A DNA stretch of 64,000 bases from an uncultured cyanobacterium (GCA_963703315.1 OY969811.1:3936001-4000000), one strand, 5' to 3'. Counted from the stretch's first letter, positions 1 to 64,000 are shown. Made by a program: numbers and translations. Notes: generated from the sequence alone by a model not told the origin.

Positions 1-1
1 T

Positions 2-565
2 TATTTGATCATTATTGGTATTCTCCCAAAAGTTACTGAAGTCTTTAACTTTGCTGCGATCGAGATATATACGTGCAAACAATGAAGAAATATGGGGATG
101 GAGCTTCTGCCAAAAGCGCACATGAGTGGAAATTGGTCTCATGAGGTCAGATAATGGTGCAGCAATTAGTACAGGTTTGATGCAAATATTCTGCTCAAAT
201 TTCACATAGGCACTAGTATGAGAAATTGCATGGATTAAGGCTTCTCTCGAAAGACAAAGAAGGATGCGACGGAATTCAGTAAGGGAAAGCTGGTGTTCCA
301 CTTGCCATTCATACAGGCTTTCATATTCTGACTTGTCTGCACTAAGTCTTGGTGGGGAAAGATTAGGGTTAATTTGCTGCCAAAGCAAATCAAAGCGCTC
401 AGGTCTATAACCAATTGTCGTTGCATAATATAGTCGAGAGCCGCCAACGTATAACTGCCAACCAATCGATTCGTCTTGAGGAATTGATATCGATAGACAT
501 CCTGTTAGCTCTCGTTGAGCAATAACCTGCAATAACTTATACGGATTGTTGAGACTGACTTGCAT
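2..565 (-). CDS. PatA-family (PATAN/DUF4388 N-terminal domain) response regulator, 5' part; runs off the window start
   Basis: Manual translation from ATG at 565 gives MQVSLNNPYKLLQVIAQRELTGCLSISIPQDESIGWQLYVGGSRLYYATT..., open to the window edge. The TG-L...W-LY..G.L.YAT pattern resembles PATAN domains. The receiver domain would lie outside the window. Confidence 0.7.
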   Translation of the reverse strand, partial: MQVSLNNPYKLLQVIAQRELTGCLSISIPQDESIGWQLYVGGSRLYYATTIGYRPERFDLLWQQINPNLSPPRLSADKSEYESLYEWQVEHQLSLTEFRRILLCLSREALIHAISHTSAYVKFEQNICIKPVLIAAPLSDLMRPISTHVRFWQKLHPHISSLFARIYLDRSKVKDFSNFWENTNNDQI

Positions 566-786
566 GGAATTGAAGTACTAAATTTAACTGAATCACCAGT
601 CTGAAACCTCAGAGCTACTTGATGTAGTCTGAATTGCCGTCCCCCAGATAAATATTAGAATTTACGCACTAAGTCTCAGAAGTAGAAGCAGTTGATGAAT
701 TGACCCTGCTGTAAAGCAAGGATTTCACTATATTTTTGCGTAAGCCCTAAATATCTTAAAACACTTGCCTCGGATTTAAAGTCTCG

Positions 787-850
787 GTAATTTGGATTAC
801 ATGAATCACCATAATTAAAATAGATCAAACTCCGTTGTAGCGTATGATAC
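787..850 (-). promoter_or_regulatory. Two NtcA-type boxes upstream of the PatA-like gene
   Basis: GTA-ATTTGGAT-TAC at 787-800 and GTA-GCGTATGA-TAC at 837-850, both exact GTA-N8-TAC. On the minus strand the 837-850 box is followed after 23 nt by TATGGT (813-808), a TAN3T -10 element. Confidence 0.55.
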
Positions 851-876
851 ACAATTCTTAATTGTTTGGGATATTT

Positions 877-3120
877 TCACTCAACTGACACAAGAGCGCC
901 TAACAGATTACTATCATCAAGTATGGCATTGGTCATGTCCGCATTCCGCAAATCTGCACCCCGCAAATCTGCACCCCGCAAATCTGACCATTGTAAATCT
1001 GCATATTGGAAGTTCACACCCCGTAAATCTGCACCCCGTAAATTTGCATATTGGAAATTCGCATAGCTGCAATTACTTCCATTCAACGCTACTCCACTAA
1101 AGTCTACTTGCTGTAAGTCCGCTTCTACAAAATCTGCACCCCGTAAGTTTAAGCCTGCAAAATTACGTTCGCCTTTTTGGTATTGATTAAGTAATGTCTG
1201 CACAGTTACAGGCGCAAAACTAGCGATCGCTTTTATATTCTCTATATTTATATGATCTGGATTATCTGTGCCAGAAGCTACTAAGGATGAGCTATTGGAG
1301 GCAGAAAGTTGTGAAGCCTCAGAATTGTCGCCTAACTCATCAATAATCCGTAATACACCAATAATCTTGCCATTAGGATCATGGACAAGTACTGTTGACA
1401 TATTTACATCAGTCCAATTACCATCCCGAAGTTGGAAAGGCATCTTCACTGCATCTAGCGGTTTACCAGCTAAAGTGTCGAGAATTGCTGCTTGTAATTC
1501 CAAGGCTTGAGATTCGGGGATAATAGGTGAGGGATAGCTCATAATTGCGGAGTTATTCCAAGCAAATAGTTTCTCTGCGGCAGAGTTCCATAATAAAACC
1601 TTGCCACTAGGACTAATGATATCGATCGCTACAGGGACAGCCTTAATTACCGCTTTTAATAGCTCATTGGTACGTTGCAGACTAGCTTCCGCTTCACCCC
1701 TTTCACTAATATCAATACATACACCATCGGCAAAAATTACTCCCGAATCAGTACGATAATAGCGGGTGATATTTTGCGCCCACTTCACTTCTCCAGAGAG
1801 AGAAATAATCCGAAACTCATGGCGGAAAGTGGCAAGTTTATCAAAGCCAGCTTTGATTAAAGCTTTAAATTGATCGACATCTTCAGGATGAATTAAATCT
1901 AGTAATTGATTGGGATTCGAGATTACTTGTCTAGGTGCAATCCCAATTAGATCGGTTAACCCATCACTGATAAATGGAATTGAAATTTTTCCTTCGGGAG
2001 TAATTGCCAAGCGATAGAGGGTTGCGGGCATACTTGAGGCGATCGCCGCTAACCGTGATTCACTTTCTTGCAACGCTGCTTCCGTGCGCTTGCGTTCGGT
2101 AATATCACGGGAGTTAATCACCAATCCCTGTACGTTAGCATCTTGCAAAAGGTTGCAGCAAACTGACTCTAAATAAATCCAATCCCCATTAATATGCTGA
2201 TAACGCATCACAATCGGTGTGGATACGGCAAAATTATCAACGGATTGAGTTAAAAAGTTCTGAAAAACTGGTAGGTCTTCAGGATGGATAAATCGGATAA
2301 ATTTTTTATCGATTACATCTTCGGGCATATAGCCTAAAGTTTTAAAAATGGCAGGACTGCAATAGTGAATTGTGGTATCAATATCGAGGATATTCACAAT
2401 ATCCGAAGAATGCTGCATTATTGCTCGTAATTTTGATTCGTTGCGGATCAAATTGCGAGAAATACGTCGTTGTTCTTCTCTTTCTACCCGAATCTGACGA
2501 TCCATTAGATTCAACTTAGCATTCATTTCAGCAACTCGAATTTCTAAGCGTTGATGAGAATGCTGTAATTTATCAACTTCTTGTTTACGTTGGGTAATAT
2601 CTTGAATCCACCAACGCATTCCAATTACTTTGCCATCTAAGGCGCGAATGCTGATAATCGTAAAGCTGGCATCAAAGGGCTGACCTGTCGGGAACTGCAT
2701 CCGAAAATCTAGGCTTTTAATGTTTTGTCCTCTCTGTAGCTGTCCAATTAATCTTTGGAACTGCTCTTTGTAAGAAGGATAAACAAAGTTTTCGAGATTT
2801 TTATTCAGAGGTTGCTCGCCAAACATCAAGGTCGCAGCACGGTTTGCCTCCAGAATGTCACCATTAGCGTCGGTCACAAAATAGCCGTCAGGAGCAAAGT
2901 CAAACAATTCCCGATATTTATCGAGTTCCCCAGCTAGCGATCGCTGACGCACTTCTAATTCCGTTAAAGTAGTACGCAAAACATTGCTAGCATCTTCTAG
3001 ATTAAGATTTCTAGTCTCAATTTCTTCAGAAGATGCTACGGGTAATGCTGCAATATGCTCTAGCTCTTGCAGTTGCTGAATCGAGTTTTCGATTAGTTCG
3101 AGACAGAGGCGCATTCCCAT
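877..3120 (-). CDS. Multi-PAS-domain sensor protein with C-terminal pentapeptide repeats
   Basis: N-terminal coiled coil, about four PAS/PAC units (DITQRK, IHPEDL, DITERK, DISER) and A(D/N)L-type pentapeptide repeats (GADLR). No HisKA/HATPase or GGDEF motif seen. Confidence 0.8.
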   Translation of the reverse strand: MGMRLCLELIENSIQQLQELEHIAALPVASSEEIETRNLNLEDASNVLRTTLTELEVRQRSLAGELDKYRELFDFAPDGYFVTDANGDILEANRAATLMFGEQPLNKNLENFVYPSYKEQFQRLIGQLQRGQNIKSLDFRMQFPTGQPFDASFTIISIRALDGKVIGMRWWIQDITQRKQEVDKLQHSHQRLEIRVAEMNAKLNLMDRQIRVEREEQRRISRNLIRNESKLRAIMQHSSDIVNILDIDTTIHYCSPAIFKTLGYMPEDVIDKKFIRFIHPEDLPVFQNFLTQSVDNFAVSTPIVMRYQHINGDWIYLESVCCNLLQDANVQGLVINSRDITERKRTEAALQESESRLAAIASSMPATLYRLAITPEGKISIPFISDGLTDLIGIAPRQVISNPNQLLDLIHPEDVDQFKALIKAGFDKLATFRHEFRIISLSGEVKWAQNITRYYRTDSGVIFADGVCIDISERGEAEASLQRTNELLKAVIKAVPVAIDIISPSGKVLLWNSAAEKLFAWNNSAIMSYPSPIIPESQALELQAAILDTLAGKPLDAVKMPFQLRDGNWTDVNMSTVLVHDPNGKIIGVLRIIDELGDNSEASQLSASNSSSLVASGTDNPDHINIENIKAIASFAPVTVQTLLNQYQKGERNFAGLNLRGADFVEADLQQVDFSGVALNGSNCSYANFQYANLRGADLRGVNFQYADLQWSDLRGADLRGADLRNADMTNAILDDSNLLGALVSVE

Positions 3121-3317
3121 ACAGCATCCATGATTTAATCAGTCTTTACTAAGGTCTATATAGTATAGCAACCATCAAAGGACACTTTCATGAGTTAATT
3201 TTGCTTACCTGCTTATATAGTTATCCATAAAGAGAGTAGTGGCGCTACTCTCTTTATGGGTTTTGATGGCGATCGCTATACAATAAAAATAACCCATAAG
3301 TTCAGGAGCCAAAGCCA

Positions 3318-4028
3318 ATGGTCAGCCAACTGAGCAAACCGCACATCATTTATCCCGAAAGCGATGGGAAACCTATGGCAGACAATACGAAACAGTTTGA
3401 ACTGATTGTCGAAATTAAAAAAGGGTTGGATCTACTTTTCATAAATGATCCGCAAGTATTCATCGCTGGCGATCTGTTTTGGTATCCCGTAGAAGGTCAA
3501 CCGAAAATTGTGACTGCACCTGATGTGATGGTAGCGATCGGTCGTCCTAAAGGAGATCGAGGTTCTTATAAACAATGGGAAGAAAACAATATTGCTCCCC
3601 AAATTGTATTTGAAATTCTCTCACCTGCTAACAGTCGCGCTGAGATGAGCAAAAAGCTGCTCTTTTTTGAGCGTTATGGTGTGGAGGAATATTATCTTTA
3701 TGACCCTGAAGAAAATGTTCTCGAAGTTTGGCAGCGAACCTCTGATGGGTTAGCTTTGATGGATTTTACCGATAGCTGGACTAGTCCCCGCCTTGGCATC
3801 CGTCTAGATATTACTTCAGGCAGACTGCAACTTTATAATGCTGATGGCACAAAATTTTACTCATATATTGAGGTGAGTTTAATGCTTGAGCAGGAGCGTC
3901 AACGTGCTGACCTAGAGAGCCAAAGGGCTGATCTAGAAAGTCAGCGTGCCGACCAAATTAGTCAGCAACTTGCGGAGATGGAGGAGAAGCTTAAACAATA
4001 TCGCGATCGCTTTGGGGATCTTTCCTGA
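3318..4028 (+). CDS. Uma2 (DUF820) family putative endonuclease
   Basis: YPESDGKPMADNT, APDVMV, PQIVFEILSP and YGVEEYYLYDP motifs, with a QRADLES coiled-coil tail. Confidence 0.9.
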   Translation: MVSQLSKPHIIYPESDGKPMADNTKQFELIVEIKKGLDLLFINDPQVFIAGDLFWYPVEGQPKIVTAPDVMVAIGRPKGDRGSYKQWEENNIAPQIVFEILSPANSRAEMSKKLLFFERYGVEEYYLYDPEENVLEVWQRTSDGLALMDFTDSWTSPRLGIRLDITSGRLQLYNADGTKFYSYIEVSLMLEQERQRADLESQRADLESQRADQISQQLAEMEEKLKQYRDRFGDLS

Positions 4029-4065
4029 TTAAAAAAACAAGCGGCGCATAGCGCCGCTTGTTTTT

Positions 4066-5463
4066 TTAACGTAAGGTGATATTACGATTAGGTACTTTTT
4101 TTTGTGGTTTAGCGGGTGACTTAGTTGGTGTTGACGAAGATGTCTTGGTCACAGGATGCCGATCGCCACGATCGCTTTGTCCACGTCGGGGTTGATGCTT
4201 CGATTGTCTACCAACTTGGATTGGCTCAGGCTTAGCACGAGGATCAGGATCAAAGCCATCAATAATTTCTTGAGGCAGCGATCGCTTGATTAATTTCTCA
4301 ATATCTGAGAGGAATTTGCGCTCATCCACACATACTAGTGAGATGGCTTCACCTGATGAGCCAGCACGACCTGTGCGCCCGATGCGATGCACATAGTCTT
4401 CGGGGACATTGGGCAACTCGTAATTCACCACATGGGGAAGTTCGCTGATATCTAAGCCACGCGCCGCGATATCTGTCGCCACTAAGACTTGCAAACTGCC
4501 ATCCTTGAATTTGCCGAGGGCGCGAGTCCGCGCCGCTTGACTTTTGTTGCCATGAATTGCCATCGCCACGATGTCATCTTGATGCAATTGCTTAACGAGG
4601 CGATCGGCTCCATGCTTGGTGCGGGTAAAGACTAAGACCTGATACCAATTGTGGGTTTTAATTAAATGCGTGAGTAATTCTCGCTTGCGATCGCGATCGA
4701 CAGGAAAAATCCTTTGGGTCACCAAATCCGCCGTTGCATTCTGAGGCGCAACTTCAACTAGTACAGGCTGATTTAGCAAGGTACTGGCAAAGGATTTGAT
4801 TTCATTAGAAAAAGTGGCTGAAAACAGCAAATTTTGGCGTTGCTTAGGTAATAGAGCCAAGATCTTTTTAATATCACGAATGAAGCCCATGTCCAACATC
4901 CGATCAGCTTCATCAAGTACCAAGATCTCGACTTTAGATAAATCTAATCTGCCTTGCTGTACATGATCTAGCAAGCGTCCTGGAGTTGCCACTAAGATTT
5001 CTACACCGCCTCTGAGGCGATTGATTTGTGGATTAATATTCACGCCGCCATAAATTACCATTGATTGCAAAGGCAAATGGCGACCATAGGTTTTGACACT
5101 TTCTTCGACTTGGGCGGCGAGTTCGCGGGTAGGTGTGAGGATCAAGGCGCGAATGGGAATTTTGCCAGTAGGCGATCGCTTGACGACCTTATTAGATAGC
5201 AAATGCAAAATTGGCAGGGTAAATCCTGCGGTTTTACCAGTACCTGTCTGTGCGCCTGCCAGCAAATCTTGACCTGAAAGAACAACGGGGATCGCTTGTG
5301 ACTGAATTGGTGTAGGGTCGGTATAGCCTCGTGCAGCGACAGCACGCACAATTTGCTCAGATAAACCTAGGGCTGCAAAACCCTGTGCTGAGGCGATCGG
5401 TGCAGAAGATTTATGAGGTACAGAAGATTTCTTTACAGGAAAGGTAATTACAGAAGAAGACAT
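4066..5463 (-). CDS. rhlE: DEAD-box RNA helicase, RhlE/CrhC-like
   Basis: Q motif [26 protein letters not shown] and [10 protein letters not shown] motifs, plus a basic C-terminal tail. Confidence 0.85.
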
Positions 5464-5519
5464 AGAACTCCAAATTGTGTATTCGGTCTGTCGCTGTTAG
5501 CGAGGCAATTTTGTAGTCA

Positions 5520-5620
5520 TACCAATTCTTAGAGTTTTGCGACATTCCTAAGAATCTAAAACCTTACCCAGAGGGATTTTAAAGCTTCAAAGATGGGGTT
5601 GCCATTTTTGAAATTGGTGT
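5520..5620. mobile_element. MITE-like element (TACCAA...TTGGT family) upstream of the helicase
   Basis: Ends TACCAATT / AATTGGT, two internal hairpins and a central AAAACCTTACCCAG segment similar to the copies at 29212-29315 and 59451-59544. Confidence 0.55.
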
Positions 5621-5771
5621 CAGACGGATCAGAGACAGAAATATAACGTGACAGCAGTATCAATAACTGGGAGCAGATACTGTAGGGTTAAATCTTAGCA
5701 TTAAATTACGGGATTATCGTCGCTTTTTGTCAACTTTCCTGATATAGCAAAGCAAGTTTTGCTTAGGACAT

Positions 5772-5825
5772 AAAACCCAAGAAGCGCGTGGCGGCGCGAA
5801 GCGCCGCCACGCGCTTCTTGGGTTT
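5772..5825. repeat. GGCGC-nnn-GCGCC palindromic dispersed repeat (one of >10 copies)
   Basis: AAACCCAAGAAGCGCGTGGCGGCGC-GAA-GCGCCGCCACGCGCTTCTTGGGTTT. Related hairpins lie near 4031, 7863, 7951, 11173, 11852, 15281, 15645, 16391, 17225, 24165, 39280 and 46731. Confidence 0.85.
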
Positions 5826-5856
5826 CTATTACAGCGCATTGCGCTGCAAATTCTCA

Positions 5857-6747
5857 TTAATTTAGAGCTACTGTTTCATGGAAATAGTTGTAATCAAGAT
5901 AGCGATGTCCATCTTTGCTGGTGTGAATTACATCCACAAAGCGGCGATCGCCTAAAATCTGTGGTGATGAATACATATGCCGAGCATGAATCGTTCCTGA
6001 GATCGTTTCATCAACACCCGTGAGAGACACGAGAACTTGAGCATTTAATCGCTGCATTGTTTCCATACCCATGCCATACAGAGGACTACTTTCATCAATC
6101 GTATGCATCACTGTCCAAGATAGAAGAAATACAGGAGAATGATCGCGCACTAACTTCAGTTCATGCAATCGCCGCATCATTTGCCCTTCGGAAGTTATTT
6201 CATCAATCATTAAGTACACTCTTAATCTTGCTTCGAGAATATTGTTCCGTCGTTCATTCGCTGTGCGAAACATGAGCGTAGGAACGCCATTGTAATCATT
6301 AATAGTCGCTACATGACTAAACATCACACGGGAAGAGGATTTGGCGAATCTGGTAAAGGCTATTCCCGTAATTACAGCAAATAACATTAAACTAGCGATC
6401 GATTCCAATGTAACAATTAGATTGGAATAAAGTGTATCTGGATGCATGACTCCATAACCAATAGAGGCAAGGGTTTGGACACTAAAGAAAAAAGCCTCCA
6501 AAAAACCAATATCTTTAATTCCACCGATCGCATTGCTATCTAGTAAGTAGAGCATTGCAAATACGGCATTGAGAAAGATATCAAAAACGACCACGATCGC
6601 AAAAAATCCAAGCCAAGGCATTGTTAACAGAAGATGATAGGGATCGCGAAAATAGGAATACCAATTATTTCCACCGACAACTTGGAGAATGCCATCACGC
6701 TGTTCTAATTTGATTAAAGGACGATGCAGCTTACGTTTGATTCTCAT
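5857..6747 (-). CDS. Inward-rectifier K+ channel (KirBac family)
   Basis: FFFSVQTLASIGYG pore/filter, two TM helices and Kir cytoplasmic domain motifs (TLMFRTANERRN, WTVMHTIDESSPL). Start moved to ATG 6747 to avoid overlap with sfsA. Confidence 0.9.
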   Translation of the reverse strand: MRIKRKLHRPLIKLEQRDGILQVVGGNNWYSYFRDPYHLLLTMPWLGFFAIVVVFDIFLNAVFAMLYLLDSNAIGGIKDIGFLEAFFFSVQTLASIGYGVMHPDTLYSNLIVTLESIASLMLFAVITGIAFTRFAKSSSRVMFSHVATINDYNGVPTLMFRTANERRNNILEARLRVYLMIDEITSEGQMMRRLHELKLVRDHSPVFLLSWTVMHTIDESSPLYGMGMETMQRLNAQVLVSLTGVDETISGTIHARHMYSSPQILGDRRFVDVIHTSKDGHRYLDYNYFHETVALN

Positions 6748-6823
6748 ATACGACTTGCCTACACATTGGCTTTCCTTCATGGTAATATGGGCGGCGCTTC
6801 GCGCAGTCCATCCTAAACTTAAC

Positions 6824-7537
6824 ATGACTCAAGTTCATACATATTCTGATCTAGTTACAGGTCGTCTGATCAGTCGCTACAAACGTTTCTTTGCTGATAT
6901 AGAACTAGAGAATGGTGAAATAATTACTGCCCACTGTGCGAATACAGGTCCAATGACAGGTGTCTGTGAAATTGGCAGTCCCGTTTTAGTTTCCTATCAC
7001 CCTAGTCCTAAACGCAAACTCGCCTATAGTTGGGAAGCAATATATCTAGATAATGAATGGATAGGTGTGAATACCAGTCTTCCTAATCGCGTAATTGGGA
7101 ATATGCTCGATCGCCATTTAATTCCAGAACTAGAGCCATATACAACTGTGAAAGGTGAAGTAGCCTATGGCAATGAGAAGAGTCGCATTGATTTTCTCTT
7201 AACTGACTCTAATAGCGGTAAAAGAACCTATCTGGAAGTCAAAAATACAACTTGGTGTCTGGGCAATTTGGCTCTGTTTCCTGATACGGTGACAACGCGA
7301 GGACAAAAACACCTGCGTGAATTGATGTCTGTAATTACTGAAGATACTAGCGCCGCTTTAATCTTTTTTATTAATCGTGGCGATTGCGATCGCTTTGCCG
7401 CAGGCGCACAGGCTGATCCTGAATATGGGAGATTACTTAATCAGGCGATCGCTAAAGGCGTAAAAATCTTACCCTGTCGATTTGCGATCGAGCCAACAAA
7501 AATTACATATCTGGGCTTAGCCGAAACCCAGAAGTAA
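6824..7537 (+). CDS. sfsA: DNA/RNA nuclease SfsA
   Basis: RYKRFFAD, HCANTGPM, SRIDF, EVKNTT and FPDTVTTRGQKHL motifs. Likely start is ATG 6824. Confidence 0.93.
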   Translation: MTQVHTYSDLVTGRLISRYKRFFADIELENGEIITAHCANTGPMTGVCEIGSPVLVSYHPSPKRKLAYSWEAIYLDNEWIGVNTSLPNRVIGNMLDRHLIPELEPYTTVKGEVAYGNEKSRIDFLLTDSNSGKRTYLEVKNTTWCLGNLALFPDTVTTRGQKHLRELMSVITEDTSAALIFFINRGDCDRFAAGAQADPEYGRLLNQAIAKGVKILPCRFAIEPTKITYLGLAETQK

Positions 7538-7568
7538 GTTGCGGCTAATTCTTGCTTTGCTGAATCAT

Positions 7569-7609
7569 AAAAAAACAGAAAGAGTGCTTAGCACTCTTTC
7601 TGTTTTTTT
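7569..7609. terminator. Bidirectional intrinsic terminator-like hairpin
   Basis: AAAAAAACAGAAAGAGTGC-TTA-GCACTCTTTCTGTTTTTTT downstream of sfsA. Confidence 0.6.
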
Positions 7610-7623
7610 GTTGAGTTTAGGTG

Positions 7624-7710
7624 TTAGCTACCAGTAAAAGGTTTAACCATTTTCCAGAATGTGTAAGGAACACCAAAACTCAGAGCAAAACAAACTGCAA
7701 ATTCTGCCAT
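7624..7710 (-). CDS. Putative 28-aa hydrophobic small protein
   Basis: ATG...TAA giving MAEFAVCFALSFGVPYTFWKMVKPFTGS in an otherwise empty intergenic region, followed by the 7569-7609 hairpin. No clear RBS. Confidence 0.35.
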   Translation of the reverse strand: MAEFAVCFALSFGVPYTFWKMVKPFTGS

Positions 7711-8195
7711 AGGTCAATCGGTATGTCTTGTGTAAAAAGGTTTAGTTTATTTGAAGTGTTGCCAAATGCAACCTTAGAACTACACCATACAACTTTATTT
7801 AGGGTTTGGCTATATCCAGTTGGGGGATGCTTTTAATGCAAGAGATAGCTACGAAAAATCAAAAACCGAAATAAATGAAGGCGTTGCTTCGCAACGCCTT
7901 CATTTATTTCGGTTTTATCTCCTCAGCAAAAATTTTTTTGTTTAGGACACAAAACCCAATAAGAGAGTTGCGGCGCGGAGCGCCGCAACTCTCTTATTGG
8001 GTTTTAGTTTGTACTAACTACTGCTTTGCTATACCTTGTTTTTGGTGTGGGTAAGTTGCATTTGATCTAAATTTCATGTCAAATATGTCAAACTTTTTCG
8101 CCAAATTATCCAACTTGTGATAGTCTGTCTCCCTGACGGGGTTACTCCTAAAGACTAAGTAAATAAATCTTTTAAATCGTTTCTCACATAAGGAA

Positions 8196-8714
8196 GTGAT
8201 ATCTGTGAAAAATCTAACTAAATTATTGCTTGGCTTAACTGCCTTGAGTATCGCGATCGCTCCTCCCTCAGCCCAAGCGCAACCAGCCTATGGTAGTTAT
8301 GTAGGTGCTGGTGCAAGTTTTGGATTCACAAACGGTAACAACAGTTTAGGTGAATCATCGCGTACTTCTGGATTAGTGGCTGCTCGATATAAGTTTTTGG
8401 AATTTCCTGTTTCGGTCAGAACCCAAATCTTGATCGGTAACAGTACCGCAGTAGTTCCTACTGTTTCTTTTGATGTGCCACTAAACTTTGATGCTGATGT
8501 GTATATTGGGGCGGGTGTAGCATTATCGAACACTGTTGATACAACTCCAGTGGGCAACAAAAACAGCTTTGTGATCCAGCCTGGTATTGATTACACGCTA
8601 CCGAACAGTAACCTTGTCCTTTTTGGTAACGTTATTTTTGCCTTCGATGCCTATCGTAATTCCCCTGGCACATCAGCAACCTCATTGCAAACTGGTTTGG
8701 GTCTAAGATTTTAG
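8196..8714 (+). CDS. Small outer-membrane beta-barrel-like protein
   Basis: Signal peptide ending SAQA, amphipathic beta strands and a C-terminal GLGLRF with terminal Phe. Confidence 0.7.
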   Translation: MISVKNLTKLLLGLTALSIAIAPPSAQAQPAYGSYVGAGASFGFTNGNNSLGESSRTSGLVAARYKFLEFPVSVRTQILIGNSTAVVPTVSFDVPLNFDADVYIGAGVALSNTVDTTPVGNKNSFVIQPGIDYTLPNSNLVLFGNVIFAFDAYRNSPGTSATSLQTGLGLRF

Positions 8715-8872
8715 TAAGGCTTTGCAAAAAATCATGACTATAAACAAAAGAAAGGCGACGCATTGCGTCGCCTTTCTTTTGTTTATCCCAAAGATGAATG
8801 CACCGCAACTCTCTTTGGGTTTTTCTTGGTAGGATGCAAGTAACCTCTAACATCAGAGTAATTCAGAGCAAT

Positions 8873-11188
8873 ATGGATACGATCCAACAGCCTCAACCTA
8901 AGATAGGTGCATTTGAAAAATTGCGACAGGCTTCACAATTCACCGTGATAGGAGTTGAAGATTCGATTCCGTTGCGGGTGATGGTGCAAATCTTTGTATT
9001 TATTAGCATTGGGGCAATGGATGCGGTTGCCAGTTCCAGTAATAGCGCTTGGGCAATCCCTCTCAGTGCGATCGCCGCAGTCTGGGCGTGGTATGCGCGG
9101 CGCAAACGTAATGTCATCGTGAAATTATTCATTGCGATCGCCATGATTGCCATGCTCGTAGTATTTCTCAATGATCTGGTGCGAAATACTGAAGAGACGC
9201 GGCTATTACTTGCGAGATTGCTGATTCAGTTACAGGTTTTGCATAGTTTTGACTTGCCACGCCGTAAGGACTTGGGCTATTCGATTGTGATTGGCTTAAT
9301 CCTGATGGCATTGGCGGCAACCTTAAGCCAGACCATGATTTTTGCATTGTGGCTAATTGCGTTTTTAGTGGTGGGAATTACGATTTTATTGCTGGATCAC
9401 CGATCGCGGCTAGGGGTGCAAACGGTTAGCTTCGAGCCAAATAAAATGGGGATGTCGCTGTTGCCTCTATCGGGACTATTGGCGATCGTCTTGGTGTTGG
9501 GGTTACTAATATTTGCCTTTCTGCCACGTTTACCGGGGTTTCAGTTACGCAATTTTCCCGTAAGTGTGAATATTCCTGTAGATAGACAAATTCCGCGTGG
9601 GGGGATTTTGACTAGACAGCAGCAAAATCAGCAGCAAGCTGGTACTAATGGCACTGGTGGGACTGGCACTGGTGGAACTGGCAACAATAATGATCAAGAG
9701 ACCTTGCCGCCACTATTTGCTCCTGAGATTACTACGGTGGGAGGTAAGGGGGGCAACAATACTCAACGTCAGCCTGAATTGGTGATGCGCGTGCGATCGC
9801 AAGCAGAGTTATTTTGGCGCGTTATGGCGTATGACGAATTTACAGGGAAAGGATGGCGCATCTCTCGCAATGATCCTTCACAAATTCGCACTATTAAACG
9901 CAATCCCTTTAATTATGAATTTTTTCCACCAATTCCCACCTATGCATTTATTGGTGCTACGAAGTTAGTCAAGCCTCTGCCTACCCAAGAAGTAGTCCAA
10001 ACCTACACGATTACATCAACAAATTTTCCTAATCTGGTACCTGCGGCGGCTGTACCGAGTCGGATTTATTTCCCTAGTGAAGAGTTGGATTTTGACCAAG
10101 AAGGGATGATTCGAGGTCCGGGTCCTTTGCCAGAGGATTTGACCTATACCGTCATTTCCAATGTGGTTCTCCGTGACCCGAAACTATTGCGGACAATGCC
10201 GAATGAATATCCACGAGCAATTCGTAATTATTACCTACAAGTGCCTGCCGATCTATCTCCTAAAGTTCGGAATGCCGCCTTAGAGATGGTTGCTAGTGCT
10301 AAAGATGCATCGGGTAAGCTGGTTGCTTTAAATAACCCTTACGATGTCGTAGTGCAGATTGCCCAAAGCCTAAAGCAAAACTATGCAGTTAAGCCTCTCA
10401 GTTTTGACGAGTCGAAGGGAGATCTCGTCTCGCAGTTTGTCACACAGGGGGGCGGCGAGGAGAGTCACTTTATTTCGACGATGGCAATCATGTTGCGATC
10501 GCTTGGCATTCCCACCCGCTATGTAGTTGGTTTTGCCCCTGGTAAATTTAACCCCTTTACAGGGCTATACGAGGTGCAGAACATTGATACACAGTCAATG
10601 GTAGAAGTGTTTTTCCCTGTCTACGGTTGGGTCGCCTTTGATCCTGTCCCCAATCGTCCCTTATTTCCGCCATCAATTGAGAATAATCGTACTTTTGGCG
10701 TGATTCAAACCTTTTGGAATTGGATTGCTCAATTTCTGCCCAGTCCAGTCAATAATTTCTTTGCTAATCTCTTTGATGGCATCGGCAAATTTTTAGGTGG
10801 TGTCATCAGTTGGCTGATCGAAATGGGTTGGGTTGGGGTTGCCTTTGGTTTAGCGATCGCCTTTGGTTTCGGCATCGGTGGTTGGGCTTTGTGGCAATTT
10901 GCGATTTGGTGGTGGCAGTTACGCCGCTTGCAAAAAATGCCGATCCCGCAGCGTACCTATCAACAAATGTTGCAATGGCTCTCAGAGCAGGGCAAACCGA
11001 AATCGCCCCAGCAAACCCCGCAAGAGTATGTGGCAAGTCTCCGCGATCGCCTATCTGAGCAACAAGTTACAGCGATCGCCCAAATTACACAGATCTATCA
11101 AGATTGGCGCTATGGCAATCAGGCGATCGGCTACAACCTCGCCACAGAGCTAAGAACTCTTTTAGATCGCTTAAAATCCCATAGATAA
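8873..11188 (+). CDS. TgpA-like membrane protein (DUF3488 + transglutaminase-like + DUF4129)
   Basis: Multi-TM N-terminus, FWRVMAYDEFTGKGW, MLRSLGIPTRYVVGF and GWVAFDP motifs. Start ATG 8873 is preferred over 8798. Confidence 0.85.
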   Translation: MDTIQQPQPKIGAFEKLRQASQFTVIGVEDSIPLRVMVQIFVFISIGAMDAVASSSNSAWAIPLSAIAAVWAWYARRKRNVIVKLFIAIAMIAMLVVFLNDLVRNTEETRLLLARLLIQLQVLHSFDLPRRKDLGYSIVIGLILMALAATLSQTMIFALWLIAFLVVGITILLLDHRSRLGVQTVSFEPNKMGMSLLPLSGLLAIVLVLGLLIFAFLPRLPGFQLRNFPVSVNIPVDRQIPRGGILTRQQQNQQQAGTNGTGGTGTGGTGNNNDQETLPPLFAPEITTVGGKGGNNTQRQPELVMRVRSQAELFWRVMAYDEFTGKGWRISRNDPSQIRTIKRNPFNYEFFPPIPTYAFIGATKLVKPLPTQEVVQTYTITSTNFPNLVPAAAVPSRIYFPSEELDFDQEGMIRGPGPLPEDLTYTVISNVVLRDPKLLRTMPNEYPRAIRNYYLQVPADLSPKVRNAALEMVASAKDASGKLVALNNPYDVVVQIAQSLKQNYAVKPLSFDESKGDLVSQFVTQGGGEESHFISTMAIMLRSLGIPTRYVVGFAPGKFNPFTGLYEVQNIDTQSMVEVFFPVYGWVAFDPVPNRPLFPPSIENNRTFGVIQTFWNWIAQFLPSPVNNFFANLFDGIGKFLGGVISWLIEMGWVGVAFGLAIAFGFGIGGWALWQFAIWWWQLRRLQKMPIPQRTYQQMLQWLSEQGKPKSPQQTPQEYVASLRDRLSEQQVTAIAQITQIYQDWRYGNQAIGYNLATELRTLLDRLKSHR

Positions 11189-11320
11189 AAAGGGGGCGCT
11201 TAGCGCCCCCTTTTTATCTATGGGATTTTGTAAAGTTTTGTGATTTTATTACAAATTCTTGGCTGATTCACCGCTTTTGGTAGACTAGATGGCGAATATA
11301 TTAAATTTCTTATTTTAATT

Positions 11321-11806
11321 ATGAGCGTAGTTATTCAAGTTTTAGAAAAAGCCGACGAAGAACTCCGTTATCCCAGCATTTCTGAGTTGCAAAGTGTCAA
11401 AGACTTTCTCTCCACTGGTGCTCAAAGGGTGCGGATTGCGACGATCTTGGCAGAAAGCGAAGACAAAATCGTTAAGAAAGCGACCACAGAACTATTTAGA
11501 ATTCATCCCGACTATATCTCCCCTGGTGGCAATGCCTATGGTCAAAAGCAACGCAACCAATGCCTGAGAGACTTCACATGGTACATCCGCCTCACTACCT
11601 ATGGGGTTTTGGCAGGTGATAAAGAACCGATCGAAAAAATCGGGATCATTGGTGCGCGTGAAATGTATAACTCTCTTGGCGTACCTTTGGTTGGTATGGC
11701 TGATGCAGTACGTGCGCTCAAAAATGCTTCTCTTGCGCTATTGAGCAAAGAAGATGCAGATGCGACTGAACCCTATTTTGATTACATCATTCAAGCTTTG
11801 TCCTAA
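11321..11806 (+). CDS. apcD: Allophycocyanin alpha-B subunit
   Basis: [16 protein letters not shown], chromophore Cys in QCLRD and [10 protein letters not shown]; 161 aa. Confidence 0.92.
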
Positions 11807-11895
11807 TTGTTTAATGCATTAAAAGCAAGTGGTGCGCGGCTACGCCGCTTACCAAAAGAGAGTGGCGGCGCTTCGCGCCGCCACTCTCTTTTGGG

Positions 11896-12825
11896 TTAAA
11901 TTTTGCCTGCGATTTGGAGAAGTGTTACTTCCCAAACTAATCGTGGTTGCACATAACGGGCAATCAACTCTCTTGCTTTATCGAGATGTTGTAAAACAGA
12001 TTTGGAGCGTTGCTGTTCCCAAAAATAATTTTGGAGATAATCAATCAGCCATAACTGCAAATCCACTTCTAGTTCTTTCGTGATTTGCTTAGCGATCGCC
12101 ATCGCACTTTTGGCATCTTTAGGAATTTGGCGCACTGAAGTTAATAACTCAAGGGGAATGCTTTTAAATCTCTCGAAAGACTCGATCGCCTGTCCTGCGG
12201 AACCTTGAGCAAGGGCAACCACTTCGGGCGGAATGGTATGTCCTTCACGGGTGAGGACTTCCTGCATTTGCGCTTGATTTAGCCTTGTAAAGGGAATACG
12301 TTGGCAGCGTGAAACAAGGGTGGGTAAGATCGAACCCGCATCGGGAACAATCAAGATAATCGTGGCGTAAAGAGGTTCTTCTAAGGTTTTGAGGAGGCTA
12401 TTAGCGGCGGACTCTGCCATTGATTGCGCTTCTTCGAGGATAACCACCGATCGCTTGCATTCGAGAGGCGATCGACTGACAAATTCGCTAATTTCCCGCA
12501 CCTGCTCGATTCTAATCTGGGGTAAAGCACGACGTTTTAACCCTGAGGCATCGGCTTCTTTCGCAGTAAGCATTTTGCCCTTATCTAAATAGGTCGGCTC
12601 TACCCACAGCAGATCAGGATGATTACGATCGCTTAAACGATTAGCCGATTTGCGATCGCCTAATAAAATTTCCGCAAAAGCTGAAGCGGTCTTACTGCGC
12701 CCTACACCACTTGTACCCGCAAACATATAGGCAGGGGCAATGCGATCGCGTTGAATTGCTGCTTTTAATAGGGCGATCGCTTGAGTTTGTCCAACAACAG
12801 AGTCAAAGGCGGTAAACACATTCAC
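11896..12825 (-). CDS. holB: DNA polymerase III subunit delta'
   Basis: APAYMFAGTSGVGR, NHPDLLW, AANSLLKTLEEP and TLVSRCQ motifs. Confidence 0.9.
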   Translation of the reverse strand: MNVFTAFDSVVGQTQAIALLKAAIQRDRIAPAYMFAGTSGVGRSKTASAFAEILLGDRKSANRLSDRNHPDLLWVEPTYLDKGKMLTAKEADASGLKRRALPQIRIEQVREISEFVSRSPLECKRSVVILEEAQSMAESAANSLLKTLEEPLYATIILIVPDAGSILPTLVSRCQRIPFTRLNQAQMQEVLTREGHTIPPEVVALAQGSAGQAIESFERFKSIPLELLTSVRQIPKDAKSAMAIAKQITKELEVDLQLWLIDYLQNYFWEQQRSKSVLQHLDKARELIARYVQPRLVWEVTLLQIAGKI

Positions 12826-13515
12826 CTAATCATTCCATTGACTTTGCTGCGATCTCCAAGATTCACTAGAACGGAGACTTTTGCGATTGGGGCTATCATT
12901 TTCCACCACAAGGCGACGACGCAACCACCAGCGAATTGCTTCATCGACAGCCGCCGTAGGATTGTTAGAAATTTCCGTTAGTTCTGCAAACAATTCTGGA
13001 GAAATTTCGACATAGGTTTTCCGACTGGGGGACTGGGGTATATCAACAGCAATTGACTCAGTATTATCCATATTCAGCGCCAGAACCGCTTGATTTGTCT
13101 CTGTGTAGTTAGCAATATTCTCTATACCTACCTCCCGATTGAGTTCATTCGTATTCTCGCTCGATTTGTCAGCTTCATTGGTGCGGATGGTTAGCATAGG
13201 AACAATCTCTGCGTCATGAAATAGATGGAGTCTGATGGCAATAAAGGTAACTGCAAGATTAATCGCTGCTACAACTAATAAATTAGTGGATTGTGCCAGT
13301 ATTAAAATTAGGGTTGCGGTCAGACTAATTATTAAACCAGTCACTAAAAGATTATAGCCGACTGCTTTTCTTGAGTTTGTTAGCTGGATTTGTCCTAATC
13401 CATTGACATTTCTGAGATTGTAGGGAGCATCACTTAAAATGGTAATTAGAGCGATCAGAATGTGAATTAGTCCAATTGCTAAGAAAAATCCGTTGAGTAG
13501 CCAAAAATCTTGCAT
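12826..13515 (-). CDS. Hypothetical membrane protein with a C-terminal domain paralogous to the upstream small protein
   Basis: Three hydrophobic segments, then VEISPELFAELTEISNNPTAAVDEAIRWWLRRR...QWND. Confidence 0.7.
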   Translation of the reverse strand: MQDFWLLNGFFLAIGLIHILIALITILSDAPYNLRNVNGLGQIQLTNSRKAVGYNLLVTGLIISLTATLILILAQSTNLLVVAAINLAVTFIAIRLHLFHDAEIVPMLTIRTNEADKSSENTNELNREVGIENIANYTETNQAVLALNMDNTESIAVDIPQSPSRKTYVEISPELFAELTEISNNPTAAVDEAIRWWLRRRLVVENDSPNRKSLRSSESWRSQQSQWND

Positions 13516-13527
13516 AAATTTTTTTAA

Positions 13528-13782
13528 TTAATCGTTCCACTCGCCGCGCGGTGGTACGACAGGATTCATGGTTAGAGGACGGGAACGATCAGCTTCTTTG
13601 ATGGCTCGGCGCTGTAACCATTGACGGATCGCTGTATCGATCGCCTGTTCAGGATCATTAGTTACTTCACCGAGTTCGGCAAGCAAAGCAGGGTCAATGT
13701 CTATGCTCTTTAGTACCTCATTAAATACTGCTTCATTAGCCGATTGGTCTATTTGCGGTACGTTAGCGTTATCTTGTGGCAT
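13528..13782 (-). CDS. Small cyanobacterial protein, ribbon-helix-helix/CcdA-like
   Basis: IDIDPALLAELGEVTNDPEQAIDTAIRQWL...PPRGEWND, a strand-helix-helix pattern. Confidence 0.7.
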   Translation of the reverse strand: MPQDNANVPQIDQSANEAVFNEVLKSIDIDPALLAELGEVTNDPEQAIDTAIRQWLQRRAIKEADRSRPLTMNPVVPPRGEWND

Positions 13783-13794
13783 AAGGAATATTTA

Positions 13795-13825
13795 AATTAA
13801 CTGGAATTAACTGGAAATTAACTGG
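13795..13825. repeat. Three direct repeats of AATTAACTGG just upstream of the 13782 start
   Basis: Copies at 13795, 13805 and 13816. Confidence 0.7.
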
Positions 13826-13974
13826 CACTATGCAGATTTTACCTAGATTTGTTACCTTCTAAATGTGCAGAGCGATCGCAATTAAGCTTTTTGCCATGCA
13901 GAATGCAGTAGGGACGGCGCACCGCACCGCCTCTACTGTATTCTGAAGTAACATCACCAACTTTATCTGTATCC

Positions 13975-15246
13975 ATGTCTTCACTTCAGGTCACACGCGG
14001 CACACGCGATATTCTTGCTCCCGAAATTTATTACTGGCAGCAGTTAGAGACAACTGCGCGTCAAATCCTTAGTCAAGCCGCCTATACCGAAATTCGCACG
14101 CCTATTTTTGAAGCAACTGAGCTATTTGCGCGGGGTATTGGTGAAGCCACAGATATTGTCGGTAAAGAAATGTATACCTTTAGCGATCGCGGCGATCGCT
14201 CTCTGACTTTGCGACCTGAAGGCACAGCAGGGGTAGCGCGATCCTATATCGAAAACAAGTTATTTGCTCAGGGTGGTGTGCAACGACTCTGGTATATGGG
14301 AGCGATGTTTCGCTATGAACGCCCCCAAGCAGGTCGCCAGCGTCAATTTCACCAGTTAGGCGTAGAGGTGTTAGGTAGTGCTGATCCCCGTGCCGATGCT
14401 GAAGCGATCGCGATCGCCAGTGATTTTTTGCAAGCAGTTGGTTTAACCGATCTCGTCGTTGATCTCAATTCCGTCGGCAGCGCCGAAGATCGGGTTGCCT
14501 ATCGTCAAGCCTTGGTGGACTATTTCACGCCATTTGCCGAAGAAATTGATGCCGATTCTCGCGATCGCCTCACCCGCAATCCTTTACGCATCCTTGATAG
14601 CAAAGACAAGCGTACTCAAGAAATTTCTCAAGATGCCCCCAGTATTCTCGATTATTTAAGCATTGAGTCCCAACAGCATTTTGAGAAGGTACAAAATTTA
14701 TTAACCGATCTAAACATTGCCTATCGGATTAATCCTCGCCTTGTACGCGGCTTAGACTACTATACCCGCACCGCCTTTGAAATCCAATCTAATTTACTAG
14801 GCGCACAGTCAGCAGTCTGTGGTGGTGGACGTTACGATCGCCTGATTGCTGAATTAGGTGGTGCAGATGTGCCTGCGGTGGGCTGGGCGATCGGCTTAGA
14901 GCGCTTAGTCATCCTCATGCAACAGGTTGCCGAACAAAAGCGATCGCAAATTGATTTCTACATTGTCTCGCGTGGTGAAAAAGCTGAAGCCAAGTCTCTA
15001 TCCATTGCTCAAGCTATTCGTAAAGCAGGCTTTACAGTGGAACTTGATCTCAGTGGCGCAAAGTTTGACAAGCAATTCAAACGTGCTAGTAATGCCAATG
15101 CGAAAGCGGCTGTGGTGATCGGTGATTCGGAAATTGAGGCAGGACAGGTACAAATCAAGTGGCTAGAAACTGGTGATCAAGAGGCGATCGCGATCGATGA
15201 TCTCAATTCCAGTTTTGAAGCGCTACGCCAAAAAATTGATCAGTAA
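13975..15246 (+). CDS. hisS: Histidine--tRNA ligase
   Basis: RGTRD, LRPEGTA, FRYERPQAGRQRQFHQ, LVRGLDYY and GGGRYD motifs. Confidence 0.97.
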   Translation: MSSLQVTRGTRDILAPEIYYWQQLETTARQILSQAAYTEIRTPIFEATELFARGIGEATDIVGKEMYTFSDRGDRSLTLRPEGTAGVARSYIENKLFAQGGVQRLWYMGAMFRYERPQAGRQRQFHQLGVEVLGSADPRADAEAIAIASDFLQAVGLTDLVVDLNSVGSAEDRVAYRQALVDYFTPFAEEIDADSRDRLTRNPLRILDSKDKRTQEISQDAPSILDYLSIESQQHFEKVQNLLTDLNIAYRINPRLVRGLDYYTRTAFEIQSNLLGAQSAVCGGGRYDRLIAELGGADVPAVGWAIGLERLVILMQQVAEQKRSQIDFYIVSRGEKAEAKSLSIAQAIRKAGFTVELDLSGAKFDKQFKRASNANAKAAVVIGDSEIEAGQVQIKWLETGDQEAIAIDDLNSSFEALRQKIDQ

Positions 15247-15323
15247 AAAATAAAAATGGCTACGCCATTTTTATTTTTTACAAAAGAGAGGGGCGGCGCT
15301 TTGCGCCGCCCCTCTCTTTTGGG

Positions 15324-15416
15324 TTAAAGACTATTAGCAGCATTGGCTAAAACCGAAACTGCAATCACACTTACAAAAAACTTCACGGAAAAACTGAGTA
15401 GTTCAAATATCGTCAT
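15324..15416 (-). CDS. 30-aa hydrophobic micro-protein, paralog 2
   Basis: ATG 15416 to TAA 15324 gives MTIFELLSFSVKFFVSVIAVSVLANAANSL, which aligns without gaps to the adjacent ORF. Confidence 0.65.
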   Translation of the reverse strand: MTIFELLSFSVKFFVSVIAVSVLANAANSL

Positions 15417-15429
15417 TGCAATGAGGGGG

Positions 15430-15522
15430 TTAGAGACTAGAGATAGCATTTGCCAAAACTAAAACAGCGATCGCACTAAAATAGAACTTGAAAATGAATT
15501 TACCAAAATGAAATACTGACAT
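15430..15522 (-). CDS. 30-aa hydrophobic micro-protein, paralog 1
   Basis: ATG 15522 preceded by a GAGGAG RBS; MSVFHFGKFIFKFYFSAIAVLVLANAISSL. Confidence 0.7.
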   Translation of the reverse strand: MSVFHFGKFIFKFYFSAIAVLVLANAISSL

Positions 15523-15610
15523 TACCTTGCTCCTCACTGCCTTAACTCTTGATGTACTTAGTATCAAGTTTTTCTCTAAGTTAGGACGTGATGTTAGGCT
15601 TTGAGGTTCC

Positions 15611-15646
15611 GTGATTGCGATCACTAAGGCGTGTGATCATAGATAC
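15611..15646. promoter_or_regulatory. Two CRP/NtcA-like palindromic sites upstream of the micro-protein pair
   Basis: GTGA-TTGCGA-TCAC at 15611-15624 and GTG-ATCATAGA-TAC at 15633-15646, 22 bp apart. Confidence 0.4.
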
Positions 15647-15694
15647 ATCAAGCCCAAGGTGGCAGCGCTTTGCGCCGCCACTTTGGGCTTGATG

Positions 15695-16285
15695 TCAAGA
15701 GCTATATCTTTCTTCTGCAAAAGGCTCACCACGATGGTGATAGCCATTCCGCTCCCAAAAACCTAGCTGCATCTTATTGAGAAACTCGATACCATTAATC
15801 CATTTAGCGCTCTTCCAAGCATAGAGATGGGGAACAACTAAGCGCATCGGACCTCCATTATCAATCGGTAATGGCTGATCAAAGAGAGTATGAGCAAAGA
15901 AATTCTCTTCTCTAACAAAATCTTCCATTGCTATATTGGTCGTATAGCCACCATAGCAATGTTCCATCAGATGCAAGGCTTGAGGATCAATTTCAATATA
16001 TTTGAGAAAGTCAGTGACTTTTACTCCCTTCCATTTGACATCCAGTTTTGACCATGTAGTAACACAATGGAAGTCGGCGGTAAACTCTGTTTGTGGCATT
16101 GCCATAAAGTCATCCCATGTAAAGGTTTTCGCGGTGGCGAGTCCCCATACTCGAAATTGCCAATCTTGCCGTTGAATGTTAGGAGTGTCGCCGTAGGTCA
16201 TGATTGGGAAGCCATTAGTGAGCCTTTGCCCTTTGGGAACCCGATCTTGATTTGGCGATCGCGATTGAAATAAGCCTCTAAACAT
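15695..16285 (-). CDS. Sulfite oxidase-like molybdopterin-dependent oxidoreductase
   Basis: DFHCVTTWS, GGPMRLVVPHLYAWKSAKW and GFWERNGYH motifs. Confidence 0.9.
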   Translation of the reverse strand: MFRGLFQSRSPNQDRVPKGQRLTNGFPIMTYGDTPNIQRQDWQFRVWGLATAKTFTWDDFMAMPQTEFTADFHCVTTWSKLDVKWKGVKVTDFLKYIEIDPQALHLMEHCYGGYTTNIAMEDFVREENFFAHTLFDQPLPIDNGGPMRLVVPHLYAWKSAKWINGIEFLNKMQLGFWERNGYHHRGEPFAEERYSS

Positions 16286-16515
16286 AAGTCTTTACCTAGC
16301 GCTATATCTAAAATCTATTATCCGATTTTTTGTGGCAAGGCAAAGTCACGGCACAAAAAATTGGATAGCGATTGCGATCGCCATTTGTATCAATAAGTGA
16401 GTAGCGGCGCTTTGCGCCGCTACTCACTTATTGGGTTTGATCGCTATAGGAACAAACTCAAAACATTATTAGTCATAATTTAGATAGAAATCTATTGGCA
16501 TCCCCAGAGGCGTTT

Positions 16516-17226
16516 ATGAGCGCTCAACACATTTCAAAATTGGCACCAAAATTGGCAGTTATTTCATCTGTCAGTATGGCACTAAGCATAGCCGTGACCG
16601 CCCTGATGGCAAGTCCTAGCGATGCTGCTTCACGTTATCGGGCAAAAGCGAATCCTCAAGCACCGATTACCCAAACAAGACAAAATCAAGTAGCTCAAGT
16701 ATTTCGTTCGACTTTAAGTTTCCCTGCTGGTCAACCGATCGCTACTAAAATCAATCGCCAAGATACTTTATATATTGCCAAGGGAGAAACTGTAAATGCC
16801 AGTCTCCTTGTTACTCAAGATATTGCCGCTAGTAATGGTATGGTTTTAATTCCTGCGGGGGCAGTAATTGAAGGACAGTTTGTACCTGCGGAAGGTGGCT
16901 CTAAGTTTGTTGCTCAGAAGTTGACCAGTCGTGGGGCAACAGTAAGGCTTCAAGCCGAATCTGCTTTAATTAATGATATTAAAGATCCCCGTGAGACTAA
17001 TGCAGGAGCAATTTTGACTGATGCGGGGATTGGGGGAGCCGCAGGAGCAGTTTTAGGTGGTGTGTTACGTGGCAATGTGCAAATTCTTGACGTTCTTGGT
17101 GGTGCTGCTGCCTCGGTACTAGTTGGTAATGTCACAGCACCGCAAGTGACTGTAATTGAACCAAGTACAGTCGTTAATGTCATCACTAAGCAGGCGATTA
17201 CCTTTGCGGTCAGGGATGATTATTAA
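16516..17226 (+). CDS. Secreted hypothetical protein with glycine-zipper segment
   Basis: Signal-peptide-like N-terminus, IPAGAVIEG beta motif and GIGGAAGAVLGG. ATG 16516 taken as start. Confidence 0.65.
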   Translation: MSAQHISKLAPKLAVISSVSMALSIAVTALMASPSDAASRYRAKANPQAPITQTRQNQVAQVFRSTLSFPAGQPIATKINRQDTLYIAKGETVNASLLVTQDIAASNGMVLIPAGAVIEGQFVPAEGGSKFVAQKLTSRGATVRLQAESALINDIKDPRETNAGAILTDAGIGGAAGAVLGGVLRGNVQILDVLGGAAASVLVGNVTAPQVTVIEPSTVVNVITKQAITFAVRDDY

Positions 17227-17369
17227 AAATCGAGTAGTGGTGCTTCGCACCGCTACTCGATTTTTATGGGCGTTTTGACTTTGACTTGGGATAAGTTTTT
17301 ATCGCGTTGTGAAGTCATCATGCTAACCTTGTAGCAAATTTTTTATGCTGCTGACCTCTTCAAACCCCA

Positions 17370-19436
17370 ATGGAAATAACATCTTTAGATGCAAATCCAC
17401 TAGATACAAGTACGGATTCAGGTGCAGATTCAAGTCAACCTGCGAGTTTGAGCATTAATCGCTTGAATGTAGTTACTGACGACCCTGTACAAATTCCAGA
17501 TTCCGCGCCCAGCTTTTTGACAGAAGGGTTAGCAGGATTAAAACTTTCCCATACTAAGCAAAAAGGTGATTGCTTATACCTGTATAGTCAAGACCGCGAA
17601 TTTAACTGTGCCACCAAGATTTTAGAGGCGATCGCCCCAAGCACTCAGGATCTCGAAAGTTCAGTGTTATTCGCCGAAGGAATTCGTCGTCTTAAATTAC
17701 ATGGAAGCTTGTGGGCATTAGGACTAGACCTACCGATCGCAGATTCGGCGATCGTTGCCGCCGATATTATTGCGACATTGCTTACCAACTTCCAGCAAGA
17801 TCCTCGCCTTATCCCCAAATTTGCTCAAACTAAGCTCAAGTTGTTGTTGCAAAATAATTGCCTCAATTTGCTATGTGAGACGCGCACGCCGATCTTGCAA
17901 GCAGAGATGGTGTTGCCAATGTTAGACACTTTACGCAATGTCGAGGCGGCGGAATATTTTCAATCGGTGACAGTCTCGAATCGGGTGATCGGGGAGAAGA
18001 AGCCTAGCTGGTCATTTGAAATTGATTTGCTAGCGATCATTGGCTCTCAAAATCCTCAGTCTGAGCTATTGGAGTTGGATGATCAGCAGGACGATATCAT
18101 TCTGAGTGAAGAGGATGGAGAGCCGAGTTCTTGGCAAAAACTAGGGACATTTTTGAGCGATCGCCTCGCACCTTTGCGATTTTTAATAGATCTGAAGTGG
18201 TTGGGACAGACTACACCACAAATGCTCTCTTTGCCTGCTTGTGTGGCTAGCTTGGTAGTTGGGATTGGCACAACAATCGCCATTGATCGTACCCTCAGTC
18301 ATTTGGCACAGCCCAATGAAACGACGAAGTTTGTCATTGCTGATCCCAAAATTAATCTGTCCCCTAATCTGGCAGAAAATGCTTCGGCAAAAGTGATCAC
18401 TAATAAACCTGCTCTTAATTTTAATATTGCTCTACTTAATGAGAAATTGTCCCTGATCGATTGGCAGACTACTAAGAAACAGCGATCGCCTGATGTTTTG
18501 GTTGTCGGTAGTTCTAGGGCATTACGAGGAGTGGAGCCTAGTACCCTTGAGAGAGCCTTAATCAACAAAGGTTACAAAGACATTAGCGTGTTTAATCTTG
18601 GTCTTGATGGCGCAACCGCAAAAGTAGTCAATCTCCAACTTACGCAGATTCTGTCACGTCCTCAACTGCCGAAGATGATTGTTTGGGCGGATGGACTACG
18701 CGCTTTTAATAGCAACCGCAATGATCTTACCTATGAGGAAATCACTGCTTCTACTGGCTACAAACAGTTGCAAGAGGATCTCAAAAATAAGGATACTAAT
18801 CCTAGTGATGCAATACCGACTCAAACCGCGATCGCTGATAAATCTCCCAATCCGATCGCCCAATCCTTTGATCTGTTGTTCACGACCTTTTCTAAACGTC
18901 AAGAAATTCGGACTTCATTAGTTAAAAAATTTGAGCGCGATACCCATTTGCTCAGCAATAGTGAAGCCCTGATTGCGGCGACAATGCCAAATACAGTTAC
19001 GGCTCTCGATTCCAAAGGCTTTGTTGCCTTCGATGTCACTTTTGATCCTAATACCTATTTCCAAAAGTATCCCCAAGTTCCAGGGGACTACGATCTGGAC
19101 TATCGTAACTTTGAGACTACTGGTTCACAATTTGATGCTTTTGCCAATGTCGTAGACTTTTGCCGCCGTAATAATATTGAGCTTGTCGTAGTGAATATGC
19201 CCTTACATACCTCTTATCTGGATGGGATTCGCACTCGCTATGAAGCTAGTTTTAATGGCAGGATGCAGGAGCTTGCCTTGCGCGAAGGTTTTACCTATCT
19301 AGATCTATCTCAAGCAATTCTCAATCAAGCTGACCTTTTTTCTGATCCGAGCCATTTAAATCAAAAAGGGGCGATCGCCATTTCCCAACTTCTTGCCCAA
19401 AATCCTAAAATCCCTTGGCAAAAGCTCAAAAGATAA
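17370..19436 (+). CDS. DUF1574/SGNH-like domain membrane-anchored protein
   Basis: DVLVVGSSR, FNLGLDGAT and FSDPSHLNQKGA are SGNH-like blocks, following a TM segment. Confidence 0.75.
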   Translation: MEITSLDANPLDTSTDSGADSSQPASLSINRLNVVTDDPVQIPDSAPSFLTEGLAGLKLSHTKQKGDCLYLYSQDREFNCATKILEAIAPSTQDLESSVLFAEGIRRLKLHGSLWALGLDLPIADSAIVAADIIATLLTNFQQDPRLIPKFAQTKLKLLLQNNCLNLLCETRTPILQAEMVLPMLDTLRNVEAAEYFQSVTVSNRVIGEKKPSWSFEIDLLAIIGSQNPQSELLELDDQQDDIILSEEDGEPSSWQKLGTFLSDRLAPLRFLIDLKWLGQTTPQMLSLPACVASLVVGIGTTIAIDRTLSHLAQPNETTKFVIADPKINLSPNLAENASAKVITNKPALNFNIALLNEKLSLIDWQTTKKQRSPDVLVVGSSRALRGVEPSTLERALINKGYKDISVFNLGLDGATAKVVNLQLTQILSRPQLPKMIVWADGLRAFNSNRNDLTYEEITASTGYKQLQEDLKNKDTNPSDAIPTQTAIADKSPNPIAQSFDLLFTTFSKRQEIRTSLVKKFERDTHLLSNSEALIAATMPNTVTALDSKGFVAFDVTFDPNTYFQKYPQVPGDYDLDYRNFETTGSQFDAFANVVDFCRRNNIELVVVNMPLHTSYLDGIRTRYEASFNGRMQELALREGFTYLDLSQAILNQADLFSDPSHLNQKGAIAISQLLAQNPKIPWQKLKR

Positions 19437-19447
19437 GTGGTTATCGC

Positions 19448-21745
19448 TCACAAGCCATTGCCGATCGCAAAAAATGCTGACCAGTAGAAAGGATGACTGT
19501 GATTTGACGATTTAATTAGAGAAACTTGGGCTTTGTGTAATGCTTCAGCAGCAGGAACATCACCTTTTTGGAATTCGCGATAAAATGCTGCCATGAGAGC
19601 TTGTGTACCTGCGTCATCGACGATCCAGAGAGAGGCGATCGCTTGTTTTGCGCCAGCCTTTTGCACTTGATAGCCAAAGCCTAAGATTTCTACACCACTG
19701 CCGAGTTTTCCTACTCCTGTCTGACAGGCACTCAAGATAATCAAATCGATATTGGGAATTTGCCAATCGGTGATTTCACCTAGACGAATTTTGTCGCCAT
19801 TGCCGAAGATGATGAAGGAGTTATCTGGCGCACCTGTGTTGAATTCGGCATGGGTGGCGAGATGGAGAATATTATGATTCTTGAATTTGGATTCAATGGC
19901 TTTACGGCTAAATTGATCTTCGATGAGGGTGACTGAGTTTTGAAATGAGTTAGCGATCGCTTGAACTTCTTTAACGGTTGCGGGTAGGGCTGTTTGTCCA
20001 AATTTGCGATCGCCAGCTTTACCGCCAAAGGCTCCTGCGAGGATCTTGGGTGTATTTTTGGGTTGTGGTGAAAAATCTGACAGGGTATAGGCGATGAGGT
20101 TGCTAATCTGGTATTTCTCCGCTAGCCATTGTTTGCCGTCATAGAGTGCGGCGATGGGAATATAGCGCAAGATACCATCGGGTGCATAGAGGATCGTTTT
20201 GGCGTTGAATTGAATGAGTTCGGCTTCGATGGGTTTAATCAGGAGGTTATAGAGTTGTATTGATGGCTCTTTGAAATCTTCGGAACTAGCATCAAGAAGT
20301 CCCGCCTTAAAATCATTAATTAAGGTTGCTAGTTGGTCTTTGGAGATTTTGGTGGTGCGGCGGATGGGGAGGTTATTGGGGGCAAAGAGGATGATTTCGA
20401 GGCGATCGCCTAAAATGAATGGATAGAGTAAGACGGTTCCCCTTGGGATTTGGTTGAGATAGTCGGGAACTTTGTTGATTTCGGTTTGGGGAAGTTGTTG
20501 GATTTGATTGGCAAGTTGATTGTTGATGTCTTGGCTATTGTCAGGGCTAACAGCTAACAGCTTATCGTTAATAGCCTTCTCTGGTGCTAAAAGCCTAACT
20601 CCCTGTGCGGATCTGTCGCTGCCTTTGATGTTTTTGAGATAGTCTTCGAGTTCTTGGACTTTGAGGAGGTCGAGAACTTGCAGGGCTTCGATGATGCGGT
20701 CTTGTTGGAGGAGGATATCTGCAAGTTCGCGATAGGTCTTTTCAACGGTGGCTAAATAGGACTGTTGGAGGTCTTTATCAAGTTTTTTGACATCTTTACG
20801 AATCGCTTCGCGGACATTGATCGATTGTTTGTAAAAGAAAATGGCGAGTTCGGGTTGCTTAAGGTGGTCAAAAGATTCTCCTAGATTATTGAGCGCAATT
20901 CCCTCACCATGACGATTTTTGATTTCCCTTGCGATCGCTAAATATTGCAGATAGAACTCGATCGCTTTGTCATATTTTTTGAGAGCATGATAAGAGGCTC
21001 CTAGATTTCCCCGTGCTGCTCCTTCACCGTAACGATCCTTGATTTCTTGCGCGATCGCTAAGCTTTGTAGATAGGACTCGATCGCTTTGTCATATTTGCC
21101 GAGGGAATCGTATGCATTCCCCAAATTTACAAGCGAAATTCCCTCGCCGCGACGGTCTTTGCTTTCTCGGAAGATTGCTAAAGCTTGCAGATGAAATTCG
21201 ATCGCTTTGTTATATTTACCAAGAGATTCATAGGCACTTCCCAGATTTCCCAGTGACTTTGCCTCACCGAGACGATCTTTGGTTTCCTTGTCGATTGCTA
21301 AGCTTTGTAGATAGAACTCGATCGCTTTGTCATATTTGCCGAGAAAAAGATAAGTGCTGCCCAGATTTCCCAGCGTAATCCCCTCGCCATTTCTATCTTT
21401 GATTTCTCGTGCGATCGTTAATCTTTGCTGATAGGAATCGATCACTTTGTCATACTGCCCTAAGTAGAAGTATCCAACTCCTAATCCGTTATAAGCGCGA
21501 GCCTCACATTCCCGATCTTTTATTTCGCGACAAATATCAAGAGACATACGTGCGAACTCGATTGCCTTTTGATATTGACTGTCTCGTATCGCTCTAATGC
21601 CTTGGCTATACCGCCAATCTGCTTCTGATGCGCGGGCTTGAGTTGTTTCTGCTTGAACTGTCATCAAAGCCAAATCAGGCGGCGACCCCACGCCCAAAAT
21701 CCCAGTCAAAGCCACAAACGTCAACGCATAAAACCGCGAAGCCAT
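19448..21745 (-). CDS. TPR + CHAT (caspase HetF-associated) domain protein
   Basis: 40-aa TPR repeats (LGNLG..Y..LGKYDKAIE) and CHAT motifs LHLATHA, LSACQTG and ASLW. The His/Cys dyad is intact. Confidence 0.93.
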   Translation of the reverse strand: MASRFYALTFVALTGILGVGSPPDLALMTVQAETTQARASEADWRYSQGIRAIRDSQYQKAIEFARMSLDICREIKDRECEARAYNGLGVGYFYLGQYDKVIDSYQQRLTIAREIKDRNGEGITLGNLGSTYLFLGKYDKAIEFYLQSLAIDKETKDRLGEAKSLGNLGSAYESLGKYNKAIEFHLQALAIFRESKDRRGEGISLVNLGNAYDSLGKYDKAIESYLQSLAIAQEIKDRYGEGAARGNLGASYHALKKYDKAIEFYLQYLAIAREIKNRHGEGIALNNLGESFDHLKQPELAIFFYKQSINVREAIRKDVKKLDKDLQQSYLATVEKTYRELADILLQQDRIIEALQVLDLLKVQELEDYLKNIKGSDRSAQGVRLLAPEKAINDKLLAVSPDNSQDINNQLANQIQQLPQTEINKVPDYLNQIPRGTVLLYPFILGDRLEIILFAPNNLPIRRTTKISKDQLATLINDFKAGLLDASSEDFKEPSIQLYNLLIKPIEAELIQFNAKTILYAPDGILRYIPIAALYDGKQWLAEKYQISNLIAYTLSDFSPQPKNTPKILAGAFGGKAGDRKFGQTALPATVKEVQAIANSFQNSVTLIEDQFSRKAIESKFKNHNILHLATHAEFNTGAPDNSFIIFGNGDKIRLGEITDWQIPNIDLIILSACQTGVGKLGSGVEILGFGYQVQKAGAKQAIASLWIVDDAGTQALMAAFYREFQKGDVPAAEALHKAQVSLIKSSNHSHPFYWSAFFAIGNGL

Positions 21746-22148
21746 GACCGATCCTCAAGGAAAAAGTAGAAAGTTAAAAGAAAAAAGTGGGCGGGTTTTG
21801 GTGTTTTCTGGTGCGAATACATCTCAAACTCTGACACTCTGCACAGTCAATATATCACTAAATTTTCTTGCACCTCCATCTCCCCGATTTTTTTAAACAT
21901 TCACCACAGCAAGAGATCCCCGACTTTTTCTTTGCATTCATCAATTATTGGTATGTTGTGGGCGAATCTATAATCAAATTAACCCTGAGCGATCGCACAA
22001 ATTTTTAGCTGATTTTGTAAAAGTATGAAACACTTATGCTATTTTTGCCCAATATAGTGATCCAAACAGCTATGATCGCCTTACATTGCTTTGCGATCGC
22101 AAAGCTTTAACCTCACTTGGGTAATGAACTCTTAGGAAATCTTTGGCT

Positions 22149-24161
22149 ATGAATACATCAGACCAAGCGCCAACCACCGCCGCAAGCAGAAACAAAACCA
22201 AAGCTCTTGCTAAACGGGGAGGTCGAACTCCCTTCGAGAGCAAACTGATTCAAGCAGGACACGCCACCTCAGACCAATTCGATCGCGCTGTCAAAGATAG
22301 CCAAGAACAAAATATCCCATTTCTCAACGTCCTAGAGCAGATTCTGGGGCAGCAGCTCGCTCCAGACATTACCCGTTATTACAAACGCCAACAACTTTTT
22401 GAACTGCGTGTTCTATACGGACTCGAACCAATTGATCCTGATGTCGAAATTGACAAATTTGATATTCCTACCCTCAGTACTTTACTCGACTCCAATATCA
22501 TCCCCATTTCCAGTTGTCGCGATTGCGAGATTTTGCCTCTCATCAAGACTGAAAATAGTATTACCCTTGCCGTAGTTGCGCCTGATAGCTACAAAGTCCA
22601 AAATGAGATTGCTCGCCTACTCAAAAATATCACCGTAGTTAGGCGCGTAATTTCTCGCGAAGATTTTCATCGCACCTTTGACAACATTGTGCAGTTTCAG
22701 GTCAACAAAAGTTCCAAAGGTGAAGGCGCAATCAGCGATGAAGATCTCCAAGTTAAAGATGATGTCTTCGGCGAAGATATCTCTGACAGCGATCAAGGCG
22801 ATGAACTCATGGTCGGTGGGGAGAATTCAGCCCCAATCATTAGTCTTGTCGATAAAATCCTCGTCAAAGCTCTCAAAGAAGGATGTTCCGACATTCACAT
22901 TGAACCACAGGAAAAAGACCTCTGCGTTCGGTTGCGGAAAGACGGTGTATTGCGCGAATACTTCTTCCTTAGCGAAAACAAGCGCTTACCCAAAAACATT
23001 ATCAACGCGGTTATTTCCCGCTTCAAGATTATCTCGAACCTGAACATTGCGGAAAAGCGAGTTCCCCAAGACGGCAAACTGAAGCGCAACTTCCAAGGTC
23101 GCCGCGTGGACTTCCGTGTAAATACTTGCCCCACCCAAAATGGTGAGAAGGTATGTCTACGGATTTTGGATAACTCCAATACCCAGCTTGGTCTGAACAA
23201 ACTGATCAGTGATCCTGAAAGTTTGGAATTAATGCAAAGCTTTGCCAAACGTCCCTTTGGCTTGATTCTCGTTACAGGTCCTACAGGTTCAGGTAAAACC
23301 ACCACTCTGTACTCTACTCTCGCAGAATGTAACGACCCCGGCATCAACATCAGTACGGCAGAAGATCCCGTTGAATATAACTTACCGGGATTGACCCAAT
23401 GCCAAGTGCTACGGGAAAAAGGCATGACCTTTGCCAGCATTCTTCGTGCTTTCCTCCGTCAAGATCCTGATGTAATCCTTGTCGGTGAGACGCGAGATGC
23501 GGAAACTGCCAAAACCGCGATCGAAGCCGCGCTAACGGGTCACTTAGTTCTAACCACCTTACACACCAACGACGCACCTAGCAGCATTGCCCGCCTTGAA
23601 GAAATGGGCGTAGAACCATTCATGGCAAGTACTGCAATTATTGGTGTCCTCGCCCAGCGTCTTGTGCGTAAGGTTTGCGACAACTGCCGTATTCCTTATA
23701 ATCCTTCCCAAGAAGAACTCGATCGCTTTGGGTTACCTAGTAGCGACCTCGAAAAGACCTTCTATCGCGCTAACATCGTCAACCGCGAAGCGATGCTCCC
23801 TGGTCAGCGCGTCTGTCCAAAATGTAGCGGCTCTGGCTACAAGGGTCGTGCAGGTGTATACGAGATCATGAAAATGACCGAACGCTTGCAAAGTGCCATT
23901 AACAAAGGTGCGACTACGGAAGTTGTTAAAGAGATCGCTGTCCAAGAAGGGATGAAGACTTTAATGGCTTATGCCTTTGACTTGGTACGTGAAGGAGCCA
24001 CAACCCTAGATGAGGTGCTGCGAGTCGTCTATACCGACAAAGGTCGTGAGGCAGAAGAACGCGCCCGACGTGGTAAAGGGCTGGAATGTGACAACTGTGA
24101 TGCTATGCTCACTCCCGAAACCGTTGAATGTCCATACTGCACCGCACCGAGAACTTTCTAG
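22149..24161 (+). CDS. pilB: Type IV pilus assembly ATPase PilB
   Basis: SDIHIEP, GPTGSGKTT, LRQDPD and TLHTNDA motifs, internal Zn Cys pairs and the cyanobacterial C-terminal CDNC...CPYC extension. Confidence 0.95.
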   Translation: MNTSDQAPTTAASRNKTKALAKRGGRTPFESKLIQAGHATSDQFDRAVKDSQEQNIPFLNVLEQILGQQLAPDITRYYKRQQLFELRVLYGLEPIDPDVEIDKFDIPTLSTLLDSNIIPISSCRDCEILPLIKTENSITLAVVAPDSYKVQNEIARLLKNITVVRRVISREDFHRTFDNIVQFQVNKSSKGEGAISDEDLQVKDDVFGEDISDSDQGDELMVGGENSAPIISLVDKILVKALKEGCSDIHIEPQEKDLCVRLRKDGVLREYFFLSENKRLPKNIINAVISRFKIISNLNIAEKRVPQDGKLKRNFQGRRVDFRVNTCPTQNGEKVCLRILDNSNTQLGLNKLISDPESLELMQSFAKRPFGLILVTGPTGSGKTTTLYSTLAECNDPGINISTAEDPVEYNLPGLTQCQVLREKGMTFASILRAFLRQDPDVILVGETRDAETAKTAIEAALTGHLVLTTLHTNDAPSSIARLEEMGVEPFMASTAIIGVLAQRLVRKVCDNCRIPYNPSQEELDRFGLPSSDLEKTFYRANIVNREAMLPGQRVCPKCSGSGYKGRAGVYEIMKMTERLQSAINKGATTEVVKEIAVQEGMKTLMAYAFDLVREGATTLDEVLRVVYTDKGREAEERARRGKGLECDNCDAMLTPETVECPYCTAPRTF

Positions 24162-24291
24162 ATGAGTATTTGAGACTTGCGCTTAGCGCAAGTCTCAAAT
24201 ACTGGTTTAAATTTTGCGCTTAGCGCAGTTTTTAGAAGCTAAATAGGGAATCATGCACTTAATTAGGATTAGATCAGGAGAATAGCCCGCT

Positions 24292-25452
24292 ATGGTAATG
24301 GATTACATCATTGAAGACTTGATGGAAGAGGTTGTAGAACGCAAGGGTTCTGACCTGCATATTTCCGCAGGGCTTCCCCCTTACATTCGCATCAATGGTC
24401 ACCTCACCCGCACCGATCGCGACCCACTGACACCAGAAGAATGTCAGCGCTTGATTTTTGCGATGTTGAATAATAACCAGCGTAAGGCACTCGAACAAAA
24501 CTGGGAATTAGACTGCTCCTATGGGGTTAAGGGATTAGCCAGATTTAGGGTCAATGTTTATAAAGATCGCGGAACCTACGCCGCTTGCTTGCGGGCGCTA
24601 TCTTCCAAAATTCCTGATATGGACGATCTCAACCTACCGCCAATTGTGCGTGAACTTAGTGAAAAGCCGCGTGGATTAGTGCTAGTCACTGGTCCAACGG
24701 GTTCAGGGAAAACGACAACCTTAGCGGCAATGATCCAAACGATCAACAAAACCCGCGCTGAACATATTCTCACCGTTGAAGATCCGATTGAGTTCGTGTA
24801 TGAATCTGTAAAAAGCGTAATTCACCAGCGTCAAGTGGGTGAAGATACCAAGACCTTTGCGAATGCCCTAAAAGCAGCTTTGCGGGAAGATCCAGATGTA
24901 ATCCTTGTAGGGGAAATGCGGGACTTAGAAACGATTCAGTTAGCCGTATCCGCCGCCGAAACAGGTCACTTGGTATTTGGTACATTGCACACTAGTTCGG
25001 CTTCTCAGACCGTCGATCGCATGGTGGATGTATTTCCGCCAGAGCAGCAGGGACAAATTCGCGTCCAGCTTTCTAACTCCCTTGTCGCTGTATTGAGTCA
25101 AACCCTTGTATCTCGTCATAATCCTCAACCTGGGCAATTTGGACGGGTGATGGCACAGGAAATTATGGTGGTTACACCTGCGATTTCCAACCTGATTCGT
25201 GAAGGTAAAACCGCCCAAATGTATGGCTTTATCCAAACGGGTGGTAAAGAATCGATGCAAACTCTTGAGTCAGTACTCGCGAAGTTATATATGGATGGCG
25301 ATATTACCTTTGAAGCGGCGATGTCGAAGACTTCTCGCCCTGAAGAACTATTGCGCGTAGTTGGTCCCAATCCCCCTCCTGTCATGAAGCGTAAAGCAAC
25401 TGGAGATATTAGATCTCAAGACATGATCAAATCGCGATCAATTAGTGGCTAG
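24292..25452 (+). CDS. pilT: Type IV pilus retraction ATPase PilT
   Basis: GSDLH, GPTGSGKTTT, ALREDPD and AISNLIRE (AIRNLIRE-type) motifs. Confidence 0.95.
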   Translation: MVMDYIIEDLMEEVVERKGSDLHISAGLPPYIRINGHLTRTDRDPLTPEECQRLIFAMLNNNQRKALEQNWELDCSYGVKGLARFRVNVYKDRGTYAACLRALSSKIPDMDDLNLPPIVRELSEKPRGLVLVTGPTGSGKTTTLAAMIQTINKTRAEHILTVEDPIEFVYESVKSVIHQRQVGEDTKTFANALKAALREDPDVILVGEMRDLETIQLAVSAAETGHLVFGTLHTSSASQTVDRMVDVFPPEQQGQIRVQLSNSLVAVLSQTLVSRHNPQPGQFGRVMAQEIMVVTPAISNLIREGKTAQMYGFIQTGGKESMQTLESVLAKLYMDGDITFEAAMSKTSRPEELLRVVGPNPPPVMKRKATGDIRSQDMIKSRSISG

Positions 25453-25508
25453 CCTCAAGTTTCCTACCCGAAATGATGATTAATAGAGATGATTAAAGAG
25501 GTGCAATA

Positions 25509-26717
25509 ATGGCTAAATTTCAGGCAAATCTCAAAGACTCCAAAGGTAAGGCGGTACAGCAGACCATGGTTGCGGCATCTCAGAAAGAAGCCCGTGACAC
25601 TTGGAAACAAAAAGGCTTTTACGTTCAAGACATCAAAGAAGTGAAGGGCGGCTTTGATTTTGCTGCCTTGACGATGAAAAAAGTAACGGTCAAGGACTTA
25701 GCTTTGTTTTCAAGGCAGTTAGCCACCTTGGTCAATGCAGGTGTCTCCATGGTGCGTGGTTTGGGGGTAATGTGCGATCAATGTGCCAACCCTCGATTGA
25801 AAATAGCCCTCACTGAAGTTCTTGATGATGTGCAGCAAGGTACTAACTTTTCAGATGCGCTGCGTAAGCACCCAAAGGTATTTGACAAGTTGTACTGTGC
25901 AATGGTGCAAGCGGGTGAAACAGGTGGTGTACTAGATGATGTTTTGGCACGTCTGGCGACATTACTCGAAGACTCAGCCCGTTTGAATAACCAAATTAAG
26001 TCAGCGATGACCTATCCAATTGTGGTTTCATCGATCGCCGTAATCATCTTCTTAGCGATGTGTATTTTCATCATTCCGACCTTTGATGGTGTATTTAAGA
26101 GCTTGGGTGGTGAACTACCAGCATTTACACAAATATTGGTAAATATCAGTAACTTTTTAAAGAGTGAAAAGATATTTATTTTGCCTGCCTTATTCTTTGG
26201 CATTGCATTTACCTACAATCGCATCTACGCAACTCCTGCTGGCAAACTATATTTTGATGGCGTGTTCTTGAAATTGCCTTTGTTTGGTGATCTTGTAATT
26301 AAGACGGCGGTTGCTCGTTTTGCACGGACTTTTGGTTCACTATCCCGTGCAGGTGTACCCATTTTGAGTTCCCTAGAAATTACGGCGGAAACCGCAGGTA
26401 ATCTGGTAATTACGAATGCGATCGACTCAGCGCGAAATGCTGTGAGAGAAGGTGGTCAAATCGCGCCTGCGATGGAAAAGACAGAAGTATTTCCTGTAAT
26501 GGCTTTGCAAATGGTCAGTATTGGCGAAGAAACTGGTGAAATCGATAAGATGTTGATGAAGGTGGCTGACTTTTATGAGAATGAAGTTGAAGAGGCTGTA
26601 AAAGCACTGACAAGTTTGATGGAACCTTTGATGATCGTTGTACTCGGCGGTATGGTCGGTTCGATTATTGTTGGGATGTACTTACCGATCTTCTCGATTA
26701 TGGATAAGATCAAATAA
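25509..26717 (+). CDS. pilC: Type IV pilus platform protein PilC
   Basis: Two T2SSF domains (FSRQLATLVNAG, AGETGG, IGEETG), located after pilT. Confidence 0.95.
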   Translation: MAKFQANLKDSKGKAVQQTMVAASQKEARDTWKQKGFYVQDIKEVKGGFDFAALTMKKVTVKDLALFSRQLATLVNAGVSMVRGLGVMCDQCANPRLKIALTEVLDDVQQGTNFSDALRKHPKVFDKLYCAMVQAGETGGVLDDVLARLATLLEDSARLNNQIKSAMTYPIVVSSIAVIIFLAMCIFIIPTFDGVFKSLGGELPAFTQILVNISNFLKSEKIFILPALFFGIAFTYNRIYATPAGKLYFDGVFLKLPLFGDLVIKTAVARFARTFGSLSRAGVPILSSLEITAETAGNLVITNAIDSARNAVREGGQIAPAMEKTEVFPVMALQMVSIGEETGEIDKMLMKVADFYENEVEEAVKALTSLMEPLMIVVLGGMVGSIIVGMYLPIFSIMDKIK

Positions 26718-26727
26718 GACTCAAATA

Positions 26728-26757
26728 AAAAAAGCCCTGCTACGCAGGGCTTTTTTA
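26728..26757. terminator. Bidirectional terminator between pilC and miaA
   Basis: AAAAAAGCCCTGC-TAC-GCAGGGCTTTTTT between convergent genes. Confidence 0.7.
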
Positions 26758-27666
26758 TAGCAATGCGATCGCCTCTTCCCAACTACTCCCTGATGGCAAC
26801 CAATTAATCGGTAAAGCTCCATTTCCTGAACCACGAAACCATGTACGCTGGCGTTTCGCAAATTGACAGGTGTGAGTAATAGTTAATTCTTCTGCCGTTG
26901 CTAAATCAGTTTTATTGGCTAAATAATCTGACATTTCGCCATAACCTAAAGTTTTTAAAAGCGGTAAGTCCTTTCCATAACGCTTCTGCAAATCACGAAT
27001 TTCATCCAGCCATCCCTGTTCTAACATCTGTTTAGTGCGATCGCCCACTAATTTCCGATAAGCATCGAGATCTACACAGTCCAAACCAATTTGCACAATC
27101 GGGTAACTAGGAGGTTGCTCGTACTGCTGTGCTGACAGTGGTTGACCTGTTACATAAAAAACCTCTAGCGATCGCCAAGTTCTGACTTGATCATTAGCAT
27201 GAATTTTAGTTGCGCCCACAGGATCAACCTGTTGCAAAACTTGATAGCAATAGTTTTGTCCTAGTTCCTCAAATTGCGATCGCAGTTCAGGTTGAGGCGC
27301 GACTCTAGGAATTTTTAGACCTGCCGTAATTGCTTTAATATACAAACCTGAGCCACCAACCAAAATCGGTGTCACCCCCTCTGCATGAAACTTAGCAATT
27401 AAAGTTTGAGCTTGATCTTGATAGTCCGCTAAAGTCAAAGTTTGCTCAGGATCAATAATATCAATCAAATAATGCGGAACTCCTTGACGCTCCTCGACAG
27501 ATGGCTTTGCCGTACCAATATCTAAATAGCGATACACTTGGCGCGAATCCGCACTCAGAATAGGGGCGTTGAGATGTTTAGCAAGGGCGATCGCGAGACT
27601 CGTCTTCCCCGTTGCCGTTGCCCCTAAAATTACAATTAAACCCACGTGCTGCGCGATTGATACCAT
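26755..27666 (-). CDS. miaA: tRNA dimethylallyltransferase
   Basis: GATATGKT, SADSRQVY, DIGTAKP, VGGSGLY and FAKRQRTWF motifs. Confidence 0.96.
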   Translation of the reverse strand: MVSIAQHVGLIVILGATATGKTSLAIALAKHLNAPILSADSRQVYRYLDIGTAKPSVEERQGVPHYLIDIIDPEQTLTLADYQDQAQTLIAKFHAEGVTPILVGGSGLYIKAITAGLKIPRVAPQPELRSQFEELGQNYCYQVLQQVDPVGATKIHANDQVRTWRSLEVFYVTGQPLSAQQYEQPPSYPIVQIGLDCVDLDAYRKLVGDRTKQMLEQGWLDEIRDLQKRYGKDLPLLKTLGYGEMSDYLANKTDLATAEELTITHTCQFAKRQRTWFRGSGNGALPINWLPSGSSWEEAIALL

Positions 27667-27692
27667 ATTTGATTCCGAGTCAATTAACTCTA

Positions 27693-27796
27693 TAAGTATC
27701 TAGGCGCAATTAAATATAAAACCCTAAAACCTTTGGCGCACGCTGCGCGTGCGCCAAAGGTTTTGATTCTAGTTTTTAATTATGCCCAGATACTTA
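27693..27796. mobile_element. MITE-like element, TAAGTA...TACTTA family
   Basis: Terminal inverted repeats TAAGTATCT / AGATACTTA and a central GC hairpin; about 104 bp, like the copies at 30995-31095 and 62389-62492. Confidence 0.65.
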
Positions 27797-28105
27797 GCCA
27801 CAATTAAAAGTTAACATAACGTTACTTACTTGAAGAGGGTTTCTCATATTTATTTTAATACCCTAAAAAGCATATTTACTTACATCAATTGTCCTGAAAA
27901 AGTATTATTAAGCTTTTAGTTGATAAATCCTTAAAGACTTGCTTGAAAAGGATTTTAGTTCTAATTTCTCTTTAAGAATACATGAATTTGTCATCAAGGT
28001 TGTCACTTCTATTTTCTAAGAAGATATAATACAAATGGATGATGACTTAAGTATTAATTAAATCAATAATTAATACATGGCATTCCTCAGGGAGAGGAGG
28101 GCAAA

Positions 28106-28570
28106 ATGAAAACTAAATTAATCGCGGTTTTGGCTATTCTCGGTGGAGTTTGGTGGGCAACTCCTGTAGCAGCTTATGATCCTGCTCAACTTCAGCAACT
28201 TCTCCAAACTAAGCAGTGTGGGGGCTGCGACTTAACTAATGCCAACCTTGCAGGTGTAAATCTCAGTCAAGCGCATTTGATTGGTGCAGCGCTCATGGGC
28301 GCAAACCTTAAAGGTGCGAATCTCACTGGTGCAAACCTTGAAGGTGCGGATCTCACTGGTGCAAAATTGGAAAATGCTAACCTCACTAAAGTGATGGCAA
28401 CTAATGCCATTTTTAATGACAGCAATTTAACAAATGCTAATTTTACTAATGCTTCGTTGTTCCATGCCAATTTACGAAAGGCAAATGTGAATAACACCAT
28501 TTTTAAAAATGCCAAGGTGACTGGTGCTGACTTTACTGGTTCAAATTACAATCTAGCGATCGCTGACTAA
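28106..28570 (+). CDS. Secreted pentapeptide-repeat protein
   Basis: Signal peptide, LLQTKQCGGCDL and ANL/ADL repeats, with a GGAG RBS. Confidence 0.9.
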   Translation: MKTKLIAVLAILGGVWWATPVAAYDPAQLQQLLQTKQCGGCDLTNANLAGVNLSQAHLIGAALMGANLKGANLTGANLEGADLTGAKLENANLTKVMATNAIFNDSNLTNANFTNASLFHANLRKANVNNTIFKNAKVTGADFTGSNYNLAIAD

Positions 28571-28598
28571 ATTAACTAATAGCGCTTTGCGCTATTAG

Positions 28599-29207
28599 TT
28601 AATTACTCAATTGGCGACGAAAATCTCTAGGGCTGAGACGTAGAGGGTTTTGGGTATCCCAAATACCTAGCTCTTGCAATCTTGCCTTGGATTGGGCGCG
28701 ACTAATTCTTGCGTCATACTTTGCATTGGGGGGGTAGGAGTCAGCGATCGCCAAGCCTTCCGAGACTAAATATTGATTCACCAATAGATTATCTTTCCAA
28801 ATATAGGCAAGGAGACGATCGGAGTTATCCTTTTGCTTCACATCAAATTCGAGAATTACCTTCTGCTCTTTGATCAAGTCTGACAAACGTTGGCGAGAGC
28901 GATCGCCCCAAGGAGCTTGTTCCTTTAGTGGCGCACTGATGCCGAGTAAGCGCACACGCTGCACTGTCATATTCGGATTACTCAATATGGAAGCTTCAAC
29001 GGTTTGTCCACTGACGACACGGTTAATTAACCATAGTTCGCCATTGACCCGATCCTTTGGCTGCGTAAAAGAGAGCGCGATATTGGCGATGATCAGGAAT
29101 GCCAGTAGCAACCCAATCAAAATCAACGGACGTGTTGCGGATTTATTCAGCGATCGTTTCTGCCCAGTTTTAGAATTCATCAACTTTTGCATACTCGCAG
29201 CAGACAT
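28599..29207 (-). CDS. Thermonuclease (SNase) family protein
   Basis: RVRLLGISAP, RLLAYIW, LVSEGLA and AR...LGIW motifs with an N-terminal TM. The canonical DGDT appears as SGQT. Confidence 0.85.
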   Translation of the reverse strand: MSAASMQKLMNSKTGQKRSLNKSATRPLILIGLLLAFLIIANIALSFTQPKDRVNGELWLINRVVSGQTVEASILSNPNMTVQRVRLLGISAPLKEQAPWGDRSRQRLSDLIKEQKVILEFDVKQKDNSDRLLAYIWKDNLLVNQYLVSEGLAIADSYPPNAKYDARISRAQSKARLQELGIWDTQNPLRLSPRDFRRQLSN

Positions 29208-29211
29208 ATTA

Positions 29212-29315
29212 ATACCAAAACTAAAAATGGCGTAGCCATTTTTAGTTTTGAAAACCCTTACTGGGTTTGGGTTTTAATTTACAAAAGTGTTGTTACACTT
29301 TCGTAAATTTGTATA
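29212..29315. mobile_element. MITE-like element, TACCAA family
   Basis: Its reverse complement matches 59451-59544 over most of its length; contains two hairpins. Confidence 0.7.
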
Positions 29316-29363
29316 AAGCCTAAAAATCGATAAAGAGGTTTGCAACGCAAACCTCTTTATCGA

Positions 29364-29735
29364 TTAATCAGCCTCAATCGGGAAACTAAACTCAAACCAG
29401 CGCCGTTTGCGCTGAGAAAAAAAGTTGCCAAACTGTAAGCGATATACTTCGTCTTCGTCTTGGGTTTCTAGATCTAGATCTGAGAGGGCGTAACCAGAAC
29501 AAATTAGTGCATATCCCTCATCCTGTAAGGTTTTGGACAAGCCAATCACCTCATGCTGATCGATTTTTCCAGACTTGACTCGCATCGCGCAAGCTGTACA
29601 AGCACCATTCAAACAGGAAAAAGGTAAGTTAATCCCTTGAGCTTCTAAGGAGTCAAGAATATAGCGATCGCCTTCAATATCAGCTTCGTAGAGCTTGTTA
29701 TTTTGGCGATCGTGAATGCGAACGTGATAGGACAT
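29364..29735 (-). CDS. 2Fe-2S ferredoxin, Fed2/FdC2-type
   Basis: CLNGACTAC...ALIC cluster motif and a C-terminal ETQDEDEVYRLQFG extension. Confidence 0.9.
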   Translation of the reverse strand: MSYHVRIHDRQNNKLYEADIEGDRYILDSLEAQGINLPFSCLNGACTACAMRVKSGKIDQHEVIGLSKTLQDEGYALICSGYALSDLDLETQDEDEVYRLQFGNFFSQRKRRWFEFSFPIEAD

Positions 29736-29739
29736 AGTT

Positions 29740-30288
29740 TTACACGCGAGTAGGAATCATGCCAGTTTGACGTGCATAGTCAAATAAGCCGCCAGCATCA
29801 ATTACAGGACGCACATCGCCGAGGGATTTCAAAGTGAAAGTTTCTCCAGTCGTTTCATTAATAATGACATTGTTATCAAAATCAATGGTGGCTTCTTCGC
29901 CAGTCTTGAAGCGATCAACTAGGCAATCAACCGATTCCCAAGGATATAACTCACCTGTTGCCGTGCAGTTACGGAAGAAAATTCTGGCGTAGGACTGAGC
30001 AACTACGGCATCAAGTCCCGCCGCACCGAGGGCGATCGGTGCGTGTTCACGAGAAGAACCACAACCAAAGTTTTCACCCGCGACAATAATCGAATAAATC
30101 GTTTTGCTTTCCCCATCAGCAATAAAGCGATCATAGCGATCGGGTAAACCAATCAAGGCATAGCTACCCAGTTTCTCGTACTCATCAGGCTTAGAAGGTA
30201 CAAGTGTGAGATATTCCGCAGGAATAATTTGGTCAGTATCAATATTGTCATCTAAGACAAATACTTTGCCTTGAATTTTTTTACTCAT
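29740..30288 (-). CDS. leuD: 3-isopropylmalate dehydratase small subunit
   Basis: DNIDTDQIIP, NFGCGSSREHA and SYARIFFRN motifs. Confidence 0.93.
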   Translation of the reverse strand: MSKKIQGKVFVLDDNIDTDQIIPAEYLTLVPSKPDEYEKLGSYALIGLPDRYDRFIADGESKTIYSIIVAGENFGCGSSREHAPIALGAAGLDAVVAQSYARIFFRNCTATGELYPWESVDCLVDRFKTGEEATIDFDNNVIINETTGETFTLKSLGDVRPVIDAGGLFDYARQTGMIPTRV

Positions 30289-30332
30289 AGTTTTTGCATC
30301 TAGTCAAAATAAATTAGTTGTTGGAATTAAAT

Positions 30333-30407
30333 GTAGGATGGGTTCGCGATCGCGTAACCCATGATCTTTACTTGATTGATGCGTTACATTGCACTAACGC
30401 ATCCTAC
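30333..30407. repeat. REP doublet (REPIN-like)
   Basis: GTAGG-ATGGGTT-loop-AACCCAT, a spacer, then ATGCGTTA-loop-TAACGCAT-CCTAC: two inverted GTAG hairpins. The first loop contains HIP1. Confidence 0.75.
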
Positions 30408-30419
30408 AAATAATTCAAC

Positions 30420-30923
30420 TTAGTCAAAATAAAATAGAGTGACAACTTTGCGTTGTTCTTCGGCATCTTGACAGGTTTGTAATAAAGTCTCACTGCCGTG
30501 AAATGCAAAGCAAATCAGTTGCTGACATTTAGAAATAATTTCCTGATTACATCGGCTACTTGCTTCAGCTAAAGAGAGCGTGTCATTCTCGCTATGCTCA
30601 ATTAAATGAATTACATTTTCTAGCTGCTCGCGAGACTCATAGGGCTGCCTATCTAAGCTTTGTGGCAAAATCACAGTCAACAAATTAGGGTCAGCTCGCA
30701 AAGCGCCCCGAATAGCAGCAAAATTAGTGCCTGTTGCCCCAGAGGTAATAATACTGTTGCCAGATAGCGCCAAGGCATAGCTGAGCAGTTCGATCAGCAG
30801 TTGGTGAGTCAATGGCACATGGCGTGAACCTAAAAACGCGATCCGCTTCGAGCCTTGCTGCTGAATCGTCGCAAGCTCCTGCAAAAAGTCGTCTAGCTTG
30901 GGTAGATTAATTGACTGAGTCAA
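30420..30923 (-). CDS. Short DprA/Smf-like Rossmann-fold protein
   Basis: KRIAFLGSRH, ITSGATGTN and ICFAFHGS motifs; TTG start. Confidence 0.75.
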   Translation of the reverse strand: MTQSINLPKLDDFLQELATIQQQGSKRIAFLGSRHVPLTHQLLIELLSYALALSGNSIITSGATGTNFAAIRGALRADPNLLTVILPQSLDRQPYESREQLENVIHLIEHSENDTLSLAEASSRCNQEIISKCQQLICFAFHGSETLLQTCQDAEEQRKVVTLFYFD

Positions 30924-30994
30924 ACAAATCCCTCTCGATTACTACTTACTGAACGAATACCTACACAATATCACTTAACCCTAGAGAAGCAAAC

Positions 30995-31095
30995 TAAGTA
31001 CCTCGGAATAATTAGAAACTACTTCTAAAAGCTGTGGCGCACGCTGTGCTTGCACCACAGCTTTTAGGGTTTTAAATTTTAATGAAGCCTACTTA
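30995..31095. mobile_element. MITE-like element, TAAGTA family (degenerate)
   Basis: TAAGTA ... TACTTA ends and a central TGGCGCACGCTG hairpin similar to 27693-27796. Confidence 0.55.
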
Positions 31096-31309
31096 CTTAT
31101 GGAGTTAATCAAAATCTCTTTGTCCTAAAACCTAGGTATAGTTTAATATTATTTTCACTCTTAGCGTCTGCACAAGGATTAAAAACTACACTACTATCAA
31201 CCGTCATCAGGTATCGAGATGACTTTCCGATGAGCCATGAAAATGGATAAGATTGGCGATCGCTATGGCATCACTGGCTGGAATTCTTAATAATTTGCTC
31301 TAAAAATTT

Positions 31310-32050
31310 ATGGTGGGTCACTTGACAATTGACGATATCAGAACCGAGACAGAGAAGGTAGAGGCACTTTTAGCTACCTATCGCTTATTGCCAAGTTTTA
31401 AGCGCGAATTAGCGATTGATCGCGCGATCGCTGACGTTACGATCACTCCAGAGGAAATTAATCTCGCATTACAAGAATTTCAGCAGCGCTATAAGTTAAC
31501 GACACAAGAAGCGATCCAAAACTATTGCCAAGCTTATAGTCTTACGAATGAGCAACTGCAAATGATTGCCCTGCGTGAGTTCAAAATCGAAAAATTTAAG
31601 CAGCAAACTTGGGGGAATCGTCTCGAATCAGCATTTTTAAATCGCAGAGCCAGTTTAGATCGTGCTATTTATTCGGTGATTCGCCATAAAAATCCTGAGC
31701 TTTTACAAGAACTATTCTTTCGGATTCAAGACGGTGAACAGACCTTTGCTGAGCTAGCCGCCCAATATTCTCAAGGCATAGAATCACAAACGGGCGGCAT
31801 GATTGGTCCTGTGCCTCTTAGTAAAATTCATCCTGCGATCGCCGAAAAAATGCGTCATAGTATGCCGCAACAGATGCATCCTCCTTTTCTTTTAGAGGAA
31901 TGGTTTGTACTTTTGCGGCTGGAAAAATTTATGCCTGCTCAATTTGACGATACGACTAGCCAGATTTTGCTAGGTCAACTGTTTGAAGAATTTTTGCAAG
32001 CGCAAAATGTGACGGCAAAAGTCGGACCTTCAGGTGTTCCCGACAATTGA
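31310..32050 (+). CDS. Parvulin/PpiC-type peptidylprolyl isomerase associated with T1SS
   Basis: FAELAAQYSQG...GGMIGP rotamase motif; lies directly upstream of hlyB. Confidence 0.85.
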   Translation: MVGHLTIDDIRTETEKVEALLATYRLLPSFKRELAIDRAIADVTITPEEINLALQEFQQRYKLTTQEAIQNYCQAYSLTNEQLQMIALREFKIEKFKQQTWGNRLESAFLNRRASLDRAIYSVIRHKNPELLQELFFRIQDGEQTFAELAAQYSQGIESQTGGMIGPVPLSKIHPAIAEKMRHSMPQQMHPPFLLEEWFVLLRLEKFMPAQFDDTTSQILLGQLFEEFLQAQNVTAKVGPSGVPDN

Positions 32051-32145
32051 AGTCCTAAAACCTGAGGCGATCGCCTCAGGTTGGAAATCTGGTGTAACCG
32101 ATTCTCGATATTTAACTTGATGCCCTATTTATAGCGTTAATTTCC

Positions 32146-35094
32146 ATGCAAACCCACACTAATGCTATTCAAGATCTGCTGGATCGCTTTCCCCTGTTAC
32201 AGAAGCTCGATCGCTCAATTTTGCAAGAACTGAGCGATCGCCTAAAACCATTGCGTTATCGGATGGGGCAGTTAATTTTGCGTCGCGAAACCATGCCATC
32301 GCAAGTGTTGTTTTTATGGGAAGGTCAAGCCAGACTCTTAGCGCAAATCCCCAAAACGATCGCCCCTACGACCTTAGAAATTCTCAAATCAGGGTCAGTG
32401 ATTGGATGGGCAAGTTTGATCCGTGACCTGCCCTGCGAAACGGCGATCGCTTCGATTGAAAGTACTTTTTTATCCATAGAGGCTGCCGATTTCTTAGAAT
32501 TGTGCGATCGCTATCCCACTTTTAAAAATACTTTTATCTCCCAAGTCTCCCCCGCCGAAGTATTTGATTTATTTGCGATCGAGATGGATCGCCGCGCTCA
32601 GTCTCCGCAAAATTTTACGCAACTGGTGCGGAATGCTTGCCAAGATGCACAGGTGTTGACTTTACCTGCGGGGAAAAATGCGATCGCGCCCCTTGATCCT
32701 GAGTTTGTCTGGCTGATTAGTGGCGGCAAAAATATCACGATTCCGATGGGGACTCGTGTTGAGCCAACTCGCACTCTCTTTGAAGTGCCAGAATCTAGCT
32801 ATTTGCGCTTAATTGGTTTGCGCGATGATTTTGCGGTAACTACCGAAGTTGTGGACGAATTGCCGCCATCGCCAACTGCCTTCGATATTCCCTACGCTCC
32901 TGATTTGCCGACTGTGGGCGATCGCAGCGATCGCAAGTCCCAAGACTATCCCTATATCTATGGGCGTGGACCCATTGATGCGACCGTGGCTTGTTTTGAG
33001 ATGCTGGCGAAATATTGGAAGATGCCCTTTAATCGCCATGTCATCAAACGGGCGATCGCCAATCAATATGATCGTTCTCAGAAAATTTCGCTCCAGCTAT
33101 GCGGCACGATCGCTGAACTGATGGGACTAAATGGGCAATTGATCCAGATCCCTGCTAGTGCCATTGGTCAAGTTCCCACTCCTGCTTTATTGCCTTGGCA
33201 AGATACCTTTGCGGTGCTTTACAAAACTAGCGATCGCGAACAAGTATTAGGCATTCCTGAACAGGGCATTGTCACTAAAAAAAACGCTCAATTTATCGAT
33301 CTATGGGGTGAGTCAGGGCAGATTTTATTAATTCAACCGACTAAGGACACGCCCAAGCAAAAATTTGGTCTGTCTTGGTTTCTGCCATCGATTAAACGCT
33401 ATCGGAACCCCTTAATAACAGTACTGATTGCTTCTTTCTTTGTGCAGCTCTTAGGCTTGGCAAATCCCCTGATTACGCAGGTAATTATTGATAAAGTCAT
33501 TATTCAAAATTCTCCCGCCACCTTAAATATCCTCGGCATTCTGCTATTAACGATCGCCTTTTTTGAAGCCGTCATTACCGCCCTACGCACCTACTTGTTT
33601 GTGAATACCACAAACCGCATTGACCTAACCCTCGGTTCAGAAACTATTGATCATCTGGTCAGACTGCCCTTGCGCTATTTCGAGAAGCGATCGGTCGGCG
33701 AACTATCGAGTCGGATTGGGGAACTAGAAAATATTCGCCAATTCCTGACAGGAACCGCCCTCACCGTTGTTCTGGATGCGGTATTTTCTGTCGTTTATAT
33801 CGTGGTGATGATTTTCTATAGCTGGCTCTTGACTATTGTGGCGTTGGGAACCGTGCCACTGTTCGGGTTACTGACCTATATCGTCGCCCCGATTGTGAGA
33901 TCCCAACTACGCAGCAAAGCCGAGCGCAATGCCGCAACCCAGTCCTATCTAGTGGAAGTGGTTTCAGGGATTCAGACCGTTAAGGCGCAAAGTATTGAAT
34001 TGCAGTCACGATGGGAATGGCAACGGCGTTATGCTCGCTATGTTTCCGATGGCTTTAAAACCGTAGTCACTTCCACGACCGCAGGTTCGATGAGTCAGTT
34101 TTTAAACCAGTTTTCTAATCTACTGTTGCTGTGGGTTGGTGCGTCTTTAGTCCTGAAAGGCGATCTATCTCTAGGACAGTTGATTGCGTTTCGGATCATT
34201 GCTGGCTATACAACATCACCGCTTTTGCGCCTGATTCAACTGTGGCAAAATTTCCAAGAAACTGCGCTCTCACTGGAACGACTCAGCGATATTATCGATC
34301 ATCCTCAAGAGCAGGAAGAAGCAGGTCGCCGCAATATTCCCATGCCTGCCATTAAGGGTGCAGTGCGCTATGAGAATGTTAACTTTCGCTTTAATCCCAA
34401 TGGACCTTTGCAGCTAAATAATGTCAACTTAGATGTTCCGAATGGTCAGTTTGTGGGCGTAGTTGGAACCAGTGGTGCAGGTAAGAGTACGCTCACAAAA
34501 TTAATGTCACGGCTCTATGATCCCGAAGCAGGAAGAATCTTAATTGATGATTATGACATCGGCAAAGTCGAGCTATATTCTTTGCGACGACAAATTGGCG
34601 TGGTTTTGCAAGATACATTGCTATTTGATGGTACTGTGCAGCAAAATATTGCTTTGACCAATCCCGATGCTACTCCCGATGAAATTGTGGCGGCGGCAAA
34701 AACTGCCTGCGCCCATGATTTCATTATGCAACTGCCTCAAGGCTATGAGTCACGGGTGGGTGAGCGTGGTGCTTCCCTTTCAGGTGGACAAAGACAAAGA
34801 ATTGCGATCGCGCGGACGATTTTGCAAAAGCCACAGTTACTAATTTTGGATGAAGCGACTAGCGCCTTAGACTACAATACCGAGCGTCAGGTTTGTTTAA
34901 ATCTTGCTGAAGAGTTTCGTGGGCGCACAGTGTTCTTTATTACCCATCGCCTTGCCACAATTAATAATGCTGACTTAATTTTGCTGATGGACAAAGGAAG
35001 GATTGCCGAGCAAGGAACTCACTCTGAACTAATGGCATTGCAAGATCGCTATTTCTGTTTATATCGTCAACAGGAAGCGGCGGGTGACTCTTAG
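32146..35094 (+). CDS. hlyB: Type I secretion ABC transporter (cNMP-binding + C39-like + TM + ATPase), HlyB family
   Basis: N-terminal cNMP-like domain, GTSGAGKST Walker A, LSGGQRQR signature and LILDEATSALD. Confidence 0.9.
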   Translation: MQTHTNAIQDLLDRFPLLQKLDRSILQELSDRLKPLRYRMGQLILRRETMPSQVLFLWEGQARLLAQIPKTIAPTTLEILKSGSVIGWASLIRDLPCETAIASIESTFLSIEAADFLELCDRYPTFKNTFISQVSPAEVFDLFAIEMDRRAQSPQNFTQLVRNACQDAQVLTLPAGKNAIAPLDPEFVWLISGGKNITIPMGTRVEPTRTLFEVPESSYLRLIGLRDDFAVTTEVVDELPPSPTAFDIPYAPDLPTVGDRSDRKSQDYPYIYGRGPIDATVACFEMLAKYWKMPFNRHVIKRAIANQYDRSQKISLQLCGTIAELMGLNGQLIQIPASAIGQVPTPALLPWQDTFAVLYKTSDREQVLGIPEQGIVTKKNAQFIDLWGESGQILLIQPTKDTPKQKFGLSWFLPSIKRYRNPLITVLIASFFVQLLGLANPLITQVIIDKVIIQNSPATLNILGILLLTIAFFEAVITALRTYLFVNTTNRIDLTLGSETIDHLVRLPLRYFEKRSVGELSSRIGELENIRQFLTGTALTVVLDAVFSVVYIVVMIFYSWLLTIVALGTVPLFGLLTYIVAPIVRSQLRSKAERNAATQSYLVEVVSGIQTVKAQSIELQSRWEWQRRYARYVSDGFKTVVTSTTAGSMSQFLNQFSNLLLLWVGASLVLKGDLSLGQLIAFRIIAGYTTSPLLRLIQLWQNFQETALSLERLSDIIDHPQEQEEAGRRNIPMPAIKGAVRYENVNFRFNPNGPLQLNNVNLDVPNGQFVGVVGTSGAGKSTLTKLMSRLYDPEAGRILIDDYDIGKVELYSLRRQIGVVLQDTLLFDGTVQQNIALTNPDATPDEIVAAAKTACAHDFIMQLPQGYESRVGERGASLSGGQRQRIAIARTILQKPQLLILDEATSALDYNTERQVCLNLAEEFRGRTVFFITHRLATINNADLILLMDKGRIAEQGTHSELMALQDRYFCLYRQQEAAGDS

Positions 35095-35163
35095 AGTTAA
35101 GTTAGATTTCCCCAATTTTGATTTTCCCAATACAAAAGAACTAACACACAAGGTGAAAAGAGC

Positions 35164-36708
35164 ATGACAAATGTTAATGGTAATCAACCAACCCCAAAAT
35201 TAGCCGCGATCGCCCCTGAAGATCTAGCTTCTAGTAATGGCTTGGATAAGCCTGCTAAGTTAGCCCCAAAAAGCGATTTCGATCAGCCTTTAGCCTTAAG
35301 TCAATCACCCAAATGGATTCCTGCAATTTTATGGACGTTAGTCGGCTCAGTGACAGTAGCGATTATTTGGGCTTCATTCGCCAAAATTGATGAGTCGGTT
35401 CCTGCTCAAGGCAAACTAGAACCACAGGGAGCCGTCAAGGAAGTGAGAATTCCTGCTAATGGTGTACTTAAAGAGGTTTTGGTGAAAGATGGTCAAAAAG
35501 TGAAAACAGGGGAGGTTTTACTACGAATTGATACAACAGTAGCCAAATCCCAACTGGAATCGTTGCAAAAATTACGCAAAAATCTTCAGCAGGAAAATCA
35601 GTTTTATCGTGAAGTACTTAATGGTAAACCATCACAAATTAATGGAGCAAAAGCGATCGCTGTCCCTGCGGAATTTTTTGCCCTAGCCCGTAACCGTGAA
35701 GCATTAATCACCGAAATGCAGCTATATCGGATGCAGGTTAATGGTGGCGGTGCAGATTTGACAGGCGATCAACAGGATCGGCTCATGGCTTCAAGGGCAG
35801 AGCTAGGATCGCGATCGCAAGCTGCGGAAGCAAATATTAATCAGTCCATTAAGCAATTAAATCAAACTCGGATTAATCGCTCAAGCAAAGAACGTGCCTT
35901 AGATATTGAGAAAGACATTCTTAAAAGAATAAAAAGCCTCTGCAAGGAAGGTGCAGCATCTGAGCTTCAATGCCTTAAGCAACAACAACTAGTTCAAACC
36001 TCTGAGGCAGAAATTCGGCAATTAGCGCAGGAGGAACAGCGAATTCAGGCAGCGATCGCAGAAGGACAGGCTCGACTGAATAATACCTTTGACATTACCC
36101 GCAAGGAATTGACTAGCCAAATTGGCGATAATACGAAACGCATTGCCGAAATCGATAGTCAATTCACTAAAGCCTTAGTGGAAAATACCAAGAAGCTGAC
36201 AGAAGTAGAAGGACAAATCAAACAAGCAGAAGTGTTATTGAAAAACCAAGAACTCATTGCCCCTGCATCAGGTACAGTGTTTGAACTCAAGGCAGGACTT
36301 GGCTATGTCGCAAATCCTAATACTGGAGAAGTGGTGCTAAAAATTGTGCCTGACGATCTGCTGGTAGCAAAAGTATTTATTAGTAATCAAGATATCGGTT
36401 TTGTCACCGAGGGCAAAGATGTGGATGTTCGCATTGATTCTTTTCCTTTCACTGAGTTTGGCGATGTTAAGGGAAAATTGATTTGGATTGGCTCCGATGC
36501 CTTGCCTCCTGATCAAGCAAATCCCACCTACAGATTCCCTGCAAAGGTGCAACTTGCAAAACAATTCCTAGATCCTAATGGGCGCAAAATCAATTTGCAA
36601 TCAGGAATGTCATTGACAGCAAATATTAAAATTCGCGATCGCACCGTAATGAGCTTATTTACAGATTTCCTCTCTAAAAATACTGATAGCCTCAAATTTG
36701 TTCGTTAG
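35164..36708 (+). CDS. hlyD: HlyD-family membrane fusion protein
   Basis: Single TM, VKDGQKVKTGEVL lipoyl-like motif, long coiled coil, DIGFV and LQSGM. Confidence 0.92.
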   Translation: MTNVNGNQPTPKLAAIAPEDLASSNGLDKPAKLAPKSDFDQPLALSQSPKWIPAILWTLVGSVTVAIIWASFAKIDESVPAQGKLEPQGAVKEVRIPANGVLKEVLVKDGQKVKTGEVLLRIDTTVAKSQLESLQKLRKNLQQENQFYREVLNGKPSQINGAKAIAVPAEFFALARNREALITEMQLYRMQVNGGGADLTGDQQDRLMASRAELGSRSQAAEANINQSIKQLNQTRINRSSKERALDIEKDILKRIKSLCKEGAASELQCLKQQQLVQTSEAEIRQLAQEEQRIQAAIAEGQARLNNTFDITRKELTSQIGDNTKRIAEIDSQFTKALVENTKKLTEVEGQIKQAEVLLKNQELIAPASGTVFELKAGLGYVANPNTGEVVLKIVPDDLLVAKVFISNQDIGFVTEGKDVDVRIDSFPFTEFGDVKGKLIWIGSDALPPDQANPTYRFPAKVQLAKQFLDPNGRKINLQSGMSLTANIKIRDRTVMSLFTDFLSKNTDSLKFVR

Positions 36709-36804
36709 TTTTGAGATTATTAGGATTTATAGCTGTAGTCAGTTATGTCTTAACTTGCTTGGCTATGGCTATACGCAAAAACGTTTTGAAAACAACATTT
36801 CATT

Positions 36805-36834
36805 GTAGGGGACAATTCATAAGTTGTCCCCTAC
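36805..36834. repeat. GTAG REP-like palindrome
   Basis: GTAGGGGACAA-TTCATAAG-TTGTCCCCTAC. Confidence 0.7.
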
Positions 36835-36842
36835 ATTTTTAT

Positions 36843-36937
36843 GGTTAACTTTGGTTTAAAAAAAGATAATTGTTAGGTTAAAAAATAAATAAGCTTTAGT
36901 ATAAATTTGGTTAAAAAACTAATTCTAATCAAGTTAA
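36843..36937. promoter_or_regulatory. Possible SphR/Pho-box-like repeats upstream of the PhoX-like gene
   Basis: GGTTAA (reverse complement TTAACC) at 36843, 36876 and 36909, plus GTTTAA at 36854, all at multiples of 11 bp. The AT-rich background lowers specificity. Confidence 0.35.
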
Positions 36938-37041
36938 TAGATCAATGTATTTAGAAATACCTATATTTCCTGAAAAATTATGGCAAACTGCAAATTAGTA
37001 AGATTTTTATGTATTTCGCTAGATAGTTCTCAAACAAATTT

Positions 37042-39255
37042 ATGGCAACCCTTTCCTTCGATACAACTCAACCTGCTCAACTTCAAGGTTTAGGTGGTTA
37101 CACAGTTGACCCAATCTTTACAGTTGGCGATAAGATTGGAGATTACGTTCCTGCTGGTATCCTTGATGGTATTGGTGCTTACTCCCTTAATGACACAACT
37201 GTTCGCTTATTAGTTGTTAATGAAGTAGGTAGTACCGATGGCTATAAATACAGCCTTGCAAATGGTACACAGCTCTCTGGTGCTAGAGTTAACTACTTTG
37301 ATGTTGACAAGCGTACATTCCAAATAGTCGATGCTGGACTAGCCCACAACACAATTATTAATCGCGCAGGTGAAGTTGTTGATGCTGCTTCTGATTTGGA
37401 ATTTGGTGGTATTCAACGCTTCTGCTCTGCGGCTTTGTTTGAAGCAAACCAGTTTGGAGAGGATATCGGTTTAGCCGATCGCATCTTCTTCAGTGGTGAA
37501 GAAACTAATGGCGGTACACAATTTGCCTTAGATACAGCTACTAATACCCTGTATGCCGTTCCCGCATTCGGTCGTGCAGGATGGGAGAATGTCACCGAAA
37601 TCAATACAGGAAGCACCGACAAAGTTGCTTTTATTGTTGGTGATGATCGTAGCAATGCTCCATTACTTCTCTATGTTGGCGACAAGAATGCCAAAAATGA
37701 CGGCAGTTTCCTAGATCGTAATGGATTGGCACAGGGCAAGTTATTTGTTTGGGTGGCTGACGATCCTAATAGTGCTAGTGATCTCATTGAGCGTAGTGCT
37801 AGTGAATTTAGTGGTAGTGGTAATAGCACCAATGGCAAATTCGTCGAAATCGCTTACTACAATCCTGCTTTGGCAAATACTAGTGGCTATGATGCTCAAG
37901 GTTTTGCCACCCAAGCTAAACAGGATGAATTAGCTAACGCTGCTGGTGCATTCAAGTTCTCTCGTCCTGAAGATGTTGCCACCAATCCTTTTGATGGAAC
38001 TCAAGTTGTATTAGCTTCCACTGGTGTGGCGAATACGTCAGATGTATGGGGTACAACTTACAAAATTGATGTTGATTTTAATAACATCAACACAGGCAAT
38101 ATCACTGCCAAAATTGACATTCTTTACGATGGTAACGAAGCTGGTAAACAAGATTTTGGATTGCGTAGCCCTGACAATCTAACTTGGGCTAACGATGGCA
38201 AGATCTACATTCAAGAAGATCGGGCGATCGGAGCCGATCTTTTTGGTGCAACATCAAAGCAGGAAGCTTCTATCTTTGTTCTTGATCCTTTTGCGGCTGA
38301 CCCTGCGGCAAGCGTTACTCGTATTGCTCAAATTAATCGCTCCGCCGTACCTTCTGGTCAAACCGACTCTAGCCCAACTGACCTCGGCAACTGGGAAAGC
38401 TCTGGTATCCTTGATGTCTCTACTCTGTTTGGCAATAAACCAGGTACACTTTTTATCACTGATACCCAAGCTCACAGTCTTCGTAATGGAACAATCATTA
38501 CTGCTACCAACATTGATGGCAATGGTGATGGCATCAAAACCAGACAAGAAAATCTTGTGGAAGGCGGTCAACTCGCATTCTTGATTGCGCCTAATGCTAA
38601 CCTTGTCCAAAATCCCTCTTCTGTGGTCGGTACTGCTGGTGCTGACAAGTTCACAGCTGGTGTCACCAAAGGTTTTGATGGTACTAATGATATCGTCTCC
38701 ACTGGTGCTGGTAACGACAGAGTTGATAGCTCTAGAGGTTTTGGTAACAACCTCATTGACACTGGAAGTGGAGATGACAAAATCATTTTGGCTAATGGAG
38801 ATCGCGTTTTTGCTGGCTTAGGTAAAGACGAGGTAAATGCCGTAAATGCTAGCAATTACTCTATTGATGGTGGTGCAGGAAATGACACATTTTTCCTAGG
38901 TGCTAGTGGAACTGTCTTGGGTGGTGATGGCAACGATAGCTTCTTTGCTACTACTGGTGATGACATCTTCTTTGAGCCTACTGGTGCTGGCAACTTGCTA
39001 TATGGTGGTGCTGGTGCTGATAAGTTCTGGCTCTTCAATGGTGAAGCTGCATCTAGCCCAATCACGATCGCTGATTTCCAAGTTGGCACAGATGTAATTG
39101 GTTTCATTGGTGTAGGCAAAGGAACCTTTTCTCAATTGACTCTTTCTGGAAATACCATTAGTTTTGATGGTGAGACGATCGCCACCTTAACTGGAATTGA
39201 TACTTCCACCTTGACTGCCAATAGCTTTAAGTTCGTCAAGAATTTTGAAGCTTAA
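37042..39255 (+). CDS. PhoX-like (DUF839) alkaline phosphatase with C-terminal RTX Ca-binding repeats
   Basis: RFCSA, GRAGWEN, FSRPED, SPDNL, IQED, WESSG and QAHS motifs; GxGND/GGAGAD nonapeptides at the C-terminus; no N-terminal signal peptide. Confidence 0.8.
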   Translation: MATLSFDTTQPAQLQGLGGYTVDPIFTVGDKIGDYVPAGILDGIGAYSLNDTTVRLLVVNEVGSTDGYKYSLANGTQLSGARVNYFDVDKRTFQIVDAGLAHNTIINRAGEVVDAASDLEFGGIQRFCSAALFEANQFGEDIGLADRIFFSGEETNGGTQFALDTATNTLYAVPAFGRAGWENVTEINTGSTDKVAFIVGDDRSNAPLLLYVGDKNAKNDGSFLDRNGLAQGKLFVWVADDPNSASDLIERSASEFSGSGNSTNGKFVEIAYYNPALANTSGYDAQGFATQAKQDELANAAGAFKFSRPEDVATNPFDGTQVVLASTGVANTSDVWGTTYKIDVDFNNINTGNITAKIDILYDGNEAGKQDFGLRSPDNLTWANDGKIYIQEDRAIGADLFGATSKQEASIFVLDPFAADPAASVTRIAQINRSAVPSGQTDSSPTDLGNWESSGILDVSTLFGNKPGTLFITDTQAHSLRNGTIITATNIDGNGDGIKTRQENLVEGGQLAFLIAPNANLVQNPSSVVGTAGADKFTAGVTKGFDGTNDIVSTGAGNDRVDSSRGFGNNLIDTGSGDDKIILANGDRVFAGLGKDEVNAVNASNYSIDGGAGNDTFFLGASGTVLGGDGNDSFFATTGDDIFFEPTGAGNLLYGGAGADKFWLFNGEAASSPITIADFQVGTDVIGFIGVGKGTFSQLTLSGNTISFDGETIATLTGIDTSTLTANSFKFVKNFEA

Positions 39256-39411
39256 TTAATTTCGTCTGTTTTACAGCGCAAAAGCAGAGCTTGTGCCGCC
39301 CGCGTAGCGGGCGGCACAAGCTCTGCTTTTGGCTTATTTACTTAGCAAGAAATGGGTGGCTCAAGGAGCGAACAGTTGATACATTGAGAATAAATCTGTG
39401 TATTGGTTAGT

Positions 39412-40296
39412 ATGAACCCATCGATAGAAACTACCCTAGATGAGAATATGGGCGATCTCGCAACCTATGAACTGATGGCAAAAGCGATCGCCTTTATTCG
39501 TCAAAACCATCGACAACAGCCAGATCTCGCCGCGATCGCGCAACAAGTCCATCTGAGTGAATATCACTTTCAGCGCTTGTTTACTAAATGGGCAGGGATT
39601 AGCCCCAAGCGATTTTTACAATATCTGACGGTGGAATATGCTAAGTCCAAAATTGCGGAAACAAAGAACTTGCTGGAATTGACTGGAGATGTGGGTTTAT
39701 CCAGTGCAGGGCGATTGCATGATCTATTTGTGAACCTTGAAGCAATGTCACCACAAGAGTTTAAAACTGGTGGTAAAGGTTTACAGATTTGGTATGGCAT
39801 CCATGAAACGATGTTTGGTGATTGCCTGATTGCCACGACAGAGCGAGGTATTTGTAATTTGTATTTTCTGGATGGAATGGATAATCAAGCTGCCGCATTA
39901 ATGCTAAGAGAGGAATGGTCAAAGGCGGAAATTATTTGCGATCGCCAAATTACCCAACCAATTTGCGATCGCCTATTTAGCCATCTTCCTAATCTGAATC
40001 CTGATAGCCAACCAACCCTTACACTCTATGTCAAAGGCACTAACTTCCAAATTCAAGTCTGGCGAGCCTTGCTGCGAATTCCCTTTGGTGGGATTACCAC
40101 TTATCAGGACTTAGGGCGATCGCTTGGTCGTCCCAAGTCAGCCAGAGCGATCGGTAATGCCGTTGGTAGCAATCCCATTAGTTACATCATTCCCTGTCAT
40201 CGCGTCATTCGGGAATCAGGAGAATTAGGCGGCTATCGTTGGGGATTGGAGCGTAAAACAGCAATACTAGGCTGGGAAGCTAGCTATCAAAATTAG
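39412..40296 (+). CDS. AraC-HTH + methylated-DNA--protein-cysteine methyltransferase (Ada-like)
   Basis: SEYHFQRLFTKWAGISPK HTH, GTNFQIQVW and the IPCHRV active site. Confidence 0.92.
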   Translation: MNPSIETTLDENMGDLATYELMAKAIAFIRQNHRQQPDLAAIAQQVHLSEYHFQRLFTKWAGISPKRFLQYLTVEYAKSKIAETKNLLELTGDVGLSSAGRLHDLFVNLEAMSPQEFKTGGKGLQIWYGIHETMFGDCLIATTERGICNLYFLDGMDNQAAALMLREEWSKAEIICDRQITQPICDRLFSHLPNLNPDSQPTLTLYVKGTNFQIQVWRALLRIPFGGITTYQDLGRSLGRPKSARAIGNAVGSNPISYIIPCHRVIRESGELGGYRWGLERKTAILGWEASYQN

Positions 40297-40390
40297 GTTG
40301 GTTGGACTACCCAGTTAAACTATAAAAGGTGATCTCACTATCAGGATTTCAATTGCTCTATAATTGCAGGTAAAATAGAGAAAGATAACA

Positions 40391-40807
40391 ATGGCAGCTA
40401 AAGATAGATTTCATGCTGTAGTTAGACTTGCTCTGGAAAAGGAGCAGTGGAATATAACTGACGATCCGCTACGGCTGGAAGTCGGTGGAACTAAGCTTGA
40501 AATTGATTTAGGTGCGGAGCAATTGCTAGCAGCAGAAAGAGGCACAGAAAAAATTGCTATTGAAATAAAGACCTTTTTGAGTGATTCTCCACTGACGGAT
40601 TATCATGCTGCTTTGGGACAATTTTTGAATTATCGACTTGCCTTAGAAATTATTGATTCAACTCGCATTCTATATTTAGCAGTTCCTGTGGGTGCTTATG
40701 AAGCTTTTTTTAAGCGTGAATTTGCACAAATTTCATTAGAAAGATATCAGATTAAACTAATCATTTACGACCCAATTCAAGAGGTGATTGTCCAATGGAT
40801 ACCATAG
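40391..40807 (+). CDS. xisH: XisH family protein
   Basis: MAAKDRFH, IDLGAE, IAIEIKTF and ALGQFLNYR motifs. Confidence 0.92.
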   Translation: MAAKDRFHAVVRLALEKEQWNITDDPLRLEVGGTKLEIDLGAEQLLAAERGTEKIAIEIKTFLSDSPLTDYHAALGQFLNYRLALEIIDSTRILYLAVPVGAYEAFFKREFAQISLERYQIKLIIYDPIQEVIVQWIP

Positions 40808-41130
40808 ATTTTTATCGCAATGTAATTCAGTCGTTATTGTCAGCTTATGCAGCTATTCCGATCGCCAATGGAGCGATTGATTGCTATACAGTTTTTGATA
40901 CAAAGCAAGACCATTATCATGTAATGAATGTGGGATGGGATGGGCACCGCCGAGTTTATGGTTGTGTTTTACATTTGGATATTAAGAATGGAAAAATTTG
41001 GATTCAGCAAAATATGACGGAAATGCGAGTTGCTCAAGAGCTTGTTGATTTAGGGGTAGCGAAGGAGGATATTGTGTTGGGATTTCAGGCTCCTGAAATG
41101 CGGGAATATACAGGCTATGCAGTTGCTTAA
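40795..41130 (+). CDS. xisI: XisI family protein
   Basis: DHYHVMNVGW, HLDIKNGKIWIQ and DIVLGF motifs; overlaps xisH. Confidence 0.92.
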   Translation: MDTIDFYRNVIQSLLSAYAAIPIANGAIDCYTVFDTKQDHYHVMNVGWDGHRRVYGCVLHLDIKNGKIWIQQNMTEMRVAQELVDLGVAKEDIVLGFQAPEMREYTGYAVA

Positions 41131-41213
41131 TACCAAACCTAAAAATGGCTCTGCCATTTTTAGGTTTGGTATTAAGCCCTCTCCTTTGCAAGGAGAGGGC
41201 TTAAGGGTGAGGT
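41127..41213. repeat. Two adjacent palindromes between convergent xisI and topA
   Basis: TTAATACCAAACCTAAAAATGGC-TCT-GCCATTTTTAGGTTTGGTATTAA (short TACCAA-family form), then AGCCCTCTCC-TTTGCAA-GGAGAGGGCT...GGGTGAGG. Confidence 0.8.
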
Positions 41214-41217
41214 TAAT

Positions 41218-43929
41218 TTATTTGGTAGCTGCGGTCTTTTTTGTCGTTTTTTTTGTGGTTTTCGCAGCAGTTTTTGTGGTTGCGGCTTTCGTAGTCGTTG
41301 ATTTCGTGGTGGTCTTTTTAGCAGTAGTCTTCTTAGTCTCACTAGTAGCCGCTTTAGTCCGCTTACCAGTAGTTTTGCTAGATTTAGACTTAGTAGCTAA
41401 CATGGCGATCGCCTCTTCTAGAGTCAAACCTTCCACTGTTTGCTCCTTGGTTAGCGATACATTCACCTTGCCATGCTTCACATACGCGCCATACTTACCA
41501 TCGAGAATCTCGATCGCTTCATCATCATCGGGATGCTTACCGAGGGCTTTCAGGACTTTAGCGGCGGCGGCTCCACGCAAGGTTTTAGGCTGTGCCAGAA
41601 GCTCTAAACCACGTTCAAAGGTGATGGTGTAAGGATCATCAGTGGATTTGAGCGATCGGTTGTCATCCTTATCGCCATTGCCTTTGACATGACAAACGTA
41701 AGGACCAAAACGCCCTGTATTCACAAATACTCGATTGCCTGTTTCAGGATGTGCGCCTAGAGTGCGTGGTAAAGCCAATAACTTCACCGCCAGATCGAGG
41801 GTGACTTGTTCGGGTTGCATTCCCTTGGGCAGAGAAGCCCGTTTGGGTTTGGGAACTGCTTCTGTTGCCTGACCTAGCTGCACATAAGGACCATACTGAC
41901 CCATCATCATGAAAATTGGCTCATTCAGTTCAGGATGAATACCGACTTGATCGGGACCTTCAAGTTTTTGTTTGAGGAGAAGTTCGATTTTTTCAGGAAC
42001 TAAATCAGAAGGAGTCAAGTTTTGAGGAATGGAAGAATTAACTGTGCGATCGCCTTCTCCCACTTGGATATAAGCGCCAAATTTCCCGATTTTGACCTTC
42101 ACATCATCATCTAAACCTTCAAGACGCACGGTTCTTGCGGATTCTCCATCGATGAGACTATCGCGAGACTTCACCTGTCCGCTTAAGCCCTGTTCACCCG
42201 AATAGAATTTCTTGAGATAGGGCAACCATTCCACACTACCTGTGGAAATATCATCAAGGGTCTGCTCCATTTTAGAAGTGAAGCTAGGATCGACGAGATT
42301 CGGAAAATGTTCTTCTAATAAGCTAGTTACTGCGAAAGCCGTAAAGGTGGGGATCAGTGCATTATTGGTAAGCTGCACATAGCCGCGATCGCAGATTGTG
42401 CCGATAATGCTGGCGTAGGTACTAGGACGACCGATGCCTTCGCTTTCCAGCATTTTTACAAGAGCAGCTTCGGTATATCTGGCAGGGGGTTGAGTTTCAT
42501 GACCGACCGTATTTAATTCACGGCAGACGGGATGATCGCCAATTTTTAATGGCGGTAAAGTGATTTCCTTTTCTTCCAATGCCGCATCAGGATCATCGGA
42601 GCCTTCAACGTAGGCGCGGAAAAATCCTGCGAAATCAATCCGTTTACCTGAAGCACGGAATAAAGCATCCTCAACGGTTAACTGGACGCTGAGCATGGTT
42701 AACTGCGCGTCCGCCATCTGTGAAGCAACAGTGCGCTTCCAGATCAGGTCATAGAGCGCTAACTCACGACCTGATAAACCCGTTTCCTGTGGAGTGCGGA
42801 AAGTCTCACCCGCAGGACGAATCGCTTCGTGGGCTTCCTGTGCGCCTTTAGATTTGGTGACGTACTGGCGAGGTTCTTTGCTGAGGAAGTTGCCGCCATA
42901 CATCGTGGTTACACATTTCCGTGCCGCCTCGATCGCCTGTTGGGACAGATGCACCGAGTCCGTCCGCATATAGGTGATGTAGCCCTGCTCGTACAATGCC
43001 TGAGCTACGCGCATCGAGTCCCGTGCCGATAGGCGCAATTTGCGGTTTGCCTCCTGTTGCAAGGTCGAGGTGGTGAAAGGTGGTGAAGGCTTGCGGGTGG
43101 TGGGGCGTTCATCAAGGTTGCTGACTGACCAGACTTTGCCATTTAAGCGCTCTTTGAGGGCGATCGCTCCTGCTTCATCGAGCAGTAAAACCTTACGACC
43201 CTTGGCAATTTTACCCGTTGCCTCATCAAAGTCTTTGCCAGTGGCTACGTTTGTACCGCTAACCGAAACTAGCTGCACAGGAAATTCTTGTTTCGGTGCA
43301 AACAGATTTGCCTTCAAGTCCCAATAGCTACCTGATTTGAAAGCACGACGTTCGCGTTCACGGTTGACGATTAACCGAACCGCAACGGACTGGACTCGTC
43401 CTGCTGATAGTCCCCATGCAATTTTTTTCCACAGCAAAGGTGAGAGGGTATAACCGACAAGGCGATCAAGTATGCGGCGAGTTTCTTGGGCATGGACTAG
43501 GCGATCGTCGATTTGGCGGCAATTTTTGAGAGCGCCCTTAATTGCTTCAGAGGTGATCTCATGGAACACCATGCGCTTGATCGGTACTTTTGGCTGCAAG
43601 ATTTGCAATAAGTGCCAAGAAATACTTTCGCCTTCACGGTCTTCGTCAGTTGCCAGAATTACTTCTTTCACACCCTTTAGTGCCGCTTTGAGTTCACGGA
43701 CGATTTTTTTCTTATCGTCTGGGATTATATATAGAGGCTCAAAGTCCGCATCAACATTTACACCCAGCTTTGCCCATTCAGTCCCTTTTAACTCCGCAGG
43801 GATGTCACTGGCTGATTGTGGCAAATCGCGTACATGACCCATTGATGCCTCAACTCGATACTCTGAGGGCAAAAAGTTCCGAATGGTGCGGGCTTTGGTG
43901 GGCGATTCGACAATGACAAGGGTAGACAT
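41218..43929 (-). CDS. topA: DNA topoisomerase I
   Basis: LVIVESPTKA, ATDEDREGE, SAGRVQS, catalytic GYITYMRTDS, Toprim C-terminal repeats (GKFGAY, GRFGPY) and a Lys/Thr/Ala-rich tail. Confidence 0.97.
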   Translation of the reverse strand: MSTLVIVESPTKARTIRNFLPSEYRVEASMGHVRDLPQSASDIPAELKGTEWAKLGVNVDADFEPLYIIPDDKKKIVRELKAALKGVKEVILATDEDREGESISWHLLQILQPKVPIKRMVFHEITSEAIKGALKNCRQIDDRLVHAQETRRILDRLVGYTLSPLLWKKIAWGLSAGRVQSVAVRLIVNRERERRAFKSGSYWDLKANLFAPKQEFPVQLVSVSGTNVATGKDFDEATGKIAKGRKVLLLDEAGAIALKERLNGKVWSVSNLDERPTTRKPSPPFTTSTLQQEANRKLRLSARDSMRVAQALYEQGYITYMRTDSVHLSQQAIEAARKCVTTMYGGNFLSKEPRQYVTKSKGAQEAHEAIRPAGETFRTPQETGLSGRELALYDLIWKRTVASQMADAQLTMLSVQLTVEDALFRASGKRIDFAGFFRAYVEGSDDPDAALEEKEITLPPLKIGDHPVCRELNTVGHETQPPARYTEAALVKMLESEGIGRPSTYASIIGTICDRGYVQLTNNALIPTFTAFAVTSLLEEHFPNLVDPSFTSKMEQTLDDISTGSVEWLPYLKKFYSGEQGLSGQVKSRDSLIDGESARTVRLEGLDDDVKVKIGKFGAYIQVGEGDRTVNSSIPQNLTPSDLVPEKIELLLKQKLEGPDQVGIHPELNEPIFMMMGQYGPYVQLGQATEAVPKPKRASLPKGMQPEQVTLDLAVKLLALPRTLGAHPETGNRVFVNTGRFGPYVCHVKGNGDKDDNRSLKSTDDPYTITFERGLELLAQPKTLRGAAAAKVLKALGKHPDDDEAIEILDGKYGAYVKHGKVNVSLTKEQTVEGLTLEEAIAMLATKSKSSKTTGKRTKAATSETKKTTAKKTTTKSTTTKAATTKTAAKTTKKTTKKTAATK

Positions 43930-44308
43930 ATTAGCCTGCAAGGTTGGCGGTAATCAAAAAAAACAATTAAGAAAGCAAATTTAAGGTTTATAAAATGCCT
44001 TCTTAACCTATATACAATGTTTATGTAGAAATTTACTATTTTTTAGTATGACAATAACCATACTAACAAGTTGCTTAAAACTACTAGTTGCCAATTCAGT
44101 CTTTTAGTGCATTGGACTTAATTGCTCAATTAATGCATGGAAAGAAGCATCATGCAAGTAACATCATAAAGTTTTTATATATTCATCGCTATTATAGAGC
44201 TGTCGCCAGTCCTGTTAGGATACTAGCAAAACGAGTGGTAGTGACAAGTGCTGTCCCTCAATGCCTTAAAGAATGGAAGCTTGTGCTGCTTTAACTATGC
44301 TGAGCTAC

Positions 44309-44743
44309 TCACCTACCGCGATATCTAGATGAAGTCGCCAGATCTTCTAGAGATTGATTGCCAGGGTAAAACTTTCCATTAATCTCCCATGTGGGATAGG
44401 CGCGAACTCTTTTGGAACGACAAAGTTGGGTTTGGGGATTCACACCACCCCGATCGCATTCAATTACTTCTAAATGTTTCACTGCCTCTTTACCAAAGCG
44501 TTGTTTTTGATTGTGGCAATGGGGACACCAGTAGGCGGTATATAGCTTTGCACCGATTTTTTGTAAATGCTTGGCTAAGGCGATCGCTTCAGGGCTAGAT
44601 GTGGTTGTAACATTAGGCGCAGCTTCTTGGGCGATCGCTATTTCCGTAAGTGGAGGGGCAAAAGTCAAAGCCGAAATACCTGTGATGCTGGCGATCGTCA
44701 GCATCACAGAGGCTAATGTAGAAGATGATTGGCGAAACTGCAT
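44309..44743 (-). CDS. Secreted thioredoxin-like CXXC protein (VKOR-associated Trx type)
   Basis: ALAKHL...AKLYTAYWCPHC and AYPTWEING motifs, with a signal peptide. Confidence 0.85.
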   Translation of the reverse strand: MQFRQSSSTLASVMLTIASITGISALTFAPPLTEIAIAQEAAPNVTTTSSPEAIALAKHLQKIGAKLYTAYWCPHCHNQKQRFGKEAVKHLEVIECDRGGVNPQTQLCRSKRVRAYPTWEINGKFYPGNQSLEDLATSSRYRGR

Positions 44744-44799
44744 AAACTATACCCATTTCCAACGTTTGATATTGTAACCATAGCTTTAAGCAAGTAATC

Positions 44800-45936
44800 A
44801 TGACAAAACTAGAAAATTTACGAATTGCGATCGTTCATGAATGGTTTGTGAACTATGCGGGGTCAGAGCGTGTTACTGAGCAAATCTTAAATTTATTTCC
44901 CCATGCTGATTTATTTGCAGTTGTTGATTTTCTGGAGGATTCTCAACGGGGATATATTCAAAACAAAAAAGTTACGACTACGTTTATTCAAAAACTACCC
45001 TTTGCAAAAACGAAATTTCGGAAATATCTGCCATTGATGCCTTTAGCGATCGAGCAGCTTGATTTATCTGGCTATGATCTCATTATTTCCAGTTCCCATG
45101 CGGTTGCGAAAGGGGTATTAAGTTCACCGCACCAGTTACATATTTCCTACGTGCATTCACCGATTCGTTATGCGTGGGATTTGCAACATCAATACCTGAA
45201 GGAATCGAATCTAGAACGGGGAATTAAAAGCTGGATCGCACGCTGGATTTTGCACCAAATCAGGATCTGGGACACGCGCACGGCTAATGGAGTGGATTTA
45301 TTTATCGCTAATTCCGAATTTATTGCCCGTCGCATTCACAAGGTCTATCGGCGATCAGCAACGGTCATCTATCCACCTGTAGATTTGCAGAACTATTCCC
45401 TCCAAGAACCAAAGAAAGATTTCTATCTCACGGCTTCGCGGCTAGTCCCCTATAAACGGATTGATCTAATTGTGGAAGCTTTTTCGCAAATGGGCGATCG
45501 CCAGTTAATTGTGATTGGTGATGGCGAACAAATGTCAAAAATCCAAGCGAAAGCCAGCAAAAATATTAAATTTTTAGGTCACTGTGAACCAGAGAAATTG
45601 CGAGGATATATGCAAAATGCTAAAGCCTTTGTGTTTGGGGCGGAAGAAGACTTTGGGATTACGCCTGTCGAGGCTCAAGCCTGTGGTACACCAGTGATTG
45701 CCTATGGTCGTGGTGGTGTATGTGAGTCAGTACGCGGCTTAGATAGCGATCGCCCTACGGGTGTATTTTTTGGTGAACAAACCACAACCAGTATTTGTAA
45801 CGCGGTACTTGAGTTTGAACAAAATTGCGATCGCATTTTACCTGCGACTTGTCGCGAAAATGCGATGCGCTTCTCAATTGAGAGATTTCAAACCGAATTT
45901 TTAGAATTTGTGCAACAGGCTTGGCGCGATCGCTAG
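44800..45936 (+). CDS. Glycosyltransferase family 4
   Basis: IAIVHEW..GSERV, SRLVPYKRID and EEDFGITPVEAQACG motifs. Confidence 0.93.
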   Translation: MTKLENLRIAIVHEWFVNYAGSERVTEQILNLFPHADLFAVVDFLEDSQRGYIQNKKVTTTFIQKLPFAKTKFRKYLPLMPLAIEQLDLSGYDLIISSSHAVAKGVLSSPHQLHISYVHSPIRYAWDLQHQYLKESNLERGIKSWIARWILHQIRIWDTRTANGVDLFIANSEFIARRIHKVYRRSATVIYPPVDLQNYSLQEPKKDFYLTASRLVPYKRIDLIVEAFSQMGDRQLIVIGDGEQMSKIQAKASKNIKFLGHCEPEKLRGYMQNAKAFVFGAEEDFGITPVEAQACGTPVIAYGRGGVCESVRGLDSDRPTGVFFGEQTTTSICNAVLEFEQNCDRILPATCRENAMRFSIERFQTEFLEFVQQAWRDR

Positions 45937-45988
45937 ATTTGGACTTTCTAAAATGCCCAATTTTGAGATAAAGGTCAATACTCAAAGA

Positions 45989-46276
45989 TTAAAACTGACT
46001 CTCAATATCTCTAGATTGATGGAGAATACGCACAATCTCAATAGAATTTTCTGCTTGCATATAGAAAATAGTGTATGGCTTGACTGGAAAGCTACGCAAT
46101 CCTTTTGAAATATCGTTTCTAACCTTACCCATTGATGGAAACTGGGCAATCATAGGGAATTTATCAAATATCCTTGCCAGTATGAGATCAGCAGCTAATG
46201 AATCATGTTGAGCGAGATATACCCATATATCCTCAAGGTCGCCATCTGCTTGCCGAGAAATTTTAAAGCGATTCAT
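45989..46276 (-). CDS. RelE/ParE family toxin
   Basis: ISRQADGDLEDIW, FPSMG..R and IVRILHQSRD motifs. Confidence 0.9.
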   Translation of the reverse strand: MNRFKISRQADGDLEDIWVYLAQHDSLAADLILARIFDKFPMIAQFPSMGKVRNDISKGLRSFPVKPYTIFYMQAENSIEIVRILHQSRDIESQF

Positions 46277-46619
46277 TGCTATTCTGCATCAGCCGACTTT
46301 GACCACGAGTTTTGATGTTTGCTAGCAATGTAGGCATCATATCCGCATGGTATTCATTGTATTCACCATTTTTAAGTTGTGAAATGCCGACATTAATATC
46401 TTGTTGAAGTGCTGCAAGTTTAAGTGCGCGGAGTTCTTCCTCTGCTTGCTGAACGCGATCGCATATTGATTGAAAGGCTGCGGCATCTTGGACTACGACT
46501 TCGGCTTTGCCATTGACGGTCAGAACCATTGGTGATTTTGTGGCTTTGATCTGTTCGATCAAGCCTTTAGCGTTGCGTTTGAAGTCGCTAAGGGATTGGA
46601 TATTTTTAAGGTCGATCAT
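46263..46619 (-). CDS. Phd/YefM-family antitoxin with ParD-like C-terminal extension
   Basis: IQSLSDFKRN...PMVLTVNGKAEVVVQD, then LAALQQDINVGISQLKNGE; overlaps the toxin start. Confidence 0.85.
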   Translation of the reverse strand: MIDLKNIQSLSDFKRNAKGLIEQIKATKSPMVLTVNGKAEVVVQDAAAFQSICDRVQQAEEELRALKLAALQQDINVGISQLKNGEYNEYHADMMPTLLANIKTRGQSRLMQNSNESL

Positions 46620-46757
46620 AATTATCAAATCACTAAATTTAGATCTAATTTAATGATAATCGATCTTTATTTTAATTTTGTGAATTTTTGATATGCGATC
46701 TAGGGGTGAGGCGATCGCTAAAATACGCACAAAAAAAGGGCGCTTAGCGCCCTTTTT

Positions 46758-47663
46758 TTAGCCCTTGAGTTTATTTGATTCAACTACGAGCGAATCGATC
46801 AATGGTTGGAGAATCAACTCCATCGCAAAGCCCATCTTGCCACCAGGAACAACCAAAGTGGTATGACGAGACATGAAGGAATCATGGATCATGTCTAGCA
46901 AATAACGGAAGTCGATTTTGAACTTCTCTCTGAAGACACGATTGGTGTGAATAATTACAAAGCTTTCATCGAGAGTAGGAATGTCGCGAGTAATGAAAGG
47001 ATTGGAAGTATCAACGGTAGGAACGCGCTGGAAGTTAATGTGCGTATTCGAGAACTGAGGCGCAATGTAATTTACATAGTCAGGCATCCGACGCAAAATT
47101 GTATCGACGATCGCTTCAGCACTGTAGCCACGTTCCGCATTATCACGATGAATCTTTTGAATCCACTCCAAGTTCACAATCGGAACTACGCCCACTAATA
47201 GGTCAACATACTGGGCAAGGTTAATATCTTCAGCAACGACACCACCATGCAAACCTTCGTAAAAAAGCACATCGGTATCTGTTTCGATGCTTTCCCAAGG
47301 GGTGAATTCACCAGGTTGATTATTAGTACCTAAGCGACCATTGTGATGAGCGGCTTCTTCAGGACTGTGCAGATAGTAACGTCTTTGTCCATTGCCAGTT
47401 TCACCATATTCACGAAACAGAGCTTCCAGCTTATCTAGCAAATTGGCATTCAAACCAAAATGGCTGAGACTACGACCTTCAGCCGCAGCTTGTTTCATGG
47501 CTTCGCGCATTTCTAAGCGATTGAATTTGTGGTAGCTATCACCTTCAATAACTGCCGCTTTGATATTTTCTAAACGAAAAATATGTTCAAAAGCTCGTTT
47601 GACGGTACTAGTACCAGCACCTGATGAACCTGTTACCGCAATAACTGGATGTTTTTTAGACAA
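46758..47663 (-). CDS. prk: Phosphoribulokinase, proteobacterial-type (CbbP/PrkB-like)
   Basis: HPVIAVTGSSGAGTST, EGDSYH, FYEGLHG, NLEWIQKIHRD and INFQRVPTVDTSNPF motifs; AAGGAG RBS and TTG start. Confidence 0.9.
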   Translation of the reverse strand: MSKKHPVIAVTGSSGAGTSTVKRAFEHIFRLENIKAAVIEGDSYHKFNRLEMREAMKQAAAEGRSLSHFGLNANLLDKLEALFREYGETGNGQRRYYLHSPEEAAHHNGRLGTNNQPGEFTPWESIETDTDVLFYEGLHGGVVAEDINLAQYVDLLVGVVPIVNLEWIQKIHRDNAERGYSAEAIVDTILRRMPDYVNYIAPQFSNTHINFQRVPTVDTSNPFITRDIPTLDESFVIIHTNRVFREKFKIDFRYLLDMIHDSFMSRHTTLVVPGGKMGFAMELILQPLIDSLVVESNKLKG

Positions 47664-47858
47664 ATTTTTTCTCCTTCAGTTTATATGTAGCCCCTCACTC
47701 TTAAATTTATAAGGCGTAGGGCAATTAGCTTGTTTTCAGCTTATTTATAGATTTTGCAGTTTTGAAAGAGTTGCGTCAGCTAGGGCGGCAAATCTGTCAA
47801 ACCATTTAGAATTACTATACCTTTGTATATAGCGCCAACGAAAGCAAAATTTGCGGAC

Positions 47859-48896
47859 ATGATTTCTGCCCCATCTAAATTACAGCAAAAATTCGCTGAA
47901 CCTTTAACTATTGGCAATGTGATCCTCAAAAGTCGGGTGTTGCAATCGCCATTGTCGGGGGTGACAGATTTGGTGTTTCGGCGTTTGGTACGGCGCTATG
48001 CCCCAGATTCAATGCTCTATACAGAGATGATCAGCGCTACGGATCTGCATTATCTCAAGGCTTTACCCAAGTTAATGGAGATCGATCGCCACGAAACACC
48101 GATCAGTATTCAATTATTTGATTGTCGTCCTGATTTTTTGGCAGAGGCAGCGCAAAAGGCGGTACTAGAGGGAGCCGACACCGTAGACATTAATATGGGT
48201 TGCCCTGTTAATAAGATCACCAAAAAAGGTGGCGGCTCATCGTTATTACGTCAGCCTGAACTGGCGGCGCAAATTGTGAGATCAGTGGTTGAGGCTGTTG
48301 ATATTCCTGTGACTGTGAAAACGCGCATCGGTTGGGATGATGCCGAAATTACGATCTTGGACTTTGCGAAACGCATGGAGGATGCGGGAGCCAAGATGAT
48401 CACTGTTCATGCGCGAACGCGATCGCAGGGCTATACAGGTAACGCTAAGTGGGAATGGATTCGTAAAGTTAAAGAGGTGCTGACGATACCTGTAATCGCC
48501 AATGGTGATATTTTTTCAGTGGAAAATGCGATCGCCTGTTTAGAGCAAACGGGAGCCGACGGGGTGATGTGTTCGCGTGGCACATTGGGCTATCCCTTTT
48601 TGGTGGGGCAGGTTGATCATTTTTTAAAAACTGGTGAATACTTGCCAGAGCCGACCGTAATTGAATGTTTAGAAGTTGCCAAAGAACATTTACAAGGGCT
48701 ATGGGATTACAAAGGGATGCGCGGTATCAGTCAATCACGAAAACACATGACTTGGTACGCGAGGGGTTTTGCAGGAGCGGCGGTGTTGCGCGATCGCCTC
48801 TGTCGGATTGAGTCCTTGCAAGATGGAATGGATTGTCTCGATGGGGCGATCGAGGAGTTGCAGGTTCTTGTTCGTCAATCCAAGCTAATCCACTAA
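47859..48896 (+). CDS. dusB: tRNA-dihydrouridine synthase DusB
   Basis: SPLSGVTD, DINMGCP, VTVKTRIGWD, VHARTR and IANGDI motifs. Confidence 0.93.
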   Translation: MISAPSKLQQKFAEPLTIGNVILKSRVLQSPLSGVTDLVFRRLVRRYAPDSMLYTEMISATDLHYLKALPKLMEIDRHETPISIQLFDCRPDFLAEAAQKAVLEGADTVDINMGCPVNKITKKGGGSSLLRQPELAAQIVRSVVEAVDIPVTVKTRIGWDDAEITILDFAKRMEDAGAKMITVHARTRSQGYTGNAKWEWIRKVKEVLTIPVIANGDIFSVENAIACLEQTGADGVMCSRGTLGYPFLVGQVDHFLKTGEYLPEPTVIECLEVAKEHLQGLWDYKGMRGISQSRKHMTWYARGFAGAAVLRDRLCRIESLQDGMDCLDGAIEELQVLVRQSKLIH

Positions 48897-48972
48897 TGTT
48901 GTCAGTTGCTTTGCCTTCTACGTTAGTGACGTAACGAATAAGGTTTTCAATTTGGGCGATCGGCATGGCGTT

Positions 48973-49805
48973 AAACTTCACAACGCAGGGACAATTTATC
49001 GGTGAAGGCGAAAAGGGTTTAAATTAAAGACCAGTAGGGGCAAAGCATTCCCACCGCAATCTATCAATTTCTAAACCATTTTAATTCGGGAATGCTTTGC
49101 CCTAAACCTCGCAACGCAGGGACAATTTATCGGTAAAAGCGAAGAGGGTTTAAATTAAAGACCAGTAGGGGCATAGCATTCCCACCGCAATCTATCGATT
49201 TCTAAACCATTTTAATTTGGGAATGCTATGCCCAAAACCTCACAACGCAGGGACAAGCGATCGGTGAAGGCGAAGAGGGTTTAAATTAAAGACCAGTAGG
49301 GGCATAGCATTCCCGCCACAATCTATCAATTTCTAAACCATTTTAATTCGGGAATGCTATGCCCAAAATCTCACAACGCAGGGACAATTTATCGGTGAAA
49401 GCGAAGAGGGTTTAAATTAAAGACCAGTAGGGGCAAAGCATTCCCGCCACAATCTATCAATTTCTAAACCATTTTAATTCGGGAATGCTCTGCCCAAAAC
49501 CTCGCAACGCAGGGACAATTTATCGGTAAAAGCGAAAAGGGTTTAAATTAAAGACCAGTAGGGGCAAAGCATTCCCGCCACAATCTATCAATTTCTAAAC
49601 CATTTTAATTCGGGAATGCTCTGCCCAAAATCTCACAACGCAGGGACAATTTATCGGTAAAAGCGAAGAGGGTTTAAATTAAAGACCAGTAGGGGCAAAG
49701 CATTCCCGCCCCAATCTATCAATTTCTAAACCATTTTAATTCGGGAATGCTATGCCCAAAACTTCGCAACGCAGGGACAATTTATCGATAAAAGCGAAGA
49801 GGGTT
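48973..49805. repeat. Tandem array of a 131-bp unit (6 full copies + partial), each carrying a GTAG-REP-like hairpin
   Basis: CAACGCAGGGACAA anchors at 48981, 49112, 49243, 49374, 49505, 49636 and 49767. Each full unit has GTAG-GGGCA(A/T)AGCATTCCC...GGGAATGCT(T/A/C)TGCCC. Confidence 0.95.
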
Positions 49806-49869
49806 CAGCATTTGCGTTTTGAGATTGTATTGGAGAATAAAAATATTGGCGCAAATGCTAAACCCCTAC
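49801..49869 (-). repeat. Oppositely oriented GTAG-REP-like hairpin closing the array
   Basis: GGGTTCAGCATTTGCG...CGCAAATGCTAAACCC-CTAC. Confidence 0.8.
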
Positions 49870-49898
49870 AGTTTTTACATTTTCTATCTTGTTGATTT

Positions 49899-52376
49899 CT
49901 AATTGCCCCAAATTCTATTCAACACAGTTTGAATCTTTTTCTCAAATCTCTCGATTAGTTCACGGTTAGCATTAACAAGAGATTGCTCGGCTTCGATTTC
50001 AGCAACTATTGCTTTTTGGGTTTCAATCGCTGGAACTGGAATCTTTACTTCAAATAATTGAGAGCGATTAATTTTTGGAATACTTGCTCTCTCATAATAA
50101 CCACGAATCCTCTCATTAAAAGCATTTGAAAGCATATATGTAGATAGATATGTGATGTCAATTTTGGAGCTATCAGGTACTAATGGGTACATATCAGAAC
50201 TACAATAGCCACGCATATTAACAACAGACAATTTATTGAGATAAGGACGGATTTTGCTGTATAGCAAACGTTCACCAGAAAACTCATAAACTGGTCCACT
50301 TACTCTCTGGCTTTCGGCTGTTTCTATTTTTAGTAACTTTCCTGTGTTTGATTCGATACTGTCAGCACCGAAGTACGGAAGTGAAGCATCTATGTTTACA
50401 TTAGGGGTAATTGCTGCACCAAGTGTGCAGATTTTACCAAGCTCTACCATTTCCCAATCAGGAGAGATCGCTATATGAGGTCGATAATTATCAATGACAG
50501 CACGAGCGCCGTTGATGACTTTTTGGTAGCCTTCGATTTCGGTGACTATTTCTTTTTGGATAGCGATCGGTGGCAAAGGGATTTGCACACCTCGAACAAT
50601 TTCACTGTTCAGATTATTGACGACTCCACCTGTTGCAGAACGCTTAAATTGTTGAAACACAAAATCTGAGCCAAGAATGAGATAGAAAAAATCTTGATCT
50701 ATCTGTTCAGACTGATTTCGCAATAGAAGCCATCCGTCATGAATACATCCATCAATAGCCATAATATAAGGTCTTCCAAAACTCATTGAGTTAGAAAGAA
50801 TAAAATCACCCTTTTTTACAGCACGGGATTTTTTAGCACCTTCTGGAATGATGCGTTCTTTAGTTTTAGTAATGTATTTTGAGCCTACTTCTGCATCTCC
50901 AATCTTGATCCAATTTATACCGTCAGGTGAATCAGTAATAAAATCATGAATTGGTCTAGGAGATCCCCCTCTTTCTATAGTGCAAATCTCACCAATTGAA
51001 ATTAGAGGATAGCTTAAACTAGCGTTAGCTGCTACATCTCGATATCTCTCCCCACTCAAATTATATTCACCATTAGCCGCAATCCTAGACTTCGGCACAA
51101 CCAAAACCCGATCATCATTCGCAATTCCTAATTCGTAATTCGTAATTGACAATTCGTAATTCGTAATTTGCTCCAACACAAAAGGCAAATCATCCCCCTC
51201 AACCGCCCGCCTTTGAGCGCCCAAACCGAATCCATCATTCTCGACCTTAAAAAATGCAATCTTATCCGTCTTCTTCGCCAAAGACTTATCCAAGATTAAA
51301 ATCGAAGTCTTCACCCCAGAATACGGATTAAAAACCCCAGCAGGAAGCGAAATCACCGCCACCAGCGAATTCTCAACCAACATCTTCCGCAAATCCTTAT
51401 AAGCAGTCTGACTCTGGAAAATAATCCCCTCAGGCACAATAATCCCCGCCCTACCCCTAGGCGAAAGATGTTCCGCCATATAGTCCACAAATAGAACCTC
51501 ACTCCGCTTCGCCTGAATCGAAAACCGCTTATGGGGCTTAATCCCACCCTTCGGCGACATAAACGGCGGATTTGCAAGGATCACATCCGCAAACTCATTC
51601 CACTTATCCTCAGAAGTCAACGTATCGTACTCAGCAATTTGCGGACTCTTAAAACCATGCAAATAGAGATTTACCAACGACAACCGCACCATATCAGGCG
51701 AAATATCATAACCTCTAAAATTAGTCGCCATCAGCCCCTTCTCATCAGGCGTAAGCGTACTATTCCCCTGAGCATCCAGATTAGACCGCAAAATATGCTT
51801 ATACGCCGAAATCAAAAAACCCGCCGTACCACAAGCAGGATCGAGAATCACCTCACCCTTTTGCGGACGCAAAACCTCCACCATAAAATCAATAATATGG
51901 CGCGGCGTGCGGAACTGCCCCGCATCCCCCTGCGAACCCAACACCGACAGCAAATACTCAAACGCATCCCCCAACCGTTCCGAATGATCGTAGGTAAACC
52001 CATCAATCACCTTCAAGAAACTCTTCAGCGTCTCAGGATCGCGATAGGGAAGATACGCATTCTTAAAAATATCTCGAAACAACGCAGGAATCCCCGCATT
52101 CTGCGGCATCGTGCTAATCCCCTCACTGTAAAGGCTCAGCAACTCATGACCGCCCACCGTCGGACTCATCAACCGTCCCCAACCAAACTTCGCAAACTCA
52201 CCCGCAAAAAAACTGCGATCGCCCCCCAACTCCTCCACCTCCGCATCCATATCATCCATAAACTTATAGATGAGAGCGATCGTAATCTGTTCCACTTGCG
52301 ACTTCGGATCAGGAACCTTCCCCACCAAAATGTCACGAGCAGTATCAATACGGCGTTTAGTTTCAGAATCAAGCAT
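49899..52376 (-). CDS. hsdM: Fused type I methyltransferase-specificity subunit (HsdM-HsdS)
   Basis: GQFRTP, DPACGTAGFL (motif I) and NPPF (m6A motif IV), then two TRDs bounded by IPLPP..Q / IPVP...Q conserved helices. Confidence 0.92.
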   Translation of the reverse strand: MLDSETKRRIDTARDILVGKVPDPKSQVEQITIALIYKFMDDMDAEVEELGGDRSFFAGEFAKFGWGRLMSPTVGGHELLSLYSEGISTMPQNAGIPALFRDIFKNAYLPYRDPETLKSFLKVIDGFTYDHSERLGDAFEYLLSVLGSQGDAGQFRTPRHIIDFMVEVLRPQKGEVILDPACGTAGFLISAYKHILRSNLDAQGNSTLTPDEKGLMATNFRGYDISPDMVRLSLVNLYLHGFKSPQIAEYDTLTSEDKWNEFADVILANPPFMSPKGGIKPHKRFSIQAKRSEVLFVDYMAEHLSPRGRAGIIVPEGIIFQSQTAYKDLRKMLVENSLVAVISLPAGVFNPYSGVKTSILILDKSLAKKTDKIAFFKVENDGFGLGAQRRAVEGDDLPFVLEQITNYELSITNYELGIANDDRVLVVPKSRIAANGEYNLSGERYRDVAANASLSYPLISIGEICTIERGGSPRPIHDFITDSPDGINWIKIGDAEVGSKYITKTKERIIPEGAKKSRAVKKGDFILSNSMSFGRPYIMAIDGCIHDGWLLLRNQSEQIDQDFFYLILGSDFVFQQFKRSATGGVVNNLNSEIVRGVQIPLPPIAIQKEIVTEIEGYQKVINGARAVIDNYRPHIAISPDWEMVELGKICTLGAAITPNVNIDASLPYFGADSIESNTGKLLKIETAESQRVSGPVYEFSGERLLYSKIRPYLNKLSVVNMRGYCSSDMYPLVPDSSKIDITYLSTYMLSNAFNERIRGYYERASIPKINRSQLFEVKIPVPAIETQKAIVAEIEAEQSLVNANRELIERFEKKIQTVLNRIWGN
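51123..51171. repeat. In-frame AATTCGT heptamer array inside hsdM-S
   Basis: AATTCCT AATTCGT AATTCGT AATTGAC AATTCGT AATTCGT AATTTGC, encoding QITNYELSITNYELGI. Confidence 0.9.
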
Positions 52377-52380
52377 TTTT

Positions 52381-52503
52381 AATTAATTACGAATTACGAA
52401 TTATCAATTACGAATTGCAAAATCGTAAATTGGTAGAATATTATAACTCCTAAGCCTTACCCCCAACCTCCACCTCGTAATTCGTAATTCCTAATTCGTA
52501 ATT
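52381..52503. repeat. Inverted pair of heptamer arrays (site A)
   Basis: (AATTACG)n arm, a spacer of about 60 nt, then CCACCTCGTAATTCGTAATTCCTAATTCGTAATT. Confidence 0.9.
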
Positions 52504-52509
52504 AAATAG

Positions 52510-52746
52510 ATGAAAACCATACCAGTAGACAACCTCACCACCAACTTCATAAACCTCCTAGAAGAAATCGCCATCACAGGCGACCCCATCGAACTTGACT
52601 GGCAAGGCAAACGTTTTCAAATTCTGCCAGTACAGAAAAAAAGCCGACTCGACAATCTTGTACCCCGCCCCGAAGTATACATTGGCGATCCTGAAGATCT
52701 GGTAAACATCTCTTGGGAGCATGAAATAAACCTTGATTTACCTTGA
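52510..52746 (+). CDS. Phd/YefM-like antitoxin (VapB-type), orphaned
   Basis: NFINLLEEIAITGDPIEL...GDPEDLV pattern; its end overlaps a VapC-like start. Confidence 0.75.
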   Translation: MKTIPVDNLTTNFINLLEEIAITGDPIELDWQGKRFQILPVQKKSRLDNLVPRPEVYIGDPEDLVNISWEHEINLDLP

Positions 52747-52768
52747 CACGAAAATCATAAATTCGTAA
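52733..52768 (+). pseudogene. 5' stub of a VapC/PIN toxin truncated at a heptamer array
   Basis: TTG ATT TAC CTT GAC ACG = MIYLDT, the PIN N-terminal motif, overlapping the antitoxin stop. The frame then runs into AATTCGTAA and stops. Confidence 0.6.
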
Positions 52769-52778
52769 TTCGTAATTT

Positions 52779-53186
52779 CTAATTCTTAACTACAAGGCGC
52801 TCAAAATCAGTTACCGAAATAATGATAGTTTCTAACATTCTTTGCGCTTCTGAGAAATCTTTGTCACCTGTAATAAAAAAATTGGCTGAACCTGCGATCG
52901 CGCAAGCTAAGAATTTTGCATCTTTTTGATCGCGAGGAAAATCAATTTCTATCTCTACATCAATGCAATTTGTCATTAAATCAAACACCATCAACCACTT
53001 TTCGATAATTTCTTGAGGCAGCTTAAATTTCGGACGACCGATCACAGCTTTATATTCTGTCAAAATATCTGACGAGACTATCCACTCAAATTCTTCATGC
53101 TCAGCAACAAACAAAATAACCTGTTCAGGAGCGCGATCTTTTAGAATTGCTGACACCAAAACATTCGTATCAATAACAACTCTCAT
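52779..53186 (-). CDS. PIN-domain toxin
   Basis: RVVIDTNVLVSA, RDQKDAKFLACA and ITGDKDF motifs. Confidence 0.9.
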   Translation of the reverse strand: MRVVIDTNVLVSAILKDRAPEQVILFVAEHEEFEWIVSSDILTEYKAVIGRPKFKLPQEIIEKWLMVFDLMTNCIDVEIEIDFPRDQKDAKFLACAIAGSANFFITGDKDFSEAQRMLETIIISVTDFERLVVKN

Positions 53187-53425
53187 AAACCTTGACGATA
53201 AGATTCAATCTCAGCCATAATTTCAGCTTCAGAAATAGCTTGTACTTGAGGTAAGCCCTGAGTCTCTTTAAAAAGAGCGCGTAGATCAAAAGGTAAAATC
53301 TTCTTCCTGCGATTAGCTTTAAGCACAATTACCCTCACTTCACAGCCCTCCAATTCTGTTCTCAGAGAATCAGGAACTTGAATTTTTCCATTAGACACAG
53401 TAGTTTTAAATTCTTCAGCAAGCAT
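53183..53425 (-). CDS. Putative antitoxin (AbrB-like N-terminus) for the PIN toxin
   Basis: NGKIQVPDSLR and ISEAEIMAEIESYR; 4-nt overlap with the toxin gene. Confidence 0.7.
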   Translation of the reverse strand: MLAEEFKTTVSNGKIQVPDSLRTELEGCEVRVIVLKANRRKKILPFDLRALFKETQGLPQVQAISEAEIMAEIESYRQGL

Positions 53426-53426
53426 A

Positions 53427-53541
53427 ATAATTACGAATTACGAATTAAAAACACATTATATCGCCTAGATCTGTCATCCTTAATCCCAATTCCCAATTCG
53501 TAATTCGTAATTCGTAATTCCTAGTTGAATAATTCGTAATT
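53427..53541. repeat. Inverted pair of heptamer arrays (site C)
   Basis: AATTACGAATTACGAATT ... AATTCCCAATTCGTAATTCGTAATTCGTAATTCC. Confidence 0.9.
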
Positions 53542-54058
53542 AACTAATTAAACCCTCAACCAACTTCATCGGCAAATAAAGCCTCATCGGATCTTGTTTA
53601 AATCTTTGAAATCCATACTTTAAATAAAAACTCGCAGCATCCTCATCCAAAGCCTCGGCAATGACAGCCAAAGATGCAATCTGACTTGATACTTCAAAAG
53701 ACTTCATCAGCGCATCAATTAACAATAGTTCGCCAAACCGTTTCCCTCTTTGTTGCCGATCAATTCCCAAACGACCGAGCAAAGTCGCTGGTAATAAAGG
53801 ATATCGTGGCAAAGACTTAGCAAAAGTACCATCAAGAGCCGTCACCTCCACAACAAAAGCCGAAAGAGAGTAATAGCCCAAGATATCTGTTTCAAGTTCA
53901 TCTTCTTGCGCGTCAACCAAAACAAACACAGTCGATATCTTCCTTTTGAGATCCTGTGTAGCCTGCTTGCGAAGGTAATTATCTAGACTATCTTTACCAC
54001 AACAAAAACTAGAGCGCCGATGCTTGCGACTATCCAAAGGCTCGATTTTGAGAACCAT
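53540..54058 (-). CDS. GNAT acetyltransferase toxin (TacT/AtaT/KacT-like)
   Basis: FCCGKDSLDNYL, LLGRLGID..QRGKRFGELLL and AASFYLKYGF motifs. Confidence 0.9.
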   Translation of the reverse strand: MVLKIEPLDSRKHRRSSFCCGKDSLDNYLRKQATQDLKRKISTVFVLVDAQEDELETDILGYYSLSAFVVEVTALDGTFAKSLPRYPLLPATLLGRLGIDRQQRGKRFGELLLIDALMKSFEVSSQIASLAVIAEALDEDAASFYLKYGFQRFKQDPMRLYLPMKLVEGLIS

Positions 54059-54345
54059 TAAGCCCTCATGGTTTGCTTATATCTGACCGCCGCAGCATTT
54101 AGAGCCTCATTAGGCAAAGGTGGATTCAGCAAAGCCTCCACAAAAAGTTCACTATCTTCTCGATTAAGCTTGAGAGTTTGATGCTTCGCAATCACCGTAT
54201 AGGCAGCCTCCTGTAAACTAGCAATCACAAAATCAGTGAGAGTACGCCCCTCCAAATCAGCCGCCTTTTGCCACATAGCCTTAATCTCAGGGCTAACACG
54301 AGCTTCCAGCCTCGCCATTGTCTTCGCAGGTGTTGCAGATGTCAT
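54058..54345 (-). CDS. DUF1778 RHH antitoxin (TacA/KacA-like)
   Basis: ARLEARVS...AADLEGRTLTDFVI...FVEALLNPP.PNEAL pattern; ATG 54345 taken as start. Confidence 0.9.
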   Translation of the reverse strand: MTSATPAKTMARLEARVSPEIKAMWQKAADLEGRTLTDFVIASLQEAAYTVIAKHQTLKLNREDSELFVEALLNPPLPNEALNAAAVRYKQTMRA

Positions 54346-54371
54346 AGCATAATATTGAAATCTACATAAAT

Positions 54372-54392
54372 TGTACGGCAATCAGACGTACA
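54372..54392. promoter_or_regulatory. Probable RHH antitoxin operator palindrome
   Basis: TGTACG-GCAATCAGA-CGTACA just upstream of the DUF1778 gene, resembling GTAC-based operators of DUF1778-GNAT modules. Confidence 0.6.
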
Positions 54393-54402
54393 TTAATTAT
54401 TT

Positions 54403-54512
54403 AATTACGAATTATCAATTACGAATTAAGATTTTGATTGCACAGCAAATGAAACAATACCCAAAAAACACCACCTCGTAATTCGTAATTCCCAATTCGT
54501 AATTGAATAATT
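54403..54512. repeat. Inverted pair of heptamer arrays (site D), direct repeat of site A
   Basis: AATTACGAATTATCAATTACGAATT ... CCACCTCGTAATTCGTAATTCCCAATTCGTAATT. Confidence 0.9.
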
Positions 54513-57061
54513 CAAGCCATAAACCTTTCCAACGCCACAAACTGCCTCACATACTCAGGAATCAAATCACGATATGACTTCGGCACAGCCTTAAAATCGT
54601 TTGTTGAAAAGAACGCATTTGTTGCTAATTCCGTGTAATTCTTGCCCTCAATAATTTTCCGAATCTGGTCATTAGTCACATAAGCCTTAAAGTAATTTCT
54701 AATCGCAGGAATAGACTCGTTAGGCTGATAATTTGCCACAAACTTTTCAAACTCCTCCTCCAATAACTCATCCTTCAACTTAAATCTGGGTATTAACCCA
54801 AAAATCTTTTCTAAAATCTCGCGCAACTCCAACCGCCGATCCACCGCCGCCGCTTTACGCAACTTCTCCAAGGTATAAGACTGTTCAGAATCAGCAAAAA
54901 ATTTCTCATTCACATAAGCGATCGCCTTTTCCCAATGCCCGACCTCGATCGCCGCCGCTAACTCGCGATCATTGCGAATCACCTCCTCAAATCGCTCAAA
55001 ATATAAGCGATCGATTTTCATGCCACCATAGGCGATCGCCTCTTCCTTGAGGCTCAATAAAATATCGCTGCCAAGATGCTCATAACTGCCAATCCCTTTC
55101 ACCGTCTCACTATCATCATCGCGATCGCCTCCAGTCCCACTTTGAGGATTGGCTTTGGGCTTCGGCAACGCCAACACCTCATCATATTTAAAATCTTTCT
55201 CAAAATATTCACAGTTTGCAAAGAAATCAAATAATTTAAAAGCAGTCTTCTCTGGCTCCCTGATACTGCCCTTGAGATCCGCATCATGCAAATCATTCAA
55301 AAAATTATGCCTACGAGTCCCCCTTCCCTTAATTTGAATAAAATCTGTTGGTGAAAAAATTGGACGAAATAGCCCCAAATTCAACAAATCAGGGCAATCA
55401 TAGCCCGTCGTCATCATCCCCACCGTCACACATACCCGCGCCTTGCTCGTCCGATAGGTTTCCAAAAAGTTCGCCGTGCCGCGTAAATTGTTATTCGTGA
55501 AATTACTCGTAAACTGTTGAGCGTCCGTAATTTGTGATGTCACCTGTACTGCAAAATCCGATTGATATCGATTCGGAAATATCCGATCCGCCATCTCATT
55601 TAAAATTTGGGTCAACGTGGTCGCATGAGGCTGACTCACAGCAAAAATAATTGACTTGCCAATCTCACCACTAATCGGATCGCGAAAAGCCGTCTCTAAA
55701 AACGTCTTACAAAAAAGTTGATTGGTCGCAGGTGAAAAAAAGCGCTTCTCAAATTGCCGAATTTTAAAACTCTCTTCCGTCTTTTCACCTTCCTCATCCG
55801 TAAACTCCACCACAAAACCTTGTTTCGACAAAAGCTCAGTCGTTACTTCTGTACGCCCATCCACCACCGTCGGCTGAATCAAAAAGCCATCTCTAACCCC
55901 ATCATTCAAGCCATAGGTAAAAGTCGGAATCCCATCCTCACAGCCAAAAGTGCGATAGGTATCCAGCATCATCCGCCGCTCAGATTCTCGCGGATCTTTA
56001 GTCGTGGGCTTAGCTCTGTCAAATTGCTTCAGATAATCCTTCGGTGTCGCCGTTAGCCCCAATTTGTAACCAATAAAATACTCAAATACTGCCCGTGAGT
56101 TCCCCCCAATCGAGCGATGCGCCTCATCGGAAATTACCAAATCAAAATCTGTTGGCGAAAAGCGATCGCGATATTTATTACCCGTCAGCAATGACTGCAC
56201 CGTAGTCACCACAATATCCGCAAGTCGCCAATCATTCCGATTTTCCTTATAAATCGCCGTCTTATAGTCATTTTTAAGCAATAGATCAAAAGCTTTCTTA
56301 GCTTGTTCCTCTAACTCAATGCGATCGACCAAAAACAACACCCGCCGCGCATTTCCCGTCCGCAAAAACAACTTGATCACCGCCGCCGAAGTCAGCGTCT
56401 TCCCTGTCCCCGTCGCCATCTGAAACAAAAAGCGATTTTTCCCCGCGTTTACTGCATCTTGTAAAGCCGCGATCGCCTGTTTTTGATAACCCCTCAAAAA
56501 GCGCAACTTATTCTTCTCAATAAAACTCGCTCTTTCCAGTTCATTCTTCCATCCTGCATTATTCTCATAATCAGGATATTGCGTCAACACCACATAATTA
56601 TCATCAATCACCTCATCCACAAGACGTTGCGGTTCAGCAATCACTTTCTGATAACCCATCACCGATTGAGGCGTAGGGAAATTTGTAATTTCATAGGGAT
56701 TCCCTTGTTCCAAATCCCAAAAATAATGCAAAGTTCCATTGGATAGAATCACGAAACGGCATTTTTGAGACTTCGCATAATCTCGCGCCTGTTCTTTCCC
56801 CACAAGCGGATCAAGATCCCCCGCCTTTGCTTCCAAGACAATAAACGGAAAGCCCTTTTCATTCAGCAACAAAAAGTCAATAAAGCCCTTGCTTGTCTTC
56901 TCGAAATCCTCCCCAAACTCATCTAAATCCAAAGATGTAATCTGCGTCCCTGCTTCAAGCGCTATATTCGCAGGTTGCCCCCCTTCCGCAAAAAAACGCC
57001 AACCCGCCGACTCAAGCAACCTATTAATCTTAATTCGGGCTGTAGCCTCATTATTGGTCAT
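54512..57061 (-). CDS. hsdR: Type I restriction endonuclease subunit R (EcoEI/EcoAI-like)
   Basis: Nuclease D...LEAK, MATGTGKT, DEAHRS, LTATP, TTGYDCP and QIKGRGTR motifs. Confidence 0.92.
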   Translation of the reverse strand: MTNNEATARIKINRLLESAGWRFFAEGGQPANIALEAGTQITSLDLDEFGEDFEKTSKGFIDFLLLNEKGFPFIVLEAKAGDLDPLVGKEQARDYAKSQKCRFVILSNGTLHYFWDLEQGNPYEITNFPTPQSVMGYQKVIAEPQRLVDEVIDDNYVVLTQYPDYENNAGWKNELERASFIEKNKLRFLRGYQKQAIAALQDAVNAGKNRFLFQMATGTGKTLTSAAVIKLFLRTGNARRVLFLVDRIELEEQAKKAFDLLLKNDYKTAIYKENRNDWRLADIVVTTVQSLLTGNKYRDRFSPTDFDLVISDEAHRSIGGNSRAVFEYFIGYKLGLTATPKDYLKQFDRAKPTTKDPRESERRMMLDTYRTFGCEDGIPTFTYGLNDGVRDGFLIQPTVVDGRTEVTTELLSKQGFVVEFTDEEGEKTEESFKIRQFEKRFFSPATNQLFCKTFLETAFRDPISGEIGKSIIFAVSQPHATTLTQILNEMADRIFPNRYQSDFAVQVTSQITDAQQFTSNFTNNNLRGTANFLETYRTSKARVCVTVGMMTTGYDCPDLLNLGLFRPIFSPTDFIQIKGRGTRRHNFLNDLHDADLKGSIREPEKTAFKLFDFFANCEYFEKDFKYDEVLALPKPKANPQSGTGGDRDDDSETVKGIGSYEHLGSDILLSLKEEAIAYGGMKIDRLYFERFEEVIRNDRELAAAIEVGHWEKAIAYVNEKFFADSEQSYTLEKLRKAAAVDRRLELREILEKIFGLIPRFKLKDELLEEEFEKFVANYQPNESIPAIRNYFKAYVTNDQIRKIIEGKNYTELATNAFFSTNDFKAVPKSYRDLIPEYVRQFVALERFMA

Positions 57062-57253
57062 GGCAAACCCCAGTATTAAACTTGAACACAGATTAATTTT
57101 TCTGCTTTATTTCATTGTTTAATTATAAAACAACTTGCGATCACCGTCCCTCGGCATCTTTTGCGTTTTGGTTTTGTCCTAACGTAACTGACTACAGCTA
57201 TACCATACAGATTTTCTAGCGATCGCCTAGTAGGAGTTAACGAATGGTCGTAT

Positions 57254-57360
57254 TTACAGCCATTTCCGATCAAACGAACCACAAGAATAAATTTGAAAGC
57301 GTTGCGAAGCAACGCTTTCAAATTTATTCTTGGTTCGGGTTTGAGCGCAAAGCGCTGTAA
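57254..57360. mobile_element. MITE-like element, TTACAGC...GCTGTAA family
   Basis: Terminal inverted repeat around a long central hairpin AAGAATAAATTTGAAAGCGTTGC-GAA-GCAACGCTTTCAAATTTATTCTT. Confidence 0.6.
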
Positions 57361-57579
57361 CTTGGCGATCGCCCAACTTAAAGACAAGATCGGGAATATC
57401 GTTTTAAATTAGTATGACGATTAAATTTGGGGTGATCAGTTAGGCGATCGCCTACAATGGCACTATTAGCAAGACATCTCTCCCCAACAAATTTTTAATT
57501 TTGCTAATCTAGGCGGGTAGCAAAACTTTACCGTTCTAGTAAAATACTGCCAACCCCATAAACTTAATTCAGAAGCATC

Positions 57580-58713
57580 ATGCAACAAATATTTAGCCGT
57601 CGTAGTTTGCGCCTGTTTATCATCTTGTTTGTGATAACGTTGCTAGGCTTTGCGCTGGGATGGTTTATATTTTTACGCCCCGAAATCGCCAGTTTGAATA
57701 AGACCGAGAAAACGGCTGGCTCTAATCTTCAAAATATTACGCTCACAGAATTTGATGCCAATGGAAAACTATTGTGGGAAATTACTGCGAAGCGGGCTAA
57801 CTATCGCGAAGAGCGCAAAATTGCTGATGTTGAAGATGTAAAAGGAAAATTTTATCGTAGCGGTGAGCCGCTTATGGAAGTCACAGGCAATAAGGGAACC
57901 ATCGATCAAATCACTAAAATGATTTCCCTAGATGGCAATATTAAGGCGATCGCCATTCAAGAAAAAATCAACATGAAAGCCGATCGCCTGATCTGGAAAT
58001 CGGAAGAAGACCTTCTCAAGGCGACAGGCAACATTCAGATTGATAAGCCTGAAGACAAGATCAAAATGACAGGTAAAGAGTTAACTGCGAAACCGAGTAC
58101 CAATATCTATAGTCTCGAAAAAAGCGTGATTGTGACTAAGATTGAACCACCTCTAGAAATGAAAAGTGAGAAAATTACTTGGGATGCTAAGCGGGATCAT
58201 GTATTTACAGAAGTTCCATTGTCAGTGTTTCAAGTAAAGGATAAGTTGGAATTGTTTGCGAATAAAGGTGATTGGGATATTACTAAAAAAGAGGTGACCT
58301 TCACAGGTGATATCAAGGCGAAAGATCCCAAGCTAGATGTTGAACTTGCGGCAAGCCAAGCTAGTTGGAATCTGGATAAACAACTTGTCATTTTGCCAGT
58401 AGAGTTTACGGCAACTAGTAAGAGTCGTGGCATTGTTGTCAAGGCTCAAAAAGGACAAGCCCAACTCAAGGAAGAGAAGATTAACCTTACAGGTCAAGTC
58501 TTGGCAAGCTTTAGCTCTACTCAGGGTGTGGTCAATGCCGATCAGGTGGAGTGGTTAATTCCTACCAAAATGGTTACGGCGGAGGGCAATATCGTTTATC
58601 AACAACCCGATAAAAATCTCAGTGTTAGAGGCGATCGCGCTGTGGCAAATCTGGAACTGCAAACAGTGAAGGTGACAGGAGCAAATGTACTGACGACCTT
58701 AACTCCTCAATGA
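57580..58713 (+). CDS. lptC: LPS export protein LptC-like (multi-jellyroll)
   Basis: N-terminal TM, DANGKLLWEITAKRA and repeated beta-jellyroll units with ADRLIW/ADQVEW. Confidence 0.8.
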   Translation: MQQIFSRRSLRLFIILFVITLLGFALGWFIFLRPEIASLNKTEKTAGSNLQNITLTEFDANGKLLWEITAKRANYREERKIADVEDVKGKFYRSGEPLMEVTGNKGTIDQITKMISLDGNIKAIAIQEKINMKADRLIWKSEEDLLKATGNIQIDKPEDKIKMTGKELTAKPSTNIYSLEKSVIVTKIEPPLEMKSEKITWDAKRDHVFTEVPLSVFQVKDKLELFANKGDWDITKKEVTFTGDIKAKDPKLDVELAASQASWNLDKQLVILPVEFTATSKSRGIVVKAQKGQAQLKEEKINLTGQVLASFSSTQGVVNADQVEWLIPTKMVTAEGNIVYQQPDKNLSVRGDRAVANLELQTVKVTGANVLTTLTPQ

Positions 58714-59430
58714 TTTGTTTACAATCCGTTTGCGGCATTCATCATCTTCGCGCTCAGATTCTGATTCTGAAGATGGACGCTCTTGCTTTTTGGAAGAAGA
58801 GTTAGGTCGATCATGCTCACTATCTTTGACTTGACCTTCTGAAGATGCGCGATCGCGTTTTTGAGGAGATGCGTTAGGACTAGTTTGATTATTCTGAAGG
58901 GTTGATAATGAACTGATCTCTCCGCCATTACTGATGAGAACCTGTTCGTTTTCAACGGTGACAGCATAGGTTGCTAGAGGAATTTTAGCAGGAGCTTCGC
59001 GGGGACTCCCATCTGCGGCAAATGTCGCATCATGGCAAGGACAGAAAAATTCTTGTTTATCCTTTTGCCAGTTCACATCACAACCTTTGTGGGTGCAAAT
59101 TGGATTAACGGCAAATAGCTTTTGGGGATTATTACGATCGCGGACAACGATGACACCATCAGCGATTAATTGACCATCTCGTTCTAGTTGCGCGATCGAG
59201 CCGATGACTCTAGCACCTTTTCTGGCGGTAGTGGCAGCAGGTGAAGTAGCGATCGCGGAACTGTTTGTTGCTGATAGAGGTGAACTTGTTGGCAATGGAT
59301 TAGCTAAAGCTGTCAGTGAGTTTTCAGCTTGTTTAGTTGCCGTTGAGCATGAGGTTAGGGCAGGGGGCAATACGCTAACGATCCAACCTAATCCCACCCA
59401 ACTTAAAATTTTACGGCGATTCATATTCAT
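58699..59430 (-). CDS. Tat/lipoprotein Rieske 2Fe-2S protein (PetC3-like) with a charged tail
   Basis: NRRKIL twin-Arg signal, LTSC lipobox-like site, and CTHKGC and CPCHDA Rieske boxes. Confidence 0.88.
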   Translation of the reverse strand: MNMNRRKILSWVGLGWIVSVLPPALTSCSTATKQAENSLTALANPLPTSSPLSATNSSAIATSPAATTARKGARVIGSIAQLERDGQLIADGVIVVRDRNNPQKLFAVNPICTHKGCDVNWQKDKQEFFCPCHDATFAADGSPREAPAKIPLATYAVTVENEQVLISNGGEISSLSTLQNNQTSPNASPQKRDRASSEGQVKDSEHDRPNSSSKKQERPSSESESEREDDECRKRIVNKSLRS

Positions 59431-59450
59431 TTCTCTCTGAAATTTGATAG

Positions 59451-59544
59451 TACCAATTCACGAAAGACAACACTTTCGTGAATTAAAAAACGAACCTAGT
59501 AAGGGTTTTCAAAACTAAAAATGGCGTAGCCATTTTTAGTTTTA
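59451..59544. mobile_element. MITE-like element, TACCAA family
   Basis: Matches the reverse complement of 29212-29315. Confidence 0.7.
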
Positions 59545-59573
59545 TAATTCTATAATTTGGTCAAATGTTCTAA

Positions 59574-60085
59574 TTAGGCATCTAGGGAAGGACGGCGGCG
59601 TTTTTTAAACATACCTAGCATGAAAATTCCTGTTACCAGTAAACCAATCAATCCCAGTCCATCCAGTAGAACGTAGAAGGTTCTGAGTTGTGGTCCTAAA
59701 AACGAGCCTTGATGAATATTCAAAAAGATTTCGCCAATGTCTTTAGACCCACATTCCGCTCGTAATGGAGGCCTAAAAATATTTACAACGAGACAATGAG
59801 GGTTTCAGCGATTTTCTGGAAAATTAATGATAATGACTCCTATTAGTACGTCATTATTGACAATATTAAGATAGTGTTATTTTTCTGACGAAAGCCCAAA
59901 ATACTTACTGTATAAGGATTTGTTTTCTAAATATTTTTTTCAGTAAAATAAGAGCGGAATGTGGGTTTAGACATCCCAAACCAACTTCTGCCAACGCGAT
60001 AGGCAACACCTGTGATCGTGGTGAGTAAAATTGGTAGGAGCAAAATAGGAGCGATAAAGCGGTGAAGTTTGCGCCAGTTCATCAT
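59574..60085 (-). pseudogene. PepSY-associated TM-helix small protein interrupted by a MITE
   Basis: Removing the insert and one TTTAGA copy restores MMNWRKLHRFIAPILLLPILLTTITGVAYRVGRSWFGMSK|DIGEIFLNIHQGSFLGPQLRTFYVLLDGLGLIGLLVTGIFMLGMFKKRRRPSLDA*. Confidence 0.88.
59748..59965. mobile_element. 218-bp MITE with 14-bp TIRs and a 6-bp target-site duplication (IS1634-like ends)
   Basis: CCCACATTCCGCTC ... GAGCGGAATGTGGG, flanked by TTTAGA at 59742-59747 and 59966-59971. Confidence 0.92.
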
Positions 60086-60161
60086 TTCTTGTCGGTCTGT
60101 TTACTAGTGAATGCGTTGATTATGCAGATCAAAAGTAAAGAACTCGGAAAGGATAGTGCAT

Positions 60162-61658
60162 TTATGCAAATGTCACTGTAAAACAACTGCCAGAGCCAAT
60201 CTGACTACTAACTGTGATATTGCCATCGTGATTTTTAGCGATCGCCTCGGCAATTGCTAAACCCAATCCTGAACCACCTGCTCGCCACGATCTCGCCCGA
60301 TCTGCCCTCCAAAAGCGCTCAAAAATATGGGGTAAATCTTCGGGGGCAATCCCCAATCCCGTATCAGTAATAGCGACGAATATGGAGCGATCGCGTTGTT
60401 GGAGATCAACGGTAATTTTGCCGCCTGTGGGTGTATAGGCGATCGCATTTTCTAGCAAATTAATAAATAGTCGCCGTAGTTGAGAAGCTTCGCCACGAAT
60501 AGAGACGGCATCCTGAAGATTTGCTTGCAAATTAATCTCTTTAGCAATAATTTGTGGTTCTAGGAACTCCAATAAATCTTCTAATAGTTCATCAAGGGGA
60601 ATTAATAATAAATTGGCTGCGCGATCTCCTTGATTATCCAAACTAGCGTTATCAACTCGTGCGAGAAATAACAAATCCTCGACTAAATGCGTCATCTGTT
60701 CTGTGGCATGACCAATTGCGGCTAGCTTTTTTACATCTGCTTGATGGATACGTTCGGGATGGCTTTGGATTACTTCAATGGAAGTTTTAATGGCGGTCAA
60801 GGGACTGCGTAACTCATGGGAAGCATCGGCGGTAAATTGGCGCATTTGTTCATAATTGCGTTCAACTGGTTGCAATGCTTGCCATGCTAGCCACCAGCCA
60901 CCAATACCACTGAGGGCGATCGCTAGTAATCCACCCCAACCTAATCCCCATAATAGTTTTTCTAATTCCTCTTCCAGTTCTTCACTAGATTCACTGACCC
61001 GCACATAACCAATTAATACTTTCTCCACATTATTGTTATCTATTGCTGAATATCTTTTCTGCTCTCTTTCAGAATTTTCTTTTCGTTCTTCCTCATGTTT
61101 TTGAGAACGCTTTTTATTGTGCTTTTCAGCAAATTCTGAAAATATTGTTTCTGTCAGCACTCCATTCAGATAGATAGGGACAATAAGCGATCGCAGATCG
61201 TGATGTTCTTCTAATTGATGTACTTTGGCGATCAGTGAAGCTTGATCAACGTGGGGGAAAGGTAAACTTGGCGCTTTCTGATTACCTGCTTTAGCCAATA
61301 ACTTTCCATCAGCATCAAACCATTCTACAGTTTGCTGATTTTGGCGCATATCCTGCCAAGGAATATCCAGATCGCCATCATTGTCAATCAGGCGATCGCT
61401 TTTAATTACATCCTTTTGAATTAAATTAGGATTGTTTTTTAGCTTGGGCAAACTATGAGAAGCAGCATCAGCGAGAGTCGCAATCTGGCGATCGAATTTA
61501 CTGTAAAGATTGCTTGCAAAATATTGATATACAAAAATCACCGTAATACCCAACACTGTAGACATGACGCTGAGATAACTCACCAACAAGCGTAGATGTA
61601 GGGCATTAAAGGGATGCCCTAGCCATTGTCTAATAATTTTGGATAGTCTAGTTTTCAA
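60162..61658 (-). CDS. Membrane sensor histidine kinase (RppB/NrsS-like)
   Basis: Two TMs, H-box FTADASHELRSPL, N-box NLLENAI, DTGLGI and GSGLGL. Confidence 0.93.
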   Translation of the reverse strand: MKTRLSKIIRQWLGHPFNALHLRLLVSYLSVMSTVLGITVIFVYQYFASNLYSKFDRQIATLADAASHSLPKLKNNPNLIQKDVIKSDRLIDNDGDLDIPWQDMRQNQQTVEWFDADGKLLAKAGNQKAPSLPFPHVDQASLIAKVHQLEEHHDLRSLIVPIYLNGVLTETIFSEFAEKHNKKRSQKHEEERKENSEREQKRYSAIDNNNVEKVLIGYVRVSESSEELEEELEKLLWGLGWGGLLAIALSGIGGWWLAWQALQPVERNYEQMRQFTADASHELRSPLTAIKTSIEVIQSHPERIHQADVKKLAAIGHATEQMTHLVEDLLFLARVDNASLDNQGDRAANLLLIPLDELLEDLLEFLEPQIIAKEINLQANLQDAVSIRGEASQLRRLFINLLENAIAYTPTGGKITVDLQQRDRSIFVAITDTGLGIAPEDLPHIFERFWRADRARSWRAGGSGLGLAIAEAIAKNHDGNITVSSQIGSGSCFTVTFA

Positions 61659-61675
61659 ATGTGTGCTTGCTCCTG

Positions 61676-62350
61676 TTATAAATGCTTGAGCCGATACCCT
61701 AAGCCATATACAGTCTCAATGAGATCTGTTTTTGCTCCTGCTTGTTTCAGTTTTTGGCGCAAACTTCTGATATGTACTTTTACTGTTTCTTCGTTAGGTG
61801 GTTCGGCAAATGACCATAGATGCTCAAGGATTTCGGCTTTGCTAAAAGTGCGATCGCTATGCCGTAGTAATAATTCTAAAAGGCGATATTCTTTAGGGGT
61901 TAAATGCAATAACTCACCTGCATAAGTTACCTCATAGCTATTAGGATTAAGCTGCAATCGTTCCCATTCCAACAGCATCGTAATACTGGAACTGCCACGC
62001 CGCAATAATGCTCGAATCCTTGCCAATAGCTCTTTTAAATCAAAGGGCTTCACCACATAGTCATCTGCGCCCACATCTAAGCCCATCACCTTATCAGTGC
62101 TAGTGTCTCGCGCCGTTAACATCAAGATCGGCATTCCATAACTATTTTGCCGCACTTTTTGACAAAGCTGCATTCCATCTAGTTTCGGTAACATTACATC
62201 CAAAACCAATAGCTCGTAGGGAAATGCTTGCACAAATTCCCATCCCTGTTCCCCATCGATCGCTACATCCACGACATAATGACAGTCGGTGAGTGCCTCC
62301 GTCAGTGCCGCCGCAATGCGATCGTCATCTTCAACTAATAATATTTTCAC
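61676..62350 (-). CDS. OmpR-family response regulator
   Basis: LLVEDD, LDVMLP, GADDYVVKPF and winged-helix ETVYGLGYRL. Confidence 0.95.
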   Translation of the reverse strand: MKILLVEDDDRIAAALTEALTDCHYVVDVAIDGEQGWEFVQAFPYELLVLDVMLPKLDGMQLCQKVRQNSYGMPILMLTARDTSTDKVMGLDVGADDYVVKPFDLKELLARIRALLRRGSSSITMLLEWERLQLNPNSYEVTYAGELLHLTPKEYRLLELLLRHSDRTFSKAEILEHLWSFAEPPNEETVKVHIRSLRQKLKQAGAKTDLIETVYGLGYRLKHL

Positions 62351-62388
62351 AAACTACTTTTTGAGACCAAGATCAACATTAGCAGTAC

Positions 62389-62492
62389 TAAGTAGCTCAG
62401 CATAGTTAAAAACCAAAACCAGAGCTTGTGCCGCCCGCGTAGCGGGCGGCACAAGCTTCTAGGTTTTAAGTTTACTTATGCCTAGCTACTTA
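62389..62492. mobile_element. MITE-like element, TAAGTA family
   Basis: TAAGTAGCT ... AGCTACTTA ends. The central hairpin AGCTTGTGCCGCCCGC-GTA-GCGGGCGGCACAAGCT is identical to the one near 39288-39322. Confidence 0.7.
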
Positions 62493-62497
62493 CCACT

Positions 62498-64000
62498 TTA
62501 CAACCCATTACCGATCGCAAAAAAAGCTGACCAATATTTGGGATGACTATATTCTTTAGACCGAATTAGAGATACTTGCGCTTTCTGTAATGCCTCATTC
62601 ACATTGCTGGTTTTAAGTTCTTTATAAAATGCTGCCATGAGTGCTTGAGTGGCTGCATCATCCACAGACCATAGAGAAGCGATCGCACTTTTTGCTCCTG
62701 CTTTCTGCACCTGATAGCCAAATCCCAAGATTTCTACGCCACTGCCTAGCTTGCCCACACCTGTCTGACAAGCGCTCAAAACAATTAGTTCTATATTCGG
62801 AATTTGCCAATCTGCAATTTCATTGAGACGGATTTTGTCACCATTCCCAAAAATGATGAAGGAATTATCGGGCGCACCGAGATTAAACTCAGCATGGGTC
62901 GCAAGATGGAGAATATTGTAGTTCTTAAATTTGGATTCAGTAGCTTGACGACTAAAGTTACTTTCTAGCAGCGTTGATGAGTTCGGGAAATAACTAGCGA
63001 TCGCTTGAACTTCCTTGAGAGTTGCAGGTAAACCCTGTTGTCCAAACTTCTGCTCACCAGCTTTACCACCAAAAGCTCCTGCTAAGATGTTCGGCGAAAT
63101 TTTGGACTGAGGGGAAAAATCAAAGAGAGTGTAAGCAATCAGATTACTAATCCGATATTTCTCAATAAGCCATTGTTTGCCATCGGAGAGAGCCGCCAGA
63201 GGCACATAGCGCAAAACCCCATCAGGTGCATAGAGAATCGTTTCCGCTTTAGCTTGGATGAGTTCAGACTCGATGGGTTTAATCAACAGGTTATAGAGCG
63301 CTGTGGAAGTTTCTTGATAATCTTCAGAACCAGCATCAATCAGGGTTGCTTTAAATTCATTGACTAGAGATTCTAGTTTGGCTTTAGAAATATTGACAGT
63401 ACGGTTGATCGGCAGCGTATCGGGTGAGAAGAGAATAATTTCTAGGCGATCGCCTAAAATCAGAGGATAGATTAAGACCGTACCTTTCGGAATCTTTTGG
63501 AGATAGTTAGGGACTTTATTGATTTCTGATTTAGGAAGTTGCTGGATCTGACTCGCTAATTGACGATTTAGGGCGGGACTACTCTCCAAGCTAATGGCTG
63601 ATGACTGATTGCTAATAGCCCTCTCTGCATCCAAAATCCCTATTCCTTGTGCTGTGCGATCGCTGCCCTTAATGTTCTCTAGATAATCCTCAATCTCTTG
63701 GACTTTGAGCAAATCCAGAACCTGTAGAGCTTCCATGATTCTGCCTTGCTTGAGCAGTAAATTTGCAAGGCTTTTATAACTTTCGGCAACGGTTTGTAAA
63801 TAGGAAGTTTGATCTTCTTGGCTCAGTCCGCGAATATCTTTACGAATCGATTCGCGCACATTAATTGCTTGCTTATAAAATAAAATTGCTAGTTCAGGTT
63901 GATTTTGCTGAGAGAGAGTATAGCCTAAGTTACTAAGCGATAACCCTTCCTTTTCGCGATCGCCAGTCTGCTTAAAAATGGCGAGGGACTTCTGAAAGGA
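62498..64000 (-). CDS. TPR + CHAT domain protein, 3' part (starts beyond the window)
   Basis: The frame stays open to 64000 (…SFQKSLAIFKQTGDREKEGLSLSNLG…). LHLATHA and LSACQTG motifs; close paralog of 19448-21745. Confidence 0.92.
   Translation of the reverse strand, partial: SFQKSLAIFKQTGDREKEGLSLSNLGYTLSQQNQPELAILFYKQAINVRESIRKDIRGLSQEDQTSYLQTVAESYKSLANLLLKQGRIMEALQVLDLLKVQEIEDYLENIKGSDRTAQGIGILDAERAISNQSSAISLESSPALNRQLASQIQQLPKSEINKVPNYLQKIPKGTVLIYPLILGDRLEIILFSPDTLPINRTVNISKAKLESLVNEFKATLIDAGSEDYQETSTALYNLLIKPIESELIQAKAETILYAPDGVLRYVPLAALSDGKQWLIEKYRISNLIAYTLFDFSPQSKISPNILAGAFGGKAGEQKFGQQGLPATLKEVQAIASYFPNSSTLLESNFSRQATESKFKNYNILHLATHAEFNLGAPDNSFIIFGNGDKIRLNEIADWQIPNIELIVLSACQTGVGKLGSGVEILGFGYQVQKAGAKSAIASLWSVDDAATQALMAAFYKELKTSNVNEALQKAQVSLIRSKEYSHPKYWSAFFAIGNGL

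Follow-up and report, generated by a model that had tools for sequence, protein, structure and literature searches.

Heptamer-armed hairpins as candidate joints between exchangeable toxin-antitoxin modules in a cyanobacterial type I restriction-modification operon

The DNA analysed was a window of 64,000 nucleotides, to which all coordinates refer, and the block studied within it covers positions 52377-54512. The genome concerned (G000) is a single contig of 4.57 Mb that most likely belongs to a Pseudanabaena-type cyanobacterium, since the best-matching named relatives of its methylase in protein comparison were those of Pseudanabaena and Tumidithrix (96-98% identity). The block was found to lie within a type I restriction-modification (R-M) operon on the minus strand, which reads hsdR, site D, a TacA and a GNAT gene, site C, an 80-amino acid gene and a PIN toxin gene, site B, an inverted 78-amino acid gene followed by six codons from another PIN gene, then site A and, last, the fused hsdM-hsdS gene. 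The product of hsdR (849 amino acids; 54512..57061, minus strand) was identified by PF04851 and PF13588, and that of hsdM-S (825 amino acids; 49899..52376, minus strand) by PF02384 and PF01420. Sites A to D are arrays of the heptamer AATTACG and its reverse complement.

Profile searches bore out the claim of an earlier, sequence-only reading of this DNA that toxin-antitoxin (TA) pairs lie between hsdR and hsdM-S. The module nearest hsdR comprises a TacA/DUF1778 antitoxin (95 amino acids, PF08681; 54058..54345, minus strand) and a TacT-like GNAT toxin (172 amino acids; 53540..54058, minus strand), the latter with a weak match to PF13508 (E 2e-4, under the cut-off). It is followed by a putative antitoxin of 80 amino acids (53183..53425, minus strand) coupled to the gene of a PIN-domain toxin (135 amino acids, PF13470 and TIGR00305; 52779..53186, minus strand), a pair also present in L084, L040, L041 and L042. 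The third module is a remnant, consisting of a putative antitoxin gene of 78 amino acids running opposite to the operon direction (52510..52746, plus strand) and the first six codons only of its partner PIN toxin (52733..52749, plus strand), the remainder of which is deleted up to site B; an intact PIN gene partners the 78-amino acid gene in G034 and other relatives. Both small putative antitoxin genes, which had carried labels in the earlier reading, were without a family match (Pfam and NCBIfam for the 78-amino acid gene). The whole TA block had no match among plasmid records, ten of which matched through distant GNAT/DUF1778 genes only, with homologues annotated GNAT beside DUF1778. Contigs of run X1, which may be the source data of the window, span 52387-53584 and 53575-54786 with zero differences to the assembly.

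Inverted heptamer arms around a spacer were identified at sites A (about 52381..52503), C (53425..53541) and D (54398..54512, starting from the hsdR stop codon). The spacer of site A contains a TATAAT box on the operon strand, which may act as a promoter, that of site C was unlike all other spacers (array, fold and spacer comparison), and that of site D belongs to a class common to G013, G023 and G351. Site B (52760..52791) is a lone arm matching the array, overlaps the last codons of the 135-amino acid PIN gene, and is probably the remnant of a hairpin after deletion. The 11-mers of the array were counted 17 times in 52377-54512; 2000 base shuffles gave 0.001 on average and never more than 1. 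RNA folding gave z scores of -5.95 for A, -3.33 for C and -5.82 for D, with 0/200 shuffles equally good, and no fold for the single arm of B (z -0.05). An array stands at every junction, at three of them as inverted arms that can fold, and the near-identical arms quoted earlier for A and D were found at both sites. A known RNA family was ruled out for the arrays, Rfam returning no family at its gathering score and a single chance match of 24 bits against the 90 needed. Read directly, an arm is open in all frames on the operon strand and has stops in all frames on the complement, a property compatible with insertion at stop codons and with being tolerated in loops of proteins.

The array had been thought to occur nowhere else in the window, and this was not upheld, as a solo arm of 46 nt was found in frame within hsdM-S (51123..51168, minus strand), where the methylase domain nears its end and forms a variable loop. 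This in-frame arm is also present in G005, G013, G023, G351 and L083 and was not found at that position in G009, G032 and G034. It was rejected as a cause of the M-S fusion, fused genes of ~830 amino acids being the commonest form and nearly all armless among 160 loci, and as a point of specificity swapping, identity to G351 and L083 continuing past the arm to 51042. Across the genome, 27 sites carry at least one 11-mer and 16 carry two or more; five of these 16 multi-copy sites fall in the 7.2-kb operon, where 0.025 would be expected (Poisson P 8e-11), and the other 11 lie outside it, mostly at ordinary genes, for example in what we take to be the rpsK/rpoA, zwf/opcA, lptA/lptB and rplJ/rplL gaps (some of these names were confirmed on homologues). 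Arrays confined to the block or reserved for TA genes were rejected, on this count and on the genus, TA-gene and viral surveys given below. AATTACG is the most frequent tandem 7-mer of G000 (25 of 376 runs), and an 18-nt array was present in 37 of the 48 genomes of the genus, its reversed control in 0.

A likely origin of these arrays, overlooked in the sequence-only reading, was identified in a small cassette encoding a four-helix-bundle protein, of the S23p family (PF05635/TIGR02436) described in passages of PMC4990558 for ORF-bearing intervening sequences (IVSs) of 23S rRNA. Genes matching TIGR02436 occur in 23 of the 48 genomes of the genus; no PF05635/TIGR02436 gene was found in the window or in the G000 genome. 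Heptamer-like end runs were seen by eye at 28 of the 30 TIGR02436 loci returned (the best 30 of 45 matches), being clear in most of the 28, weak in L046, L052 and L065, and absent at two divergent loci. One near-identical group carries AATTACG arms at 9/9 loci, while other groups carry other heptamers; for all groups together, with heptamer labels assigned by eye, heptamer type requires eight changes on the protein tree, the least possible, near-copies making the labels cluster. Near-identical units of the AATTACG-type cassette were found at four unrelated places. Two of these are behind conserved genes (hisI and one other), the third is within the orthologous hsdS of G005, the cassette taking the place of the second recognition domain there (in G066 it has decayed), and the fourth is directly behind hsdS in L083. 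The cassette takes the forms arm-gene-arm and hairpin-gene-hairpin. Three states occur at the hisI junction, namely a single hairpin (G066), hairpin-gene-hairpin (G034) and the unit in inverted form (G028, G013), the second of these sharing its layout with the hairpin-TA-hairpin arrangement of the hsd operon. Because filled, empty and inverted states exist at hisI, solo hairpins are plausibly what remains once the four-helix-bundle gene is lost, and the TA modules plausibly fill the slot that this gene holds elsewhere, the gene itself being the likely source of the hairpins. The family also showed a weak match to the retroelement protein Avd (E 7e-4).

Alleles of the hsdR/hsdM-S junction were sought in 61 genomes at the DNA level, in 401 genomes of the class at the protein level and in 48 genomes with the YefM/YoeB module as query. 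Together with G000 itself and with L083 and L084, which the methylase comparison added, this gave 11 cyanobacterial alleles, each counted once, which are kin and not independent events (G000, G005, G009, G013, G023, G034, G066, G351, L084, the Tumidithrix allele L083, and G032, which is split across two contigs). Four TA modules were found in six combinations and in fixed order: TacA/GNAT with 80-aa/PIN and the inverted remnant (G000), TacA/GNAT with YefM/YoeB (G013, G023), YefM/YoeB alone (G005, G351, L083), the inverted pair alone (G009, G034), YefM/YoeB with the inverted pair (G066, the pair being truncated in G032) and 80-aa/PIN alone (L084). The TA pair of L084 lies within one pair of arms, a layout unlike that of the other alleles, and G021 has lost the hsd genes and kept TacA/GNAT with the inverted remnant. 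An arm was present at each of the 12 kinds of adjacency in the 11 alleles, and in 11/11 an arm starts at, or a few bases from, the hsdR stop. None of the 11 junctions is empty, as an A x D recombination was predicted to leave it; in G314, a cyanobacterial copy of greater divergence (78% identity), the junction is tight and free of arrays. It had been anticipated that cargo would vary between orthologous loci and that breakpoints would coincide with the arrays, and both hold here, the switch points between combinations falling at arms.

In pairwise comparison, alignments of at least 140 bp ended in or beside arms in most cases, which alone is weak evidence because the pairs are not independent and the arms also mark gene ends; BLAST alignments also extend through similar arms. 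The spacers, compared in 22 extracted rows with one spacer entered twice, were more telling. Class A always adjoins hsdM (9 alleles). Class S follows hsdR in five of the alleles (G005, G009, G034, G066, L083) and is seen again, at the inner joint, in two-module alleles. The GNAT-YefM joint of G023 aligns with the hsdR-YefM joint of L083 (z 26.5), and the YoeB-PIN joint of G066 aligns with the hsdR-PIN joint of G034 over both arms and the spacer between them and on into the following gene. We read the two-module alleles as two one-module alleles that would have fused in the first arm, and G351, in which a class D spacer is coupled to YefM, as an apparent switch in the second arm. As far as arm B, the PIN start is truncated identically in G000 and G032, which then continue with different modules; the truncation at B lies 10 nt away from the arm. 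Breaks within genes were found to abut arms in the PIN genes of G021 and G031, at partly duplicated four-helix-bundle genes (G021, G032), and in G005, where the second hsdS domain is replaced by the four-helix-bundle gene. No array abuts the two internal deletions in the PIN gene of the inverted pair (L013, L044) or the IS insertion in G032.

The same junction was surveyed at 160 methylase loci (the best 80 of 573 and the best 80 of 589), of which 148 show both genes: 85 are tight, 8 have 61-300 bp and 55 have more than 300 bp between them. Scanning of 57 of the 83 cargo ORFs called identified 19 KilA-N, 17 PF05635 (5 above the cut-off), 3 PDDEXK_3, 2 Y1 transposase, 2 DUF3800 and 2 YhcG ORFs, together with one HicB-domain and one nucleotidyltransferase ORF, each alone. 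A period-7 run was present in the gap at only 3 loci beyond the four cyanobacterial ones, two of which flank a four-helix-bundle gene, and both complete TA pairs and arrays at each joint were confined to the cyanobacterial alleles among the junctions surveyed. The hsdR/hsdM-S junction is a general landing place for small genes at which arrays are not required, other phyla having array-free cargo there.

Array sites of the genus were sampled at 89 positions, from 30 loci and 60 regions picked among the matches listed, with 603 further matches beyond that list; gene calls rest on 38 short flanking ORFs that were checked and on long ORFs judged by eye. Four of the sites touch a four-helix-bundle gene, two a Uma2 gene and two a TA gene (that of the hsd operon, and one behind PIN); about 22 lie inside long ORFs and the remainder between ordinary genes, ~81 of the 89 being at or in ordinary genes. 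In G000, 18 other TA-like genes were located by tblastn or by eye, and none of them lies within 600 bp of an arm. The suggestion of a system dedicated to defence genes was largely set aside on these two results. Arms were likewise absent from the distant GNAT/TacA pairs (0/10) and from 80-aa/PIN pairs outside the operon (0/3), and the TacA/GNAT module was found with arms only at the hsd operon or its remnant and at no other hairpin. The inverted 78-amino acid gene is preceded by a short arm at 9/9 other loci, in the orientation that would insert the gene backwards. A TA pair that is presumably MazEF-like has entered the pflA/adhE operon junction of G000 with no arrays, at a position where G028 and G016 have a hairpin.

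With moderate confidence, we propose that solo hairpins of an IVS-like cassette serve as portable homology through which host recombination stacks TA modules. The arrays would be the arms of a small mobile cassette, an IVS-family four-helix-bundle gene between inverted AATTACG runs, accompanied by gene-less hairpins, and both kinds of unit would settle at stop codons within operons. In this cyanobacterial lineage, AATTACG hairpins would have come to adjoin TA modules at hsdR/hsdM-S. All arms resemble one another over 20-45 bp, so each could act as portable homology with every other; a crossover between the arm behind the last gene of one allele and the arm behind hsdR of another would string modules together, direct arms would give rise to deletion, and inverted arms to flipping. 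Recombination anchored in flanking homology is a familiar process, and the likely agent here would be host recombination, either of incoming DNA anchored in hsdR or hsdM or by slippage at the hairpins, and not an integrase. TA addiction may then retain the stack. The coincidence of arms with module borders does not prove crossover, because stop codons and promoter edges are natural borders of modules.

That the hairpins are a passive decoration appears rather unlikely to us. The TA modules would then have moved by other routes, with hairpins inserted later at stops or AT-rich promoter edges, and any effect would be on the RNA, through RNase III cutting or the stability of segments, and not on DNA exchange. 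The predominance of ordinary genes among the 89 sampled sites is what this would lead one to expect, as are the array-free cargo of other phyla, the armless GNAT/TacA (10/10) and outside 80-aa/PIN (3/3) pairs, and the same hairpins between or inside phage core genes, seen by eye in 11/11 stretches on 7 viral contigs of 41-60% G+C. Independent insertions, however, would not give one allele, behind hsdR, the very spacer that another has at its inner joint, and the common PIN truncation followed by different modules in G000 and G032 also argues against them. We regard as unlikely, too, a dedicated system in which the cognate four-helix-bundle protein, acting in trans, by itself or together with an enzyme of the host, recognises its heptamer hairpins and excises, inverts or inserts anything between two of them, TA modules included. 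The near-identity of the AATTACG group at four unrelated sites suggests that it moved recently, hairpin-gene-hairpin and single-hairpin states both exist, and the family is weakly akin to Avd. Heptamer type tracks protein group with the least possible number of changes, but this match shows no specificity because near-copies inherit gene and arms jointly. G000 itself is without a TIGR02436 gene, armed TacA/GNAT is confined to the hsd operon or its remnant, and passages of PMC4990558 give no catalytic activity as known for the family. The wider claim that IVS-family proteins each drive the integrase-free mobility of cassettes with their own hairpins across many phyla and phages is doubtful to a similar degree; if true, a cassette system would be loading addiction modules into a restriction operon at this locus.

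Excision by either route might leave circles or a joint of A with D, and neither was among the joints listed for the X1 contigs (all but four). The lack of a circle among them counts against the dedicated system, and that of the A x D joint, like the lack of an empty allele, against the host-recombination reading; the reads were in the form of contigs only, with small shares in runs X3-X20, and though these contigs confirmed the assembly, rare circles would be invisible in them. Joints between arms in X2-X4 have short sides and probably stem from array loci elsewhere. A joint in X4 that leads from 52377 to 54551 has ambiguous letters between and is no proof of an A x D product. An integron cassette array lacking its integrase (a CALIN) would explain gene pairs between direct-repeat hairpins, TA cargo and variable content, and is in our estimation highly improbable. 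The best TIGR02249 match for IntI in G000 reached 32 bits against a cut-off of 265, and PF00589 matches were found only near 1.755 Mb and 4.368 Mb. No paired attC cores, the consensus of which we take to be RYYYAAC...GTTRRRY, were present at any of the four sites, one lone core being found in C by consensus pattern. The TacA and YefM modules have their own promoter regions, and hairpins occur throughout housekeeping operons. CALINs are common and half are in genomes without IntI, according to passages of PMC4889954, so the absence of IntI alone does not exclude one. These passages also describe variable modules between direct-repeat hairpin sites and TA cargo, as seen here; in contrast, switches at this locus occur in either arm, an inversion is seen, and sites also lie in frame within genes. 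Of the earlier idea of integron-like, integrase-independent cassette capture, the variable cassette content and the breakpoints at arms stand and a dedication to defence largely does not; the integron features IntI, paired attC cores and promoterless modules are missing.

The arrays were also compared with other known repeats. STRR heptamer repeats of cyanobacteria were reportedly described by Mazel in 1990, and the G000 runs resemble them in being dispersed tandem 7-mers (25/376 runs) that are mostly intergenic. REP/REPIN sequences are short palindromic repeats of intergenic regions and are linked with a small gene of their own, RAYT, a known HUH nuclease; RAYT-like Y1 genes account for 2/57 cargo ORFs at the same junction, whereas we know of no catalytic site in the four-helix-bundle protein. 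Type I R-M loci are defence islands with accessory genes between the hsd genes, in keeping with the inserts of more than 300 bp at 55/148 orthologous junctions; the difference lies in the complete TA pairs and their joint arrays, present in the cyanobacterial alleles only. For TAACTGA heptamer repeats, passages of PMC4679880 propose translational regulation and leave mobility open, and they describe short intergenic tandem heptamers near stop and start codons, with stops in all frames on one strand and open frames on the opposite one, across distant phyla, as here. Neither a four-helix-bundle gene nor an exchange of modules is connected with the repeats in those passages (PMC4679880). Passages of PMC4990558 describe IVSs with the same protein family whose complementary ends form a stem-loop around the ORF and whose sporadic occurrence suggests horizontal transfer. 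Stem-loops were likewise found at A, C and D (z -3.3 to -6.0). The present units differ in standing in protein-coding operons, hence in mRNA, instead of rRNA, in having heptamer arrays as ends, in the frequency of gene-less hairpins and in bordering TA modules. Among the literature matches listed, from which subscription journals are mostly absent, no description was found of heptamer-armed four-helix-bundle cassettes in operons or of hairpin-bounded TA stacks; what the allele series adds is solo hairpins in the apparent role of joints between exchangeable TA modules.

Heptamer repeats and the large four-helix-bundle family are both without an accepted function, and this locus links both to the stacking of TA modules while supplying natural filled, empty, inverted and chimeric alleles. 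If the four-helix-bundle protein is needed, a new route of gene-cassette mobility would be at hand; if it is not, the debris of a selfish element would become a recombination joint for the turnover of defence islands. As a minor observation, the right arms of A and D are more alike within G000 than between strains, a likeness of a few bases only, given no weight here, that might reflect conversion.

The genes neighbouring the type I R-M operon were found to differ from strain to strain (flanks of loci L031-L038), indicating that the operon is mobile as a whole. The methylase of this operon was also identified at locus L355 of G351, where its first 200 residues are 100% identical. G351 is assigned to a different family, so that the match is the result of either a recent transfer or a mis-binned contig. 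A small antitoxin-like gene present only as a remnant in the window (48727-48981, minus strand) is intact behind hsdS in the relatives G009 and G032, so the stacking of toxin-antitoxin (TA) modules extends to the opposite end of the operon as well. A Phd/ParE TA pair situated 3.3 kb from the operon (45989-46628, minus strand) was found to be without heptamer arrays.

At the orthologous loci L114, L097 and L119, the junction between hsdR and hsdM-S was found to be occupied by PDDEXK_3 genes of the GxxExxY type. Degenerate inverted end repeats were identified at those of L114 and L097, and a fourth locus, L137, has kept the ends but lacks the gene itself.

In two relatives (L076 of G005 and L358 of G066), a four-helix-bundle cassette was found in place of the fused M-S gene's second target-recognition domain. 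The resulting protein has a single such domain, and its recognition site might be symmetric. M-S genes of approximately 650 aa are also present in many relatives. At L080 (G032, 1500-2600) and L039 (G021, 900-1550), the four-helix-bundle gene was found to be partially duplicated in tandem, with both duplications starting directly behind an arm.

AATTACG hairpins were also found inside or between core genes of phages, Mu-like and others (L360-L370), with one phage contig of 9.9 kb having five such sites. On L236, a G+C-rich metagenome contig, a complete AATTACG hairpin was found in frame, approximately 1250-1350 behind the hsdM start, occupying the same methylase loop as the hsdM-S arm of the window.

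Directly behind hsdM-S in the window (48985-49870) lie approximately six tandem REP-like units of 131 bp with internal palindromes. The same element was found to have invaded heptamer hairpins of G013, another relative, and G351, and is dispersed across most genomes of the genus.
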